A stretch of 64,000 bases of DNA from Bdellovibrionales bacterium (GTDB lineage: Bacteria; Bdellovibrionota; Bdellovibrionia; Bdellovibrionales; UBA1609), in assembly GCA_965261545.1 (NCBI GenBank), contig CBDHDF010000010.1, positions 224,001 through 288,000 of the forward strand, in the 5' to 3' direction. Within the stretch, counting starts at the first letter, position 1. Every line of letters begins with the position of its first letter. The translations under genes were made by a program, and so were the position numbers. The notes under the pieces were generated by a model. That model was not told the origin of the DNA. It saw only the letters and a program-made list of their open reading frames with translations, and made no database searches. Shown here piece after piece: positions 1 through 64,000 of the stretch.

Positions 1-1275
1 GTATCTTTCCTCCTCATCAAAGCGGTTCTTGTCCAAAGATGCTTTTAGATTTTCCCTGATTTCTTTTGAGTCTGCGATGAGCATAGTTTTGTAGCAATCA
101 AGCAAGGTGAAATAATCAAATACGGCGGTACAGTAGACAATGACATTTTTTGTAAGGTTGAAAGCGGAGTCCTCCCAAATGGGTGACTCATTGGATTTTC
201 CTGAAAAGTTCTTTGCCGCAGCCCGTATCATATTGGCAACTTCCAGATAGTTTGAATTTTTCAAGGTGTTGTCAATATAGACGGGGTTAAATGTTTGCAT
301 GATGTGTGTGGGTGGTATGGTGTCCATGGCTTGTGTGGATGTGGGGTGTGGATTCTTGGGCACAGAATTTAATGTTTGTACGGGGTTCACAGGTATGGGT
401 ACTAATGTTTGCATAGACTCCCCTACTACGGAACCATGGGGGGCTTTGATATCTCCAAGGTAAACGCACTGATCTTCCAGGTCATGTTTTTGAAGTATTT
501 TGGAAGCCTTTTCAATAAAACTGCCCTTGGGGTCGAGTATCAAGGCGGCTGGTTTGTGTGAAAATTGGGTAAAGAGTTGGTCGACATAGTTCAAGATGGT
601 TCCTTGTGTTTTTCCAGTCCCTATGGAACCTGTGACTAAAATATTTCCATTCAATGCTTTTTGGGGAATAGTGAGCCACTTCGGACGCTCCGTTTTGTCA
701 AATGCGTCTGTCTCCTCTCCAATAGAGCCTAAAGTGAGGCCATCCCTAAAGCGTGATTTTCTGGGCAGTGTTTTATCGAGCTTAAGGAACCTTTGGGTTA
801 TTAATAAAATAGAAATTGATCCATACAAGACAATGCTTAAGGATAGTAAGAATGAGCCATTAAGAAATATGCTAAGATATTGAAGCATTCTCTGAGAAAA
901 AATATCCCCATAGGATGAGAGGCTATGTGTTGTATATAGCTCAAATGGCACCCAAAATAGGCCGGCCAACAGTAGGCAAAGCAGAGTCTTTGAAAAAACT
1001 TCTTTTCCATTCATTTTTTCCTTTTTGATGCTTCGCAAACGACTCCCTTGCTTCTTATAGCCCAAGACTCTTTCAAGGATGAGTGTCATCATCAGGGCAT
1101 TGGCTGAGACAGAAGCCAAGCCTATGAGGAGAAAGTCTTGTGTCTCACCAAAAGCCTTTTCAAGGTGAATCCAGTGCAACACAATGGACTCATAGTGACT
1201 CAAGCCAAAAAGTGTTAGGAGAACAAGGGCGAGAAGGCCAATGGCTGCTAGGGGAGAAATGTCATCTTTTTTCAT
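1..1275 (-). CDS. VirD4/TraD-like type IV coupling protein (runs off the left edge; not in the ORF track)
   Basis: My translation is open from ATG 1275 (ATGA overlap with the upstream stop) to base 1: MKKDDISPLAAIGLLALVLL..., several N-terminal hydrophobic helices, then NILVTGSIGTGKT (Walker A), LILDPKG, QTFNP and PIWEDSA, the motif order typical of coupling proteins. Confidence 0.8.
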   Translation of the reverse strand, partial: MKKDDISPLAAIGLLALVLLTLFGLSHYESIVLHWIHLEKAFGETQDFLLIGLASVSANALMMTLILERVLGYKKQGSRLRSIKKEKMNGKEVFSKTLLCLLLAGLFWVPFELYTTHSLSSYGDIFSQRMLQYLSIFLNGSFLLSLSIVLYGSISILLITQRFLKLDKTLPRKSRFRDGLTLGSIGEETDAFDKTERPKWLTIPQKALNGNILVTGSIGTGKTQGTILNYVDQLFTQFSHKPAALILDPKGSFIEKASKILQKHDLEDQCVYLGDIKAPHGSVVGESMQTLVPIPVNPVQTLNSVPKNPHPTSTQAMDTIPPTHIMQTFNPVYIDNTLKNSNYLEVANMIRAAAKNFSGKSNESPIWEDSAFNLTKNVIVYCTAVFDYFTLLDCYKTMLIADSKEIRENLKASLDKNRFDEEERY

Positions 1276-1490
1276 TTGTGACCTCTTGTGTGAGACTTGT
1301 GAGATTGCATGTTCTTTGTAAAGCATCGCTCTTTCAGGTTGAACTCAATATTGGCACAGCTCCCATCATGGACCTGAATCACAAAGCTCCCGTACTTCAT
1401 AGGGAGGTATGTTTTCTTGGACACATATGCAATGAGCCTCTCAACGGCTTCTTTGATGATTATTTCGTCTTTCACATTTTCTAAATTCAT
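1272..1490 (-). CDS. Small protein, DUF2292/YezD-like
   Basis: YGSFVIQVHDG..ANIE motif; start and stop overlap both neighbours. Confidence 0.5.
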   Translation of the reverse strand: MNLENVKDEIIIKEAVERLIAYVSKKTYLPMKYGSFVIQVHDGSCANIEFNLKERCFTKNMQSHKSHTRGHK

Positions 1491-1735
1491 TTGATGGACT
1501 CCTTCTTTATTCCTGATGAGATGGTAAAAACAGAATCATAGTAAGCATCATCTGCCTCCTGAGAATATTCCTCAATAAGAACTGGGTTCTCCAAGAGAAT
1601 TTCCTCCTGATTGATCTCAAGGGTTTTTAGATAGTCCTCCCAGTCTGAGGAATCCCATTGCTTACAAGATATCTTAATTTCTTCTTCTGACTTCAGTATC
1701 CTACCGGACTTCAAGCAAGGTTTTTTGTTCTTCAT
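1487..1735 (-). CDS. Hypothetical acidic protein, first gene of the leftward operon
   Basis: GGAGGT RBS before ATG 1735 (MKNKKPCLK...); stop overlaps the next start. Confidence 0.55.
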   Translation of the reverse strand: MKNKKPCLKSGRILKSEEEIKISCKQWDSSDWEDYLKTLEINQEEILLENPVLIEEYSQEADDAYYDSVFTISSGIKKESIK

Positions 1736-2172
1736 TTTGCTTACCTCCCTACTAATAGTGTTTTTTTCAACCGTTTCAACCGGTTGAAAACGCCTATTTT
1801 TTGACAAAAATAATTCAAGTTTTTTTCTAAGTTACTGGAATTTATGGAAAATAATTTTTCATTGGATTTTTCTAAAAAAAATAAATTTTTATTTTTTCGG
1901 AAAAATAAATGATTTTTGAGATGATTTTTCAGATTTGTATGTATGTTGTATGAGTGAGGCTGAATGACCTCTAGGAGGTTTTCATTCCTCTCAAGATTAT
2001 TTTTTTGTATACCAAACACAAATGTGTTTTTGTGATTTTTCACGCTCTAGATCCCTTCATGTAATATCTACAAATATGAATCAACTGGATTATGTTTTAT
2101 TTAAGTTCCTATTCTTTCACACCCTTTGATAAAAACTAAAAGCAAGAAAGTGTTTACTTGGATTTTGAGTAT

Positions 2173-2188
2173 TGCTAAATCTGTGCCA
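2173..2188 (-). promoter_or_regulatory. Sigma54 -24/-12 promoter for the coupling-protein operon
   Basis: TGGCACAGATTTAGCA (GG-N10-GC) on the minus strand, in the AT-rich intergenic region divergent from a bEBP gene. Confidence 0.6.
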
Positions 2189-2420
2189 TAAATGAAAAAA
2201 CGATAAATAACCGTTTTTATTAGATAAATGAGGTGGCCATGAATTTATTACATCCTTCAAATTAATTATGAATTAATAATTTAGAACAAAAAAATTATTA
2301 AAAATTAAAATTAAATAAAAAATCTTTTAAAAAATGTTTGTTGTATGATATAAATACCAGAATGAATAATGTGAATCCAAAACATATAAAGTAAGAACTT
2401 GTCTTGATTGGAGGAGAGAA

Positions 2421-3953
2421 TTGAAGGAAGTATCCATACTCATCGTGGATGATAGTGAACCCACTCGACAAATTCATCAGCTCTTTATTGAAAAGCTCTT
2501 TGAGGATTCTTTTGCCTCAAAACCCATAGTGCGTCTCGCCGCCACGGCCACAGAGATGTTTCATTTTCTAAAGGATGAGAAATTTCACTTGATTCTCTTA
2601 GATTGGGATTTGGGAAAAGATGAAAATGGCAAAAAGGTGGATGGCATTGATTTGATCCCCGATATCATTGGGATGAGACCCAATGCCAAAATCTTTGTTG
2701 TCACCTCCTCCAATGATACTCGACTTGCAGTTCGAGCTATGAGGAATGGAGCTTTGGATTTTATAACCAAAGGTGATGGTCAGTATAAGAAAGAAAAGAT
2801 TCTCAAGGCTCTTGAATCCGTACTTGAAATTGAGTCTTTGCACGCAGGTCTCACCTCCACCACGACAGAGGGTTATATTTGCCAATCAGAGGCTATGAAG
2901 TTAGTGGACCTTCAACTTAGGACTTTATCTGAAGTGCATACTCCCGTTCTTATTCTAGGCGAGTCTGGGTTAGGAAAAACTCACGCCGCCAAACGGTTGA
3001 ACGAACTTTCCAAGAATTTTCATGGGCAAAGTCAAAGACCCTTTTTGCATGTAGATATCAATACTATCAACGAAAATCTGGTCGAATCTGAATTGTTTGG
3101 GCATGAAAAGGGGGCCTTTACAGGATCCACTCAAAGAAAACTGGGGCTATTTGACTTGGCCTCTGTTGGAGACATTCTTCTTGATGAAATTGGCGATGCT
3201 TCACCTAAAATGCAATCCAAACTTCTAAAAGTTATTGAGGAAAAAACCTTTAGGCGAGTGGGGGGAGAGAAAGATATTAAAACAAATGCTAGGATCATAT
3301 GTGCAACAAATAAAGATCTCAAAAACATGGTCGCTGAGAAGAAATTTAGAAGTGACCTTTACGCTCGCATATGCACAATTAAGATCAGTATGCCAGATCT
3401 TAAAGAGCGCAAGGAGGATATACCCTATATATGCGAAAGACTGGCTCAAGAATTAGGAGATATGCACAAAAAAATGATTTCATACAGTGATTTTCCACCA
3501 TCGCTCAAACAATATTTCTACAGAGGAAATATTCCCTTCAATATCCGTGGCATGAGGAGTGATATTGAGCGTCTTATAATATATTGTCCAAAAAATAGTA
3601 GAGGAAAAATTGACTATACGAAATGGAAGCATATTTTAGGATACTCATCAAAAGATATAAAACCTATAGAAGACGACATTGATTTAGAAAAAGTTGATAA
3701 TATTGTCTATCTTATGGATAGAATAGCCTCTCGTTTGTTGTCTGGAAAAGAAGAGAATGCAAGCCTTTACTCCCTTAAAGAGATGCTGGAAAAAAGAATA
3801 TTCATGGCCGCTAATGACAAATACAAAAAGAAGATGGACATTGCAGAGGCCATTGGCATACATAAATCAGCCGTATCTATTAAGATAAACAAGTATTTAA
3901 ATAGGCCCAAAGAACAAGGATCTGCAACGCCTTTACGGGAGAAAGAGGTATGA
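2421..3953 (+). CDS. Sigma54-dependent NtrC-family response regulator (REC-AAA+-HTH)
   Basis: IVDD and LILLD receiver motifs, GESGLGKT, ESELFGHEKGAFTGS, LLDEIG, FRSDLYARI, C-terminal HTH. Confidence 0.92.
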   Translation: MKEVSILIVDDSEPTRQIHQLFIEKLFEDSFASKPIVRLAATATEMFHFLKDEKFHLILLDWDLGKDENGKKVDGIDLIPDIIGMRPNAKIFVVTSSNDTRLAVRAMRNGALDFITKGDGQYKKEKILKALESVLEIESLHAGLTSTTTEGYICQSEAMKLVDLQLRTLSEVHTPVLILGESGLGKTHAAKRLNELSKNFHGQSQRPFLHVDINTINENLVESELFGHEKGAFTGSTQRKLGLFDLASVGDILLDEIGDASPKMQSKLLKVIEEKTFRRVGGEKDIKTNARIICATNKDLKNMVAEKKFRSDLYARICTIKISMPDLKERKEDIPYICERLAQELGDMHKKMISYSDFPPSLKQYFYRGNIPFNIRGMRSDIERLIIYCPKNSRGKIDYTKWKHILGYSSKDIKPIEDDIDLEKVDNIVYLMDRIASRLLSGKEENASLYSLKEMLEKRIFMAANDKYKKKMDIAEAIGIHKSAVSIKINKYLNRPKEQGSATPLREKEV

Positions 3954-6900
3954 ATATTGATATCATGAAGATAAATCAAATGGTTTATATAAAGATGATA
4001 ATATTAATGATCTTCACGGCTTTGGTGTCATCATGTTCTTTTGTGAAAGAAGAAACTGATAAGGGAGAGACTCATAAAGAAAACACCCATAGAATCCATG
4101 AAGTGGGAGAAGTGGAAAAGGCCATTGAAGAAATAGATATTTTTGATGCGGTGATGAAGGGGAATAATTATATTATGACGAAATTCTTAGAGTCAGAAAA
4201 CAAGGATATCAATTCTTATGACTCTCAAGGATATACGCCTTTGATGTATCTTGTAAGACTCAATAATGCCGTCATGGCGGAAAAATTTATTCATCATGGG
4301 GCACAAATTTATCAACCACATAAAATCAATAAGCATCAAACAGCTTTTTCTATGGTGGACAGAAGCAATGAAGACATGATTCGCCTTTTTGAATCAGAAT
4401 CTTTACGATATGCAAAGGTGGTTGAAGACCTTGTGGAAAATGGTTCCTATGGGAAAGCATTGAACGTGAGTAGGGACAACCACTTTCCCACAATCCTAAC
4501 TCTCCCTAGAAGCCAAAAAACAGCCCTCGAATGGATGTCCCATGTATACAGCCATCAAGGTATGGCCAAAGAGGATGAAGACTCTATAGAGTACGTGAGA
4601 TATCTCTTGGAAGGGGCCTCTCAAAATCCACAGTATTTACTTGAAAGCGAAAGACACTTTCAAAAGCTATCAAAAGCCATAGATCATACTCCCTTACTCC
4701 AAGACATGGAGGAAGTCTATCTCAATGGAGGAGTGGCATTAAAACAAATTTCTATTTTGGAAAAAGATATATCAGATATGAACTGGCTCCTGTTGAAGGT
4801 AAAAGTCACCAAGAAATATGGAACATTGAAGCTCGATCATTCCCATATTCATCTTTATGTGGATGCCATAAAATTTGCAATCAAATGGCAAGGAGTTAAA
4901 TCCAAAAAATCTAGAATACTGATAAAAGAAATACTGAAAAGTAAGGGTGATGATGAGGACAAGGTCAAGTTTCTAGATAAACTTTTTTCCTTATTTTTCT
5001 CCCTCGAAAAAGGTGATTATAAATACCTTCAAGAAGCTCAAGTTTTACTAAAAACTTGGAAGGCTTATCAATTGCCTCCATCCAAAGGACCGTTTGACCT
5101 CGCAATGCTTCAAGTCCTTCAATCTCTTAAAATAAATGAAAAAGTGGATTATAGGACAAACATTGTTGGAAGCCTTGTGGACCTATTGGTATCTTTTTAC
5201 CCAGATAACTCAAACAGGTCTAAAAAAAGCATAGAGTATATTATTGACAGTAATTTCATCCAAGAACAAAAGGCAAGGCTTCTTAATCTGCTAGCCTTAA
5301 AAACAAAAGAGATGCTTCCTCCTCATATTTTTTCCTATGCCATTAGAAAAGGAGGCCAAAGCTCTCTTGATTTGATTATTGATTCTAATATTTCATTTAG
5401 CCCTGAAGAGCAGCAAGAGTCTATTTTAACGGCAATTTCTGCTTCAACATCAGCTCTTGCAGCTCATAAATTGATTGCTTCTCTAAATAATCAAGGAATA
5501 AGAACAGATACTCCATATGGAGTGAAAGCCTTAAAAATAGCTTTCAAGAAGGTTTGGGAGAATGAGGAGTTTCAAGAGCCTCTTTTATCTTTATTGTTAT
5601 CAAACCCTTCTCCCATAAATTCAATGTCTGAAATTGAGGTCCTTGAGATTCTCAGTGGACATTTAGCATTTATTAAGAAGACCCACCGGGGTTTAAGCAT
5701 CATGGAACATACACTAAAAAAGCTACAAAGGGATTTACCTATATATCACAATAATATCCCGTCTCCAATTCAGTCAGGACTAAAGTCCATGAGAATCAGT
5801 TTTGTATGGGACTATATATTAACAATGCATGATATATACAAGGAGATAACGAGAGCATCAACACATCTCGGTGACTCCATTGAGTGGTTGCATGACCTTA
5901 ATCTCATCCATGACACCATCGGTTTATTGATCTCAAAATTTCCCCAAGAAGAGTTTTCTATGGTGTTTTTTGAAGAACATCCACCATTTACATTCAAAAG
6001 TCAGAATCGTGGTTTATTGGACAATATGCTTGCATTAAGCCTCATCTTGTCGGCCAATAAAGACTCTCTTTATAGTGCACTGTCTTCTGAAGATGCTAGA
6101 GATTATGAAATTCATATAGAGGGGTCTCCTTTAAAACTCTCATGGAAGGCTTTTGTTTCAGGTGATTTTTATAGAAGTTATGCTGACAATAAGAAATTTT
6201 GGGGCTCTGTCTCTAAGTCTCTTCTTGATTCTGGGAGACACTTTGCTTTAAAGCATGATAGAAGTTCGGTGGAATTTATAAAGATACTTATCTCAGACAA
6301 CCAACTGATCCAATACCCTCAATTGTCTCATATCATAAAGAATCAAAAGATCATCTTGCCTGTGGATCAAGAAAGCTGTGCTCTTGATAAGAGCAAAGTA
6401 GATGAAGTGAATCTTCCAGATATCAAGCACAGCGGCCCTCACCCCAATCCAAGTGTGGGTTATTCTTTGGCTACAGTGGAAGGCTTCTCACCTCGTTGGG
6501 CGAATTTAGGAACCATGGAAGCCTTAAGGCCCCTTAAAGAAAGAAGTTGCCTAGGGGAAAAGTTATCACAAGAAGAAACTCATTTTATAAGAAACTTTGT
6601 TCTTCTAGAAAAAGAAACTCTACTTTATCAGAGACCAGATATTCCTCATACGAGAAAATATGGAAAAGACCCTCGCTTGGCAGATATAAGCGGACAACAT
6701 GCTGTGGATTGCGACTCTTCTTCCATGGTCGAAGGGAGTCAAGTGGCATATTATTCACAAATAGGAAAGAGGCTTTCCCATTTGGAAATGATGGGGGCTA
6801 CAGAAGAAAGGGTGCAAAGTTTCATACCTCCCTATGGAAAATGTTATAAATATCTGCCGTCAAAATGGATGCGATCATCTGTGATGCGTTCGTTTCTGAG

Positions 6901-7042
6901 CTATTGGTATAAATGTGCTGAAGATGCCAAAAATGGGTCTTTGGTCTCAGTTTTTAAGGAGATACAAGAAGAAATAAATATTGCACCTCAAAAAGAGCCT
7001 ATGGACGCAGGAGTCTACACCTGCCGATGGAAGAGCTTATGA
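3950..7042 (+). CDS. Large ankyrin-repeat lipoprotein of unknown function (paralog of 35985-39581)
   Basis: Lipobox-like LVSSC, ankyrin motif DSQGYTPLM, Cys-rich C-terminus ending CRWKSL. Confidence 0.75.
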   Translation: MNIDIMKINQMVYIKMIILMIFTALVSSCSFVKEETDKGETHKENTHRIHEVGEVEKAIEEIDIFDAVMKGNNYIMTKFLESENKDINSYDSQGYTPLMYLVRLNNAVMAEKFIHHGAQIYQPHKINKHQTAFSMVDRSNEDMIRLFESESLRYAKVVEDLVENGSYGKALNVSRDNHFPTILTLPRSQKTALEWMSHVYSHQGMAKEDEDSIEYVRYLLEGASQNPQYLLESERHFQKLSKAIDHTPLLQDMEEVYLNGGVALKQISILEKDISDMNWLLLKVKVTKKYGTLKLDHSHIHLYVDAIKFAIKWQGVKSKKSRILIKEILKSKGDDEDKVKFLDKLFSLFFSLEKGDYKYLQEAQVLLKTWKAYQLPPSKGPFDLAMLQVLQSLKINEKVDYRTNIVGSLVDLLVSFYPDNSNRSKKSIEYIIDSNFIQEQKARLLNLLALKTKEMLPPHIFSYAIRKGGQSSLDLIIDSNISFSPEEQQESILTAISASTSALAAHKLIASLNNQGIRTDTPYGVKALKIAFKKVWENEEFQEPLLSLLLSNPSPINSMSEIEVLEILSGHLAFIKKTHRGLSIMEHTLKKLQRDLPIYHNNIPSPIQSGLKSMRISFVWDYILTMHDIYKEITRASTHLGDSIEWLHDLNLIHDTIGLLISKFPQEEFSMVFFEEHPPFTFKSQNRGLLDNMLALSLILSANKDSLYSALSSEDARDYEIHIEGSPLKLSWKAFVSGDFYRSYADNKKFWGSVSKSLLDSGRHFALKHDRSSVEFIKILISDNQLIQYPQLSHIIKNQKIILPVDQESCALDKSKVDEVNLPDIKHSGPHPNPSVGYSLATVEGFSPRWANLGTMEALRPLKERSCLGEKLSQEETHFIRNFVLLEKETLLYQRPDIPHTRKYGKDPRLADISGQHAVDCDSSSMVEGSQVAYYSQIGKRLSHLEMMGATEERVQSFIPPYGKCYKYLPSKWMRSSVMRSFLSYWYKCAEDAKNGSLVSVFKEIQEEINIAPQKEPMDAGVYTCRWKSL

Positions 7043-8439
7043 ATCATCGTAGTAAGTTTATAAATCATTTGATAAGTCGTATTGCTGGAAAGCCTATTGT
7101 GATTGTGTTACCATCTATTGCTTGTTTTGTGTTCTTTCTATACAACTCTCTTTTATCATCCAATTATGAAAAAGCAAGGGGAGATGTCAACAAATATGTG
7201 AGTCAATGGGAAATGGACCTCTCTCAAAACATTTCGGAAAAAACAAACCCAGAATTGATAAGAAAGATTTTTAGTGGCTTGAAGGTGTTTCCGCTTTCCC
7301 AGTATGAGTTGAGGGCTCAGGGAAGAGTGCTCCACCAATGGTCTGAAAAAGGCAATAAGAAGGGCAAAGGATTTTCAATCACATGCCCTAACCCTATTGA
7401 GCATAATATAACCATTGATGGCTTGAGAATAGGGAGGGTTCATGCTTGCATATCGGATCAATTAATCACAAAGATGACCCTTCTTTCACCCACACTTGCT
7501 GCTGCCATGTTAGTGGCTATGACCTTGTTGTTTGTGGTTTCATTCATTCCCTTGCTAGGCTACAAAAGGTCTCTTAATTCAACCATTGATACGTTGGAAC
7601 AATGGAGTAGAGAGTCCGACGACTCATTGATCCCAAAAACCAGCGACAAGGCCACCCATAAGGTCATCTCTCTCATCAAAAAGGGCTTAGATATTAAGAA
7701 TAACTTAAAAGAGACTCAATCTGCACTCAATGTGGAAAAAGAAATAGGTCGGATTATTCGTCAAGTAGCACATGATATTAGAAGCCCTGTTTTGGATCTG
7801 AAGACACTCATGTCGGGTGACTTTCCCCAAGATAAAAGAGACAAGATCATAATGTCATCCATTGAGAGAATTTGTGAAATTAGTGAATCTTTAGTGGGAT
7901 CTAGTATAGAGAATAAATACCGAAACGAATACAGATTAGAAATGATAAGCCCCGTCAATGTATCTCAGACCATTGAGAGTATTTTTAGAGATAAGAAGAT
8001 TTTATATACAAATGTGAAGTTTCGTTTACACACATACGGAAATGACGAACTCCACGCTCTTTGTTCTCCCGTTGAATTTAAAAGAGTGATTTCAAATCTT
8101 GTAAGCAATAGTATTGAGTCTATCCCAAAAGGTGTTTTAGGGAAAATCTCTTGCCGTCTCTCCATGGATTTGGAGGAGAACACTTGCAAGGTGGCTATAT
8201 CGGACAATGGGAAAGGTATTCCTTTTGAAAATTTAGAAAAGGTTTTTGATGAGCATTTTACCAGCGGCAAGAGGTCTGGCAATGGTCTTGGGTTGTACTA
8301 TGTCAGAAAAAAGGTTCAAGATTGGAGTGGAGCCATTGAGATTCACTCCAGTGTGGTGCGAGGAACCACGGTTGAAATGGTCTTACGAGTCCCCAAGAAA
8401 GCAACCACCCTCAAGTTGCTAGGAGCCAATGGGGTATAA
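7039..8439 (+). CDS. Membrane sensor histidine kinase
   Basis: Two TM helices flanking a periplasmic loop; QVAHDIRSP (H-box), NLVSNS, DNGKGI, GNGLGL. Start 7039 chosen for its ATGA overlap. Confidence 0.92.
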   Translation: MNHRSKFINHLISRIAGKPIVIVLPSIACFVFFLYNSLLSSNYEKARGDVNKYVSQWEMDLSQNISEKTNPELIRKIFSGLKVFPLSQYELRAQGRVLHQWSEKGNKKGKGFSITCPNPIEHNITIDGLRIGRVHACISDQLITKMTLLSPTLAAAMLVAMTLLFVVSFIPLLGYKRSLNSTIDTLEQWSRESDDSLIPKTSDKATHKVISLIKKGLDIKNNLKETQSALNVEKEIGRIIRQVAHDIRSPVLDLKTLMSGDFPQDKRDKIIMSSIERICEISESLVGSSIENKYRNEYRLEMISPVNVSQTIESIFRDKKILYTNVKFRLHTYGNDELHALCSPVEFKRVISNLVSNSIESIPKGVLGKISCRLSMDLEENTCKVAISDNGKGIPFENLEKVFDEHFTSGKRSGNGLGLYYVRKKVQDWSGAIEIHSSVVRGTTVEMVLRVPKKATTLKLLGANGV

Positions 8440-8464
8440 GGGGTGTAAATAATCACTACGCTCA

Positions 8465-9217
8465 ATGATTGCCATGTTTACCATGTTGGAGGCCAAAGTG
8501 TCTATAAAATTGAATGTAAGACTGAATGAAAGGCTCAAGGTATGTCCCCCTAAAACCCTTTTGAGTAAGATGGGGGTAGGGGTATGTAAAAGGCCCAGCC
8601 TCTTTGTGAACAAAAGGTTCATTGTTATGGTGGCAAAAGGTGTCATGGTTTTTTTATCTTTCATGACCATGGGTTGTGCGACAAACTTAAAGTATCAGCA
8701 GATGACAAATTCACAGTATCGTTGGGCGACAATGGGTATCGCAGCCCCTATCGGTGCTGGCGTTGGAGCTTTATCTGCACCTGACAGAGAAAAAAAGGCA
8801 TATCATGCCTTGGCGTGGGCCAGTGCCTTTGTCGCCGCATCAGCTATCTTTGGAAACTACCACTACAGCGATGATAAGGAAATAGAAAAGCTCAGAAAGC
8901 AAGTCAAAGATTATGAGAATAGTTTGCGCCCCCACCTCCTCAATGAGGGCTCTGGCTATCTCAAGCATCCTTCTCTAGACAAAACAAAACCTGTGAAATG
9001 GAAAGTGTATAAGATCGACAAGTGGGTGCAGGAAAATGAAGCCACAAAATATCATCAAGACTTAATGCTCAAGTTGGAACCAATGGCCAAAGGCAAGGGG
9101 AAGAATCAGGATAAGAGTAAAGAAAATCTCAAGGAGCAAGAGGAGAAGAGGGGGGAAGAGCAGGAAAAACTGCAAGATAACAAAGGCTCCCAGAGAGCAA
9201 AGGAGAGGCCCAGGTGA
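8465..9217 (+). CDS. Putative lipoprotein with Gly/Ala-rich hydrophobic segment (true start probably downstream)
   Basis: FMTMGC lipobox-like motif, GAGVGA segment, charged tail; overlaps the next gene start. Confidence 0.6.
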   Translation: MIAMFTMLEAKVSIKLNVRLNERLKVCPPKTLLSKMGVGVCKRPSLFVNKRFIVMVAKGVMVFLSFMTMGCATNLKYQQMTNSQYRWATMGIAAPIGAGVGALSAPDREKKAYHALAWASAFVAASAIFGNYHYSDDKEIEKLRKQVKDYENSLRPHLLNEGSGYLKHPSLDKTKPVKWKVYKIDKWVQENEATKYHQDLMLKLEPMAKGKGKNQDKSKENLKEQEEKRGEEQEKLQDNKGSQRAKERPR

Positions 9218-10356
9218 TTAAAAATATTCTCTCTAAATCAGCCCTTATGATCTTATTGTTATGGTCTTCTCTCACCACCTACTTTTGGTTGGGTGGCATC
9301 AGTATTTCTGACATCAGAAGCCACCTCACCCTCTCTCCTAGAAAGAATCAGCCCATAAATATTGAACGTGACTACTTATTCATCACAAAATTTCTTAATG
9401 AGTACTATACCATAAATACAATGGGCTCTCCTAGAAATAAGGAGCAAAAGATGGAGTCTGTCAAAAAAATGGTTTCAAAGGGCAAGCAGGAGCGGATTAT
9501 AAAGAAATATAGGAGAACTCTTGATTATTTCTTCTCTCAGAAAGGAGCCCAAAAATTCTCAATTCAAAAGATTGTGAGAGATCAGGAAAAAGGTATGTAT
9601 AGAGCCTATTTATCTGTGTATCAGAGCTTTCAGAACAAGAAACAATATCTTGTCAAGGTAGATTTAAAGGTACACTCTCTTCGTAAAGTGAATGTCCTCA
9701 ATAAAGACTCTAGCCATTTCTTACAGAATACTCAGATTATGCACTTTGATGAGGTCATATTGGATATACCTCCCACTGAGCTATCAAATAAAGAGGTTTA
9801 TCTCCACCCCAAAACCACTTCTCAGGTCAGGCTTCCATGTCCTGTCAAGGCGATGTTTCGCCCCTCCCTGCCTAGTCCCTCGAAGGTTTCGTCATCACCT
9901 GCATCACCCTCTAGCTCTTCACAGGACTCTAGTTCTTCGACTTCTTCACAGGGGGCTCCCTCTTCTTCAGCCTCCTCTCATGTTACAAAAAATGTGTCCT
10001 CCATACCTGTAGGTGATGGCATAGATATACAATTAAGTTCAGATTTACGACATATCAAATTCTATTCAGAAAATAGTGATGTTATGGCTGAGGTCGGTCG
10101 CACTCATTTTGAAGTCAAATGTAAAAAGAGGGCCTTTAAACTCAACCTCATGCATAACAAGAATCTATTGACTGTTTATCAGTCTCTTTCACTCTCAGAC
10201 GGCATAGTAAAAGCAAGAAAGAGAAAGAAGCCCACAGCCAGTGATCGCTTTGAGAAAAATGTAGAAAAGCAACTAGGACTTGTAATAACTGATTGGAAGT
10301 GGAGCCATGGGAGTAGGAAGGCAAAGGGTGAAAAGAAGGAGAGGGGGCCTAAATGA
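9214..10356 (+). CDS. Membrane-anchored protein, possibly a VirB8/TraE-K-like T4SS envelope component
   Basis: Single N-terminal TM, helical FITKFLNEYY segment then beta-rich region, Ser-rich insert. The family guess is weak and relies on context. Confidence 0.4.
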   Translation: MIKNILSKSALMILLLWSSLTTYFWLGGISISDIRSHLTLSPRKNQPINIERDYLFITKFLNEYYTINTMGSPRNKEQKMESVKKMVSKGKQERIIKKYRRTLDYFFSQKGAQKFSIQKIVRDQEKGMYRAYLSVYQSFQNKKQYLVKVDLKVHSLRKVNVLNKDSSHFLQNTQIMHFDEVILDIPPTELSNKEVYLHPKTTSQVRLPCPVKAMFRPSLPSPSKVSSSPASPSSSSQDSSSSTSSQGAPSSSASSHVTKNVSSIPVGDGIDIQLSSDLRHIKFYSENSDVMAEVGRTHFEVKCKKRAFKLNLMHNKNLLTVYQSLSLSDGIVKARKRKKPTASDRFEKNVEKQLGLVITDWKWSHGSRKAKGEKKERGPK

Positions 10357-10424
10357 CAATTGGGTGCCTCCAAAGCTCGACAGATTTTGAAGAATGTTGT
10401 GAAATTTATGTTTTTCTTTCCACC

Positions 10425-10492
10425 TTTTAGCTGACAATTAAAATGCCCACCGTCGCCAATGAAAAGTGGCCACTTTTCATTGACGCCTAACA
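10425..10492. mobile_element. 68-bp IS21-like terminal remnant / mini-element
   Basis: TTTTAGCTGACAATTAAAATGCCCA...CATTGACGCCTAACA: imperfect inverted ends, internal palindrome CAATGAAAAGTGGCCACTTTTCATTG; shares the 19-mer CGTCGCCAATGAAAAGTGG with 23713 and 26399. Confidence 0.6.
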
Positions 10493-10513
10493 TCTATCAT
10501 TATAATAGCCAAT

Positions 10514-11548
10514 TTATTCTTGATTAACAACACTTTGACATTTAGAGTCCCTTTTAGGGCAGCGACCTCCTGAATGTAAACAAGACTTCACACTTTGATA
10601 GGCCGTAAAGTTCTTTGTTCTATGATAGCTAGAGCTTGAATCTTTTGAATGACATATCCCTGATCTGCTTTTTTTAACATTTGGTTCATCTGTTGGATTG
10701 ACAGTTGGTCGGTTTGCTGGGGTTCTTTGAGAAGAAACTTTCTTTTTTTCCGAAGAAGCCTGTTTGCACTTGGAATCTCTTTTTGGGCATCGTCCACCTG
10801 CACTCAAACAGGATTGAATGTTCGGGAAAGGTTGGTAATTCTTGGTCTTGGAGTAGTAAGGACTGGATTTCCTCATGTGGCAGATATTTGACCTGCTCTT
10901 TTTAACCACAGGACTCTCATTTATAGCGTCTACTGACGCAGCAATTTTTTGTGATACATCTTGTGAACTATCTTGAGTGTTGAAAAAGACCATTTGAAAG
11001 GATGGACACTTGGAAATAATTTTTTCTAAAGCCACCAATTCTTCTGAATCAACTGTCAAGTTGTAGTCTTTTTTAACCTCAACAATTTTATTCGCAAACC
11101 AACATTTATTTTTTTCAGGTATCCAACCAGAAGCATCATGGCCTGATTTCTCTCTCTGATTAATGCCTGGTGAAGCTAATGTAAGGTTTTTAATATCCGA
11201 AGCAAATCGTATTTTTGTTTTTTTATTAGCAGCACAAAGACCACTATCATGAGCTTCGGATAATGAAACGATATGCTCTATATCTGTCTCTTTTATTGAT
11301 TTAAAATATTTGCCTAAATAGGGGGAGTAAATTTTATCGCCCAAGGATTCAACAATTTTATTTTCTAAAGAAGGTGAATAGTTGTAGTCCTTTGAGCGAT
11401 TATAAGGAGAGCACCGCCTCTCCTCTGATATTTTAAGGCCACGCCAATTATTGTCTTTAGATAAAGCAGTGGTTGTGAGGGTCAAAAGAAGGATAAAAAA
11501 GAAAACTTTAAAAAAGTTATAAGAATTATACTCAAAAATACGAATCAT
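10514..11548 (-). CDS. Secreted HNH (DUF1524-like) endonuclease with two C-terminal Cys-rich repeats
   Basis: Signal peptide, DIEHIVSLSEAHDSG...NL...N..EKS motif; duplicated VKKSRS.ICH...TKN...SCL..GGRCPKRDSKC module. Confidence 0.75.
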   Translation of the reverse strand: MIRIFEYNSYNFFKVFFFILLLTLTTTALSKDNNWRGLKISEERRCSPYNRSKDYNYSPSLENKIVESLGDKIYSPYLGKYFKSIKETDIEHIVSLSEAHDSGLCAANKKTKIRFASDIKNLTLASPGINQREKSGHDASGWIPEKNKCWFANKIVEVKKDYNLTVDSEELVALEKIISKCPSFQMVFFNTQDSSQDVSQKIAASVDAINESPVVKKSRSNICHMRKSSPYYSKTKNYQPFPNIQSCLSAGGRCPKRDSKCKQASSEKKKVSSQRTPANRPTVNPTDEPNVKKSRSGICHSKDSSSSYHRTKNFTAYQSVKSCLHSGGRCPKRDSKCQSVVNQE

Positions 11549-12154
11549 TTTCTCTCCAATGTTAGTTTAATGTGTATTTGTCGGCAATTGAATTCATATT
11601 CTAAATACTAAAATATTGCATAATCGTCCTTTTAAATAAATGGGTCAATCTTTGCTAAGAAGTATCAATTCATTAAAATAGCTTAATAAAAATGTATTTT
11701 TCAAAAAAGATGAACCATTGGGTTTTAACAAAATATAATAATTTCTTACTTGTCATTATGTTTGCAAAATTCGATCGTAACTTTATCCACCCCCCACCTT
11801 AAGTACTGTGAGATAGGGCCAGCAGACATAGACTTAGGAATCAAAGCTGGATTCCAAGACTTAATTCTTGGTTCTAGCTTCGCCAGGTTAGATACCATAA
11901 ATTCCTTGCAAAGAAAGAATATTTTCAAAATGAGTCATGATTGGAACATCAATGTAAGTTAAAGAGACCTCTATGTATCATTATAAAAAATTTTATCACT
12001 GAAACACTCAAGATTTTAGTCCAGTAGGACGAAGAGTAGAAGAATATATAAGGTGCTTTCTTAAAAATATCATTCAGTCTTTTTGATAACCTTAAAGTTA
12101 AGAGGCTCGCAGTTGATTTACTTTGTAAGCTGATAAATTCTTGGAGGGTCTTTA

Positions 12155-15106
12155 GTGAGACTTCTATTCATATTTACGTTTCCAATTTATATCTTTCTTT
12201 TTTTCATAGAAATAGAAGTATCTGTAGCCAAGAACCAAGAACCAAGATATAAAAATATTTATAAAATTACTCCTGAGCAAGATTATATAGAAAATTACTT
12301 AAAATCTAATATTCTCATTAGGAACAAAGAAAATACGGGCAGTGGATTTTTTATATCTAAAAGCCTCATAGCTACAAATTACCATGTTGTTAAGGGTTCA
12401 GAAAAAAATATAATTATGTTTGAAAAACAAGATGGAAAGAAGGGGATTGCCCACATTGTTTTCTTTGATGAGAAAAATGATTTAGCTATACTTAAATCTT
12501 GGTCTAACGATGGTGTTCCTCTCAAACTAGGAAACTCATCAACAATAAAATTAACAGATGAAGTTTTAATCATTGGTTCCCCACAAGGACTTCAAGGAAC
12601 TGTGTCTACAGGAATCATCTCTGCAAAAAGAAAAAAAATTCTCGGATTTGATGAGCTTATTCAAACATCAGCTCCCATATCTTTGGGAAGCAGTGGATCC
12701 CCTGTTATATCAAAAAGAACAAAGAAAGTTATAGGGATTGCAACAATAATTCACAAAGAAGGTCAGAATTTAAATTTCTTTTTGCCTATAACTAAATTAA
12801 AAATACTCATCAAGAAAAACATAAATAAAATAAATAAGATGAAAAAAAGCATTATTAGCAAACTATTTAAGAATTCAAAAAATGGATCTAAGTCAGATCA
12901 ATTCTTGCTAGGAACTATGTATTTTTATGGAATACATTTTGACAAAAATTATAGGAAAAGTAAATACTGGTTCTTAAAAAGTGGCTTTAAGTCTTCTTAC
13001 CCATATTTAGGCGCAATATATTATCAGAGGGGACACAGAACTAAAATCAATTATGATAAAGCAAAGAAATATCTATTGAATAGCACTGAAAATCCAGACT
13101 CTTTGAGTATACTAGGCATGATGCATCTTGAAGGCAAGGGATTCTTGTCAAATCAATCAAAAGCATTAGAATACTTCCTAAAATCTTCAAGAAAAGGTCA
13201 TTTGATATCTCAAAAGATTGCAGGCTATATATGCTATAATCAAAAGAATTTCATAGAAGCATCTTTTTGGTTACTAATATCTTCTCTAAGAGACCCAAAC
13301 GATGACAAAATAAAAAATCATCTTGAAAAATCCATGATGAAACTAAGTTCCAATCAAATGTCATCTTTAAGAAGAAGAATAAATTTACTGATTAAAGGAA
13401 AGAATCCTATTGAGACGACTGATAAACCACAGAGATTGATATCCCAAGATACCTCTATAGATGAAGTAAAGATGATGAAGCTTTATGAAAAAGATTGCAA
13501 GGGGGGAGATATGGGAGGCTGTTCTAACCTTGGAGCTCTTGAAGAAAAAAAAGGAAATATGGCAAATGCTGCTGAATTGTATCAAAAAGCCTGCCTAGGG
13601 GGAGAGATGATAGGCTGTTCTAACCTTGGAGCTCTTGAAGAGAAAAAAGGAAATATGTCCAAGGCTGCTGAATTGTATCAAAAAGCCTGCCTGGGGGGAA
13701 ATATGAGTGGCTGTAATAACCTTGGGGGTCTTGAATATAAAAAAGGAAATGTGTCCAAGGCTGCTGAATTGTATCAAAAAGCCTGCCTAGGGGGACAAAT
13801 GAGAGGCTGTTCTAACCTTGGGCTTCTTGAAGATAAAAAAGGAAATATGGCAAATGCTGCTGAATGGTTTCAAAAAGCCTGCCTAGGGGGAAACATGATA
13901 GGCTGTTTTAACCTTGGGATTCTTGAAAAGAAAAAAGGAAATATGCCCAAGGCTGCTGAATGGTATCAAAAAGCCTGCAAGGGGGGAGATATGATAGGCT
14001 GTTCTAACCTTGGGCTTCTTGAATATAAAAAAGGAAATATGTCCAAGGCTGCTGAATGGTATCAAAAAGCCTGCCAGGGAGGATACATGGGAAGCTGTCA
14101 TAGCCTTGGGGTTCTTGAAGAGGACAGAGGAAATATGTTCAAGGCTGCTGAATGGTATCAAAAAGCCTGCAAGGGGGGATACATGGGGGGCTGTTCTAAC
14201 CTTGGGTTTCTTGAAAAGAAAAAAGGAAATATGCCCAAGGCTGCTGAATTGTATCAAAAAGCCTGCCTAGGAGGAGAGATGATGGGCTGTAATAACCTTG
14301 GATTTCTTGAAGAGAAAAAAGGGAATATGGCAAATGCTGCTGAATTGTATCAAAAAGCCTGCCTAGGGGGAGAAATGAGAGGCTGTTCTAACCTTGGGCT
14401 TCTTGAAAAGAAAAAAGGAAATATGTCCAAGGCTGCTGAATTGTATCAAAAAGCCTGCCTAGGGGGAAATATGAAAGGCTGTGTTAACCTTGGGCTTTTT
14501 GAAGAGAAAAAAAGAAATATGTCCAAGGCTGCTGAATTGTATCAAAAAGCCTGCCTAGGGGGATACATGGGGGGTTGCTCTAACCTTGGACTTCTTGAAT
14601 ATAAAAAAGGAAATATGTCCAAGGCTGCTGAATTGTATCAAAAAGCCTGCCTAGGGGGAGACATGATAGGCTGTGTTAACCTTGGGGGTCTTGAATATGA
14701 AAAAGGAAATATGGCAAATGCTGCTGAATTGTATCAAAAAGCCTGCCAGGGGGGAGAAATGATGGGCTGTTTTAACCTTGGGGTTCTTGAAGGTAAAAAA
14801 GGAAATATGTCCAAGGCTGCTGAATTGTATCAAAAAGCCTGCCTAGGGGGAGAAATGAGAGGCTGTAATAACCTTGGGGTTCTTGAAGAGAAAAAAGGAA
14901 ATATGTCCAAGGCTGCTGAATGGTATCAAAAAGCCTGCCTAGGGGGAAATATGAAAGGCTGTCATAACCTTGGGGTTCTTGAATATAAAAAAGGAAATGT
15001 GTCCAAGGCTGCTGAATTGTATCAAAAAGCCTGCCAAGGAGGAGTTCAACTGGGCTGTTCTTCGCTTAAAAAACTTAGACATCGTATGCCTGCTTCGAAT
15101 CAATAG
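12155..15106 (+). CDS. Secreted trypsin-like serine protease fused to Sel1/Hcp-like repeats
   Basis: Signal peptide; GSGF, TNYHVV, NDLAIL, GSSGSP catalytic triad motifs; degenerate Sel1 region, then 16 Cys-paired repeats. Confidence 0.88.
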   Translation: MRLLFIFTFPIYIFLFFIEIEVSVAKNQEPRYKNIYKITPEQDYIENYLKSNILIRNKENTGSGFFISKSLIATNYHVVKGSEKNIIMFEKQDGKKGIAHIVFFDEKNDLAILKSWSNDGVPLKLGNSSTIKLTDEVLIIGSPQGLQGTVSTGIISAKRKKILGFDELIQTSAPISLGSSGSPVISKRTKKVIGIATIIHKEGQNLNFFLPITKLKILIKKNINKINKMKKSIISKLFKNSKNGSKSDQFLLGTMYFYGIHFDKNYRKSKYWFLKSGFKSSYPYLGAIYYQRGHRTKINYDKAKKYLLNSTENPDSLSILGMMHLEGKGFLSNQSKALEYFLKSSRKGHLISQKIAGYICYNQKNFIEASFWLLISSLRDPNDDKIKNHLEKSMMKLSSNQMSSLRRRINLLIKGKNPIETTDKPQRLISQDTSIDEVKMMKLYEKDCKGGDMGGCSNLGALEEKKGNMANAAELYQKACLGGEMIGCSNLGALEEKKGNMSKAAELYQKACLGGNMSGCNNLGGLEYKKGNVSKAAELYQKACLGGQMRGCSNLGLLEDKKGNMANAAEWFQKACLGGNMIGCFNLGILEKKKGNMPKAAEWYQKACKGGDMIGCSNLGLLEYKKGNMSKAAEWYQKACQGGYMGSCHSLGVLEEDRGNMFKAAEWYQKACKGGYMGGCSNLGFLEKKKGNMPKAAELYQKACLGGEMMGCNNLGFLEEKKGNMANAAELYQKACLGGEMRGCSNLGLLEKKKGNMSKAAELYQKACLGGNMKGCVNLGLFEEKKRNMSKAAELYQKACLGGYMGGCSNLGLLEYKKGNMSKAAELYQKACLGGDMIGCVNLGGLEYEKGNMANAAELYQKACQGGEMMGCFNLGVLEGKKGNMSKAAELYQKACLGGEMRGCNNLGVLEEKKGNMSKAAEWYQKACLGGNMKGCHNLGVLEYKKGNVSKAAELYQKACQGGVQLGCSSLKKLRHRMPASNQ
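13499..15034 (+). repeat. 16 x 96-bp coding tandem repeat (32 aa)
   Basis: Unit xGGxMxGCxNLGxLExKKGNMxxAAExYQKAC, counted 16 times with no indels. Confidence 0.97.
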
Positions 15107-15285
15107 CCAAAATGTCACTTTGTTATGTTCAAAACTTCTGCTGCGAGGGGGCTGCTATGGCGATGGAAGCAAAGACGACATAACTTTTGCTACTGTTACT
15201 ACAATGATTGTTTAACTGTTCAAGTTTCTATGCCCCATGAAGTTGTACCATTGCACATGCTGCACAATTCTCAAATCACCACTGA

Positions 15286-18200
15286 GTGAGGATGGCAAAC
15301 AAGGAGATATTTTCATTGAAAACCATGTCGAAAACGATTCTAAAAAATATATTTGTCGCCTTGTTTGGCTCTTTGAACTGGACTCTTCCCAAGTGGTTAG
15401 GTGGGTTGATAGGGTGTGTGTGTCGTTTGATTGCTGGAATCAAAAGAGAACATTCAAGCCATAAAAAAAGATTTTATTGTATTCTGTCTTGTCTATTTCT
15501 TTTTGCCGCTGTGGGTGCGAGTGCTTATTTCGGGTATATCCATCAGCCTCAGTTGATGCGAGTCAGTGTTCAGGGGTCCACGATTGAACCCACTCCTCTT
15601 AAAGAGAGAGCAAAGCCTGTAGAATATAGCATTACTTTTGGGGGGTCTGTGGCTAAGCTCTCTGATGTGGGAAAAGTGGTGACAAGTGGTATTTCCATTG
15701 TGCCTGAGATTCAAGGTGTATGGAAATGGGCTTCGGATAGTGAGCTTGTTTTTAAAGTAACAAAGGATTGGCACACGGGGGCCACCCACCGTGTTCATCT
15801 TAAAAAAACGCTTTTTCCCAAGCATATTCACTTAGAAACCTATGAGCTGGAACTGTCCACTCCAAAACTTAAGATTGATATTAAAGAGGCTTCTTTTTAT
15901 CAGAACCCCAAGAAAATAAGAGATAAAAGGGTGGTGGTTGAGTTTCACTTTACCCATCCTATTGATACAGAATCCTTTGAAAAAAATGTGCAACTCATCC
16001 ATCTTTCTGGAGTGGGAAAGGGACTTGTCGCCCGAGGACATAAAGAAAAAATGGATTTTACAGTGACCTATGATGATTTTTTCGGAAAAGCTTTTTTACA
16101 TTCAAAGAATCTAACGATCAAAAATTATGAGAGTCGAGTGAAAGTCGAGGTGAAGGGAAAGATTTATTCCAAGTTACAAGGGCGTGGAGTTCTGGCAGAT
16201 ATTAAGAAAAGTGTCAAAGTGCCAGGAATTTTAACATTTTTTAAATTTCAAAGCTTTGATTTAGAATTTGTGAGGAACAGTGATTATGAGCTTGAGCAAG
16301 TTCTTATACTCAATAGCACAACAAGGGTCTCTTCAAAAGAATTGACAAAACACCTAGAGGTGTACTCACTTCCCAAGGATTGTCCTGCGAGTCTCAATAG
16401 AAAGAAAATCAAAGGATGCCGTTGGGATGTGGATTCTGTGTCCAACAAAGTCCTCGCTGTATATAAAAAGGTTGAGGTTGTCCCCATTCCCACAAAAAAA
16501 GATTTTTCTCAAACCCTTAGCTATAAATATAAAGAAAATCCGGGAATGTTTCTTTATATTCATATCAAAAAAGGTATCAAGTCTTTCGGGGGATATATGT
16601 TGCCGAGAGGATACTCCTTTGTGGCTCAAGTTCCACCCTTTCCAAAAGAGCTAAAGATTATGGCAGAGGGATCATTGTTGAGTCTGAATGGTGAAAGAAA
16701 GCTTTCGATTTTGTCTCGGAATATAAAGAATATAGGGTATCGAATTCAAAGGATATTGCCAGGTCAAATATCTAACTTTATCACACAAAGCTGGGGTGAT
16801 TTAAGTCACCCAAAATTTCGTTCAGAATTTAATTATCACTTGGGGATGGAAAATCAGTTTGGGATAGAAAATATATCTGAGACATTTAGCGGATCGAGAG
16901 CCCTTCCCCTCGTTGCGGATGGAAAAACACAGTACTCTCATTTTGATTTTGAAAAATTTCTAAATAATGTGAAGGGAAGACCCCGAGGACTTTTTCAATT
17001 GACAATTGAGGAGAAATTGAAAAAGCGTTCTTATCCAACGTTGAAAGGACCAACGGATCAGCGGTTTATCCTTGTCACAGATATAGGAATTATATCTAAA
17101 AAATCTGTAAGTGGAGGGTATGACCTATTTATTCAATCCATTTCAAGTGGACGGCCCATGGCAGGGGTCAAGGTTCAAGTGATGGGGAAAAACGGTCTTC
17201 CTGCCCTCACGAAAAGAAGCAATCATAGGGGGCATGTTTGGTTTTCAAGCCTCAAAAACTTTAAGCAAGAAAAGGAGCCTGTGGCTTTTGTTGTCACAAA
17301 AGGGGTCGATCTTTCTTTTTTACCGATTCGCACACATACTAAGGCTTTGAACTATTCTAGATTTGATGTGGGAGGTGTTCATGTTGGGAATCAAAGTCAT
17401 AGTCTAAAAAGCTATATGTTTTCAGACCGTGGTATTTATAGACCAGGTGAGAGGGTACGTATTGGTTATGTGATTAAAAACTCTGACAATTGGTCAGAGA
17501 GCCTTTCAGGTGTACGTCTCTCATTGAGTGTGGAAAACCCCAAGGGTCAATCCATTAAAAATGAGGAAGACATTGGACTCAATCAAGAAGGTCTTCAAAC
17601 CTATGAGTTTGAAACAAATGATAACTGGATCACAGGAGATTACACAGTTTCCTTGTTTGCAAAAATGAAGGAACAAGACCGCATTCAAATGGACTCCATC
17701 AACGTCAAAGTGGAGGAATTTGTACCCGATCGCTTAAAGATATCTGCAAATTTCTCAAAGCCCCTTAATAAAGGCTGGCTTCATCCAAAGGATTTAAAAG
17801 CCCATGTCCACTTAAAAAATCTCTTTGGCACACCTGCGCAAAATCGCCGCATTGTCGGTAAAATTTCTTTGATACCCCGTTATCCCTCCTTTAATGCTTA
17901 TAAAGATTGGAAGTTTTATAGCTCCGTGCGGTCTCAAGAGAGTTTCAATGAGGAGTTGGGAGAGCAAACAACAAACAAAGAAGGCAGTGCTGTGTTTAAC
18001 CTTGGTTTGGATAAGTTTGACTCCTCTTCCTATTTATTAAATTTTATGGTCGAAGGCTTTGAAGCGGAGGGAGGGCGATCTGTTCAGGCTTTTCATACCA
18101 CCCTTGTTTCTCCCCTAGAGTATTTGGTGGGTCACAAGGCACAGGGGGCTCTCAAATATATCCACCGAGGAGCCCAACTGGGAGTTGATTTTATAGCCGT

Positions 18201-21150
18201 TGATGCTCATTTGGAAAAGGTGCCTGTCCAGGAATTGACACTCAAGATTGTTCATTTCCAGTATGTGTCCACATTGGTAAAAAAACTCAATGGCACCTAT
18301 AAATATGAGTCCATTAAAAAAGAACGTGAAGTGAAAAGCTTACCCTTTCATATCAGTGCTTCTGGGACTTCAGTGCCACTAGACACTTCCCAAGCAGGTG
18401 ACTTTGCTCTCGTTGTCTTAAATGGCGATCATTTAGAGCTAAGCCGTGTTCCCTACAGTGTGGCTGGAAAATCCAATTTGGCCTCTCGTTTGGAAAGAAA
18501 TGCCGAACTCAAGGTCCAACTCAATAAAAATGACTTTGCTCCTGGGGACGAAATTGAAATCAATATAAGATCACCCTATGTTGGCTCTGGATTAATCGCT
18601 ATAGAAAGAGAGCGTATTTTTGCCTATAAATGGTTTCATGCAAGTACAAAAAATACTGTTCAAAGGATTCGCATCCCCATGGACTTTGAAGGCAATGGTT
18701 ATGTCAATGTGATGTTTGTGAGGTCTCTATCTTCTAACGAAATCTTTATGAGCCCTCTAAGTGTGGGGGTGGCTCCCTTTTCCATCCATAAATCAAGTCG
18801 TATCAACAAAATCTCCCTTCATGTACCCTCCCTTGTGCGCCCTGGAGATGACTTGGAGATAGATATTGCATCCACTCGCAAAGGTAAGGCCATTGTTTTT
18901 GCTGTTGATGAGGGAATTCTTCAATTTGCTGAGTACAAAAACCCAGACCCCCTCAGTCACTTTTATGAAAAGCAGGCATTGGAAGTTGAAACCAGGCAAA
19001 TTCTTCATCTCATTTTACCTGAATTCTCAAAGGTTGCCTTGAGACGCTCTTCAGAATCGGGAGGGGCTTCAGGGAGTCTTTTGGGCAAAAACCTCAACCC
19101 CTTTAAACGTCAACGAGACAAGTCCGTGGCCTACTGGTCGGGACTCATGGACATTGGACCAAAGTCGCAAAAATTAACATATTCTGTCCCTGACTATTTT
19201 TCAGGACAACTGAGGGTGATTGCTGTGGCTGTATCTCCAGACACGATGGGTGTTTCTGTAGAAAAGACCTTGGTCAAAGGGCCTTTTGTGATCTCTCCAA
19301 ACACACCCACTTTTGTGGCACCAAAAGATGATTTGACCGTTTCTGTTGGTATTTCCAACAACGTGCAAGGTTCGGGTGAAAATGCTGAGGTGGAAGTTCA
19401 TTTAAAGACTTCAGAGAATATTAAAATCAAGGGATCGCCTTCTGTGTCACTAAAAATCAATGAGGGAGACGAAGCCTCAGCAACTTTTGATATTGTCGCC
19501 CAAGAACCTTTAGGCCATGGGGAACTTGTATTTACAGCTCGTTATAAAGATCAATCCAGCCAGCGAAGATCAACCTTAAGTGTGCGACCAGCCACTCCCC
19601 TTATTATATCCGTCCATTCAGGTTATTTAGATGCCAATAAAAGCATCAAGGTGGCAACTCCAAGAAGAGCCTATAAAGAGTTTCAATCCAATGAAGTCTC
19701 CGTTTCTAAAGTACCATTGGGACTTACAAAATCATTTGTAAATTATCTTCAGAAATATCCATATGATTGCACAGAGCAAATCATCAGTCAGGGGTTTCCC
19801 TCTCTTGTCTTTGGCAACTATGAGGAGTGGGGAAAAACAAAGAGCGAAATTGCCACACAGGTGCAAGATATCACTGAAATACTCTCAAATCGTCAACGAC
19901 CTGATGGGAGTTTTACTAAATGGCCAGGTCCCTATGAGGAAGATGCTTTTCATACAGCTTATGCGGTTCACTATTTAACTGAAGCAAGGGACAGGGGCTA
20001 TGAAATTCCAAAGCCTCTTATGAAACATGCTTTGTCTTACCTTGAAGATTTTTCTAAACAGGAGACAAAAGACTTATCCATGGCGAGGATTCAGTCTTAT
20101 GGAGCTTACCTTCTGGCTAGAAATGAGTTTGTTGTCACCCAATCACTGACCTCGTTGGAGCAGTGGCTTGAGAAACACTATGCTGAATATTGGTTCAAGG
20201 ATATTGTGACTTTATATATGGCCAGTGCTTATAAGATCATGAAAGCCTCTATAAGAGCACAAAAGTTACTTATGCAATTTGATGATACCCACAAGACACC
20301 TTCTGAATATAAGTATGGTGTCTATGATGATACGATCAAGCGAGCCATGCATCTCTATTTGGTTTCTAAGCACTTTCCACATATGTTGAGTGCGTTTGAT
20401 GGTGAGAAGATCAATATCTTAGTAAAGCAGCTTTCTAGGGCCTACAATACAAACTCATCGAGTTTATCTATTTTGGCATTTGAGTCCTATGCCCAGGGGC
20501 TTACTCAAATAAAAAAGAAGGGATCATCGGAGGGCTTACCAGACACCTCAGGTATTTCAGTGGTGGAGTGGGTGGAGAAAGCAAAAAATGCATTGAAATT
20601 AGAAGGCTCTTTGTTTCCTAAGTCTGATTTTTCTTCCCACGCCAATGAAATCAGTATTTCCAACGACAGCCAACATGTGGCTTATTTCTCTGTGATTCAA
20701 GAGGGGTTTGATCGAAAATCTAGCCAAGTCCCACTTGTCAGTGGGATTGAAGTGTTTAAGGAGTTTATAGATAAAGAGGGAAATATAAAGGATATCGCCA
20801 AGGATAAAGAGGATAAGGTAAAACTTGGGGATGAATTGACCGTGAGACTACGAACTCGATCCATTGACTCCTTTTGGGTGTCTAATATCGCTATTGTAGA
20901 CCTTCTTCCGGGAGGATTCGAGGTGGTGTTGGATTCTATTGATAGAGATAGTGGAAAAGTAGAATATGTGGATGCAAGAGAGGATCGTGTTTTGATATTC
21001 ACTCACTTTACAAAAGAAATAAAAAGTTACACATACAAAATAAAGGCCATCAATAAGGGGCGCTATCAAGTGCCCCCCGTATTTGCTGAATCCATGTATG
21101 ATCGCCAACTGCAATCAAAAGGGATTGCCAAAGAAATTGTTGTTGAGTGA
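15286..21150 (+). CDS. Bacterial alpha-2-macroglobulin (YfhM-like)
   Basis: 1954 aa; SDRGIYRPGE, VEEFVP, AVDEGILQ, thioester motif YPYDCTEQ, DLLPGGFE, REDR, AESMY; directly upstream of pbpC. Confidence 0.95.
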   Translation: MRMANKEIFSLKTMSKTILKNIFVALFGSLNWTLPKWLGGLIGCVCRLIAGIKREHSSHKKRFYCILSCLFLFAAVGASAYFGYIHQPQLMRVSVQGSTIEPTPLKERAKPVEYSITFGGSVAKLSDVGKVVTSGISIVPEIQGVWKWASDSELVFKVTKDWHTGATHRVHLKKTLFPKHIHLETYELELSTPKLKIDIKEASFYQNPKKIRDKRVVVEFHFTHPIDTESFEKNVQLIHLSGVGKGLVARGHKEKMDFTVTYDDFFGKAFLHSKNLTIKNYESRVKVEVKGKIYSKLQGRGVLADIKKSVKVPGILTFFKFQSFDLEFVRNSDYELEQVLILNSTTRVSSKELTKHLEVYSLPKDCPASLNRKKIKGCRWDVDSVSNKVLAVYKKVEVVPIPTKKDFSQTLSYKYKENPGMFLYIHIKKGIKSFGGYMLPRGYSFVAQVPPFPKELKIMAEGSLLSLNGERKLSILSRNIKNIGYRIQRILPGQISNFITQSWGDLSHPKFRSEFNYHLGMENQFGIENISETFSGSRALPLVADGKTQYSHFDFEKFLNNVKGRPRGLFQLTIEEKLKKRSYPTLKGPTDQRFILVTDIGIISKKSVSGGYDLFIQSISSGRPMAGVKVQVMGKNGLPALTKRSNHRGHVWFSSLKNFKQEKEPVAFVVTKGVDLSFLPIRTHTKALNYSRFDVGGVHVGNQSHSLKSYMFSDRGIYRPGERVRIGYVIKNSDNWSESLSGVRLSLSVENPKGQSIKNEEDIGLNQEGLQTYEFETNDNWITGDYTVSLFAKMKEQDRIQMDSINVKVEEFVPDRLKISANFSKPLNKGWLHPKDLKAHVHLKNLFGTPAQNRRIVGKISLIPRYPSFNAYKDWKFYSSVRSQESFNEELGEQTTNKEGSAVFNLGLDKFDSSSYLLNFMVEGFEAEGGRSVQAFHTTLVSPLEYLVGHKAQGALKYIHRGAQLGVDFIAVDAHLEKVPVQELTLKIVHFQYVSTLVKKLNGTYKYESIKKEREVKSLPFHISASGTSVPLDTSQAGDFALVVLNGDHLELSRVPYSVAGKSNLASRLERNAELKVQLNKNDFAPGDEIEINIRSPYVGSGLIAIERERIFAYKWFHASTKNTVQRIRIPMDFEGNGYVNVMFVRSLSSNEIFMSPLSVGVAPFSIHKSSRINKISLHVPSLVRPGDDLEIDIASTRKGKAIVFAVDEGILQFAEYKNPDPLSHFYEKQALEVETRQILHLILPEFSKVALRRSSESGGASGSLLGKNLNPFKRQRDKSVAYWSGLMDIGPKSQKLTYSVPDYFSGQLRVIAVAVSPDTMGVSVEKTLVKGPFVISPNTPTFVAPKDDLTVSVGISNNVQGSGENAEVEVHLKTSENIKIKGSPSVSLKINEGDEASATFDIVAQEPLGHGELVFTARYKDQSSQRRSTLSVRPATPLIISVHSGYLDANKSIKVATPRRAYKEFQSNEVSVSKVPLGLTKSFVNYLQKYPYDCTEQIISQGFPSLVFGNYEEWGKTKSEIATQVQDITEILSNRQRPDGSFTKWPGPYEEDAFHTAYAVHYLTEARDRGYEIPKPLMKHALSYLEDFSKQETKDLSMARIQSYGAYLLARNEFVVTQSLTSLEQWLEKHYAEYWFKDIVTLYMASAYKIMKASIRAQKLLMQFDDTHKTPSEYKYGVYDDTIKRAMHLYLVSKHFPHMLSAFDGEKINILVKQLSRAYNTNSSSLSILAFESYAQGLTQIKKKGSSEGLPDTSGISVVEWVEKAKNALKLEGSLFPKSDFSSHANEISISNDSQHVAYFSVIQEGFDRKSSQVPLVSGIEVFKEFIDKEGNIKDIAKDKEDKVKLGDELTVRLRTRSIDSFWVSNIAIVDLLPGGFEVVLDSIDRDSGKVEYVDAREDRVLIFTHFTKEIKSYTYKIKAINKGRYQVPPVFAESMYDRQLQSKGIAKEIVVE

Positions 21151-21170
21151 TTTTATAGAGATAAGAGATA

Positions 21171-23621
21171 ATGATAAAGAAGGGAATTTTCATTTTAGTA
21201 TCCATTTTCATTGTTCACAAGATTGTTTTATGGATCCAACCTTTTGGCTCCCTTTTATCAAAAATCCCATTCTCACAGGAAGTGGTGGACAGAAACGGGA
21301 ACCTTTTGCGCCTTTCTTTGTCTGAAGACCAAATCTATCGTTTGAAAACAGATCTGACAGAGATATCCCCTCTGCTTCGTGAAACAACACTTCTTTATGA
21401 AGATCGCTATTTTTATTGGCATATGGGAGTCAATCCATTTTCTATGGTGAGGGCTGCATGGAGCACATTCGTATCAAAGAATAGGATGATGGGAGCCTCA
21501 ACGATTACAATGCAATTAAGTCGTTTGCTTTTTAAGATGGATTCTCGAGGACTTATTGGTAAAGTCCATCAGATGATGAGGGCTTTACAGATTGAGTTCT
21601 TGTATAGTAAGGATGATATTCTAGAGGCTTATTTGAATATAGCACCCTATGGGTTCAATATTGAAGGTGTCGGGGCTGCAAGCAGAATATATTTTGATAA
21701 ACACCCCCGACGACTTTCTCTCTTAGAGTCTCTTACCTTGTCTGTGATTCCTCAAAATCCCACGAAGAGAACCCGACATATTCAGATGCCTCCACTCAGT
21801 GTATCTAAGGAGGCTTATAACAAGCCACTGAAAAAAGCTCTCCATAGATTATTCAGTCAATGGGTGCTAAGGCATCCCAATCACTTTATAAAGAAAATAG
21901 ATTCCAACTTGAACCTGGATATGAGACACCCAAGAAGGCTTCCATTCTACGCTCCTCATCTGGTCACAGAAGTGATGGGAAAAAGGGCAGAAGATTTAAT
22001 CACAGAGAAGCGGTCCATAGTTCTGAGTTTGGATTTGCCCTTGCAATTGATGTTTGAAAAGGTTGCCAAGTCTTATATCCATGAAAGAAAAAGGCATGGA
22101 GTGAAGAATATGTCGGCTCTCCTGGTGGACACGCAGTCCATGGAAGTTCTCTCTTACATTGGCTCTGTGGATTTTTTTAATGAGGGTATCCATGGGCAGG
22201 TCAATGGAGTGCGAGCCAGAAGATCACCTGGCTCTGCTCTCAAGCCCTTTGTGTACGGGTTGGCTATGGAGCAGGGTATTATTCACCCTCTCAGCACTTT
22301 GAAGGATGCACGAACGTCGTTTGGTCTCTATACTCCCGACAATTTTGACAGCCGATTTTCTGGTCCACTTTCAGCAACACAAGCTCTTGTGCTTTCAAGA
22401 AATATTCCAGCCATCCGCTTAACTCGGCAATTATCTGTGCCGAAAGTGCATAAGCTTTTTCACTCATTAAATATACCGCTCCATCCAAACCCACAGCACT
22501 ACGGACTCTCCATTATTTTGGGCACCACGGGTGTGACGATGGAAGAGCTTGTGAAAAGCTATGCCCTATTGAATAACAAGGGGAGGTATCGGCCCATAAA
22601 GAAGCAAATGGACCCAGTGCCCATGCCCATCGGGGTCGGGGTGCCCATAGGTGACCATCTTTTTCGATTTACCGGGGAAATGAAACAAATGAAACGAAGA
22701 AAATCAAAAGAGCAAGAAAAACAGATTTTTTCCAAAGAGGTGGCTTTTTTAGTTTTAGATATGTTGACACAAAACCCTCACCCTCAAGGTAAACCAGGAG
22801 GAAGTACCTGGAAATTACATCCTCAAAGTGTGGCTTGGAAAACAGGCACATCCATGGGTTTTCGTGATGCTTGGGCTGTTGGTGTCTTTGATCATTATGT
22901 TCTTGCAACATGGGTGGGTCATTTTTCAGGTCATGGAAACCAAGCATTTGTTGGGAGAAAGGTGGCTGGCCCCTTGCTGTTTTCATTGATTGAGGCTCTG
23001 GCAAAGGTGAGGGAGGTGAACTTTTCTAAGCCCTCCCCCACTTCAGATTTAAATCTCACAAGTGTTGATTTTTGCCCCCTATCTGGCCGCCTTCCCCACA
23101 AAGATTGCCCACATAGGAAGAAGGGATGGTTCATACCAGGAGTAAGCCCCATACATCGCTGCAAGGTGCATAGAAGAATCGAAATAGACTTGGTTTCTGG
23201 GTACCAGGTTTGCTCAGGATTCAAAGGTCCCACTCAAACCAAAGTTTTTGAAAACTGGCCCACTGATATTCTCAAACTATTTCAACAAGCTGGATTGGGC
23301 AGAAAAACCCCACCCCCACGGCATCCGAAATGTCGTCAAGATATCTTTGGAGACATGGACCCAAAGATTCTTTCTCCAAAAGAAAGAATTGTCTATAATT
23401 TGAGAACATCTGGGTCTGATTCTAAGAAGATTCCCTTTCTGGCTATTGGCGATGGAAGTGTCAAAAATTTTTCTTGGTACGTCAACAATCAGTTTGTAGG
23501 ACAATCTCAAATGAATCATCCCCTCTTATGGATGGCAGCTTCTGGGCAACACACTGTGCGAGTTATAGATGACCATGGTCGATCCACAGAAGTTGCTCTC
23601 AATGTTCAATGGGTGGATTAA
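21171..23621 (+). CDS. pbpC: Penicillin-binding protein 1C
   Basis: EDRYF..H.G and GASTITMQL transglycosylase motifs; SALK, SRN, KTGT transpeptidase motifs; canonical pairing with alpha-2-macroglobulin. Confidence 0.93.
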   Translation: MIKKGIFILVSIFIVHKIVLWIQPFGSLLSKIPFSQEVVDRNGNLLRLSLSEDQIYRLKTDLTEISPLLRETTLLYEDRYFYWHMGVNPFSMVRAAWSTFVSKNRMMGASTITMQLSRLLFKMDSRGLIGKVHQMMRALQIEFLYSKDDILEAYLNIAPYGFNIEGVGAASRIYFDKHPRRLSLLESLTLSVIPQNPTKRTRHIQMPPLSVSKEAYNKPLKKALHRLFSQWVLRHPNHFIKKIDSNLNLDMRHPRRLPFYAPHLVTEVMGKRAEDLITEKRSIVLSLDLPLQLMFEKVAKSYIHERKRHGVKNMSALLVDTQSMEVLSYIGSVDFFNEGIHGQVNGVRARRSPGSALKPFVYGLAMEQGIIHPLSTLKDARTSFGLYTPDNFDSRFSGPLSATQALVLSRNIPAIRLTRQLSVPKVHKLFHSLNIPLHPNPQHYGLSIILGTTGVTMEELVKSYALLNNKGRYRPIKKQMDPVPMPIGVGVPIGDHLFRFTGEMKQMKRRKSKEQEKQIFSKEVAFLVLDMLTQNPHPQGKPGGSTWKLHPQSVAWKTGTSMGFRDAWAVGVFDHYVLATWVGHFSGHGNQAFVGRKVAGPLLFSLIEALAKVREVNFSKPSPTSDLNLTSVDFCPLSGRLPHKDCPHRKKGWFIPGVSPIHRCKVHRRIEIDLVSGYQVCSGFKGPTQTKVFENWPTDILKLFQQAGLGRKTPPPRHPKCRQDIFGDMDPKILSPKERIVYNLRTSGSDSKKIPFLAIGDGSVKNFSWYVNNQFVGQSQMNHPLLWMAASGQHTVRVIDDHGRSTEVALNVQWVD

Positions 23622-23664
23622 GGAAGGGGTTATGGAGGGCACAATAAATGGCTCCCTCGTGATG

Positions 23665-23787
23665 CTGAATTTCACGAGTTTGACCCACTGAATTTCACGA
23701 AGTTTGACCCATCGTCGCCAATGAAAAGTGGCCGTTTTTCATTGGCGACGGCTTCTAAAAATGGCCAAATTTGATTGTCATCTAACA
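23665..23787. mobile_element. IS21-like terminal remnant with hairpin
   Basis: Tandem CTGAATTTCACGA(A)GTTTGACCCA x2, perfect 15-bp inverted repeat 23713-23727/23736-23750, end ...ATTGTCATCTAACA. Confidence 0.6.
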
Positions 23788-23883
23788 TATGTTGCCGAGA
23801 GGATACACCTTTGTGGCTCAAGTTCCACCCTTTCCCAAAGAGCTAAAGATTATGACAGAGGGATCATTGTTGAGTCTGAATGG
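23788..23883 (+). repeat. 96-bp copy of an internal alpha-2-macroglobulin gene segment (16596-16691)
   Basis: 93/96 identical by eye, same orientation, starts exactly at the IS-like ...TAACA end. Confidence 0.92.
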
Positions 23884-23907
23884 CTGGGGAAAGAGATTTT
23901 TAACCCA

Positions 23908-24171
23908 TTATTGCATTTTATCTAATAACTGAATTGGCTTTACTTTAAGTCCCTTAGCGATGGCAGCAACTGTGCTGAGCCTTACATTTTCAATACGGCA
24001 TTGCTCAATTTCTGCTATTGTGTTTTGAGCTAGTTTTGAACGGATAGATAACTCAGCTTGAGTTATACCTAAATAGTTCCTCTTTTTTCTCACATTCTCA
24101 CAGAAATGTTTAATCATTTCTCGAAGTAACGGATCATTAATATGTAACTCGTCGCGTCTAGTTCTTCCCAC
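23908..24171 (-). CDS. XRE-family HTH regulator, copy 1
   Basis: RKKRNYLGITQAELS...QNTIAEIEQ...NVRLSTVAAIAKGL. Confidence 0.88.
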   Translation of the reverse strand: MGRTRRDELHINDPLLREMIKHFCENVRKKRNYLGITQAELSIRSKLAQNTIAEIEQCRIENVRLSTVAAIAKGLKVKPIQLLDKMQ

Positions 24172-24604
24172 CTTATTAAAGTATCTAGTTTGACAGGATC
24201 AGTAATTAGTTATATTTCTGTAGTTATATAGAACTGTTTTCTCAACAAGTGACAATAGAATCAGGTATTTGCGATGAAAATTGAATTTAGCAAGCTCTAT
24301 GAGGTATAAGGTTTGAGGAAGAACCCCGATGGGAGGATAAAAGCCGCCTTAAGCGATGGAAAAGCTCCGAAAGTTGAGGAGGGGGATAAAGTCGGCACCA
24401 AAAGGTCATTCTCGGATAGGAACTTTCTAACCTGGCGCAGCTAGAATCAAGGGGACAATCGTTTTAAGCAGTAAGTTTGTACTTACTAGCGGCTCTAGCG
24501 TTTAAGCCCGGATGACTGAAAAAAGATTACGGTTGCATTTTGCAAAGATAATAACAGGTAAGGGACTAAAAACTGCCAATTTCACGGAGAGTACTATAGT
24601 CCAT

Positions 24605-24868
24605 TTACATTATTTTATCTAATAGCTGAATTGGCTTTATTTTAAGTCCCCTAGCAATGGCAGCAACTGTGCTGAGCCTTACATTTTCAATACGGCGTTG
24701 CTCAATTTCTGCTATTGTGTTTTGAGCCAGTTTTGAGCGGATAGATAACTCTGCTTGGGTGATACCTAGATGATTTCGTTTTCTTCTCACATTCTTGCAA
24801 AAATGTTCAATCATTTCTCGAAGTAATGGATCACTGATTTGCAACTCGCCGCATCTACTTCTTCCCAT
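24605..24868 (-). CDS. XRE-family HTH regulator, copy 2
   Basis: 73/87 aa identical to copy 1. Confidence 0.88.
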   Translation of the reverse strand: MGRSRCGELQISDPLLREMIEHFCKNVRRKRNHLGITQAELSIRSKLAQNTIAEIEQRRIENVRLSTVAAIARGLKIKPIQLLDKIM

Positions 24869-25175
24869 CTTATTAAAATATCTGATTTGACAAGACTAGT
24901 AACTAGTTATATTTCTGTAGTTATGTAGAACTATCTTTTAACAAATGATAATGAGATAGGTATTCGCAATGAAAATCAAACTAAACATGAATGCAGAAGA
25001 AAGATGAAAATAAAGAAGCAGAGTAGCTGATTACATCTTGGGGGCAAATTTTCTTTCTAGCTCAAAGGTGGGAGAGAAGTTAGGTAGAGCTTACATTTGC
25101 AAAGCAGGTGGGAATAGCTAATGGATGAATTCATAAAAATTTATAAGATAAGGAAAATCAAATAAGAGATAGAAG

Positions 25176-25643
25176 ATGAAGATACTTATTAAAATCAAGA
25201 ATGTAGAAATCTTACTTATTGATAATGATATGCAATCAATAAATACTATGAAATTAATGTGGAAAAACCATGAAAATATCGTAAATGTTCATCAGATCAC
25301 AGATGCCATCAAGCTTTTCATGGATAAAAATTTTAATATTGTTATCTCAGATAGTAGTCTATTTACAAACAATTTGAGTGCTATTGATTGTTATAAAATT
25401 TATAGAAAACTGTATAGGCGATCCCCATACATACTACTGTTCTCGAAAGATCATGAAGTGAAATCGCTGTTTTCAAAATATACTTGGCTATCACAAGATC
25501 CCTATCTAGAATATATGATCAAACCATTTAATCTCAGAGATTTGAATACAAGAGCAGAGTGGATCATGTCAGAAACTTTCATTTTTAGAGAGAAACAAGA
25601 TGTAACTTTGAATTCGTCAACCTCTGATTTTCTTCCAATCTAG
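25176..25643 (+). CDS. Divergent stand-alone receiver-domain protein
   Basis: LLIDND, IVISD, YMIKPF..DL motifs; very AT-rich. Confidence 0.65.
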   Translation: MKILIKIKNVEILLIDNDMQSINTMKLMWKNHENIVNVHQITDAIKLFMDKNFNIVISDSSLFTNNLSAIDCYKIYRKLYRRSPYILLFSKDHEVKSLFSKYTWLSQDPYLEYMIKPFNLRDLNTRAEWIMSETFIFREKQDVTLNSSTSDFLPI

Positions 25644-25728
25644 TTATTTTTTTGGATTTAAACTTATTAAATACTGTTAGAGGAGAGATTATTCAACAAT
25701 TATTTTTAATGATTATTAAGGAGAATGT

Positions 25729-26004
25729 ATGAATACAAAAAAGATTAAAATGTTGATCTTATATTCAGACCCAATTCTCAAAGAACGAGTTTATGCATTA
25801 TTCAAGAAAAATAAAATTAAATTTATTTTCTCAGAAGCAAAAAAAATATCAGAAACAAGAAAAAATATAGTAGAAGAATGTGATATTTATTGCATTGCTA
25901 GAAAATTTATTGATGGAGACCAGAGCATATCTTACTGTACAATCATACTTGAGAATAAAGATATACTGAAAGATAAATTATGTACCTCAAGGTTCTCCGA
26001 ATAA
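25729..26004 (+). CDS. Hypothetical protein, possibly a truncated receiver-like fragment
   Basis: AAGGAG RBS; AT-rich; no decisive motif. Confidence 0.4.
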   Translation: MNTKKIKMLILYSDPILKERVYALFKKNKIKFIFSEAKKISETRKNIVEECDIYCIARKFIDGDQSISYCTIILENKDILKDKLCTSRFSE

Positions 26005-26148
26005 GAGGCTATATCCTACTTTCTCGGAGCCTAGGTCCAAATTTCCTAGGGAAGTAACGAAAAACTGGATGTACAGGTTATTTCTAAGATTTGTACATAA
26101 AAATACGGAGGACAGGGCTACCAAACCACTTGTGTGGAGAGCCCGCCG

Positions 26149-26257
26149 TTATCCACAAGACTCACCCACAGCAGCGCTGCTTTATTGTGGCTCCCGAGGG
26201 CCATAGCCGCAGCGTCGCCATGGATGAGTCTGTGGATAACTGACTCATCCATGGCGA
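26149..26257. other. Two consensus DnaA boxes, one in the loop of a 16-bp hairpin
   Basis: TTATCCACA 26149-26157; TGTGGATAA 26231-26239 between arms 26215-26230 and 26242-26257. Confidence 0.7.
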
Positions 26258-26362
26258 TGTTAGTATGGGAGGTGAATTGGAAAAAGGAATGTTGATCGAC
26301 AATAAAAATTATAGTGTATAAAAACGCTTGGGGAAACTTCCAACAATATCCAAATCCCCAGC

Positions 26363-26424
26363 TGTTAGCTGAAATTTTGCACAATTAAAATGCTCCACCG
26401 TCGCCAATGAAAAGTGGGCATTTC
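26363..26424. mobile_element. Third IS21-like end remnant
   Basis: TGTTAGCTGA...ACAATTAAAATGCTCCACCGTCGCCAATGAAAAGTGG matches 10425-10469. Confidence 0.55.
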
Positions 26425-26452
26425 TCTCTGAGAAATAGATTCATCCTTAAAA

Positions 26453-27067
26453 TTACGATTTAAAGTTGAGCAATAGGGGATGAACAGCTCTGAGCTTCTT
26501 CTCGTTTAATTTTTTTATAATGGATATGCATTCGTCTTGAATATCTGTGACCAAAACGTCGGATTTCATGTGGTATTCAAAGTCCTCTGTTGTGAACCCA
26601 TAGGATTTTACAATATGTATTATTTTGGCTCTATAAAGCTCAATTCGGCCATTCTCAATCTGGCCAATGGTGTTCTTATGGTAGTTACAAATAAGACTGG
26701 CTTTGTATTGAGTCAGATTTTTGAGTCTTCGCAAAACCTGCAAGACCTGGACCTCTTTTGTAATAATCTTTTTGTCAAACCGGCGGTTCTTTTTGCTGTA
26801 ACTCACCTTTTCTTTTTTGTGACCAAACCTCTTTTTAATTTGTTCACTTTTGCCTTCACGACATAGCAAAAAGTCCTCATAGGTGAGCCCATAGGCTCTG
26901 GCTGTTTGTTTAATCCGGGGGTTGGTTATGACTGTCCTCCCATTTTCAAATTTCTCCACACTCTTGTGACTAACGCATAGCAATACACCTGCTTCTTTGC
27001 GACTTAGCCCTCGAATTTCACGCAATTTCCTTAAAGTGATCGCATCAACTTTTCCTTCGTTTCCCAT
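26453..27067 (-). CDS. Tandem double XRE-HTH regulator
   Basis: Two HTH modules: LRKLREIRGLSRKEAG...EKFENGR and LRRLKNLTQYKAS...GQIENGR; GGAGG RBS. Confidence 0.85.
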   Translation of the reverse strand: MGNEGKVDAITLRKLREIRGLSRKEAGVLLCVSHKSVEKFENGRTVITNPRIKQTARAYGLTYEDFLLCREGKSEQIKKRFGHKKEKVSYSKKNRRFDKKIITKEVQVLQVLRRLKNLTQYKASLICNYHKNTIGQIENGRIELYRAKIIHIVKSYGFTTEDFEYHMKSDVLVTDIQDECISIIKKLNEKKLRAVHPLLLNFKS

Positions 27068-27395
27068 CTTTCCTCCTTGAGGCTATTATTTCTAGCCTCG
27101 GCTGTGCTAACACTTCACTAGCTCCGAAGTAGCAATTTCTGCTAGCGAAGTGCTGCGAATTTTTGTTAGAAAATTCAGTTGGTTAGAAAGAAAATGCTGC
27201 TACGATACCTTGAAAAAATGACTCTGCTACTCGGACAGGAAAAGAAACAGGGAAAAAAAGGAAACCTGGGAAATTTCGGGAAATTTAAAACAGAAAAGAT
27301 ATTAAACTTTGTGTTAACCTATTGAAACCATTCGTTTTTAATTTCAATAACTTACCTGGACTCGGTATGAGCGCTCTTCTAGCGTTAGAGTAAAC

Positions 27396-27472
<77 letters not shown>

Positions 27473-27888
27473 CATGGCGTTACTAAAGGCTACTTATATG
27501 ACTTTCTATTTTATCAAGCAAGTGCTATTTTTCATCATTAACTTAAGGTATGAGTCCCCGCAAAAGAAAGATTGCTTTCACTAACCTTAAATCGTGACTT
27601 CCCTTTCTCCAATTTCAATGCCCATCGGGGCAATGCGATGAATCAGCCTTCTAATGATCTTTAACTTAACTTCTGAGTAACCTCTCATGGGGGGGCCACC
27701 TCATGTTGGCAATCTTTTGAGATGTTGATTTGTCGCATCAGTTTAGTAAGGAAAGACCACATACATCTCTTTAGTGTCGTACACCCCATCTGGTGCTTCG
27801 CGTCAATCCCTGATTGCTTTGGTCAATCTCCTATTATATTGGTAGAATTTCCTTAAATTAATGTAAAATCTAACAAGGTCTTGCAATC

Positions 27889-28962
27889 ATGATGATTGAG
27901 TGCCCAAAATGTGGATTTACCCAACCTAAAGACAAATTTTGTGCCAAATGTGGAATTGACATCGATGTCTTTGAACCACAAAAATCTCAATTGTACAAAA
28001 AGCTGCTTAAAAGCAGCGTTGCTCAACTCCTTGTTCTTCTTGGCATTGTTATTGTCATGGCAACAACATACTTCCCTCAAAATAGAGACAATGTGCCTCT
28101 CCCTCAAGATGCATTTGTAAATATATCTCAAAAATCTCAATCCTCTCTCAAAGTCCAAGAAAATTTAAAGTCAGAGTCAAGAGCCACTACAAACTCCCCC
28201 TATCCCCCTTCCCCTCAGACGGCAACGGCAACGGCAACGAATGTAGAATCACTCACGGATAAAGAAACAAATCCTGCCTCAAAAACAGAGACTCTCCCTG
28301 TTACAAGAAGCGTAGAAACATCATCTTCTTCCAAAACTCTAAGTAAAAACTCGAAAGATGGAGGAGCAAAAACCTTCTCAAACTTTAACAAGTCTTCATC
28401 CAAAAAAACTATAAATGCTCTTCATGTCAGTTTTGTGGAAGTTCCCCAAATGGTTCTCAATGATGTTGTCTTTAGTCAGAAAGATGGTCTCCTTACCGAA
28501 GAATCCTATTTAAGAGTTGGGAAATACAAATTTAAATCACAATTAAGTAAAATCGTTCAGAAAATACCAGGACTCTCCTTTCTGCCAGGCACACGCTCCA
28601 AGAAACTTCCTATGTCTAGTGAAAAGCCTCTAACCTTTCAATTTGTCCATATGGTGGATGGAGAACCCCATGGACTTCAACTTGTTGTGTTTGCTCAAGT
28701 GAATCCAAATCAAGTGGTGCTTGGTCTTGAAGGCGAATTCAATATGAAAGCAATCTCTGACAGTAATATGATGAGTTACTCCTTTCAAGGTTCTTATAAT
28801 ATTCAGTATAACGAGATTCTTGTAATTGAACTTTCTATGCCTATACAACCCATGAGCGAGACCTACAGAAGTACTTTTGCCGAAACTCCTTTGTCCATTA
28901 TGAATCGTACGGATTTTCTGGAGGGAGTCACAAGCCTTGCTATTCTTGTTCAAGCACGCTAG
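27889..28962 (+). CDS. Zinc-ribbon membrane protein, unknown function
   Basis: CPKCG...CAKCG, one TM, Ser/Thr-rich linker, C-terminal beta domain. Confidence 0.7.
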   Translation: MMIECPKCGFTQPKDKFCAKCGIDIDVFEPQKSQLYKKLLKSSVAQLLVLLGIVIVMATTYFPQNRDNVPLPQDAFVNISQKSQSSLKVQENLKSESRATTNSPYPPSPQTATATATNVESLTDKETNPASKTETLPVTRSVETSSSSKTLSKNSKDGGAKTFSNFNKSSSKKTINALHVSFVEVPQMVLNDVVFSQKDGLLTEESYLRVGKYKFKSQLSKIVQKIPGLSFLPGTRSKKLPMSSEKPLTFQFVHMVDGEPHGLQLVVFAQVNPNQVVLGLEGEFNMKAISDSNMMSYSFQGSYNIQYNEILVIELSMPIQPMSETYRSTFAETPLSIMNRTDFLEGVTSLAILVQAR

Positions 28963-29149
28963 AATTACCCCTGACTTACTTGCATCCTTTTGATTTCATA
29001 GAAAAATCTATGGCCCGCTGCCAACTCTATTCCCTCTCACCACAGAAAAAGAGAGAGAAGGGGAGGCAAGTAGCAGAGGGGTGTGGTGAGTATCACCCTT
29101 GGACCAAAGAAGCAAGGCCATAAGATGTAAACGGAAAGGAGTATGTATT

Positions 29150-29677
29150 ATGGAGCCTCTCAACATTAAAGAATTTATTTCTGAGCAAAAGATTCAAGAG
29201 CGAATCCGAGAAATGGGGAATCAACTCACCGATAAATTTCATGGTGAACATGTGGTATTCATCTGTGTTCTTAAAGGATCCTTAATTTTCTTTGCGGACC
29301 TTATTCGCGAAATTCGACTGGATATGACCTGTGAGTTCTTAGGGGTTTCCAGCTACCAATCTTTTAAGTCCTCAGGCGAAGTCAAGCTTACTCTTGACTT
29401 AGCCACTCCCATTGAGAACAAGCATGTTTGCTTGGTGGAGGACCTTGCCGATACAGGACTATCTCTTAACTACCTCCAAAGGGCTTTAAAAAACCGTAAC
29501 CCTAAAAGCCTTACCACTGTGGTTTTTTTACGAAAACCCAATGCCATGAAGGTGGATTACTCATTGGATTACACGGGTTTTGATATTTCCAACAATTTTG
29601 TAGTTGGTTATGGTTTAGATTACAATGAATACTACCGAAATCTTCCCTATATTGCCAAAGTGGAAAATATTAATTAA
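29150..29677 (+). CDS. hpt: Hypoxanthine phosphoribosyltransferase
   Basis: VLKGS, LVEDLADTGLSL, FVVGYGLDYNEYYRNLP; AGGAG RBS before ATG 29150. Confidence 0.95.
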   Translation: MEPLNIKEFISEQKIQERIREMGNQLTDKFHGEHVVFICVLKGSLIFFADLIREIRLDMTCEFLGVSSYQSFKSSGEVKLTLDLATPIENKHVCLVEDLADTGLSLNYLQRALKNRNPKSLTTVVFLRKPNAMKVDYSLDYTGFDISNNFVVGYGLDYNEYYRNLPYIAKVENIN

Positions 29678-29722
29678 GCGAAGGTCATTATGTCAGTTCA
29701 GTCATTTACGAAAGTTGATCCT

Positions 29723-30283
29723 TTAATTCAAGCTGGTCCATTTAATAGAACAACCCATGGAAGGGATGGGTTCAAAACCCAAGGTTGTTGAGTGCAAACA
29801 AGACTGAATAGCGAGGTCAAGCTCCTGCCTTTCCACTTGATTCGGGTCTTTCCAAGAATCGTCAAAGCGTCCACGATAGGCGAGCTTCCCATGGTGGTAT
29901 AAAAAAATATCAGGGGTACAAACCGCTCCAAAGGCCCGGGCGGTCACCTGAGTTGGGTCGTGGAGGTAGGGAAATGCGTAGTTTTTTTCTAACCACCTTT
30001 TTTTCAACTCTTCAAAGGAATCCTCAGGAGCATGAAGTGAATCATTGGAACAAATTCCAATGAACTCAACACGATCATCTCCCTGGTATTTCTTAGCTAA
30101 GGCAATGATACGGTCCTCAATGGCCTGCACATAGGGGCAGTGGTTGCATATAAACAAAAAGACAAGAACACTTTGATGGGAAAAATCCTCTTGTTGGTAA
30201 GTTTTTTTGTCCATACCCATGAGTTTAAAATCAGGGCAAGGTTGATCTATTTCAGTTTCAGGTGTGTATGTCAGCGCCATCAT
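29723..30283 (-). CDS. Thioredoxin-family (AhpC/TSA-like) protein
   Basis: FICNHCPYV, CTPD, YRGRFDD, SMGCSIKW. Confidence 0.9.
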   Translation of the reverse strand: MMALTYTPETEIDQPCPDFKLMGMDKKTYQQEDFSHQSVLVFLFICNHCPYVQAIEDRIIALAKKYQGDDRVEFIGICSNDSLHAPEDSFEELKKRWLEKNYAFPYLHDPTQVTARAFGAVCTPDIFLYHHGKLAYRGRFDDSWKDPNQVERQELDLAIQSCLHSTTLGFEPIPSMGCSIKWTSLN

Positions 30284-30474
30284 TTCTCCTAGGACTGAGC
30301 CTTTGTTTAGGTGAGGGTTTCATCCTTTACTTGTTATTATCCCCGATGAGCGGGTCATTATATCTTCAACATGCAAATATAATTTTAGTTTATTCTGAAC
30401 TTTTGGTTCTGGCTCCGTCAGGTTAGGTTTAAGAACCTCCACATTTTGCAAACCACCAATGAGCAAATGAAGAG

Positions 30475-31194
30475 CTACAACGAAGACCACGGAATCACCC
30501 CTGTATCGGTGATCAGACTACCCTGGTCATCGATTTCAATAAAGGGGTTGTGATTGAGAGGCCAAGCGTTGAGAGCTACCAATAAGGCTTCTCGGTCCTC
30601 TCGTGCCACATAACTGGCAGCCCCCTTACCCAAAGCCTCTTCAAATTGAATATACAGTTCAGCAAGAAATTGACACCAGTGAGGCTCCTCGATGGAAGCT
30701 CCCGTACCCAAGTGACTCGTTATATGAGTGGCCATCTCAATATGCTGGGGATGGCTGTCAATATTCATACCCAAGCCAATAATAAGGCGGTGTTCAGGGC
30801 CCTGTTGAATAGTTTCCACCAAAAGCCCTGCCACTTTTTTGTCCACCAAAAATAAATCATTGGGAGCTTTGAGACTCCACTTGAGGTTGGGCCACACCTC
30901 TTGGCAACTCTTAAAAAGAGCCAAGCCAACCAAAGGGGCCATAATATGCTGAGGGGGAGAGGACATTTTGTAAGACCATGAACTTAGAAAATTTCCCTCT
31001 GTATCTTCCCAAGAATTTATACAACGTCCACGCCCATGACTTTGTTGGTTGGCCAAATAAAGCTTAAAGTCGGATTTGGTCTGAAAGGCTTCTCTTCGAG
31101 CAATGTCATTGGTACTTGTTGTCGTTTCTCGAAACCACAGGCTCCAACCTTTGCTTCGAGCCCAAGCCATGGTGACTTTAGAAGTGTATTTCAT
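30475..31194 (-). CDS. birA: Biotin-protein ligase (no HTH)
   Basis: STND, Q..GRGR..NSW, LKAPND, KVAGLLVE, GLGMN. Confidence 0.9.
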   Translation of the reverse strand: MKYTSKVTMAWARSKGWSLWFRETTTSTNDIARREAFQTKSDFKLYLANQQSHGRGRCINSWEDTEGNFLSSWSYKMSSPPQHIMAPLVGLALFKSCQEVWPNLKWSLKAPNDLFLVDKKVAGLLVETIQQGPEHRLIIGLGMNIDSHPQHIEMATHITSHLGTGASIEEPHWCQFLAELYIQFEEALGKGAASYVAREDREALLVALNAWPLNHNPFIEIDDQGSLITDTGVIPWSSL

Positions 31195-32093
31195 AGAGAG
31201 GAATTTTCTCCATTATAAAGGTGATTGCTAAGATTATTGGAGCCATGGGAATTATGATAGCTATCAAAGCCGCCATAATTATCAAATTGCAAACTAAAAT
31301 CGGCACAGGGTGCCGAATGTGTGAGGGCTCCCACACTGATATAGTGAATACCTAAATCGGCGACACTGCGAACTCGCTCAATGGTCATATTACCGCTGGC
31401 CTCCAAAGTGATTTCGGCGGGAATCTTTCTAACACATTCCAACATTTCCCCATTGGACATGTTGTCCAAAAGAAGCCTTGTGGCCCCAGCTTCCACGGCC
31501 TCTTGAGCATCGAAAAGGCTTGTTACCTCCACTTCAATGGGGTGAATTTTTTTTTCTTTGACCTTTTGAACGGCCTTGTAAATACCTCCAGCCAAATCAA
31601 TATGGTTTTCTTTAATAAGGACAGTCTCACTAAGGTGAAGTCGGTGATTGCATCCTCCGCCATGACGAACAGCTCGTTTTTCTAGAGACCTATACCCAGG
31701 AGTGGTCTTGCGAGTGTCCAAAATTTGACACTGGGTTCCATCCACTTCCTTCACGAAGCAGTAGGTGAGACTCGCAATACCTGAGAGATGGCCTAGAAAA
31801 TTAAGAGCCACCCTTTCGGTTTGGAGAAGGGAGACAAGGTTTCCATAAATAATCGCCACCACTTGATCTCTATAAGCCATTTGACCATCTTCAAAACTCC
31901 ATTGAACTTGGGCTTTGGGGTCGAGGTGAAGGACTGTTTGTGTAAATAACTCCCTGCCCGACAGGATAATATCCTCCTTAGCCAACAGGCGAGCCGAGCC
32001 CATTTTTTGAAAAATATCTAGAGCCTGAGTGGTTACATCGACATGGGGGCAGTCTTCTCGAAGAGCGGAATTAATAAATTCTTTAAGGATCAC
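31191..32093 (-). CDS. nadC: Quinolinate phosphoribosyltransferase
   Basis: ERVALNFL, DTRKTTPG, NHR, KENH, EVEV, LLDN, EASG, SVGALTHSA. Confidence 0.95.
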   Translation of the reverse strand: MILKEFINSALREDCPHVDVTTQALDIFQKMGSARLLAKEDIILSGRELFTQTVLHLDPKAQVQWSFEDGQMAYRDQVVAIIYGNLVSLLQTERVALNFLGHLSGIASLTYCFVKEVDGTQCQILDTRKTTPGYRSLEKRAVRHGGGCNHRLHLSETVLIKENHIDLAGGIYKAVQKVKEKKIHPIEVEVTSLFDAQEAVEAGATRLLLDNMSNGEMLECVRKIPAEITLEASGNMTIERVRSVADLGIHYISVGALTHSAPCADFSLQFDNYGGFDSYHNSHGSNNLSNHLYNGENSSL

Positions 32094-33947
32094 CTAAGAC
32101 CCTTTATGCGCTTCAAGGAGACGTTGAAGTTCTTTTTCAATCATTTGAGTGGCAAGGTCGGGGACAACCCTCCGAACCACAGCCTCAAGCATTTCTTGAG
32201 ATTGAGCTCGAATAATTTCTTCGAGCTTGTCTTCACTAAGTTGTTCGACTTTGGATTCCTTTTGTTTGGATTTCTGCTGATGGTGGTCCACAGCCGCACG
32301 CCTGCCCATAACCTGAACCTCTGCCCCCCCAATCGTCGCTTCGCTTTCTAGGGAAGATACCTGAGTAGGAGCTAGGGGAGACACCTGAGTGGGAGCTAGA
32401 GAAGATACCTGAGATACCTGAGTAGGAGCTAGAGAAGATACCTTTGCCACATGATCGCCTTGTTGACGGTGAGGCTGCGGATATGGGGATTCTTGCTCTT
32501 GCTGAATCTTTCCCAACTGGGGCCCCTTAGAAGACGGAATAATGTAGTTCAAAGGTAGACTTTCATAGGAGTCCTCTTCACTCTGAGAGTCAGGATCCAT
32601 ATCAAAATCCACTTTGAATCTACTTAAGTCTTTGCCTTGATCTAAAGATGGATTTTCTATGGAACTTGCTTCCCTGGAAGTGTGATTCGACATACTCCCG
32701 GTAGCCCTAGAAGCTTGACCCAAGGACATTTCTCTAAATCCTGAAGAGTCTTCTTCACCTTCTCGACTCTCACCAAAATTAGACCTCTCGGCCTCTCCAT
32801 GACCAACCTCTCCATAAATACTTGCCACCGCTGTGCCCCCCATACCAGGACCAGGACCAGGACCAGGAGATCCAGCATCCAAGGACAGTTCGATAAAATC
32901 AGAGCTGTCCTCCTCTTCATGGGTGCCCTCGTTAGGGGCAATCTCAACATGATCTAAACCATAAATACTTGCCACCGCTGTGCCCATACCAGGACCAGGA
33001 GATCCAGCATCCAAGGGCAGTTCGATAAAATCAGAGCTGTCCTCCTCTTCATGGGTGCCCTCGCTATGGGCAATCTCAACATGATCTAAACCATGAATAC
33101 TTGCCACCGCTGTGCCCATACCAGGAGATCCAGCATCCAAGGGCAGTTCGATAAAATCAGAGATGTCCTCCTCTTCATGGGTGCCCTCGCTATGGGCAAT
33201 CTCAACATGATCTAAACCATGGCGGCCACCCTCTAGGCGCAGTTCTTCAAAGTCGGGTATATCGCCTTCAAAACTCTTAGGATCAAACTCATTAAACTCA
33301 GACTCGTTAAATTCAAACTTATTAGATTGAGGCTCGTTAGATTGAGGCTCATTAAATTCAAATTCGTTAGATTTAGATTTAAAAGTCAACTGGTGAGAAA
33401 AAGATTGTGCTGACACCTCAGATTCCATAGACCTTACAAGCTCCTTCTTATGTCGTTTTCTAGGACCTTTCTGGGATAAATGAGTCCTCGAATTGAGAGG
33501 TGGAGGAGTTGAGGCTTCGTAGTCCATAGTCTCTGGTAAAGTAGGAAAAGTCAAATAAGACGACAGGGCTTGAGACCTGGTTTTTGGCACCAAACTCTTT
33601 ACCATTCGACGGAGGGTATCCACTTCAAAGGGCTTTTCCAGCTTGGCGTTGGCCAAGCAGCCTTGAAACTTATCCTCATCAATATCCATGAACTCACTGC
33701 ACATCAAAACCACGGGTATGGCTTTCAGTGCCTGAGAGGACTTAAGACTTGAACTCACGTCATAGCCATTTTTTTTTTGCAAAAGTATATCGGCAAAAAC
33801 AATATCTGGGGCCAACTTCTTGGTCACGGGCTCAACGTCCAAACCTGTATTTACTGAATGCACCTCGGCAGCATAGTCCTTAAGGGCAAGTTGAAAAACC
33901 TTCTTAATGGTGGGGCTCTCATCAGCGAGCAAGACGCACAAAGCCAT
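32094..33947 (-). CDS. romR: RomR-like polarity response regulator
   Basis: N-terminal receiver (LLADES.TIKKV), long acidic/Pro linker, C-terminal helix motif EAVVRRVVPDLATQMIEKELQRLL; nadC-birA context. Confidence 0.75.
   Translation of the reverse strand: MALCVLLADESPTIKKVFQLALKDYAAEVHSVNTGLDVEPVTKKLAPDIVFADILLQKKNGYDVSSSLKSSQALKAIPVVLMCSEFMDIDEDKFQGCLANAKLEKPFEVDTLRRMVKSLVPKTRSQALSSYLTFPTLPETMDYEASTPPPLNSRTHLSQKGPRKRHKKELVRSMESEVSAQSFSHQLTFKSKSNEFEFNEPQSNEPQSNKFEFNESEFNEFDPKSFEGDIPDFEELRLEGGRHGLDHVEIAHSEGTHEEEDISDFIELPLDAGSPGMGTAVASIHGLDHVEIAHSEGTHEEEDSSDFIELPLDAGSPGPGMGTAVASIYGLDHVEIAPNEGTHEEEDSSDFIELSLDAGSPGPGPGPGMGGTAVASIYGEVGHGEAERSNFGESREGEEDSSGFREMSLGQASRATGSMSNHTSREASSIENPSLDQGKDLSRFKVDFDMDPDSQSEEDSYESLPLNYIIPSSKGPQLGKIQQEQESPYPQPHRQQGDHVAKVSSLAPTQVSQVSSLAPTQVSPLAPTQVSSLESEATIGGAEVQVMGRRAAVDHHQQKSKQKESKVEQLSEDKLEEIIRAQSQEMLEAVVRRVVPDLATQMIEKELQRLLEAHKGS
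32814..33218 (-). repeat. Three coding tandem repeats (42, 44, 49 aa) in the RomR linker
   Basis: GLDHVEIA..EGTHEEED.SDFIEL.LDAGS(PG)nMG(G)TAVASI. Confidence 0.92.
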
Positions 33948-34024
33948 GCCTTAGTAAACGCCTTTAGTAACATTCAGTCAAGTCGGATTGACGATATCAC
34001 CTAAGACCTTTATCTTGACATATA

Positions 34025-35107
34025 ATGTTATCAATCATAGATCGTCACATAGTCAAACTTTTCCTTGGGTTCTTTCTTGCCGGGCTCACCACCTTTGTGA
34101 CCATTGTACTTGCCGCTGACTTTATCCACCGCTTCATCCGCTACAGTGATGTGGAGGAAGAGGTCTTCCTGCGCTTTTACATCTACTGGCTGCCTGAAAT
34201 CCTGGTTCAAATGATTCCCCTCGCTTGCCTCGTGGGAGCCATTTTTACATTTTCTACACTCCACCGGTCCAATGAACTGGTGGCTCTTTTAGGAATGGGT
34301 CATCGCCTCACAAGAGTGGCTGCTCCAGCCCTTATGATCGTCTCCCTCCTCTCCACTTTCTCTTTTTGGATGAGTGATCGCATTGTCCCCATGTCGTCAA
34401 AGAAAAAAAATTATGTCAAATATGTAGAAATCAAAAAGCGTCCAGGACTATATGTCACCGTGAAAACCAATAAGATTTGGTATAAATCAGGATCGATCTT
34501 ATTCAACATAAAAACTCTCAATCCAAGTGATTCTACGGCTCAAGGTCTCACCATGTATTATATGGATAAAGATGACTGGAAATTGATCCAACAAATTCAA
34601 GCTCGCTTCGTTAAGATTCGCAATGGCCTTTGGGAACTCCACAATGGATTCATCACCCACTTTAAAGAAGGGGCAAGCTTTCCTGAGATCAAACCCTTTG
34701 AAAAAAAAGAAATCACCATGGGAGAAGAACTTCACAATATTCAATCTTCCACCAATGCCTTTGAGATCATGACTTTAAAGCAGTTGGATCAATTTATTAA
34801 GCGTCACAAAGAGGCAGGACTTGATACCTTAAGTTACGAAGTCAATTATCACCAAAGATTTGCATTTGCGTTTATCGCCCTTATTTTTGTCTTGCTAAGT
34901 ATCCCTCTAAGTATGAGTCAGAAAAGATCTGGGGGGACCTTTGCCAGTGTCGCACTTTGCATTGCCTTGGCCCTAGTCTACTGGATTGTGTTTAAATTTT
35001 CACTGGCTCTTGGACAAAGTGGTACGGTCCCTCCGATGATCAGTGCCTGGGCCCCCAATGTATTGTTTTTAACGACCTCCCTTTATCTTTTTAACAAGCG
35101 TTCTTAG
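34025..35107 (+). CDS. lptG: LPS export permease LptG (LptF/G family)
   Basis: IDRHI, SNELVAL, 3+3 TM layout with periplasmic beta domain, AWAPN. Confidence 0.85.
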   Translation: MLSIIDRHIVKLFLGFFLAGLTTFVTIVLAADFIHRFIRYSDVEEEVFLRFYIYWLPEILVQMIPLACLVGAIFTFSTLHRSNELVALLGMGHRLTRVAAPALMIVSLLSTFSFWMSDRIVPMSSKKKNYVKYVEIKKRPGLYVTVKTNKIWYKSGSILFNIKTLNPSDSTAQGLTMYYMDKDDWKLIQQIQARFVKIRNGLWELHNGFITHFKEGASFPEIKPFEKKEITMGEELHNIQSSTNAFEIMTLKQLDQFIKRHKEAGLDTLSYEVNYHQRFAFAFIALIFVLLSIPLSMSQKRSGGTFASVALCIALALVYWIVFKFSLALGQSGTVPPMISAWAPNVLFLTTSLYLFNKRS

Positions 35108-35158
35108 CTGTCCAAATAAAAAACAAAAATAATATGTTTCAACCTACTGAATAATTAC

Positions 35159-35896
35159 CTAAAATTTATGTTTTTCTTGTAAGATCTCGTTGAGAGAGAG
35201 TTGTGTGAGTTTTTTAATGCCTCGAATAAGGTACCAAAGGTTGAAAATCATAATAAAAGTAAGTGGAAGGGCAATGACGACATAGCCCATCCATGTCATC
35301 TTTGAAACTTGTGCGTTGAGGATAGCCGCTTTCTCAGTGCTTGAAATTGCGGGATCAATATCTTGGAAAATCCACATTGCTAAAATAAAATTTAAAAAGC
35401 TACTTAGAAAAAAGGAAAGTGCAAAAATCAGTGTGGAATTTTTAAACAATGTTTTCAATTGACGTGTTTTTCCATTTTCCTCAATGGACTGGTGAATTAA
35501 GTGAATGTTGAGTATATTGCTGGCGATGAGATCGATCAGTGGTTTTTTGGTGTAGGCAGAGATCAAAACAGCAATTCCGATGAGAAGGGGAAAGAGAGCC
35601 TCCTTAACGGCAAACCAGATGCCTTCAAGTTGTAGCAAGGCGAGGCCTCCTGTGGCCACAATATTTATACACCCGAATAAAGAAAGTAGGTTTTTTTGTT
35701 GATTTTTATAGTAATCAAACAGTCCGTAGACTATGGGGAGAGAGAGGGCGAGCAAGAGGGTATACAAAGGACCATGATCTCCCCCCCATTTATCTGTGAG
35801 TTTATTCAAGATAATAACAGGTAAGAGAATATTAAAGAGAATACTAAGAATACTGGCCAAGGGGCTTTCTTTCGATGAAGATGAATTTGTGGACAT
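35159..35896 (-). CDS. VC0807-like integral membrane protein
   Basis: FNILLPVIIL, WFAVKEA..P, FFLSS.LNFILA; multiple TMs. Confidence 0.65.
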   Translation of the reverse strand: MSTNSSSSKESPLASILSILFNILLPVIILNKLTDKWGGDHGPLYTLLLALSLPIVYGLFDYYKNQQKNLLSLFGCINIVATGGLALLQLEGIWFAVKEALFPLLIGIAVLISAYTKKPLIDLIASNILNIHLIHQSIEENGKTRQLKTLFKNSTLIFALSFFLSSFLNFILAMWIFQDIDPAISSTEKAAILNAQVSKMTWMGYVVIALPLTFIMIFNLWYLIRGIKKLTQLSLNEILQEKHKF

Positions 35897-35984
35897 TGGA
35901 TATCTCGCTATAGCTTTTTATTCTTAACTTGGTGATTTGATAAGCTCGCTCATAGGGTATATCCTAGATTGCTTCCGTGCTTTT

Positions 35985-38900
35985 TCATAGGCTTTTCCAG
36001 CGACAAATACGAACATCTTGGTTTAAAGGTCTGTCTCGAGCCACCAGCCCCATGAATCTTGGCGCCCCGTCTTGGGTTTGCTGATGATCCACCAGGCCCT
36101 GCTCCTGTCTTTGAGCTTGATCGGCGTGATCGATTTGATTCTTAGACTCAAAATAACTTTGCAGGGCTCCATCTTCCGCACTGAGGCTGCAATGGTACCA
36201 GGATTCAAGAAAAAATCTACGCACAGAGTGTTCGGCCCAATCCACGGGGCCCACCCTGTAGCATTCCCCTAGGGTGGGAGCCCAGGGGATGGCTTCCCCA
36301 CCATGTCCATCATCAGATTCATAGTCTTGGCCATATGTATGTGAGCGACTGGAGTTCTTTTTGAGCGAGGGAACCCCCAGTTGAGAGTAGTAAAAGGCAC
36401 CATCTTGGGGCGGTGCTGAACATCGCTCTAGGGGCCGGGGGAAGAGGCGATGGTCCACCCTGTGACCCTGGTCTGAAGAAAGACTGACATTATTTTTGAT
36501 AAACAGCCTTACAAAGGCCAACTCTCCCGCAGAAAGTTTTTGAGAGTCGCAGGTTTTATTCTTTAAGGGCCTTAGAGCCTCCAGGTTTCCAAGACTTGCC
36601 CAAACGGGGTCGTAGGTGAGGGTGGTGTCCATTTTGTCATAGATTGGTAAATCATGGCGCAAATCTTTTTCTTTAGAAAATCCACCTTTTATATCTTCTA
36701 GATTTGTTCTTGGGGGGACCTTTTGCAATTCGTCGCCCACCACTCTACGGGTATAAAAGGTCTCAATCTTTTTCCTAACGAGGTAATCTTGGGCCTGATC
36801 CACGTCCCTTTTTTTCAGAAGGCATAGCCTGTCTTCTTTTTTCAAAGAGATCTTTTGCCGACCCAATATCTCGGAGAGCCCACCATATTTTTGAAAAGCT
36901 CCACTGTGGGTCATCACCTTGATAAAATCCACGGCATCTCGTCCTTGGGGAAGTTGAAGGGTCATATTTTTTTCTCTGTAGGAGGCTTTCTCCATTTTGA
37001 GCCTTTCACTTAAAAGAACCTTGGAAACTTCTTCCCAAAACTTAGGTTTTGAAGAGTAGTGGTTGTACACAGTTCCACCGAGGAAGTGGGCCCAAGAAAA
37101 TGGGGCCACTTTATGGTCTATGCTGATTCGATAGGGTTCAACATTTTTTAGGGAGAGAATCTCTTGGATTTTTCTTTTATCCCCAATGGAGAGAATCAAG
37201 CTCAAGGGAAGCATGTTGTGCAATACAAATTGCTTGGGTTTTAGGCGGGCCCCACGGCCCGCAAAGGCCATGGAGGTGTGCTCTCCTGGAAACAAGTTCA
37301 TGATTTTGGAAAGGCCACTGAGGAGAGAACCCCAGTCTGTTTTTTCAACGCTCTCACTTAGGGGCTGGGACTTGTTGGGCTTGGATTGGATCGAAGGCGA
37401 TGGGGGAGGGTGGGATGAAGAAGATGAGGGCGGGTTCGAAGATGCTTCATGCAGGCTGTAAACTGCTGTTATGTAGTCCCAAACAAAGCTCACCTCTATT
37501 GCTTTGAGTCCAAAGGCTGAAAACTCACTGAAGCTCCCGTGGGCAGCTTGGGAAGCTTCACTGGGATTCGCCATGGGAAGGGTGTACCGGTGGGTGGGGA
37601 GTTTTCTGCCGGTCCACTCCATATACTCCACAATATCATGGACCACATCCAGGTCTATTTTTTTGGATCTCACAAAGTGAAAGTGATGGGAGAGGAGGCT
37701 TAAAATCTCAATGGTCTCCATGGACTCCAAGGGAGAGGGGTGAGAGGATAAAAAGAGAGGAGCCGGGCCGGCCTGTTTCCACTCTCCACGCCACAGTCGC
37801 TCCAGAGTGTTTTTGAAGGCTTGAACTCCAAAGGGGGTGTTGAAGGGCACTTGCTTCTCCCGGAGAAAGGTCAGTAGAGCCCAAGCTTCTTCTTCGGAGG
37901 GGGAGTGGACCACGGCGGCCAAAACGGCGGAAGTCTGTTCCCCAGGGTCATATTTGGCTTTGGTTTTGGTTGCCACCATTAAACTTAGTAGAGGGGCTCC
38001 TCCGACTTCGATGGCATAGGCAAAGATATCTTTGGGCAAAATTTGAGAAGAGACTCTGACTATGGCTTCCATGAGCTTTTTCTTTTGAGCCTGTCTGAAG
38101 GAACTTCTTAAAATAAACTTGATGCTTTCTTCGGATCTATCTTCACTTTTTGCACAAAAGTGATAAAGATGTCCCATCACATTTTTAATCTTTTTTATGT
38201 CATAGTTTTTGCCCTCAATGGCTTTTAAGAGTTGCAAAAGACTTTCATCCAAATTCAATTTTGGAATATTGGCATTCAGATTGGGGGCATTGGCATTTAA
38301 TTTTGGAACAACGGTCACGGGAGTCTGCCAAAGGTCAAATACACGGGATATCAGGTCAAGGTTGTCAATGCCTTGTTTGACTTTGGAGAAGAAAAGATGA
38401 AAAAGTCTTTGTCCAAACTGCTTTTTTTTCTGGGGATTGCTTTTACTTTTTAAAACCTCGCGGGCCAGGGTTTCCCACTGGCGGCGCTGGAAAAAGTCTT
38501 GGGACCTGATAGTGTCCATATATATTTCCATATGACTGTGATCCAAGGGAATCACTTGGTCCAAACCGTTGATGATCTGAAGTTTGACATTCATCCAAGT
38601 GATGGAATCTTTATCTTTGTTTGAAATATTCATCATGGATGGAATGGCTTTTCCATAATCAATGTAAAGGGGGACTAGTTTATAAAATAGGGTGGGATTG
38701 TTGACCATAGTGGAGAGCACTTGGAAGCTCTTCACATGGTTTTTCAAATAATCTTCACGGGCAAGGGCATGGCGAATATTAGGGTTGTTGACCTGTCCCT
38801 CTGAGGTTGAATCCCTGGTATAGGAGGCATAGGCATTGGTGCTGACATTGGCATAGGATTGAGTGTAGGGGGCAATGCCAAGGAATATCAACTCAACATA

Positions 38901-39581
38901 CTGATTGAGAGCTTCACTTTGAGCATACAGATGACTTTGAGTATGCATATTGTTTATATTGCTTTGAGTGTCCATATCACTACCAATATCACTCTGAGTG
39001 AGTTCGCCCTCCTCACGGCCCTTGTTCTCCTTGGAGTGTCTATGGGCCATAAACTGCAAGGGAGTCATGTGGCTGTCCCCCACCTTCAAGTCAATGGGCA
39101 AATAGTGCTTCTTGGTGAGAGTAAAGGCTGCTTTGTAGTCGCCTTGAAGGAGATGGGTTTCTAGAAGATTTTCGTATTTTTGAGATGCTTCCTTAAATAT
39201 TCTTATCATGTCCCTTTCGGTGGTGTTAATCATCTCTAGGGCATGGAAACCTTTTTTGTTCCCATGGGGTTGGTATATTTTAGCCCCAGCTTTAATAAGC
39301 TTTTCTGCAAAGTTGGAATTGCGAGATTGTACAGCACGCATTAAAGGTGTGTAACCTTCGGGATCGTAGACATTAAAGTCAGCTTTTTGTTGAACCAGGC
39401 GATTTATGGATTGAATATCTTCTGTTTGAATGGCTTCAAAAACTTCTTTGGTCACAGCCTCTTTGGTTTTCTTTTTCTCTTTCAAAGCAGAGCACCCAAG
39501 GGATATTCCTAGAAAGCCTATGAGCAAGAACTCAAGGGTGAGTCCCATCCATTTAAATTTCCATACAATTTTGTTTTCCAC
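35985..39581 (-). CDS. Large ankyrin-repeat lipoprotein (paralog of 3950-7042)
   Basis: SLGC lipobox-like motif, DPEGYTPLMRA, ends CRWKSL. Confidence 0.75.
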   Translation of the reverse strand: MENKIVWKFKWMGLTLEFLLIGFLGISLGCSALKEKKKTKEAVTKEVFEAIQTEDIQSINRLVQQKADFNVYDPEGYTPLMRAVQSRNSNFAEKLIKAGAKIYQPHGNKKGFHALEMINTTERDMIRIFKEASQKYENLLETHLLQGDYKAAFTLTKKHYLPIDLKVGDSHMTPLQFMAHRHSKENKGREEGELTQSDIGSDMDTQSNINNMHTQSHLYAQSEALNQYVELIFLGIAPYTQSYANVSTNAYASYTRDSTSEGQVNNPNIRHALAREDYLKNHVKSFQVLSTMVNNPTLFYKLVPLYIDYGKAIPSMMNISNKDKDSITWMNVKLQIINGLDQVIPLDHSHMEIYMDTIRSQDFFQRRQWETLAREVLKSKSNPQKKKQFGQRLFHLFFSKVKQGIDNLDLISRVFDLWQTPVTVVPKLNANAPNLNANIPKLNLDESLLQLLKAIEGKNYDIKKIKNVMGHLYHFCAKSEDRSEESIKFILRSSFRQAQKKKLMEAIVRVSSQILPKDIFAYAIEVGGAPLLSLMVATKTKAKYDPGEQTSAVLAAVVHSPSEEEAWALLTFLREKQVPFNTPFGVQAFKNTLERLWRGEWKQAGPAPLFLSSHPSPLESMETIEILSLLSHHFHFVRSKKIDLDVVHDIVEYMEWTGRKLPTHRYTLPMANPSEASQAAHGSFSEFSAFGLKAIEVSFVWDYITAVYSLHEASSNPPSSSSSHPPPSPSIQSKPNKSQPLSESVEKTDWGSLLSGLSKIMNLFPGEHTSMAFAGRGARLKPKQFVLHNMLPLSLILSIGDKRKIQEILSLKNVEPYRISIDHKVAPFSWAHFLGGTVYNHYSSKPKFWEEVSKVLLSERLKMEKASYREKNMTLQLPQGRDAVDFIKVMTHSGAFQKYGGLSEILGRQKISLKKEDRLCLLKKRDVDQAQDYLVRKKIETFYTRRVVGDELQKVPPRTNLEDIKGGFSKEKDLRHDLPIYDKMDTTLTYDPVWASLGNLEALRPLKNKTCDSQKLSAGELAFVRLFIKNNVSLSSDQGHRVDHRLFPRPLERCSAPPQDGAFYYSQLGVPSLKKNSSRSHTYGQDYESDDGHGGEAIPWAPTLGECYRVGPVDWAEHSVRRFFLESWYHCSLSAEDGALQSYFESKNQIDHADQAQRQEQGLVDHQQTQDGAPRFMGLVARDRPLNQDVRICRWKSL

Positions 39582-39937
39582 GACCTTACTCCCTTTATGT
39601 AATCTTGCCCTTTACAACTTTGTTCTTCACGATTTTATACTTCAGAACTTATTGCCTTATGCTTCATAATTTTGCTCTTTGAGGAGGTTTATGAGAGTGA
39701 TAGAGAAGCATTCAGGCGTTTCCGACACGTGTAGTCGATTTTTTTCAATGGATCAATATTTTTCTGTATGTCCATCCAAAATTGGAAAAAATTTTAATCT
39801 GAGTGACAATTCTGCCCCTTCATCGCAGGTCATTAGAGAGGGCATTGACGCCCCCGTTCTTGGCTGTGCTCTCCCAGTGGTCTAAAGACATGACATAGCT
39901 ATGATATCACAGTGAAATATGATGAGGAGAGCATTCA

Positions 39938-42754
39938 ATGAGTGTAATGGATTCAATGGTTTGTTTGTTGCTAGCTTTTATCAATGGAGCCAGATGTGGA
40001 ACCATGAGTAGGGCCAGACGTGGAGTCATGAGTTGGGTTTTGAAACCATCTTGGATTTGGAATACATTATTTCTAAAATTATTTCTAAGCTTAAGTTTAT
40101 TTTTAAGCTTAAATTCAAGTCTTTTTCTTTCCAATTCGACCTATGCCCAAAGTCAGAAAAGTGATATGGGAAGTTCCCGTGAGATGGATGATTCCCTCTT
40201 CGAGAAGGCGGAGCCTCCGGAATCTCATGCGGAACTTCATGAGGTGGGGGCTTCCTCTGGTTCTGCTGTGGAAAAAATTCAAGTCACAGGCTCTCGTATT
40301 CGGCGCATTAACACAGAAGGCCCCCTTCCCTTGGTTGCTGTTGATCGAGAGGCCATTGAAAACTCAGGTTATAATTCGATTTCCGACCTTATCAGGGAAA
40401 TGACTCTAAGCTCCTTTGGAGCCATGAGAGAACAGTGGCTTGGAAGCATTAGCGGTCTGGCTCATGCCAACCTTAGGGGGCTTGGGGCGGAGCGCACCCT
40501 TGTGCTCCTCAATGGCAAAAGATTAGCCGCAGATGCCATAAACCGCGCCGTGGACCTCAACTTGATTCCACTGGCCGCCATTGAAAGGGTCGAAATTCTC
40601 GCCAATGGAGGATCGGCCCTCTACGGTTCGGATGCTTTGGGAGGAGTCATCAACATGATAACGAAAAAGGGCTACACTGGCCTCGAAGCCTCCCTGCAAC
40701 AAACCCTTACCCAGTTAGAAGGTGGTGAAAAAACTCATGGGTCAGTCACCTATGGGTATGCTTCTTCAAGTTGGAGTGCCACGGGTGTTTTCTCATACAG
40801 AAACAACCGTGACATTATAGGCAGTGAAAGGGAGTGGACGGACACAAAAATTTCCACAAGGGGGGACCCTGGTACCATTGGAAGTTTGGTGAATAATGTA
40901 AAAAGTTTTCAACCCTCCGTGGACTGCCCTGTGGAAAGAGTGGATGACAGTGGCAATTGCACCTATAATTATAGCCCTCACCTCACCACTCGCCCTCAGA
41001 TTGAGCAGCTTGGGGGCCTTGTGGATGCGACCTATAACCTGGCTCCTGAGATGGAGGCTTATCTGAGGGTTCTTGGAACTCGAAAAATGACAAGACTTCA
41101 GTATCCTGCAAGCCATGGTGATATCGTACTTCCAGGTGGTCAACTCAGTCATATCACCAATTCTCGTGGGGAGCCCCTTAGATCCTTCATAGATGCTTCA
41201 GGTGATATTATTTTTCGCCAACGATTTGTGGAACTTGGGCCTCGCCGTATCGACATCCAGACAAATGCCTACAGTGCTTTAGCAGGGATCAAGGGAATGT
41301 TGTTTGCAACAGAATCTTGGGAGTGGGATTTGTCTTTGGGCTACCACTATGTGCATCGCTTGGATGGGAGGCGAGGTTTTATTCTCAAAGATGACTTAAA
41401 GAAGGCCATCCTCTCAAGTGAGTTTAACCCACAAGCGGCAGAGGGACAAAGGGGGAGCCTTTCTCAATACGAGTATAAGCCCTATCAAAAGGATACCTCT
41501 GCGGTAGCTCAAGCAGAGCTTAATCTTACGGGAGAACTTATGGAGCTCTCCCATGGCCCCCTCGGCATGAGTGTTGGCTTCGTCGCCGGTCATGAGAACT
41601 TTGAAACACGAACGGATCAGGCTACAAAAGACGGTTTTGTTCTCAATAAAGGTGGGCTTGATGGAGAGGGATCCCGCAAAACCCTCTCTTCTTACTTGGA
41701 GTTAAGCCTCCCTTTGCTCCAGTCCCTGGAGTGGCAACTGGCCATGCGATATGACAATTATAATGATTTTGGATCTGCTTTCAACCCCCAGGTGGCTCTT
41801 CGTTGGTCTCCTTCAAGCTCTTGGATGCTTCGAGGATCTGTGGGGACGGGATTTATGGCTCCCCGGATTCAAGACGTTTACTCCAGTGAAACAAGTGGGT
41901 ACCCCTCTTTTATCGATCATGTTCTCTGTCGCAATCAGGGCAAACAGTGCACACCTGTGGGAACTCCTATTTTGCGTCGTGGGAATAAAAATCTCACAGA
42001 GGAAAAGTCTATCTATGGAGGCTTAGGAACTTCCTACCAAATCACTTCTCAGCTTCATTTGGCCTTCGATTCTTGGTACATGCGCATTAAGGATGAAATT
42101 GGTTCAGACTTTTCAGCTATGACACTGGCAGAAGCTGAATTTGGATCCGATTACGTTCGTGACTATGGAATTGACATTCAAAGAGACCCTAGCACTCAAG
42201 AAATCACTCGTGTTGTGACCCCTTGGCTGAATTTGGCTTCCAAAGAGCTAACAGGGATTGATCTCACAGCTCGCTGGAACCTTGCCGTTCCATCTTGGAA
42301 GCTAGGGAATGTCGGCTGGTTGCTAGGAAAGCTAGAGAGGCTAGGTGGGGGGCGCTTGGACCTCAAGTTGGCCCACTCCCAGATATTTTACTACAAAGAG
42401 GAGCTTTTTCCAGGTCTGGGTTTTATAAATCAATTGGGAAAACGGGGAAAGCCTGCGTGGAGGGAGCAAATCTCAATGACCTACTCTCCCCATGACAAGC
42501 ACCAAGTTTATTTCGGTGTGCGCATCGTGGGACCCAATGACAAATTTCTTGGTGGGACCCATAAAACCTATGGTGAATACGATGCTCAATATAAGTATCT
42601 GGCTTCGTGGGGTGGTCAGTGGAGACTAGGGGTTCGCAACCTCCTTGGTAGCACCCCACCCCTTGATGAAACCCTTCCAGAAAACCAATTGAATACCTCC
42701 CTCTATAATAACTTGGGGCGCTATGTCTCAATGGGCTATAATCATAAATTCTAG
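39938..42754 (+). CDS. TonB-dependent receptor
   Basis: IQVTGSRIRR (TonB box region), NLRGLG..RTLVLLNGKR, SALYGSDALGGVIN, terminal Phe. Confidence 0.93.
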   Translation: MSVMDSMVCLLLAFINGARCGTMSRARRGVMSWVLKPSWIWNTLFLKLFLSLSLFLSLNSSLFLSNSTYAQSQKSDMGSSREMDDSLFEKAEPPESHAELHEVGASSGSAVEKIQVTGSRIRRINTEGPLPLVAVDREAIENSGYNSISDLIREMTLSSFGAMREQWLGSISGLAHANLRGLGAERTLVLLNGKRLAADAINRAVDLNLIPLAAIERVEILANGGSALYGSDALGGVINMITKKGYTGLEASLQQTLTQLEGGEKTHGSVTYGYASSSWSATGVFSYRNNRDIIGSEREWTDTKISTRGDPGTIGSLVNNVKSFQPSVDCPVERVDDSGNCTYNYSPHLTTRPQIEQLGGLVDATYNLAPEMEAYLRVLGTRKMTRLQYPASHGDIVLPGGQLSHITNSRGEPLRSFIDASGDIIFRQRFVELGPRRIDIQTNAYSALAGIKGMLFATESWEWDLSLGYHYVHRLDGRRGFILKDDLKKAILSSEFNPQAAEGQRGSLSQYEYKPYQKDTSAVAQAELNLTGELMELSHGPLGMSVGFVAGHENFETRTDQATKDGFVLNKGGLDGEGSRKTLSSYLELSLPLLQSLEWQLAMRYDNYNDFGSAFNPQVALRWSPSSSWMLRGSVGTGFMAPRIQDVYSSETSGYPSFIDHVLCRNQGKQCTPVGTPILRRGNKNLTEEKSIYGGLGTSYQITSQLHLAFDSWYMRIKDEIGSDFSAMTLAEAEFGSDYVRDYGIDIQRDPSTQEITRVVTPWLNLASKELTGIDLTARWNLAVPSWKLGNVGWLLGKLERLGGGRLDLKLAHSQIFYYKEELFPGLGFINQLGKRGKPAWREQISMTYSPHDKHQVYFGVRIVGPNDKFLGGTHKTYGEYDAQYKYLASWGGQWRLGVRNLLGSTPPLDETLPENQLNTSLYNNLGRYVSMGYNHKF

Positions 42755-42926
42755 CTATTTCCACCTTTTTGTGACTTATTTCTCTTGTCCTTTGGCCATA
42801 ATATGGCTTGGCGACGAGGAGAAAATTTGGTAATTCACGTGTGTTTTATGGTGCGCTTCATCTTTTTGCAGCCCTAAAACCTTGAGCACTTTAACAAAGA
42901 ATCTGAGAGCCTAGTGAAGGAGGCCC

Positions 42927-43817
42927 ATGGAAAAAAGAAAGTTGATTTATTGCATTTTCCCGCCTTTGGTTTTTTTACCTTTTTCATGGAGTTCATGGAG
43001 TTTCTTTTCTATGTTTATGTCCAGGCTGATTTTGCTGCTTCCATTGTTGGTCGTGTTTTCTTTGTGGTCTCTTCACTTTGCCGAAGCTCAAAAGAAAGAT
43101 AAAAAGAAAGCTCCCACAGCCTCACTGAATCAGCTCACAAGGACTCAAAAGCAAAACGACAGGGACGCCACGGCTTCCCAAAAGAAAATCACTCAAATAG
43201 CCAATGCCACAAGGTCTTTGTTGGACGATTACCGGGTGGTAAATCGCCAAGTTGAAAATACAAAGGTTTACAATCAACAACTTCGTGATCTCATTGGTTC
43301 TCAAAAAAAAGAAATGAAGTCCATTGGTCAACAAATACAAGGTCTTGCTAAGACAAACAAGGAAATCCTACCCTTGATGTCGAGAATGATTGATCATTTA
43401 GAAAAATTTATTTCTTTGGATAGTCCCTTTCTCCCAGATGAAAGACGCCATCGCCTAGAGACTCTCAAAGTGATGATAAAGCGAGCGGATGTATCAACTT
43501 CTGAAAAATACCGTCGTATTCTTGAAGCCTATCAAATAGAAAATGAGTATGGTCGTACGATTGAAGCCTATAAGGGACTTCAAAAACACGATGGCCAAGA
43601 GCTTACTGTGGATTTCCTACGCATAGGTCGACTGAGCTTGATTTATCAATCTGTGAATGGAGACAAGGGTGGTTATTGGGATAAGGAAAACCGTCGCTGG
43701 GCGAACCTCCCCAGTGAGTACAAAAAAACTGTTCGCAGGGGCATTCGCATGGCGCGCAAGCAATTGGCGCCCGATCTTATAAAGATTCCCATAGGTTCTT
43801 CTAAGGTGACTCAATGA
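42927..43817 (+). CDS. DUF3450-family periplasmic protein of TonB2-type cluster (start may be later)
   Basis: D.PF..ER..R, EKYRRILEAYQIE.EYGR, DFLRIGR. Confidence 0.85.
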   Translation: MEKRKLIYCIFPPLVFLPFSWSSWSFFSMFMSRLILLLPLLVVFSLWSLHFAEAQKKDKKKAPTASLNQLTRTQKQNDRDATASQKKITQIANATRSLLDDYRVVNRQVENTKVYNQQLRDLIGSQKKEMKSIGQQIQGLAKTNKEILPLMSRMIDHLEKFISLDSPFLPDERRHRLETLKVMIKRADVSTSEKYRRILEAYQIENEYGRTIEAYKGLQKHDGQELTVDFLRIGRLSLIYQSVNGDKGGYWDKENRRWANLPSEYKKTVRRGIRMARKQLAPDLIKIPIGSSKVTQ

Positions 43818-45409
43818 AACAAGGACGTAAAAGAATGCAAAAAAGTAATGTAAAAAGTAGGGTGAAAGAAAATACAACGCAAAGAAGGATAGCCAAGTTC
43901 ATGCTCCCTTCCAGAGGAGAGGGCCGGATCATTGGAGTCAGAAGTATGGGAGTCATGACTTTTATGTTCTTGGCCTTTATTTTTTCGCTTTTACTCTCCC
44001 TTTCAGATGTATCGAATGCAAAGAGCCCTAGGAATGCAAAGGGTACAGGTATTTCGAAATCTTTGTCTCTCGATGATCTTCTTAAGGAAATTAAAAGTGA
44101 GCAGCGCACACAGTCTGCTGAGAACCAAAAGCGTGAGAAGGAATTTCTTAAGAAAAAGTCTCAACAACAGAGCCTTTTAACCCAAGCCCGTGCTGAGTTG
44201 AAAAGGCAGGAGTCTATAACTGAGCTTTTAACCCAAGAGTTTCAGAAAAATGAAAAGGATCTTACCAAGCTTGAACATGAACTTAATCTTACGCTTGGCA
44301 CAATGGGGGAGCTTTTTGGTGTGGTAAGACAGGTCTCGGGCGATCTCAAAGGTATTTTTCAAACCTCTGTGGTCTCTGCCGAGCTTCCTGGCCGTGAAGC
44401 TTTTGTGGGACGCTTGGCTGAAACAAAGGTTCTTCCTGAAATTAAAGACCTGGAGCAGCTTTGGTTTGAAATGCAGCGAGAGATGACAAAGGCGGGGGAG
44501 GTTTCCCAGTTTCAAAGAGATGTGATCCTACCCAACGGTGAAAAACAAAATAGGACTGTCACTCGGGTAGGCAGCTTTAATCTTATTTCAGAGAGCTCTT
44601 ACTTGGTTCATCAACATGAAACAGGTCAAATCACAGAACTTTCTCGTCAGCCCTCCAGTCGCTTTACATCTCTTCTTGAAGGTGCTTCAAGTCCTCGAAA
44701 TTATTATGCAGCCTTTGCTATTGATCCCTCCCGTGGGGCTATTCTCTCTATGTTGGTGCAAGCCCCCAACTTCTTGGAACGAATCCAGCAAGGAGGTATT
44801 GTGGGCTATGTGATTCTCTTTCTCCTGGCCATTGGGATTATTCTTACATGGGAGAGAATTGCCTACCTTAAAAGGGAGGATGATAATATAAAACAGCAAT
44901 TTAAAAACTCCACACCTAATAAGAACAATGCTTTGGGACGTGTTATGAATGTTTTTTACGAACATAAAAACATGAACTTAGATGCCTTGGAACTTAAAAT
45001 GGACGAGGCTATTATAAGGAATACATCTCCCATTGAGCGTGGGGTGGGGACCATTAAGATTCTTGCCACAGTGGCTCCCCTTTTGGGTCTTCTTGGCACA
45101 GTGACAGGTATGATTGCGACTTTTCAGTCCATCACACTGTTTGGAACAGGGGACCCCAAGCTTATGGCTGGAGGAATTTCCCAAGCTCTCATTACAACAG
45201 TGTTGGGTCTTGTTTGTGCCATCCCCCTTTTGCTCCTTCACAACCTAGTAGCTTCAAAGAGCCGGAGGATTGTGCAAATCCTTGAAGAGCAGTGTGTGGG
45301 TCTTCTTGCTGATCAAGAAGCTTGTAAAGCCAAAAACCAAAAAAACCAAGTCCAAACCCAAGCTCAAGAGGAAGGGGGCGTTGCAGAGCCAGCAGCCACG
45401 AGCCCCTAG
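43814..45409 (+). CDS. TtpC-like large MotA/TolQ/ExbB protein
   Basis: N-terminal coiled coil, IDPSRG, APLLGLLGTVTGMI.TF, GDPKLMAGGISQAL. Confidence 0.88.
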   Translation: MKQGRKRMQKSNVKSRVKENTTQRRIAKFMLPSRGEGRIIGVRSMGVMTFMFLAFIFSLLLSLSDVSNAKSPRNAKGTGISKSLSLDDLLKEIKSEQRTQSAENQKREKEFLKKKSQQQSLLTQARAELKRQESITELLTQEFQKNEKDLTKLEHELNLTLGTMGELFGVVRQVSGDLKGIFQTSVVSAELPGREAFVGRLAETKVLPEIKDLEQLWFEMQREMTKAGEVSQFQRDVILPNGEKQNRTVTRVGSFNLISESSYLVHQHETGQITELSRQPSSRFTSLLEGASSPRNYYAAFAIDPSRGAILSMLVQAPNFLERIQQGGIVGYVILFLLAIGIILTWERIAYLKREDDNIKQQFKNSTPNKNNALGRVMNVFYEHKNMNLDALELKMDEAIIRNTSPIERGVGTIKILATVAPLLGLLGTVTGMIATFQSITLFGTGDPKLMAGGISQALITTVLGLVCAIPLLLLHNLVASKSRRIVQILEEQCVGLLADQEACKAKNQKNQVQTQAQEEGGVAEPAATSP

Positions 45410-45527
45410 AATCCCTAGAACTCCCCAATAAAGTAAAAGAAAAGAGTAAAGTAGAGTAGAGTAGGAAGGGAAGAGAGCGGGGAGTAGAAGAGGGAGTTAA
45501 GTAGAGAAAGATCAAAGAGGATCAAAG

Positions 45528-46043
45528 ATGTTAAGTTTAATAGATGTCATTCGTGAATTTTTAGATAAGGGTGGGGAGGTTCTCTGGTTGATCCTCATCA
45601 CAACTTTTCTACTTTGGACATTTATCATTGAGCGTTTTCTCTTCATGGGAACAGTCTTTCCCAGTCGGGTGAAGCGTCTCCGGGAGCAGTGGGCGAAGCG
45701 CCCTGAAAAAGTTTCTTGGTGGTCCCATAAAATTCGAGATAAAATGATTTCTGAAGCTAAAATGGAACTCAACCAATTTATTCCCTTTATTAAGGTCCTT
45801 GTCGCCCTCTGCCCTTTGTTGGGTCTTCTGGGAACAGTCACGGGAATGATCGCTGTTTTTGATGTGATGGCCATAACTGGAACAGGCAATGCTCGCATGA
45901 TGGCTTCGGGTATTTCTATGGCGACTATACCCACTATGGCAGGAATGGTGGCTTCACTTTCGGGCCTTTACTTGGGAGCTCGGCTGGAGAAAAAAGCTAA
46001 AAGAGAGGTCGAAAATGTGGCCAAACTTTTAGAGTGTCATTGA
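45528..46043 (+). CDS. exbB: ExbB proton-channel protein
   Basis: CPLLGLLGTVTGMI.VF, MASGISMATIPTMAG. Confidence 0.88.
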   Translation: MLSLIDVIREFLDKGGEVLWLILITTFLLWTFIIERFLFMGTVFPSRVKRLREQWAKRPEKVSWWSHKIRDKMISEAKMELNQFIPFIKVLVALCPLLGLLGTVTGMIAVFDVMAITGTGNARMMASGISMATIPTMAGMVASLSGLYLGARLEKKAKREVENVAKLLECH

Positions 46044-46150
46044 ATATGAGATTGTGAGTGCCCTGAATAGAGATTGAGTGCCTTGAATATGAAATTCTGA
46101 ATGTTCTTAATGCGATGATTTAATGGACAACTGGTGTAGGAGGTAAATCT

Positions 46151-46558
46151 ATGAGACGCAGAAAAAACTCAGCCACTGAAGATACAGGAATTGACTTAAC
46201 TCCCATGCTTGATGTGGTTTTTATCATGTTGATCTTTTTTATTGTAACAACCTCCTTTGTCAAAGAATCGGGAATTCAGGTTAGCCGTCCCAATGCAGCC
46301 ACTGCGGAAAAAAAAGAGCGAGCCAATATTTTGATTGCCATTTCGGAGGCCGGAGAGGTTTGGATTCAAAAAAGGCGAGTGGATATTCGATCTGTTCGAG
46401 CTAATGTGGAAAGGCTTCACGCAGAAAGCCCCGAGGGCACAGTGGTGATTCAGGCTGACAAGGGCTCTAAGAATGGGCTTCTCGTGCAAGTCATGGACCA
46501 GGTTCGCCTTGCGGGAATTCAAAGTATTTCACTCGCAGCCAAAGCGACAAGGGAGTAG
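46151..46558 (+). CDS. exbD: ExbD
   Basis: IDLTPMLDVVFIMLIFFIVT. Confidence 0.93.
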   Translation: MRRRKNSATEDTGIDLTPMLDVVFIMLIFFIVTTSFVKESGIQVSRPNAATAEKKERANILIAISEAGEVWIQKRRVDIRSVRANVERLHAESPEGTVVIQADKGSKNGLLVQVMDQVRLAGIQSISLAAKATRE

Positions 46559-46561
46559 AGC

Positions 46562-47185
46562 TTGCGTTTGTTACAGGCCGCCATTGCGGCCATAGCTGTC
46601 ACCATGGGGCTTTTTTATTTTATGTCTGTTCTCATCTCTGGGGGAGGGACTTTCGTGGAGAAAGAGGCGGGGCAGGCCATTGAGTTTGTGCGCATGAAGC
46701 CCGATGATCGCCTGGAAACTCGCAAGAGGAAGCTCCCCAAAAAGCCGCCTGAGATTAAAAAACCTCCTGAAATTCAAAAACTTAAGGTGGCCAAGGCCGA
46801 CTCCCCCACCAAGCCCAAAATGCAAATGGATATGCCAGATATGGACCTCCCTATGTCTAAGGGGGATGGGCCCTTTCTTGGGGTTGGAGGTGGTGGAAGC
46901 CAAGACTCTGAGGTCATGCCTCTTGTACGCATTGAACCTCAGTTTCCAAGAAAGGCTGCCATGAGAGGTATTGAGGGCTGGGTTCAACTGCAATTTGATG
47001 TGACCGAAGCTGGCACTGTGAACAATGTGCAAATTATTAAGTCCTCTCCTCCCCGCATGTTTGATAGCAATGCCCGGAGGGCTCTTTTAAAGTGGAAGTA
47101 TAAACCCAAAACTGTGGATGGGAAGCCTATCGCTCGCAAAGGGCTGAAAGTCCAATTGGACTTTAAACTTGAGGGGGAGTTATAG
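46562..47185 (+). CDS. tonB: TonB energy transducer
   Basis: N-terminal TM, Lys/Pro linker, PQFP..A..GIEGWV...F, WKYKP. Confidence 0.9.
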   Translation: MRLLQAAIAAIAVTMGLFYFMSVLISGGGTFVEKEAGQAIEFVRMKPDDRLETRKRKLPKKPPEIKKPPEIQKLKVAKADSPTKPKMQMDMPDMDLPMSKGDGPFLGVGGGGSQDSEVMPLVRIEPQFPRKAAMRGIEGWVQLQFDVTEAGTVNNVQIIKSSPPRMFDSNARRALLKWKYKPKTVDGKPIARKGLKVQLDFKLEGEL

Positions 47186-48489
47186 TGACCCGTACTTTGG
47201 CACAGCTTGCACGCTTTACATTCTTTTTATTTATAGTTCTTGCCTCTAGCACCCATGCTCTCACTGCCCATGCTCTCACTCTCGAGGATGTTGAATTTAA
47301 GCCCATAAAAGCGAAGGCACTGAATGATCGGCCGGCAGCTCTCACAAGTAAGTTCACCCACAAAAGACTCTCTCGATCCCATACAGCACTGATCGCAGAG
47401 AAGTATGACCAAGCTATCGAAATGCTTAAAAAGCTAGAGGCTCAAACGAAATCACGTCCCTTTGAACTCGCTCAAGTTTATCAAACTCTAGGCTTTGCCT
47501 ACGCCAATAAAGATGATTTGAAAAATGCCGTTGTTTATTTCAAAAAATCCATTGACCTCAAGTCTCTTCCAACCTCCCCCACCCTTTCCTCTCTTTACAC
47601 TTTGGCCCAACTTCAAATTGGCCAGGAAATGTACCAAAGTGGCCTGACAACCCTTTTGGAATGGTTTCACCATGTGAAAAAGCCACGGGCGCAAGCCTAT
47701 GTTTTGTTGGCCACAGCTCTTTTTGAGCTCAAGAAAAAAGGTCCCGCTCTCGTTTTTATAAATAAAGCTTTGGAGTTGTCTCAAGTTCCTGCCGAGAATT
47801 GGTTGCAGTTTGCAGTGGCTCTCAATTATGAAAACAAAAAATACAAGGAGGCGGCCTCTGCTCTTAGGCTTCTGGTAGAGAGGTATCCCCAAAAAAAGAA
47901 ATATTGGAAGCAATTGGTGGGTGTTTACCTCAATCTGGATGATATTTCTTCCGCTCTAGCCACCATTCAAATGGCCTATAAAATCAAACATATGACGGAA
48001 GACAAAGAGCTTCTCAATATGATAAGCCTTCAACTGACTGAAGAAATTCCCTATAAAGCTGCAAAAGCCTTGGAAAGCTTTATGAATAACGAGCAAGTGC
48101 CTAAAAACAAAAAACATTTTGAAATTTTGGCCCAAGCCTGGATACAGTCAGAAGAGTTAGAGCGAGCCATAGACCCACTTCAAAAGGCCGCAGAACTCTC
48201 TAAGGATGGCAAAGTGGCGGCCAAGCAGGGGCATCTCTTACTAGAGCTAGGCAGATTTTCTCATGCGGTCAAGGCTTACTCCATGAGTTTAAAAAAGGGA
48301 GGGCTTAAGAGTCCAGGTCGTATTTATCTTGCCCGTGGAATTGCTCAACTAAATCTAAAGAAATACGAGGAGGCCATTGCGAATTTTGAAAAGGCCCAAG
48401 GTATAGAGAAAACATCCCAAGCGGCTGAGCAGTGGCTCCAACATGTTCATCTTGAAAAAAGGTATACCTCTTCTTATGCGCCGCAATGA
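47185..48489 (+). CDS. Periplasmic TPR protein of TonB2-type cluster
   Basis: Signal peptide, multiple TPR-like helices, YP.KKYW.QL. Confidence 0.85.
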   Translation: MTRTLAQLARFTFFLFIVLASSTHALTAHALTLEDVEFKPIKAKALNDRPAALTSKFTHKRLSRSHTALIAEKYDQAIEMLKKLEAQTKSRPFELAQVYQTLGFAYANKDDLKNAVVYFKKSIDLKSLPTSPTLSSLYTLAQLQIGQEMYQSGLTTLLEWFHHVKKPRAQAYVLLATALFELKKKGPALVFINKALELSQVPAENWLQFAVALNYENKKYKEAASALRLLVERYPQKKKYWKQLVGVYLNLDDISSALATIQMAYKIKHMTEDKELLNMISLQLTEEIPYKAAKALESFMNNEQVPKNKKHFEILAQAWIQSEELERAIDPLQKAAELSKDGKVAAKQGHLLLELGRFSHAVKAYSMSLKKGGLKSPGRIYLARGIAQLNLKKYEEAIANFEKAQGIEKTSQAAEQWLQHVHLEKRYTSSYAPQ

Positions 48490-48534
48490 ACGGCGTATTA
48501 AACATATTGCAAACGGAAAAGTCACATAAACAAT

Positions 48535-50484
48535 TCAGCTTCTTTTTAAGTACCACTGACTCCAAAATGCTCTTTGCTCTTTGGCTTGGGCTTTAAACAT
48601 GGACTGTCCTGAAATATATGGAATCTTGTGACTGTGAGCAAACTCCAAGCCGGGAGAATCTTGGGTGTAATTGAGATCAATGACTTTGTGGGGGCTATGG
48701 GAAGGCCACTTTTTATGGCGATTTCGGCCCACAGCCCAAATAAGAGAGGAGATTGGTTCAAAAGGCATTTTTGAGGCGGTTTGCTCAGATGAAAGCGGCT
48801 TTCCCGTTCTTGCTGAATAAAAGGAAGCTTTCTTTCCCAGAGCTTTGAGAGCGAGAGCCATACTCCTTCTTGTTCCTCCACCTCCCCATACTATGGCGAA
48901 GGATTTTACATGTGTGAACAAACACTTTAAGCCATCGATATCTGTGTTATGTCCCACAATTTTTTTATCTTTTTCATCGAAGAAAAGAGTATTGACCGAT
49001 TGAGATTCTTGAGCCACGGAAGACAGCTGATCGCAGAAGTGCAGAGCGGATTTTTTCAATGGAGATGTCACAGCCGCACATATTAAACCTAAGTCTTTGA
49101 GAATGGAAAGACCAGGATCGAGTTCTTTTTCCTCCATGGAAATTCTCAATACAGGTATATTTTCTTTCCTAAAGTATTCATCGTGTTCAATGGGTGTGTG
49201 GCTAGACTCCACAGGTTGACCAAGAACAGCGGCAAAATTTTTAAAATTGTCTAGCCCTCGCAGCCAGTCCAATAAGAGGGGCTGGTCTTTGCAGGAGCTA
49301 CTGTCACCAAGTCTCACAAAGTTGAATTTCATATATGGCTTTTGCCTCATGCGGTACCAGCTCCAGCGGCCTGATTGAGAGCGAGGAAGGAAACTGCGAT
49401 TTTCTGGATGTTTTTTCCACCATTGATGGGCTTCCCACAATTCTTCGAAATTCTCAATGGAAATTGCAAGTTTTAAATGTTTGGAAGAGCCATTGAATTT
49501 AAAATATTTTTCTAACTGTTGGCAGCAGTCCTTAACACTCCCCCCTCCATATTTCTCTCTTTTATGAAGGGAAATGACATGGCAAGGGACTTTGGGTTCT
49601 CCCAGTTCCAGAGCCCAGTCGATTTTCATTTCCATGGTATTTTGATTGTCGTTCTGATTGGTATTGTGAGTGGTTCTGTGGGAGAGGATGAGTTTTTCGG
49701 CAGGAATTAGTTCTCTTGCCCATTGAATTTGCTGGGGGCAGAGCAAGTCATTTCGTAGTTCAAAGTGGCTAAAAAAAGCTTCATACTTTTTCACAAATAA
49801 ATGCAGAAAATGGTAAGAGGCCATGTGTTGGGGGAAGAGAGTGATTTGTCCATGAGGTGTCACCTTGTGAGGTGAAGGCTTGCTGGATAGTGATGGAGGT
49901 GTCTGTGGAGTTTGGCTAGATGGTGATGGATTAAAAATCATGGATTCCCAGGGATTGGGAAAATCGAGGCCCTCGATGAGGGTGATTTCGTCGTGGGCCC
50001 ATTGGGCATACCTTTGTTCTCGCTTTTTAAAACGCTTTAAAAATTCTTTGTACTCTGACGTTTTCTCCCCCTTTGGGGGCAATGGAGGACGGTTCATTAA
50101 AGTGCGCCCGAGGGAATCTGTTGTTCTTCGTACCCAAATGACAACAAGTTCGGGGGGGATGGCCTTTTCAAAGTCGGAGAGGATGGCACTTTGGGATCCA
50201 TCTTTTTGGAATCCATCTCCTTCAAACCCAGCACCTAGGGCCATGTAATGGTTCCTTGTGGCTTTGTGTTGGTGACTTTGAAGCCATTGGTTCAAGACTT
50301 TCCTTTCTATTTTACGAAAGGCGGCCTCCCCTTCAGATTCAAAAATATGGGAGAGATTTTTTCCGCAGAGTTTTTCAATTTCTTCATCCAAGTCCCAACA
50401 ATGGGCTGATGGATCGTAGGCTTTCATTCTTTTTAGAAGAGAAGACTTACCCACTCCTCGGTGTCCGACAAGTAAGTAAATCAT
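48535..50484 (-). CDS. Fused shikimate kinase / type I dehydroquinase-like / shikimate dehydrogenase
   Basis: GHRGVGKS and GEAAFR..E (AroK); FELRND, ISLH, LKLA, DQP (AroD-like); GQPV..S.TP, VTSPLK, SVNT, NTDIDG, GGGGT (AroE). Start 50484 overlaps the aroA stop. Confidence 0.8.
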   Translation of the reverse strand: MIYLLVGHRGVGKSSLLKRMKAYDPSAHCWDLDEEIEKLCGKNLSHIFESEGEAAFRKIERKVLNQWLQSHQHKATRNHYMALGAGFEGDGFQKDGSQSAILSDFEKAIPPELVVIWVRRTTDSLGRTLMNRPPLPPKGEKTSEYKEFLKRFKKREQRYAQWAHDEITLIEGLDFPNPWESMIFNPSPSSQTPQTPPSLSSKPSPHKVTPHGQITLFPQHMASYHFLHLFVKKYEAFFSHFELRNDLLCPQQIQWARELIPAEKLILSHRTTHNTNQNDNQNTMEMKIDWALELGEPKVPCHVISLHKREKYGGGSVKDCCQQLEKYFKFNGSSKHLKLAISIENFEELWEAHQWWKKHPENRSFLPRSQSGRWSWYRMRQKPYMKFNFVRLGDSSSCKDQPLLLDWLRGLDNFKNFAAVLGQPVESSHTPIEHDEYFRKENIPVLRISMEEKELDPGLSILKDLGLICAAVTSPLKKSALHFCDQLSSVAQESQSVNTLFFDEKDKKIVGHNTDIDGLKCLFTHVKSFAIVWGGGGTRRSMALALKALGKKASFYSARTGKPLSSEQTASKMPFEPISSLIWAVGRNRHKKWPSHSPHKVIDLNYTQDSPGLEFAHSHKIPYISGQSMFKAQAKEQRAFWSQWYLKRS

Positions 50485-51947
50485 AGCCCTGACAAACTCC
50501 AAAAGCCGGGAAAGCTTTTGTCTACGACCTCAGGATGGAGAATGTGAATAGGGATACCTGACTTTTTTAAGACTCCTGCTGCCATGGCCAGTCTGTGATC
50601 ACAGTCTGTGTTAAATGAAAACTCTTGGGTAGGCAAAGAGTTGGGGGAGACTCCTGTGATGGTAAGTCCATCATCCATAAGCTTTATATCACAGCCAATT
50701 TTTTGCAGAAGTTCAGCCATTTTTAAGATGCGATGGGATTCTTTGTATCTTAAATGTTGAGCGCCGTGGAGGAAGCTTACGCCTTGGGCTCTTCCACAAA
50801 GGGCGGCGAGAACAGGAAACATATCCGGACATTCTTTCATATTTAATTCGATGGCTTTTAATTGAGAAGCCTTTTGGACCCTTAGGTTTCCTTGGGAATC
50901 ACAGCCCACGGGTACGTTCATTTGTTTCAGCACATGGATAAAAAGGCGATCAGGTTGGAGGCTTGTTTGAAATGTTTTTGCGCTTGGCTTGTTGGAACTC
51001 AAAACCTTGATGTCCAGTGTATCTTCAGTAAGTGAGGGGTGAGCCTTAATTTCAGAAAATTGGGAAAAGGGGTCCGTGTGGCTATGAATTTCTGTGGAAG
51101 GATCATTTCCAGGATCTTCTGGGGTATCAATTTGTAGGTGAGGGCTCATGATAGCTGTTCCTGAGACAGCAGCAAGAGCAGCTAAGGCAAACATACAATC
51201 CATATCTGGTTCTATGAGGTACTCTTGTGTGTAGAGTGTTTGCCTTGGGGGAACTGTGTACTCATTTTCCCATGACTCCACATGGAGGCCCAGTTTATGG
51301 ATGAATTTGAGTGTCATATTCCAGTAGGATGATGATACCATTTGATGGCTGAGGGAAAAGTGAAGAGATCGGTTCAGTCCCCAAGCATTGAGCAATACGG
51401 CTGAGGCGAACTGGCTCGATCTTGAACTGTTAATATGGATGGCATCTCCCATGATTTTCCAACCCCAGCTTTTAATCTTCATGGAGTCTTTTCCCAGTTG
51501 GACCTCCATGCCAAGCTGTCGTAGGATAGCCACCAACTCTGTTTGAGGGCGAGAAAAAAGCCTTTTGCTTCCATGGAAGAGGTACTCACCGGGGACCCGT
51601 GAAGCCCTTAGAGCTAAGAATCTAAGCACAGTGCCTGCATCTCCACAATCCACTGAGATCATAGAAGGTGTTTGATAAGGAGTTTGATGATGATGGTGAG
51701 AAGCACTTTTATGTTGGTGAGTCGTGCTTTGGTGGGGGGTGGTAGGTTTTTGGTGGTGGCCCAAAGGATTTTCTGACAGGGCTTTAAGACCTTTCTTCAT
51801 AAGGCTCACATCATTGCATGTGGAGTCTCCATTGATTTCTAGGTCTTTAAAGTGATCTTGCAAAAGGAGGGCGCGGTTCAATAAAGATTTGGAAGAGGGA
51901 ACCTGACCTACAAAATAAAAATCTGACATCATCTCACATCCACCCAT
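50481..51947 (-). CDS. aroA: EPSP synthase
   Basis: PSSKSLLNR, GDAGTVLRF, SSQFASA, CPD, LRYKESHRI, DHRLAMA, KSFPGFW. Confidence 0.92.
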   Translation of the reverse strand: MGGCEMMSDFYFVGQVPSSKSLLNRALLLQDHFKDLEINGDSTCNDVSLMKKGLKALSENPLGHHQKPTTPHQSTTHQHKSASHHHHQTPYQTPSMISVDCGDAGTVLRFLALRASRVPGEYLFHGSKRLFSRPQTELVAILRQLGMEVQLGKDSMKIKSWGWKIMGDAIHINSSRSSQFASAVLLNAWGLNRSLHFSLSHQMVSSSYWNMTLKFIHKLGLHVESWENEYTVPPRQTLYTQEYLIEPDMDCMFALAALAAVSGTAIMSPHLQIDTPEDPGNDPSTEIHSHTDPFSQFSEIKAHPSLTEDTLDIKVLSSNKPSAKTFQTSLQPDRLFIHVLKQMNVPVGCDSQGNLRVQKASQLKAIELNMKECPDMFPVLAALCGRAQGVSFLHGAQHLRYKESHRILKMAELLQKIGCDIKLMDDGLTITGVSPNSLPTQEFSFNTDCDHRLAMAAGVLKKSGIPIHILHPEVVDKSFPGFWSLSGL

Positions 51948-52418
51948 TCATCCATCTAGGTTAGTGGCAAGTTTGCTTTTCACTTCCTTGGGAACATCTA
52001 CTTTTTTCCACTCTTTGGAATCTACAAAAACATGAAGGGTTTTGACAACAGCACACAATTTTTCACTCTGAAAGAGTTGTATTTTGAAAGTCACTGAAGA
52101 TGAACTGAGTTTTGTAATGTCCACTTCTCCGACACACTTTTTGCCTGCGAGGAGGGGGGACGCATATTGGCAACGAGCCTCTTTAATGGGCACCGCCCAG
52201 TGGGGAGATTCAAACCACATACTCCACTCAACTCCTTGATCCGTCAAAAAACCTTCAAGCAGTCGATGGGCTAACTTAAAAGTGTTGGCAAAATAAACGA
52301 CCCCCCCCATATCGGTTTCATCAAAGTGAATGTCAAAGCTTTTAGACCATGTGCGTTTGGTCGTTTTCTTTGTGAGGTTTTGCTTTTCGGTGCAGGGGTT
52401 GCTTGGGTGACTATACAT
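51948..52418 (-). CDS. Hot-dog fold acyl-CoA thioesterase (YbgC/DHNA-CoA type)
   Basis: FDETDMGGVVYFAN motif. Confidence 0.8.
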   Translation of the reverse strand: MYSHPSNPCTEKQNLTKKTTKRTWSKSFDIHFDETDMGGVVYFANTFKLAHRLLEGFLTDQGVEWSMWFESPHWAVPIKEARCQYASPLLAGKKCVGEVDITKLSSSSVTFKIQLFQSEKLCAVVKTLHVFVDSKEWKKVDVPKEVKSKLATNLDG

Positions 52419-53203
52419 TAGAAATTGTCCTTTTTTTCTCTTAATAAGGTGAAGACTTCGAGTTCGTTGAACTCATTGAGTTCATTGGTTGATGAGTGCT
52501 TGAGGCCCAGCGCATATGCAATTTCTTTGGTGTGTGTGCGAAGAAAGGGATTGCATTGGATTTGGTCTTTTAGCTTAAAGGGAACTGTAAATAAGTTGTT
52601 TTTTCTTTGTTCAATAGTTTTGTCATAGTAATTTTGGAGAGCCCTATTGTGGGGATCCCACTGAAGGGCAAATTCACCATTTTTTAAGGTGTACTCATGG
52701 GCACAGTGGACAACTGTGCCAGAGGGAAGACTTTTAAGTTTTTTGAGGCTTTGAAGAAGCTCTTGAGGTGTTCCTTCAAAGAGGCGGCCACAGCCAAGAG
52801 AAAAAAGGGTGTCTCCACAAAAGAGGGCTTTGTGTTGGGGGAAGTGGTAGGCAATATGTCCCTTGGTGTGCCCAGGCACAAAGAGAATTTGTGCCTCTAA
52901 GCGTCCCACAAGGAGGTGATCGCCCTCTTTGAGGCCACGATCCCATCCAGGTATACGGTGTTTGTCGTATTCAGAGGCGACAATTTGGCAGGAGTATTTT
53001 TGTTTGAGTTCGAGGTTGCCCCCGACATGGTCGGGGTGTTGATGAGTGTTGAGAATCCAGTGAAGACGCCATTGGCGTTCTTGTAAAAAGCTATCTATGG
53101 GGTTGAAGCCTGAGGGATCCACGGCGGCAACAGTTTTGGTGTCCTCGTCGTAGATGACAAAGTTGTAATTGTCGTAGAGGGCAGGAAGAGTAAAAATTCT
53201 CAA
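52418..53203 (-). CDS. gloB: Hydroxyacylglutathione hydrolase (glyoxalase II)
   Basis: DNY, THQHPDHVGG, PGHTKGH, GDTLFSLGCGRLFEG, CAHEYT, NPFLR. Likely TTG start overlapping the pdxJ stop. Confidence 0.92.
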   Translation of the reverse strand: MRIFTLPALYDNYNFVIYDEDTKTVAAVDPSGFNPIDSFLQERQWRLHWILNTHQHPDHVGGNLELKQKYSCQIVASEYDKHRIPGWDRGLKEGDHLLVGRLEAQILFVPGHTKGHIAYHFPQHKALFCGDTLFSLGCGRLFEGTPQELLQSLKKLKSLPSGTVVHCAHEYTLKNGEFALQWDPHNRALQNYYDKTIEQRKNNLFTVPFKLKDQIQCNPFLRTHTKEIAYALGLKHSSTNELNEFNELEVFTLLREKKDNF

Positions 53204-54240
53204 AACAACCTCCCATGCAAGCTTTTGTTTTTCGAATTCCCATTGGAATTTTTTCTGTTCAATCCCCCATGGGAGCTTTTGCTCCTCGGAGCAGAGGATG
53301 CGATGCATTGGGAAGTTTTTCTATTTTTATGGAGAATTTTTAGATAGTTCTTAATGGTCGTCTCCATTCCGTCGTAGAGGGCTTCGCAAACTAGGGCGTG
53401 TCCAATGGAAACTTCCTCTATCCAAGGAATGGCTTCGATGAGGAAGCCTAGGTTTTTCTGGTTGAGATCATGGCCGGCATTGACACCTATGTTGAGATCT
53501 TTGGCCAAGTGAGCTAGGTTTTTATAGGCTTCTAAGGTGGCATGACTTTTTAGGTTGGTATCATCTTCTAGGATGGAGCCACATAGATGGTTGTCAAAAT
53601 TTTCTGTAAGGTTTTTCTTCCAGCCTTCTTCAAAGCCTTCTGCAAAGTGTTCTGTGTAAAGTTCCACCCGTGAGGGAGCGAGTTCTTGGAGAGCCTTGGT
53701 TTCCCTAGGATTCCAATTCATGGGGTTTATAAAGAGGGAGCTTCGAATACTCTTTGTTTTTAACTTAGAGATGACACCTTTGAGGAGGTGTTTACTTTTG
53801 TCAAGCTCCCACCCAGCATTGGAGGTGAGAACATGGGGGGGATCGGGAACGAGGGTGCACTGTGTGGGTTCAATCTCCATGACCAGGCTTAAAAATTCTG
53901 GACTGGGGTAGCCCTCGATATTGAATTCAACGAGTTGGTGGCCTTTATTGCAGCTTTTGTGGTGGTTTTTTCTTTGGTCGTTGCTACGGTCTGTGGACTG
54001 ACTCTTGCTTTGATTATGGGTTTGCCTTGCGCGTTGGTCATTGATTTGTTCGAGGAGAGAGGAAATTTCAAAAACATCCAAACGGCGTATATGCCTTTCG
54101 TCGGGGCGAGGGTGAATCGTAATCCCATGGGCCCCCCATGTGAGGATATCCTCTGTCATCTTAAGGATATGGGGGTTATTCTTTCCTCGTGCATTGCGTA
54201 AAGTTGCAAGTTTATTGATATTTGTACTGAGTTTTATCAT
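53200..54240 (-). CDS. pdxJ: Pyridoxine 5'-phosphate synthase, with insertions
   Basis: NINKLATLRNAR, GITIHPRPDERHIR, EFNIEG, TLVPD, ELYT, NAGHDL, EVSIGH. Confidence 0.93.
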   Translation of the reverse strand: MIKLSTNINKLATLRNARGKNNPHILKMTEDILTWGAHGITIHPRPDERHIRRLDVFEISSLLEQINDQRARQTHNQSKSQSTDRSNDQRKNHHKSCNKGHQLVEFNIEGYPSPEFLSLVMEIEPTQCTLVPDPPHVLTSNAGWELDKSKHLLKGVISKLKTKSIRSSLFINPMNWNPRETKALQELAPSRVELYTEHFAEGFEEGWKKNLTENFDNHLCGSILEDDTNLKSHATLEAYKNLAHLAKDLNIGVNAGHDLNQKNLGFLIEAIPWIEEVSIGHALVCEALYDGMETTIKNYLKILHKNRKTSQCIASSAPRSKSSHGGLNRKNSNGNSKNKSLHGRLF

Positions 54241-54460
54241 GGGCTGTAAACTATCACAGCCTTGTGTTTTTGTGGATTCAGTAACTGATTAAATATGCAG
54301 CATGTTAATTCATCGCTGTTGCAAAATTGTTTGGAGCATTTTCACCAAAAGCCTAGGACCCATGGAAGAGCCAAGGAGTAGATATGTGTAGATTGTGTAG
54401 ATATGTTTAAATCCTATTCACAGGTCACCCCTCCTCTCATGATATTATGAGTTCCTTAAG

Positions 54461-54476
54461 TGGCACGATCTTTGCT
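54461..54476 (+). promoter_or_regulatory. Sigma54 -24/-12 promoter
   Basis: TGGCACGATCTTTGCT, near-perfect consensus just upstream of 54490. Confidence 0.75.
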
Positions 54477-54489
54477 TATGTAATCAAGT

Positions 54490-55284
54490 ATGGAATCTTT
54501 AAGAAAAAAATTGAAAAATGGTCGCAATATTAGCAATACAATAACAATGTTCTTTTTTGGCTTGGCTCTTTTAGGGTTGATGGCTTGTAGTGGAGGAGAC
54601 GACAGAGTCCAAAGGAAGCCAGTGTCTCAAGCCCATGAGCATCGAACAGATGGAAATACTGACGGTGATGTCAATGGCACTGTGGAGCCTCCTGAATCCT
54701 TTGATGATGAGTATTATTCTGGGCGCATTTTAGGCTCTCCTCAAGAGGAGTTTCAGTATGGCGTGGATAATCTGGTGTCTTCCTTTATGGACCCCGTGAG
54801 TGAAGAAGCTGGGTTGGGATATGTGAGTGGAGTTCAGGGAGATGACACGGGTGTATGGCTCAATGGATACCTCAAGGTGAATGGAGGTTTTAATGAAAAC
54901 ACTGGCGGTCAAAAGAGTTTTGTTCAAGGAGCCTCTTTTATCAATGTTCTTATTTGGGATGAGCATGCGGGGCTAGAGGCCAAAGAGGGGGGACTGATTC
55001 CAGGCATTAAAATAGGTCCTGCTCGCTTGGTCAGTGGGAAGATTCAAGGCCACAATGTGGAAGTTGAATTTTCATATCGAGATAAAAATGGGTATCTTTT
55101 AGGCTACCTTATATTGATGGGTTCTTACAATACTGAGATATTTTCAGGCACTTTTCACTTTGACAACGAATTCTTCAGCGACTCCAAATACAATGATGGT
55201 GGTTATGGGTGTGATGGCAAAGGAGCCTGTGGACAAATGGGGAGTTTTTCGATTCCCACCTGTCAAATATTTGACTGTCGTTAA
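54490..55284 (+). CDS. Hypothetical lipoprotein
   Basis: LMAC lipobox; Gly-rich beta-like domain; C-terminal Cys cluster. Confidence 0.7.
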   Translation: MESLRKKLKNGRNISNTITMFFFGLALLGLMACSGGDDRVQRKPVSQAHEHRTDGNTDGDVNGTVEPPESFDDEYYSGRILGSPQEEFQYGVDNLVSSFMDPVSEEAGLGYVSGVQGDDTGVWLNGYLKVNGGFNENTGGQKSFVQGASFINVLIWDEHAGLEAKEGGLIPGIKIGPARLVSGKIQGHNVEVEFSYRDKNGYLLGYLILMGSYNTEIFSGTFHFDNEFFSDSKYNDGGYGCDGKGACGQMGSFSIPTCQIFDCR

Positions 55285-55524
55285 CTCAGCCCCATGACTA
55301 GTAAAGACACAATGCCATTCGTCATGGGAGGATCAGAAGAGCGAAATAATGCGTCGCAAAACAAATTTTGATTTTGAATCACTATGTCATATTACGACTT
55401 CAAGTCCCACAACAAATCGTTATACAATGATGGAATGGAGTTCAAATAACAAAGAGTCAAATGGAACAAAACGCACCCAAACTAAAGTAAGCCCACCTAA
55501 TTTTCACCTTGAGGAGACACAAAC

Positions 55525-57876
55525 ATGTCAGGCCATGAAAAAGGACACAACTTTCATCAGGCAGCCCTTGAATATCATCGTCAGGGGAAACCAGGAAAAG
55601 TCGATGTGCAATCGAGCAAAGCCTGTAAAACAGAATACGACCTTTCCCTGGCCTACTCTCCAGGTGTAGCTGCCCCCTGCAAAGAAATCTTTCAATCACC
55701 TCAAAAAGCCTATGAATACACGACCAAGGGAAATCTCGTCGCTGTTGTAAGCAACGGAAGTGCCGTGCTCGGTCTGGGAAATATAGGAGCCCTTGCAGGC
55801 AAGCCCGTCATGGAGGGAAAGGGAGTTCTCTTTAAGCAGTTTGCCAATATTGACGTTTTTGACCTGGAAATTGATGCCAAGAGTGCGGATGAAATCATCG
55901 CCGTTGTCAAAGCCCTTGAACCCACTTTTGGTGGCATTAACCTCGAAGACATCAAAGCCCCCGAGTGCTTTATTGTGGAGGAGGCTCTCAAAAAACAAAT
56001 GAATATTCCTGTCTTTCACGACGACCAACACGGCACTGCCATTATATCAGCGGCAGCTTTTCTCAACGCCTGTGATATTACCCATAAAAAAATTGATGAA
56101 ATCAAAGTTGTCTTCAATGGGGCTGGAGCTGCTTCCATCGCCTGTGCCAAGCTTTTTAAAAAGCTCGGCGTGCAACGAGAACACCTCATCATGTGTGACT
56201 CCAAGGGAGTGATTCATTCGGAGCGACAAGAGGGAATAAATCCCTACAAGCAGGAATTTGCCATCGACACTCCCCACAGAACCCTTGAAGATGCCATAAA
56301 AGGAGCCGATATCTTTTGTGGCTTGAGTGTGGCGGGAGTTCTCACTCGCCCCATGATTGAATCTATGGGAGCCAACCCCATTGTCTTTGCCATGGCCAAC
56401 CCCGACCCCGAAATTATTCCCACAGAGGCCAAGGCCATTCGCAAAGATATTATCGTGGCCACGGGGAGATCTGATTACCCCAACCAAGTCAACAATGTGC
56501 TGGGTTTTCCAAGCATTTTTCGTGGGGCTCTCGATGTTCAGGCCACGGGAATCAACGAAGAAATGAAACTTGCAGCGGTCCACGCCCTCGCCGCCCTCGC
56601 CAGGCAGGATGTCCCTGACAGTGTCTCTGCCGCCTACGACGATCAGGCCTTTCACTACGGCCCCGATTATATTATCCCCAAGCCCTTTGACCCTCGGGTT
56701 CTCATCCATGTCGCACCTGCGGTGGCCCAAGCAGCCATGAATTCGGGAGTGGCCCAAAAACCCATCAAAGATTTAAATGCCTATAAAGAACACCTCGAAG
56801 CTCAACAAAGCGTGAAGCAAGGTTTTATCCGAACCAATATCAATCGAGTGAAACATACATCCTATAACCAGCACCAAGAACTTCCCACCTTGATCTTCCC
56901 CGAAGGCAAGAGTGAGAAAGTCTTAAAAGCCTTAAATGCTATTGAGAGAGAAAAGATCATTCATCCTATTCTCCTTGGTGACGAAATAGAAGTGCGACAA
57001 AAAATGGAGGATCTAGGCTTGGACAACCTTATAGATATTCCCATTTACCGTCCACCGAACCACTCCCATTACAAAAACTACGTGGAATCTTTCTACCAAA
57101 TGCGCCAACGCAAGGGAGTTATGTTGTCAGAGTCTGAGAGACTCATGAGCGACCCCTACTATTTTGCCTCCATGGCCGTTCACCTAGGAGATGCCGACGG
57201 CATGATTTCGGGAGCTATACAAAACTATGCCGACTGTGTGAGACCCATTCTTGAAATCATTGGAACCACAAAAAATCGTGTGGCCTCAGGTCTCATCATG
57301 ATGCTCTTTAAAGATAAAATGTATTTTTTGGCGGACACCACCGTTAATATTGACCCCACGGCTCAACAAATTGCCACCACCGCTATTTATGCCTCCAAAG
57401 CTGCCGAATTTTTTGGCATTGAACCGCATATTGCTATGCTTAGTTATTCCAACTTTGTTGGTAAGCTTGAAAACCCCAAAAAAATGAAAGAAGCCGCTCG
57501 ACTGGTCAAAAAGTTTCACCCCGAATTGAGTGTGGATGGAGAAATGCAAGCCGACACGGCTGTTAATGGAGAGATCACCCGTCGAATTTTTCCATTTTGC
57601 CATCTCAAAGACGGAGCCAATATCCTTATTTTCCCCAACCTTGATGCTGGCAACATCGCCTACAAACTCATACAGCAATTAAGTGAGGGGGAGGTTCTTG
57701 GCCCCTTTCTCATGGGCATTCAAAAGCCTGCCAACGTGCTACAAAGAACCTGTAGTGTTGATGATATCATCAACACCATTGTTCTCACAGCTTTGGCGAC
57801 CCAAGAATATAAGAAGAACCATAGGGCAAAGAAAAAGACCTTAAGCACTCCCGCTGTCCTCAGCCATGTTGTATGA
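55525..57876 (+). CDS. maeB: NADP-dependent malic enzyme with PTA domain
   Basis: [55 protein letters not shown]. Confidence 0.96.
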
Positions 57877-59162
57877 AATTTCCACCGTCGTATGAAATGA
57901 AATCCTATGAAATTGCCATTGTCGTGGGTGTCGGACTCAAAGGGACCTCCATGGACGAAATCAAAGAAAACCTGTCTGAGCTACAAGAGCTTGCCCATGC
58001 TGCGGGAGCCAAAGTATTGGCTGTGACCCTTCAAAGACTCCCCAAGATTCATCCCGCCACTTTGATTGGAAGAGGTAAAGCCGAAGAAATTGCCGAACTC
58101 GTTAAAGGCTGCAAAGCCTCTTTGGTGATTGTGGATCACCCCCTTTCAGGAGTTCAAAGTCGAAATTTAGAAAAAAAAATGGAGGCTCGGGTTCTTGATC
58201 GAAGCCAGCTCATTTTGGATATCTTCGCTCAAAGAGCTCGAACCTACGAGGGCAAGCTTCAAGTGGAACTCGCCCAAAGGCTGGACCAAATGCCCCGCAT
58301 GGTGGGTGCGTGGCATGGCTCTCTCTCTCGTCAAGGGGGAGGCATTGGCACCCGTGGTCCCGGAGAAAAAGCCCTTGAAATTGATCGTCGCAGTATTCAA
58401 GAACGGGTCAAGCAAATTCGGCAAAAGCTGGAATTGGTGCGCTCCCAGCGATCCCAACACCGCTCCCAAAGAAGGCGCCGGCAAGTCCCCAGTTTTTCAT
58501 TGATTGGCTATACAAACTCGGGAAAAAGCACCCTTCTCAACCACCTGACTCGATCCAATGTCTTTGTCAAAAACCAGCTCTTTGCCACACTGGATCCCAC
58601 GACGAGAAAGGTGTATCTCCCCCAGATCGGGGAAGCTGTCATCACAGATACCGTGGGATTTATCAGAAAGCTTCCCACTCACCTCATTGAAGCTTTCAAA
58701 GCCACCCTTGAAGAATCGACAGAGGCCGATGTTCTTCTTCATGTCATTGACCTCTCCAGCCCACACATGGAAAAGCATATCCAAGTGGTCAACGAACTCA
58801 TTGATGAACTCGGTTGGAGAGAAAAACCCATCCTCCATGTTTTTAACAAAGTGGACCTTGCTTCTGCCTCCAAGTTTTTTCAAATCAAGGAAACTCCCCG
58901 AGTTTTTATCAGTGCCCAAAGGGGGGAGGGAATAGAAAAGCTCAAACAATGGATGTGCCAATCCCTACAAAAACAACAGCCACTCTTGGAACTGTTCTTT
59001 CCCCAACTTGAAGAGCATAAAATCTATGAACTTGGACACCAAGCCAAACTTCACAAAGTAGAAAAGGGAAGCACGGGAACCATCTGTCATGTCTTCCTCT
59101 CGAAAACCCAACTGGGTCCATGGCAAAAATACCTTGTAAGAACAATCACAGCCACCCCGTAA
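57873..59162 (+). CDS. hflX: GTPase HflX
   Basis: LILDIFAQRA, GTRGPGE, GYTNSGKS, LFATLDPT, DTVGFI, NKVD. Confidence 0.96.
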   Translation: MKFPPSYEMKSYEIAIVVGVGLKGTSMDEIKENLSELQELAHAAGAKVLAVTLQRLPKIHPATLIGRGKAEEIAELVKGCKASLVIVDHPLSGVQSRNLEKKMEARVLDRSQLILDIFAQRARTYEGKLQVELAQRLDQMPRMVGAWHGSLSRQGGGIGTRGPGEKALEIDRRSIQERVKQIRQKLELVRSQRSQHRSQRRRRQVPSFSLIGYTNSGKSTLLNHLTRSNVFVKNQLFATLDPTTRKVYLPQIGEAVITDTVGFIRKLPTHLIEAFKATLEESTEADVLLHVIDLSSPHMEKHIQVVNELIDELGWREKPILHVFNKVDLASASKFFQIKETPRVFISAQRGEGIEKLKQWMCQSLQKQQPLLELFFPQLEEHKIYELGHQAKLHKVEKGSTGTICHVFLSKTQLGPWQKYLVRTITATP

Positions 59163-59214
59163 AAGTAAGAAACTCTACCCTGTCACTCGAAGTTTTCACT
59201 CACTTTCCATAAAA

Positions 59215-59844
59215 TCACTCAAATAATAAATAATAAGTTCCTTTAGCACAAGCCACCGCAGATAAAACAGCTCCTCCCAGTGCAGCTCCTCTTATTGCTG
59301 TTGCTTCAGCCATTGCTTTTGCACTAGTGACTGTTCCCACCAACACTTCTCCTGTTCCTCCTAAGGCCATAGCTGCTCCCACGAATGCTTTTGCAGCCCC
59401 CTCTGTTCCTTTTACGGGCAGGCCCATTTCTCTCTGTGCTGCCAGTGCTTCTTTTTCTTCTTTGAATCCTTCCAATACTACAGCCCCTCCAACACCTGCG
59501 GCGCATCCAGCCCCTATGGAAACAGCGATCCATTGAATCGCAGGCGGCACCACTCCCAATGCAGGAAGAACGGCAAGGTGTATGGGGTCTTCCAAAGCAG
59601 GGTCATCATGGCTAGAACTTTGAAGCATGTCTTTAACACTTTGAACATCATGGAGCAGGGCCTGATGAATTTGGTCCGAGGAAAGGACTTCTTTTTCATG
59701 GCCACTTGATAGTTCCCAATCAGAGTTCTCAGAGATGGCTGAATACCCATAAATGGGAGTCAAAATCAAAGTTGATACAGTGATTATGGGTATAATTGTA
59801 GTAAACATGACTGTCGCTATTATTGTAGGTATAGTTTTAAACAT
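59215..59844 (-). CDS. Secreted Gly/Ala-rich (glycine-zipper-like) hypothetical protein
   Basis: GGAGG RBS, signal peptide, acidic segment, GxxxG-rich hydrophobic helices. Confidence 0.65.
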   Translation of the reverse strand: MFKTIPTIIATVMFTTIIPIITVSTLILTPIYGYSAISENSDWELSSGHEKEVLSSDQIHQALLHDVQSVKDMLQSSSHDDPALEDPIHLAVLPALGVVPPAIQWIAVSIGAGCAAGVGGAVVLEGFKEEKEALAAQREMGLPVKGTEGAAKAFVGAAMALGGTGEVLVGTVTSAKAMAEATAIRGAALGGAVLSAVACAKGTYYLLFE

Positions 59845-59902
59845 TACAAACCTCCTTTATTTGAGTGACACTACGACACAAGATCGTTTTCTTTCATTAT
59901 GA

Positions 59903-59918
59903 AGCAAATGCCATGCCA
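59903..59918 (-). promoter_or_regulatory. Sigma54 -24/-12 promoter
   Basis: TGGCATGGCATTTGCT (GG-N10-GC) about 60 bp upstream of 59844. Confidence 0.65.
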
Positions 59919-60244
59919 AAGTGATGGTGGCCATTTATCACCTAAAAATCTATTTATCTCACTTCAGCACCTATTTAGCGACCAAGCTATGAGTCATATA
60001 TAGAGTCTCATAGAGTCATAATGGAATTTGAAGAAACCCAGAGACATTTAGAGGCACGAAGCGTTATATTCTTAAACAGTGTTTACTTTTAAACACTCTA
60101 ATCCTCCGCCCATCGGGGTCGGTTCTTGACACAAGACAATATGCCCTATAGGCTCCTAGCTGACACATAAGGTCCTGGTGAATGAAGCTTTTTGATAAGT
60201 GTTATTTGATAAAGGAAAAGCGGTAAAGAGGACAAAGGAACCAA

Positions 60245-61336
60245 GTGCAAGAAGTCAACAACACACAGATTGACGCGATGTGCCGCTGTGGATCGGGAAA
60301 ACTTCATCGGTATTGTTGCTTTAATAAGGTGATTAAGTTTCCAAGAAAGAGTCAATTTGAAGGAAATAGCTTCCATACAGTCCAGGAACTTCTTGCAATG
60401 GCCACAGAAGCTTTAAAGGAGCAAGAATTTCATTCACTTGAGGAAATCAATACCGAGCTTGCTCGCTTTTACAATAATCAAAATAATTTGCCTAAAGCAC
60501 CTTTCTTAGGGCTCACACCCGCACAAATGCATCGGATTCTCTACACTCCCTTTGATTTAAGCAATGAGATATTTCACTTTGATTATGTAAACCACCAGGC
60601 AGAGATTATCAATACTCCTCTCATCAACAGTGCTATTTATTTCTTGAATTATTTAAAAGAAGCTAAGTACTTGCGAGCCACAGCAAAGGGAAACTTGCCT
60701 ATGGTTTTTGTCAAGAGCTTTTACCAAGATCTTATTTCTAAGGACCCTGAACTTAGTCTTATTTACTCTAAATCTTTCCAAAGACGTTTTCCTTGCCGCA
60801 AAGAAGGAGATCTTTATCAATTAAAGTGCCTTAAACACTTACTACTTATGCAAGGAATCATAAAAAAAAGAGCTGGTAAATTTTCTCTCACTAAAAAGGG
60901 AGAAAAAATTATTGAAACTAACAATACCCTGAAACTTTTTGAGAACCTCGTTGAGGCTCTTTTTAATAAATTTAATTGGGGATTTCAAGATCTTTACCCA
61001 AGCTTCTCACTGATTCAATCCAGTGCTGTTTTTAATGTATACTTATTACATAAGCATGCTAATAACTGGATTTCAAAATCAGAACTCGGCGAAATCTACT
61101 TGCGAGCTTTTCCTAAATTGATTGAAGAAGCTCCTTATTCATACTTAACTCCTGAGGATGATGTCATCAATAGCTTTTCTTTTCGCTTCTTGGAAATCGT
61201 TTCTTATCCTTTGGGGTGGGTGAAAGTCGACCCCATGGAAGAGGGAATGCATCACTATAATTTCAAAGTAAGTGCCTTCTTTAAAAAGTGCTTTAAGCCC
61301 TTACAGGACTTAAACTCGCCTTCTTTGGATACATAG
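60245..61336 (+). CDS. SEC-C motif protein
   Basis: CRCGSGKLHRYCC; AT-rich; convergent with tRNA-Ser. Confidence 0.7.
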   Translation: MQEVNNTQIDAMCRCGSGKLHRYCCFNKVIKFPRKSQFEGNSFHTVQELLAMATEALKEQEFHSLEEINTELARFYNNQNNLPKAPFLGLTPAQMHRILYTPFDLSNEIFHFDYVNHQAEIINTPLINSAIYFLNYLKEAKYLRATAKGNLPMVFVKSFYQDLISKDPELSLIYSKSFQRRFPCRKEGDLYQLKCLKHLLLMQGIIKKRAGKFSLTKKGEKIIETNNTLKLFENLVEALFNKFNWGFQDLYPSFSLIQSSAVFNVYLLHKHANNWISKSELGEIYLRAFPKLIEEAPYSYLTPEDDVINSFSFRFLEIVSYPLGWVKVDPMEEGMHHYNFKVSAFFKKCFKPLQDLNSPSLDT

Positions 61337-61401
61337 GAGGTGTAAGTAAATAACCGCAGTTGCAATTCTTCTTAATTTAACTGAAATAAGTTCAAAGTAA
61401 A

Positions 61402-61489
61402 TGGCGGAGAGAGTGAGATTCGAACTCACGGTACGTTGCCGTACACACGCGTTCCAGGCGTGCGCCTTAGACCACTCGGCCACCTCTCC
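61402..61489 (-). tRNA. tRNA-Ser(GGA)
   Basis: GGAGAGGTGGCCGAGTGGTCTAAGGCGCACGCCTGGAACGCGTG...GTTCGAATCTCACTCTCTCCGCCA; long variable arm. Confidence 0.97.
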
Positions 61490-61690
61490 TAAGCTTCTTA
61501 TAATAATGTTTTCCCTAAGTAGCAATCTTTTTTAAGTTACCAATATTACCAATAATGGTGGTGAGTTTTACGCGCAAAGAGCTTTGAATTTGTCCTTGAG
61601 TTATTTCAAATGACTAGACATGTAATAATATAATGGTAATTATATAAAAAAGTTATACCAAGACCTGAACTTTATGCTAGCATAATTTTC

Positions 61691-63043
61691 ATGGATCACA
61701 TGAATCAGTTATTTTCCAAGGGAGAGTTTATATTTCATCAAGGTGATGAAGGGGACTATGCCTATATTATTGAAGAGGGGAGCATTGAAATTTTCCTCGA
61801 AGAAGGGGGAGATGAAATTCCCGTGGCGAGGTTGGGAGTGGGTGAAATTTTTGGAGAAATGGTGACTCTTCATGCCCATGGTTCCAACTCCGATGGAGGA
61901 TCACTCCGTTCGGCCTCAGCTCGTGTCATGAAAGATTGTTGTTTATCTATTGTTTCTCGAAGCCAACTGCATTCTTCTTTTGAAAAAGCCGGTCCTATTT
62001 TAAAGCTTTTGGTAAATACTTTTCTTCAGAGAATGGGTGCGGGATTACAGAAAAAATCCATTGAGGAAAATCCTCACGAGAAGCTAAAAATGGCTAGCCT
62101 CGAAACTAATCTCTCCACCCCTCCCTCCAGTTGGCAAGGGCAAAATCATGAAACCTTACACCATGAAGCTTTAGGCTATGAGTATGGCTTTAGTAACAAA
62201 GGGATTATGGCAAAAATGAATTTTGAGCAAGATATTAAAGAAGCTTTTGAGAACAAAGAGTTTTTTATTCAATATCAACCCATTGTGCATATGGCATCAC
62301 GCCAGTTGGCGGGATTTGAGGCTCTCATTCGTTGGAAAAGTCCCACAAAGGGTTTGGTTCGCCCCGATTTATTTATGGCTGTGGCTGAAGAAGGAAGTCT
62401 TATGGCGCCCATAGGTCGGTGGGTGTTGCAGCAAGCTATTAAAGATTTGAAAGAAATCACGAGGACCTTGGAGTGCAAGCCCTTTATGGCCATCAATGTT
62501 TCAGGTCGGCAGATTGCGGATTCCAGCTTTTTTAAAACTCTTGAAAATGAACTTGATAAAACGGGTTGTGACCCCGCCCAAATCAAGCTCGAACTCACCG
62601 AGAGAGTTTTTGTGGAAGGAAGGGTGGCGAAGAATTGGATTCACCATTGCCAAGAAATGGGTGTGACGGTGGCCCTTGACGATTTTGGAACAGGATACTC
62701 AAGTTTAGGATCATTGAGAGAATTAAAAGTGGACAATTTTAAAATTGACCGCTCCTTTGTGAGCCATCTTATGACAGACAAGGTAAGCACGGTGATTGTT
62801 CAGGGTCTTATGAGTATTGCCCAAGGTTTGGGCATTGCCGTGGTGGCTGAAGGTATCGAAACCAGAAAGCAGGAACAAGGGCTCAATGAGATGGGTTGTT
62901 CCTATGGCCAGGGCTATATTTACTCGAAATCTCTTTCACTGGATCAAGTCATAGAGCTTTGTCAACAAAAACAAATTGACACGAAAAGCCCTTCCCCTCA
63001 AAGAATCATAGAGTTTGGTCCTCTTTCCCCAAGCTTTGTGTAG
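61691..63043 (+). CDS. cNMP-binding / EAL c-di-GMP phosphodiesterase (Bd1971-like architecture)
   Basis: IFHQGD.GD.AYII..G, FGEM, RSASA; YQPIV, EALIRW, INVS, ELTE, LDDFGTGYSS, KIDRSF, AEGIET, QGY. Confidence 0.92.
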   Translation: MDHMNQLFSKGEFIFHQGDEGDYAYIIEEGSIEIFLEEGGDEIPVARLGVGEIFGEMVTLHAHGSNSDGGSLRSASARVMKDCCLSIVSRSQLHSSFEKAGPILKLLVNTFLQRMGAGLQKKSIEENPHEKLKMASLETNLSTPPSSWQGQNHETLHHEALGYEYGFSNKGIMAKMNFEQDIKEAFENKEFFIQYQPIVHMASRQLAGFEALIRWKSPTKGLVRPDLFMAVAEEGSLMAPIGRWVLQQAIKDLKEITRTLECKPFMAINVSGRQIADSSFFKTLENELDKTGCDPAQIKLELTERVFVEGRVAKNWIHHCQEMGVTVALDDFGTGYSSLGSLRELKVDNFKIDRSFVSHLMTDKVSTVIVQGLMSIAQGLGIAVVAEGIETRKQEQGLNEMGCSYGQGYIYSKSLSLDQVIELCQQKQIDTKSPSPQRIIEFGPLSPSFV

Positions 63044-63303
63044 CATCACCCAATGGCTTCATTGTGGAGGGTGCCCCCATGAGAAGTTATACATATATAT
63101 TATAATTATACTCGAAATCAAAATTGAAAGTCTAAAAGTAAATTTGATGCTAAGTATGCCATCTGGTCAGTTCAATAACGCAAATTGTTATTCTCCCAGC
63201 ATCAATTAAAGGAACCACTATGTTACATTATAGACTTATAGCAATATAAAATAATACAAATTATTTGAGAAATTTATACCCAGACCTTGGATTTATGTAT
63301 AAG

Positions 63304-64000
63304 ATGACTGGCATGAATCGATTGTTTTCTAAGGACAAATTCATATTTCATCAAGGCGACGAAGGGGACTGTGCCTATATTATTGAAAAAGGGTCTGTGG
63401 AAATTTTCCTTGAAGAGAGTGGAGTTGAAATATCTATCTCGATGTTGGGTGTGGGTGAGATCTTTGGAGAGATGGCAATTCTTGATTCCTGTGAGCGGTC
63501 AGCTTCGGCCCGAGCCCTTGAAGATTGTGATTTATTCGCTGTTTCTCGATGTCACTTATACTCTCATTTTGAAAAAGCTGATTCTACCATCCAACTTTTG
63601 ATGAAAGTCTTTCTCAGAAGACTTCGTGCAGGGCTGGAAGAAAAAGCCAGGGAAAGAAAACCCTTTCGACAATCGAACACTGAGGCAAGTCTCTCAATAA
63701 AGCCCCATCATGGGAACGGTAAGAGCCATGAAACTCATGGCAACTACGACGAGGATCAAGGGAGTTGTGAAACTCACGGGCATGAAAGTTACCAGGTTCA
63801 AGAGATCATTAATAAAATTCGTTTTGAACAAGATATTCAAGAAGCCTTTGAAAAAAAAGAGCTTTTTGTTTGCTATCAACCCATTGTGAATATGGCATCA
63901 CATCAACTGGCTGGATTTGAGGCTCTTGTGCGCTGGAAAAGTCCCACAAAAGGTTTGCCTTGTAACGATATATTTCTAGCGGTGGCCGAAGATAGAGATC
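63304..64000 (+). CDS. Second tandem cNMP-EAL paralog (runs off the right edge; not in the ORF track)
   Basis: My translation MTGMNRLFSKDKFIFHQGDEGDCAYIIEKG...FGEMAILDSCERSASA...YQPIV...EALVRWKSP is open to the window end. Confidence 0.9.
   Translation, partial: MTGMNRLFSKDKFIFHQGDEGDCAYIIEKGSVEIFLEESGVEISISMLGVGEIFGEMAILDSCERSASARALEDCDLFAVSRCHLYSHFEKADSTIQLLMKVFLRRLRAGLEEKARERKPFRQSNTEASLSIKPHHGNGKSHETHGNYDEDQGSCETHGHESYQVQEIINKIRFEQDIQEAFEKKELFVCYQPIVNMASHQLAGFEALVRWKSPTKGLPCNDIFLAVAEDRD

Follow-up and report, generated by a model that had tools for sequence, protein, structure and literature searches.

Tandem repeats of the HIC (high-internal-conservation) type (TPR, ANK, WD) occur in fungal NLR proteins, for instance in het-d/het-e and Pa_2_10340 of Podospora anserina (PMC4986451, PMC12222747). 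As far as these sources describe them, the repeats are near-identical tandem units in concerted evolution, polymorphic in length, with a few hypervariable codons that are under positive selection and lie on a concave ligand face. The principle of such diversification is already known from the fungal NLR repeats (PMC4986451). The cysteine-rich Sel1-like proteins of Helicobacter are secreted, and positive selection on them has been reported (PMC1941758); HcpB and HcpC (1klx, 1ouv) possess alpha/alpha repeats with C-x7-C spacing of the cysteines. In TPRs, positions 2, 5, 9, 12, 13, 33 and 34 are the most variable and belong to the concave face, and ligand contacts in HOP involve positions 2, 5, 6, 9, 12 and 13 (Magliery and Regan, PMC1261162). 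Bdellovibrionota that live in sponges and possess repeat proteins are described as well (PMC9944714). A literature search covering few subscription journals found no publication on the protease-repeat fusion described below.

The gene described here originates from a member of the Bdellovibrionales, a relative of the predator Bdellovibrio, and is located in a window of 64,000 nucleotides, i.e. the whole stretch of DNA that was analysed. It starts with GTG and its product comprises 983 aa (Table 1).

Table 1. Feature coordinates of the protease gene, given as positions of the window.
Feature	Position	Strand	Remarks
Whole gene	12155..15106	+	983 aa; probable export signal followed by protease, Sel1-like hairpins, linker, repeat array and cap
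Probable Sec signal peptide, aa 1-26	12155..12232	+	inferred from hydropathy
HtrA/S1C-like trypsin domain, aa ~56-221	12320..12817	+	Pfam Trypsin_2, E 4e-25
~4-5 degenerate Sel1-like helical hairpins, aa ~246-413	12890..13393	+	Pfam Sel1, best stretch 316-349
Linker and first helix ending at Cys448	13394..13498	+	linker ~20 aa, low confidence in the model
Array of 16 x 96-bp = 32-aa Cys-paired TPR/Sel1-like units	13499..15034	+	TRF score 2153
Capping half-unit (helix A with last Cys) and stop	15035..15106	+	

The N-terminus is the sole strongly hydrophobic segment of the protein, with all hydropathy maxima beginning within aa 1-11. A helix at aa 4-25 is present in the predicted structure of this region, and the N-termini of the protease orthologues resemble it; the protease is probably exported via an N-terminal signal peptide. 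Its trypsin domain matches HtrA structures (E ~1e-19), which are the nearest proteases. The triad, which a preliminary description of this DNA had called intact, is present in the motifs TNYH77, ND109LA and GSS180G (codons at 12383, 12479 and 12692, respectively), and all three residues are unchanged in 6/6 aligned orthologues. With HtrA, DegP and DegS (S1C) the protein shares the trypsin fold, the His-Asp-Ser motifs, a probable N-terminal export signal and a putative peptide-binding region at the C-terminus. In HtrA, PDZ domains target or activate the protease. Unlike these proteins, the present one lacks PDZ in a profile scan with 16 Pfam families and has GSSG in place of GNSG; it also misses every NCBIfam HtrA cut-off (408-800 bits) with scores of at most 109 bits, the best being 108.6 bits against a cut-off of 416.2.

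Between protease and array lie the Sel1-like hairpins, absent from the preliminary description. Their helices are predicted with pLDDT 77-94, and they follow the protease domain in all close orthologues. Lying next to the protease, they could be the substrate-binding part, which counts against such a role of the array. The alignment-based model of the protease half has only moderate confidence in the protease domain itself, and a single-sequence model of aa 1-437 (pLDDT < 50) was not usable. GC3 is 0.26 in the front half and 0.37 in the array; the former value ranks in the bottom 1.7% among 1836 long ORFs and suggests acquisition of the front half from an AT-rich relative. A promoter and terminator scan was uninformative, with 15 of 26 promoter-like matches being one repeated match inside the array.

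In the array, 16 complete units, each 96 bp in length and free of indels, are followed by a truncated capping unit; all units announced by the preliminary description were found. Mean pairwise identity between units is 87.1% for nucleotides and 77.2% for amino acids (range 59-91%), and it does not drop with distance along the array. The framework is nearly identical, as had been claimed, with the amino acid fixed in 17 of the 32 unit columns and Cys32 and Cys8, the C-x7-C pair, invariant in all 16 units. The five columns singled out as hypervariable carry exactly the residues listed for them: column 4 has five states (D/E/N/Q/Y), column 6 six (G/I/S/R/M/K), column 9 five (S/N/F/H/V), column 13 six (A/G/L/I/V/F) and column 16 five (E/Y/D/K/G). 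Combined into a five-residue code, they give a unique combination in each of the 16 units. The third base of codons 9 and 13 is T in 16/16 units, again as noted before. A few dimorphic blocks had been said to assort independently, which is supported (see below); as a small correction, column 22 has four states (A/S/P/F).

AlphaFold predicts the array with pLDDT ~87, helix A extending over unit positions 5-17 and helix B from 21 to 1. Foldseek with this model retrieves TPR and Sel1 solenoids, including OGT, SPY and Sel1 proteins, Pfam TPR_1/TPR_2 score above cut-off, and a search of the ESM Atlas yields generic TPR/Sel1 clusters only. With 32 aa the unit is shorter than those of TPR (34 aa) and Hcp/Sel1 (36 aa). 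Against the consensus TPR hairpin (CTPR designs 9qhb and 8bu0), helix A, turn and helix B align without gaps; the inter-repeat loop is two residues shorter than in canonical TPR, and cysteines occupy the Trp4 and Leu28 positions. Against Helicobacter HcpC (1ouv) Cys aligns to Cys (E 1.6e-16) with a 4-residue gap in each unit. HcpB and HcpC share with the array the cysteine spacing and the alpha/alpha repeats, but here the 4-residue inter-helix loop is lacking, the units are near-identical and a protease is fused. By sequence comparison, the unit is a hybrid of a TPR-like helix hairpin and an Hcp-like C-x7-C pair. The resemblance to Hcp/Sel1 with a unit four residues shorter, recorded in the preliminary description, was borne out, but the hairpin is nearer to TPR. 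Unit positions 6, 9, 13, 16 and 4 align with TPR positions 2, 5, 9, 12 and 34, which are variable in canonical TPR as well; the numbering follows the usual Trp4-Leu7-Gly8 convention. The five variable columns correspond to five of the seven concave-face positions listed in PMC1261162, so that the earlier placement on one helix face agrees with homology, and their location on the ligand-groove face is supported by this alignment.

The array resembles the HIC repeats of fungal NLRs, as described in the above sources, in its near-identical tandem units, its concerted evolution and the positive selection at a small number of hypervariable concave-face codons. Unlike fungal NLRs the protein is bacterial, probably exported instead of cytoplasmic, devoid of NACHT and NB-ARC domains in a Pfam scan of its 983 aa, and its effector is the fused serine protease. 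The HIC criterion is >85% identity over ≥100 aa; plain pairwise comparison of the units gives means of 87% (nucleotides) and 77% (amino acids). Length polymorphism is known for the fungal repeats, and the protease array is known from one allele. The protein belongs neither to the NLRs nor to the canonical Hcp or HtrA proteins.

We lean, with little more than even confidence, towards an exported HtrA-like protease in which a disulfide-stapled TPR-like solenoid replaces PDZ and the groove of the solenoid binds a changing foreign protein. After export the C-x7-C pairs would form disulfides, and the 16 units are predicted to stack into a single long superhelical groove whose lining comes from positions 4, 6, 9, 13 and 16. 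The array would have grown recently from ~3 units and been homogenised and shuffled by intragenic recombination, as the sequence statistics and one orthologue (P0121) suggest, with selection probably favouring new amino-acid changes at groove positions, in line with the simulations below. The groove may then bind a changing protein of prey, a competitor or an animal host, and binding would bring the protease to its partner or switch it on.

Of the 384 genomes searched in the order, nine contain a match to the front half at E <= 1e-30, counting the source genome itself. The closest named orthologue (L016) belongs to a Bdellovibrionales MAG (G060), i.e. to the same order as the source genome. 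In this one orthologue locus that was read the neighbours differ, and there is no support for a functional connection of the protease with its neighbours in the window, alpha-2-macroglobulin/PBP1C. Trypsin-Sel1 fusions of other Bdellovibrionales (P0121-P0124, L002, L003, L130) share the protease-Sel1 front half; their tails consist of ankyrin, 36-aa Sel1, ~3 units or nothing, never of 16 such units. Past the linker and first helix (Cys448) the orthologues split into different repeat types. P0121 is built in the same way throughout, aligning at 44% over 592 aa and ending in ~3 units and a cap. P0122, P0123, P0124 and P0201 possess ankyrin repeats at the place of the array, and the tail of remoter trypsin-Sel1 proteins consists of 36-aa Sel1 repeats, in one case (L003) as a homogenised array. 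Because orthologues carry ~3 units or ankyrin repeats instead, the tail is, judged by these alignments, an exchangeable module on one protease-Sel1 front half.

The unit itself is more widely distributed. When six units were searched against 301 genomes of the order, 17 gave a match, some of them through ordinary Sel1 repeats. True 32-aa units are found on stand-alone proteins (L099, L100, L101, L125), on an unrelated trypsin (L118), on Ser/Thr kinases and on other N-terminal domains. In nine other arrays built from this unit, variability is highest at columns 13, 9, 10, 16, 6 and 4, among them all five hypervariable columns of the protease array. Near-identical kinases differ by exactly two units (P0013/P0207) or exactly three (P0021/P0204); such differences in number, seen only in these other proteins and not in protease alleles, may reflect either natural variation or the assemblies.

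The chief alternative to targeting is anchoring: the array, with the same diversifying groove, would be an anchor or adhesin to the surface of host, prey or the bacterium itself, and the protease would cut nearby proteins regardless of the code. The enzyme-free stand-alone proteins, the kinases and the other N-terminal domains bearing the unit favour this explanation, as does the flexible linker separating the array from the protease-Sel1 half. However, the exchange of ankyrin and 32-aa tails at the same place of the same protease, and the presence of the unit on the unrelated trypsin, suit targeting while being compatible with anchoring, which we regard as possible but unlikely.

Recombination between units was detected. 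Of 45 pairs formed by biallelic framework sites, 29 fail the four-gamete test; p in a PHI-like permutation is 0.002-0.01 for windows of 10-20 bases. Associations between columns (p < 0.05) are limited to 2 of 36 pairs, the number expected by chance. These results support a shuffling of the units by intragenic recombination, as the preliminary description had proposed. In the assembly, which is 96.8% complete, the unit occurs at a single locus, and no paralogous cassettes that could act as donors were found. A diversity-generating retroelement was also rejected, with no template copy in the assembly and no adenine bias: consensus-A columns are invariant in 20 of 31 cases, the same as for other bases. 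With no donor copy elsewhere and no adenine bias, the units exchange with one another inside the gene, without a DGR. The genome contains 30 reverse-transcriptase matches, many of them identical copies across contigs, which from this spread look like mobile introns.

Nucleotide diversity at the five groove codons is strongly non-synonymous. There piN is 0.512 versus 0.058 at the other codons, with a piS of 0.128, so that groove non-synonymous diversity is four times synonymous diversity (0.51 vs 0.13). At minimum, 23 non-synonymous changes on 12.1 sites stand against 12 synonymous changes on 19.4 sites (binomial p ~0.001, for sites picked after seeing the data). Because of this post hoc choice and the recombination, simulations with picking of the best five columns were used: 16 copies evolved by mutation and gene conversion, and runs were compared with the array at matching synonymous diversity, in simple models of our own code, not HyPhy/PAML, with fixed tract lengths and short runs. 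Neutral runs (omega = 1 at all codons, best five picked) reached the observed allele count in 0/272, 0/745 and 2/870 cases and the observed diversity in 0, 0.3% and 1.7%. Neutral runs with a constrained framework reached the allele count in 0/313, 0/617 and 0/608, and those with other kappa values in 0/677 and 0/627. Simple as the models are, these results favour selection for novel amino acids at the groove positions; the diversifying selection and mostly non-synonymous variation suggested earlier are thereby supported, the neutral simulations rarely matching. Groove piN/piS is only 0.7-1.5 in five other arrays, the present array being the most extreme of the six examined.

The same qualitative pattern would arise if the groove residues of each unit were long established and suited to a single long target, with conversion homogenising the framework only and no ongoing diversification. 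In a model where old alleles resist conversion, the observed 27 alleles were reached in 0/70, 2/71 (the strongest version) and 0/76 matched runs. Runs with many groove alleles, however, carry 11-16 synonymous alleles in codons 7-15 versus three observed; three or fewer appeared in 0/86, 1/99 and 0/502 runs. The uniform third base of codons 9 and 13 also argues against old residues, and we judge this explanation improbable. Positive selection alone cannot separate pursuit from escape, and the groove might vary to evade a binder such as a host receptor, protease inhibitor or phage protein instead of gaining targets; selection on the Helicobacter Sel1-like proteins, reported in a host setting (PMC1941758), would fit. 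Yet escape would reach beyond the groove, and the exposed convex-face and helix-B positions are nearly invariant (the piN of 0.058 given above), which makes it quite improbable.

In the genome, 59 tandem loci have a coding-type period, and 45 consist of 75-bp units; its other arrays include ankyrin, a 23-unit TPR and more, and they exhibit a weaker form of the groove-variation pattern. Contigs matching the gene were available from four runs of one sample and one study, with a depth of 2-5, the sample possibly being the source and so not independent. They match the unique half, where the longest listed piece (1610 bases) shows no other letters, and they bridge the linker to unit 1. Two inter-unit joints are also seen in short contigs, and the junction of last unit and cap is present in those of two of the four runs. 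Matching stopped after unit 1, and the order and number of units rest on the assembly. All 27 variant letters listed from contigs are alleles already present in the assembly, and 22 assembled alleles are not among them; no variation within the population was detected in the contigs of this sample, for which the depth of 2-5 gives little power. Conspecific alleles were found neither in a metagenome scan, in which 476 candidates reduced to two loci, both unrelated, nor as close matches in protein searches (lengths 540-1721 aa). A neutral recent expansion with relaxed surface constraint, or an assembly chimera of several loci, is very improbable: arrays arise easily in a genome with so many tandem loci, and unit order and number come from the assembly, but neutral simulations fail to match, the unit is confined to one locus with a longest exact internal repeat of 60 bp, and short contigs cover the two junctions as well as two joints between units.

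With statistical support, the array extends NLR-style diversification of repeats to a bacterium and to an enzyme that is probably exported, and its 32-aa Cys-paired TPR variant is apparently undescribed. Uncultured Bdellovibrionales are indicated to have a protease family with exchangeable tails. Should the choice of substrate depend on the tail, the recognition of prey or host by these bacteria becomes testable, and the array would represent a compact disulfide-stabilised binding scaffold. More speculatively, Bdellovibrionales may possess a whole family of exported proteases with plug-in tails, the present one being retargeted within populations by unit recombination; the code of five residues per unit would then decide which prey or host proteins are cut. 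Such a system, doubtful as we hold it to be at present, would parallel the fungal NLR sensors in an extracellular and offensive role and would offer a natural, readable protease-targeting code.

The AT-rich gene divergent from the protease gene possesses a signal-like N-terminus, two Cys-rich repeats at its C-terminus and a third-codon-position GC of 0.31, and was possibly acquired together with the protease gene. Adjacency of the downstream alpha-2-macroglobulin and PBP1C genes to the protease is not kept at the single orthologue locus read. The tandem repeat inside the response-regulator-like gene consists of a 132-bp unit in 2.8 copies with 95% identity.

Neighbours of the protease gene and repeat-bearing features (G000, source genome; C2, C9 and C11, its contigs)
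Feature	Location	Strand	Remarks
Divergent AT-rich gene	window 10514-11548	-	GmrSD_C/HNH-type match, E 7e-7
Bacterial alpha-2-macroglobulin (protease trap) and PBP1C	window 15286-23621	+	directly downstream of protease gene
Response-regulator-like gene	window 32097-33950	-	tandem repeat at 32856-33220
TPR array protein, 1170 aa	G000:C2:546533-550042	+	23 near-identical 34-aa TPRs
'QPHW' paralogue	G000:C9:7352-10252		7 units, 32-aa helical repeat
'QPHW' paralogue	G000:C11:362006-364564		5 units, 32-aa helical repeat
Ankyrin-repeat protein, 1328 aa	G000:C2:35771-39754		near-identical repeats

Variation among the units of the TPR array protein, whose N-terminal part is presumably FRG-like, falls mostly at TPR positions 2, 5, 6 and 9, with a piN of 0.41 in the ligand-face groove vs. 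a piS of 0.32. Both 'QPHW' paralogues carry what looks like a nucleotidyltransferase-like N-terminus ahead of the repeats, and copies of one unknown domain flank the ankyrin repeats on both sides. Repeats of 75-bp period at 45 loci of the genome represent a large expansion of 25-aa repeats, which we take to be BspA/DUF285-like (265 motif matches), in arrays of up to 28 units with variable columns. Reverse-transcriptase matches number 30 genome-wide, 27 of them above the cut-off, and eight share identical scores.

At a loose end at window position 13516, contigs from three of the four sequencing runs contain a related 32-aa unit. This unit was not found in the source genome; therefore, another locus or organism of the same sample carries the 32-aa repeat.

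Among the trypsin-Sel1 relatives, L131, L132 and L135 are fusions with an N-terminal membrane domain, presumably RDD-like, ahead of the trypsin-Sel1 part, and in L131 and L132 Ser replaces the Tyr preceding the catalytic His. The small genomes (1.2-1.8 Mb) of the relatives G017, G018, G025 and G002 possess 11-32 matches apiece, many of them trypsin-Sel1 fusions; these proteases are thus an expanded family in small-genome relatives.
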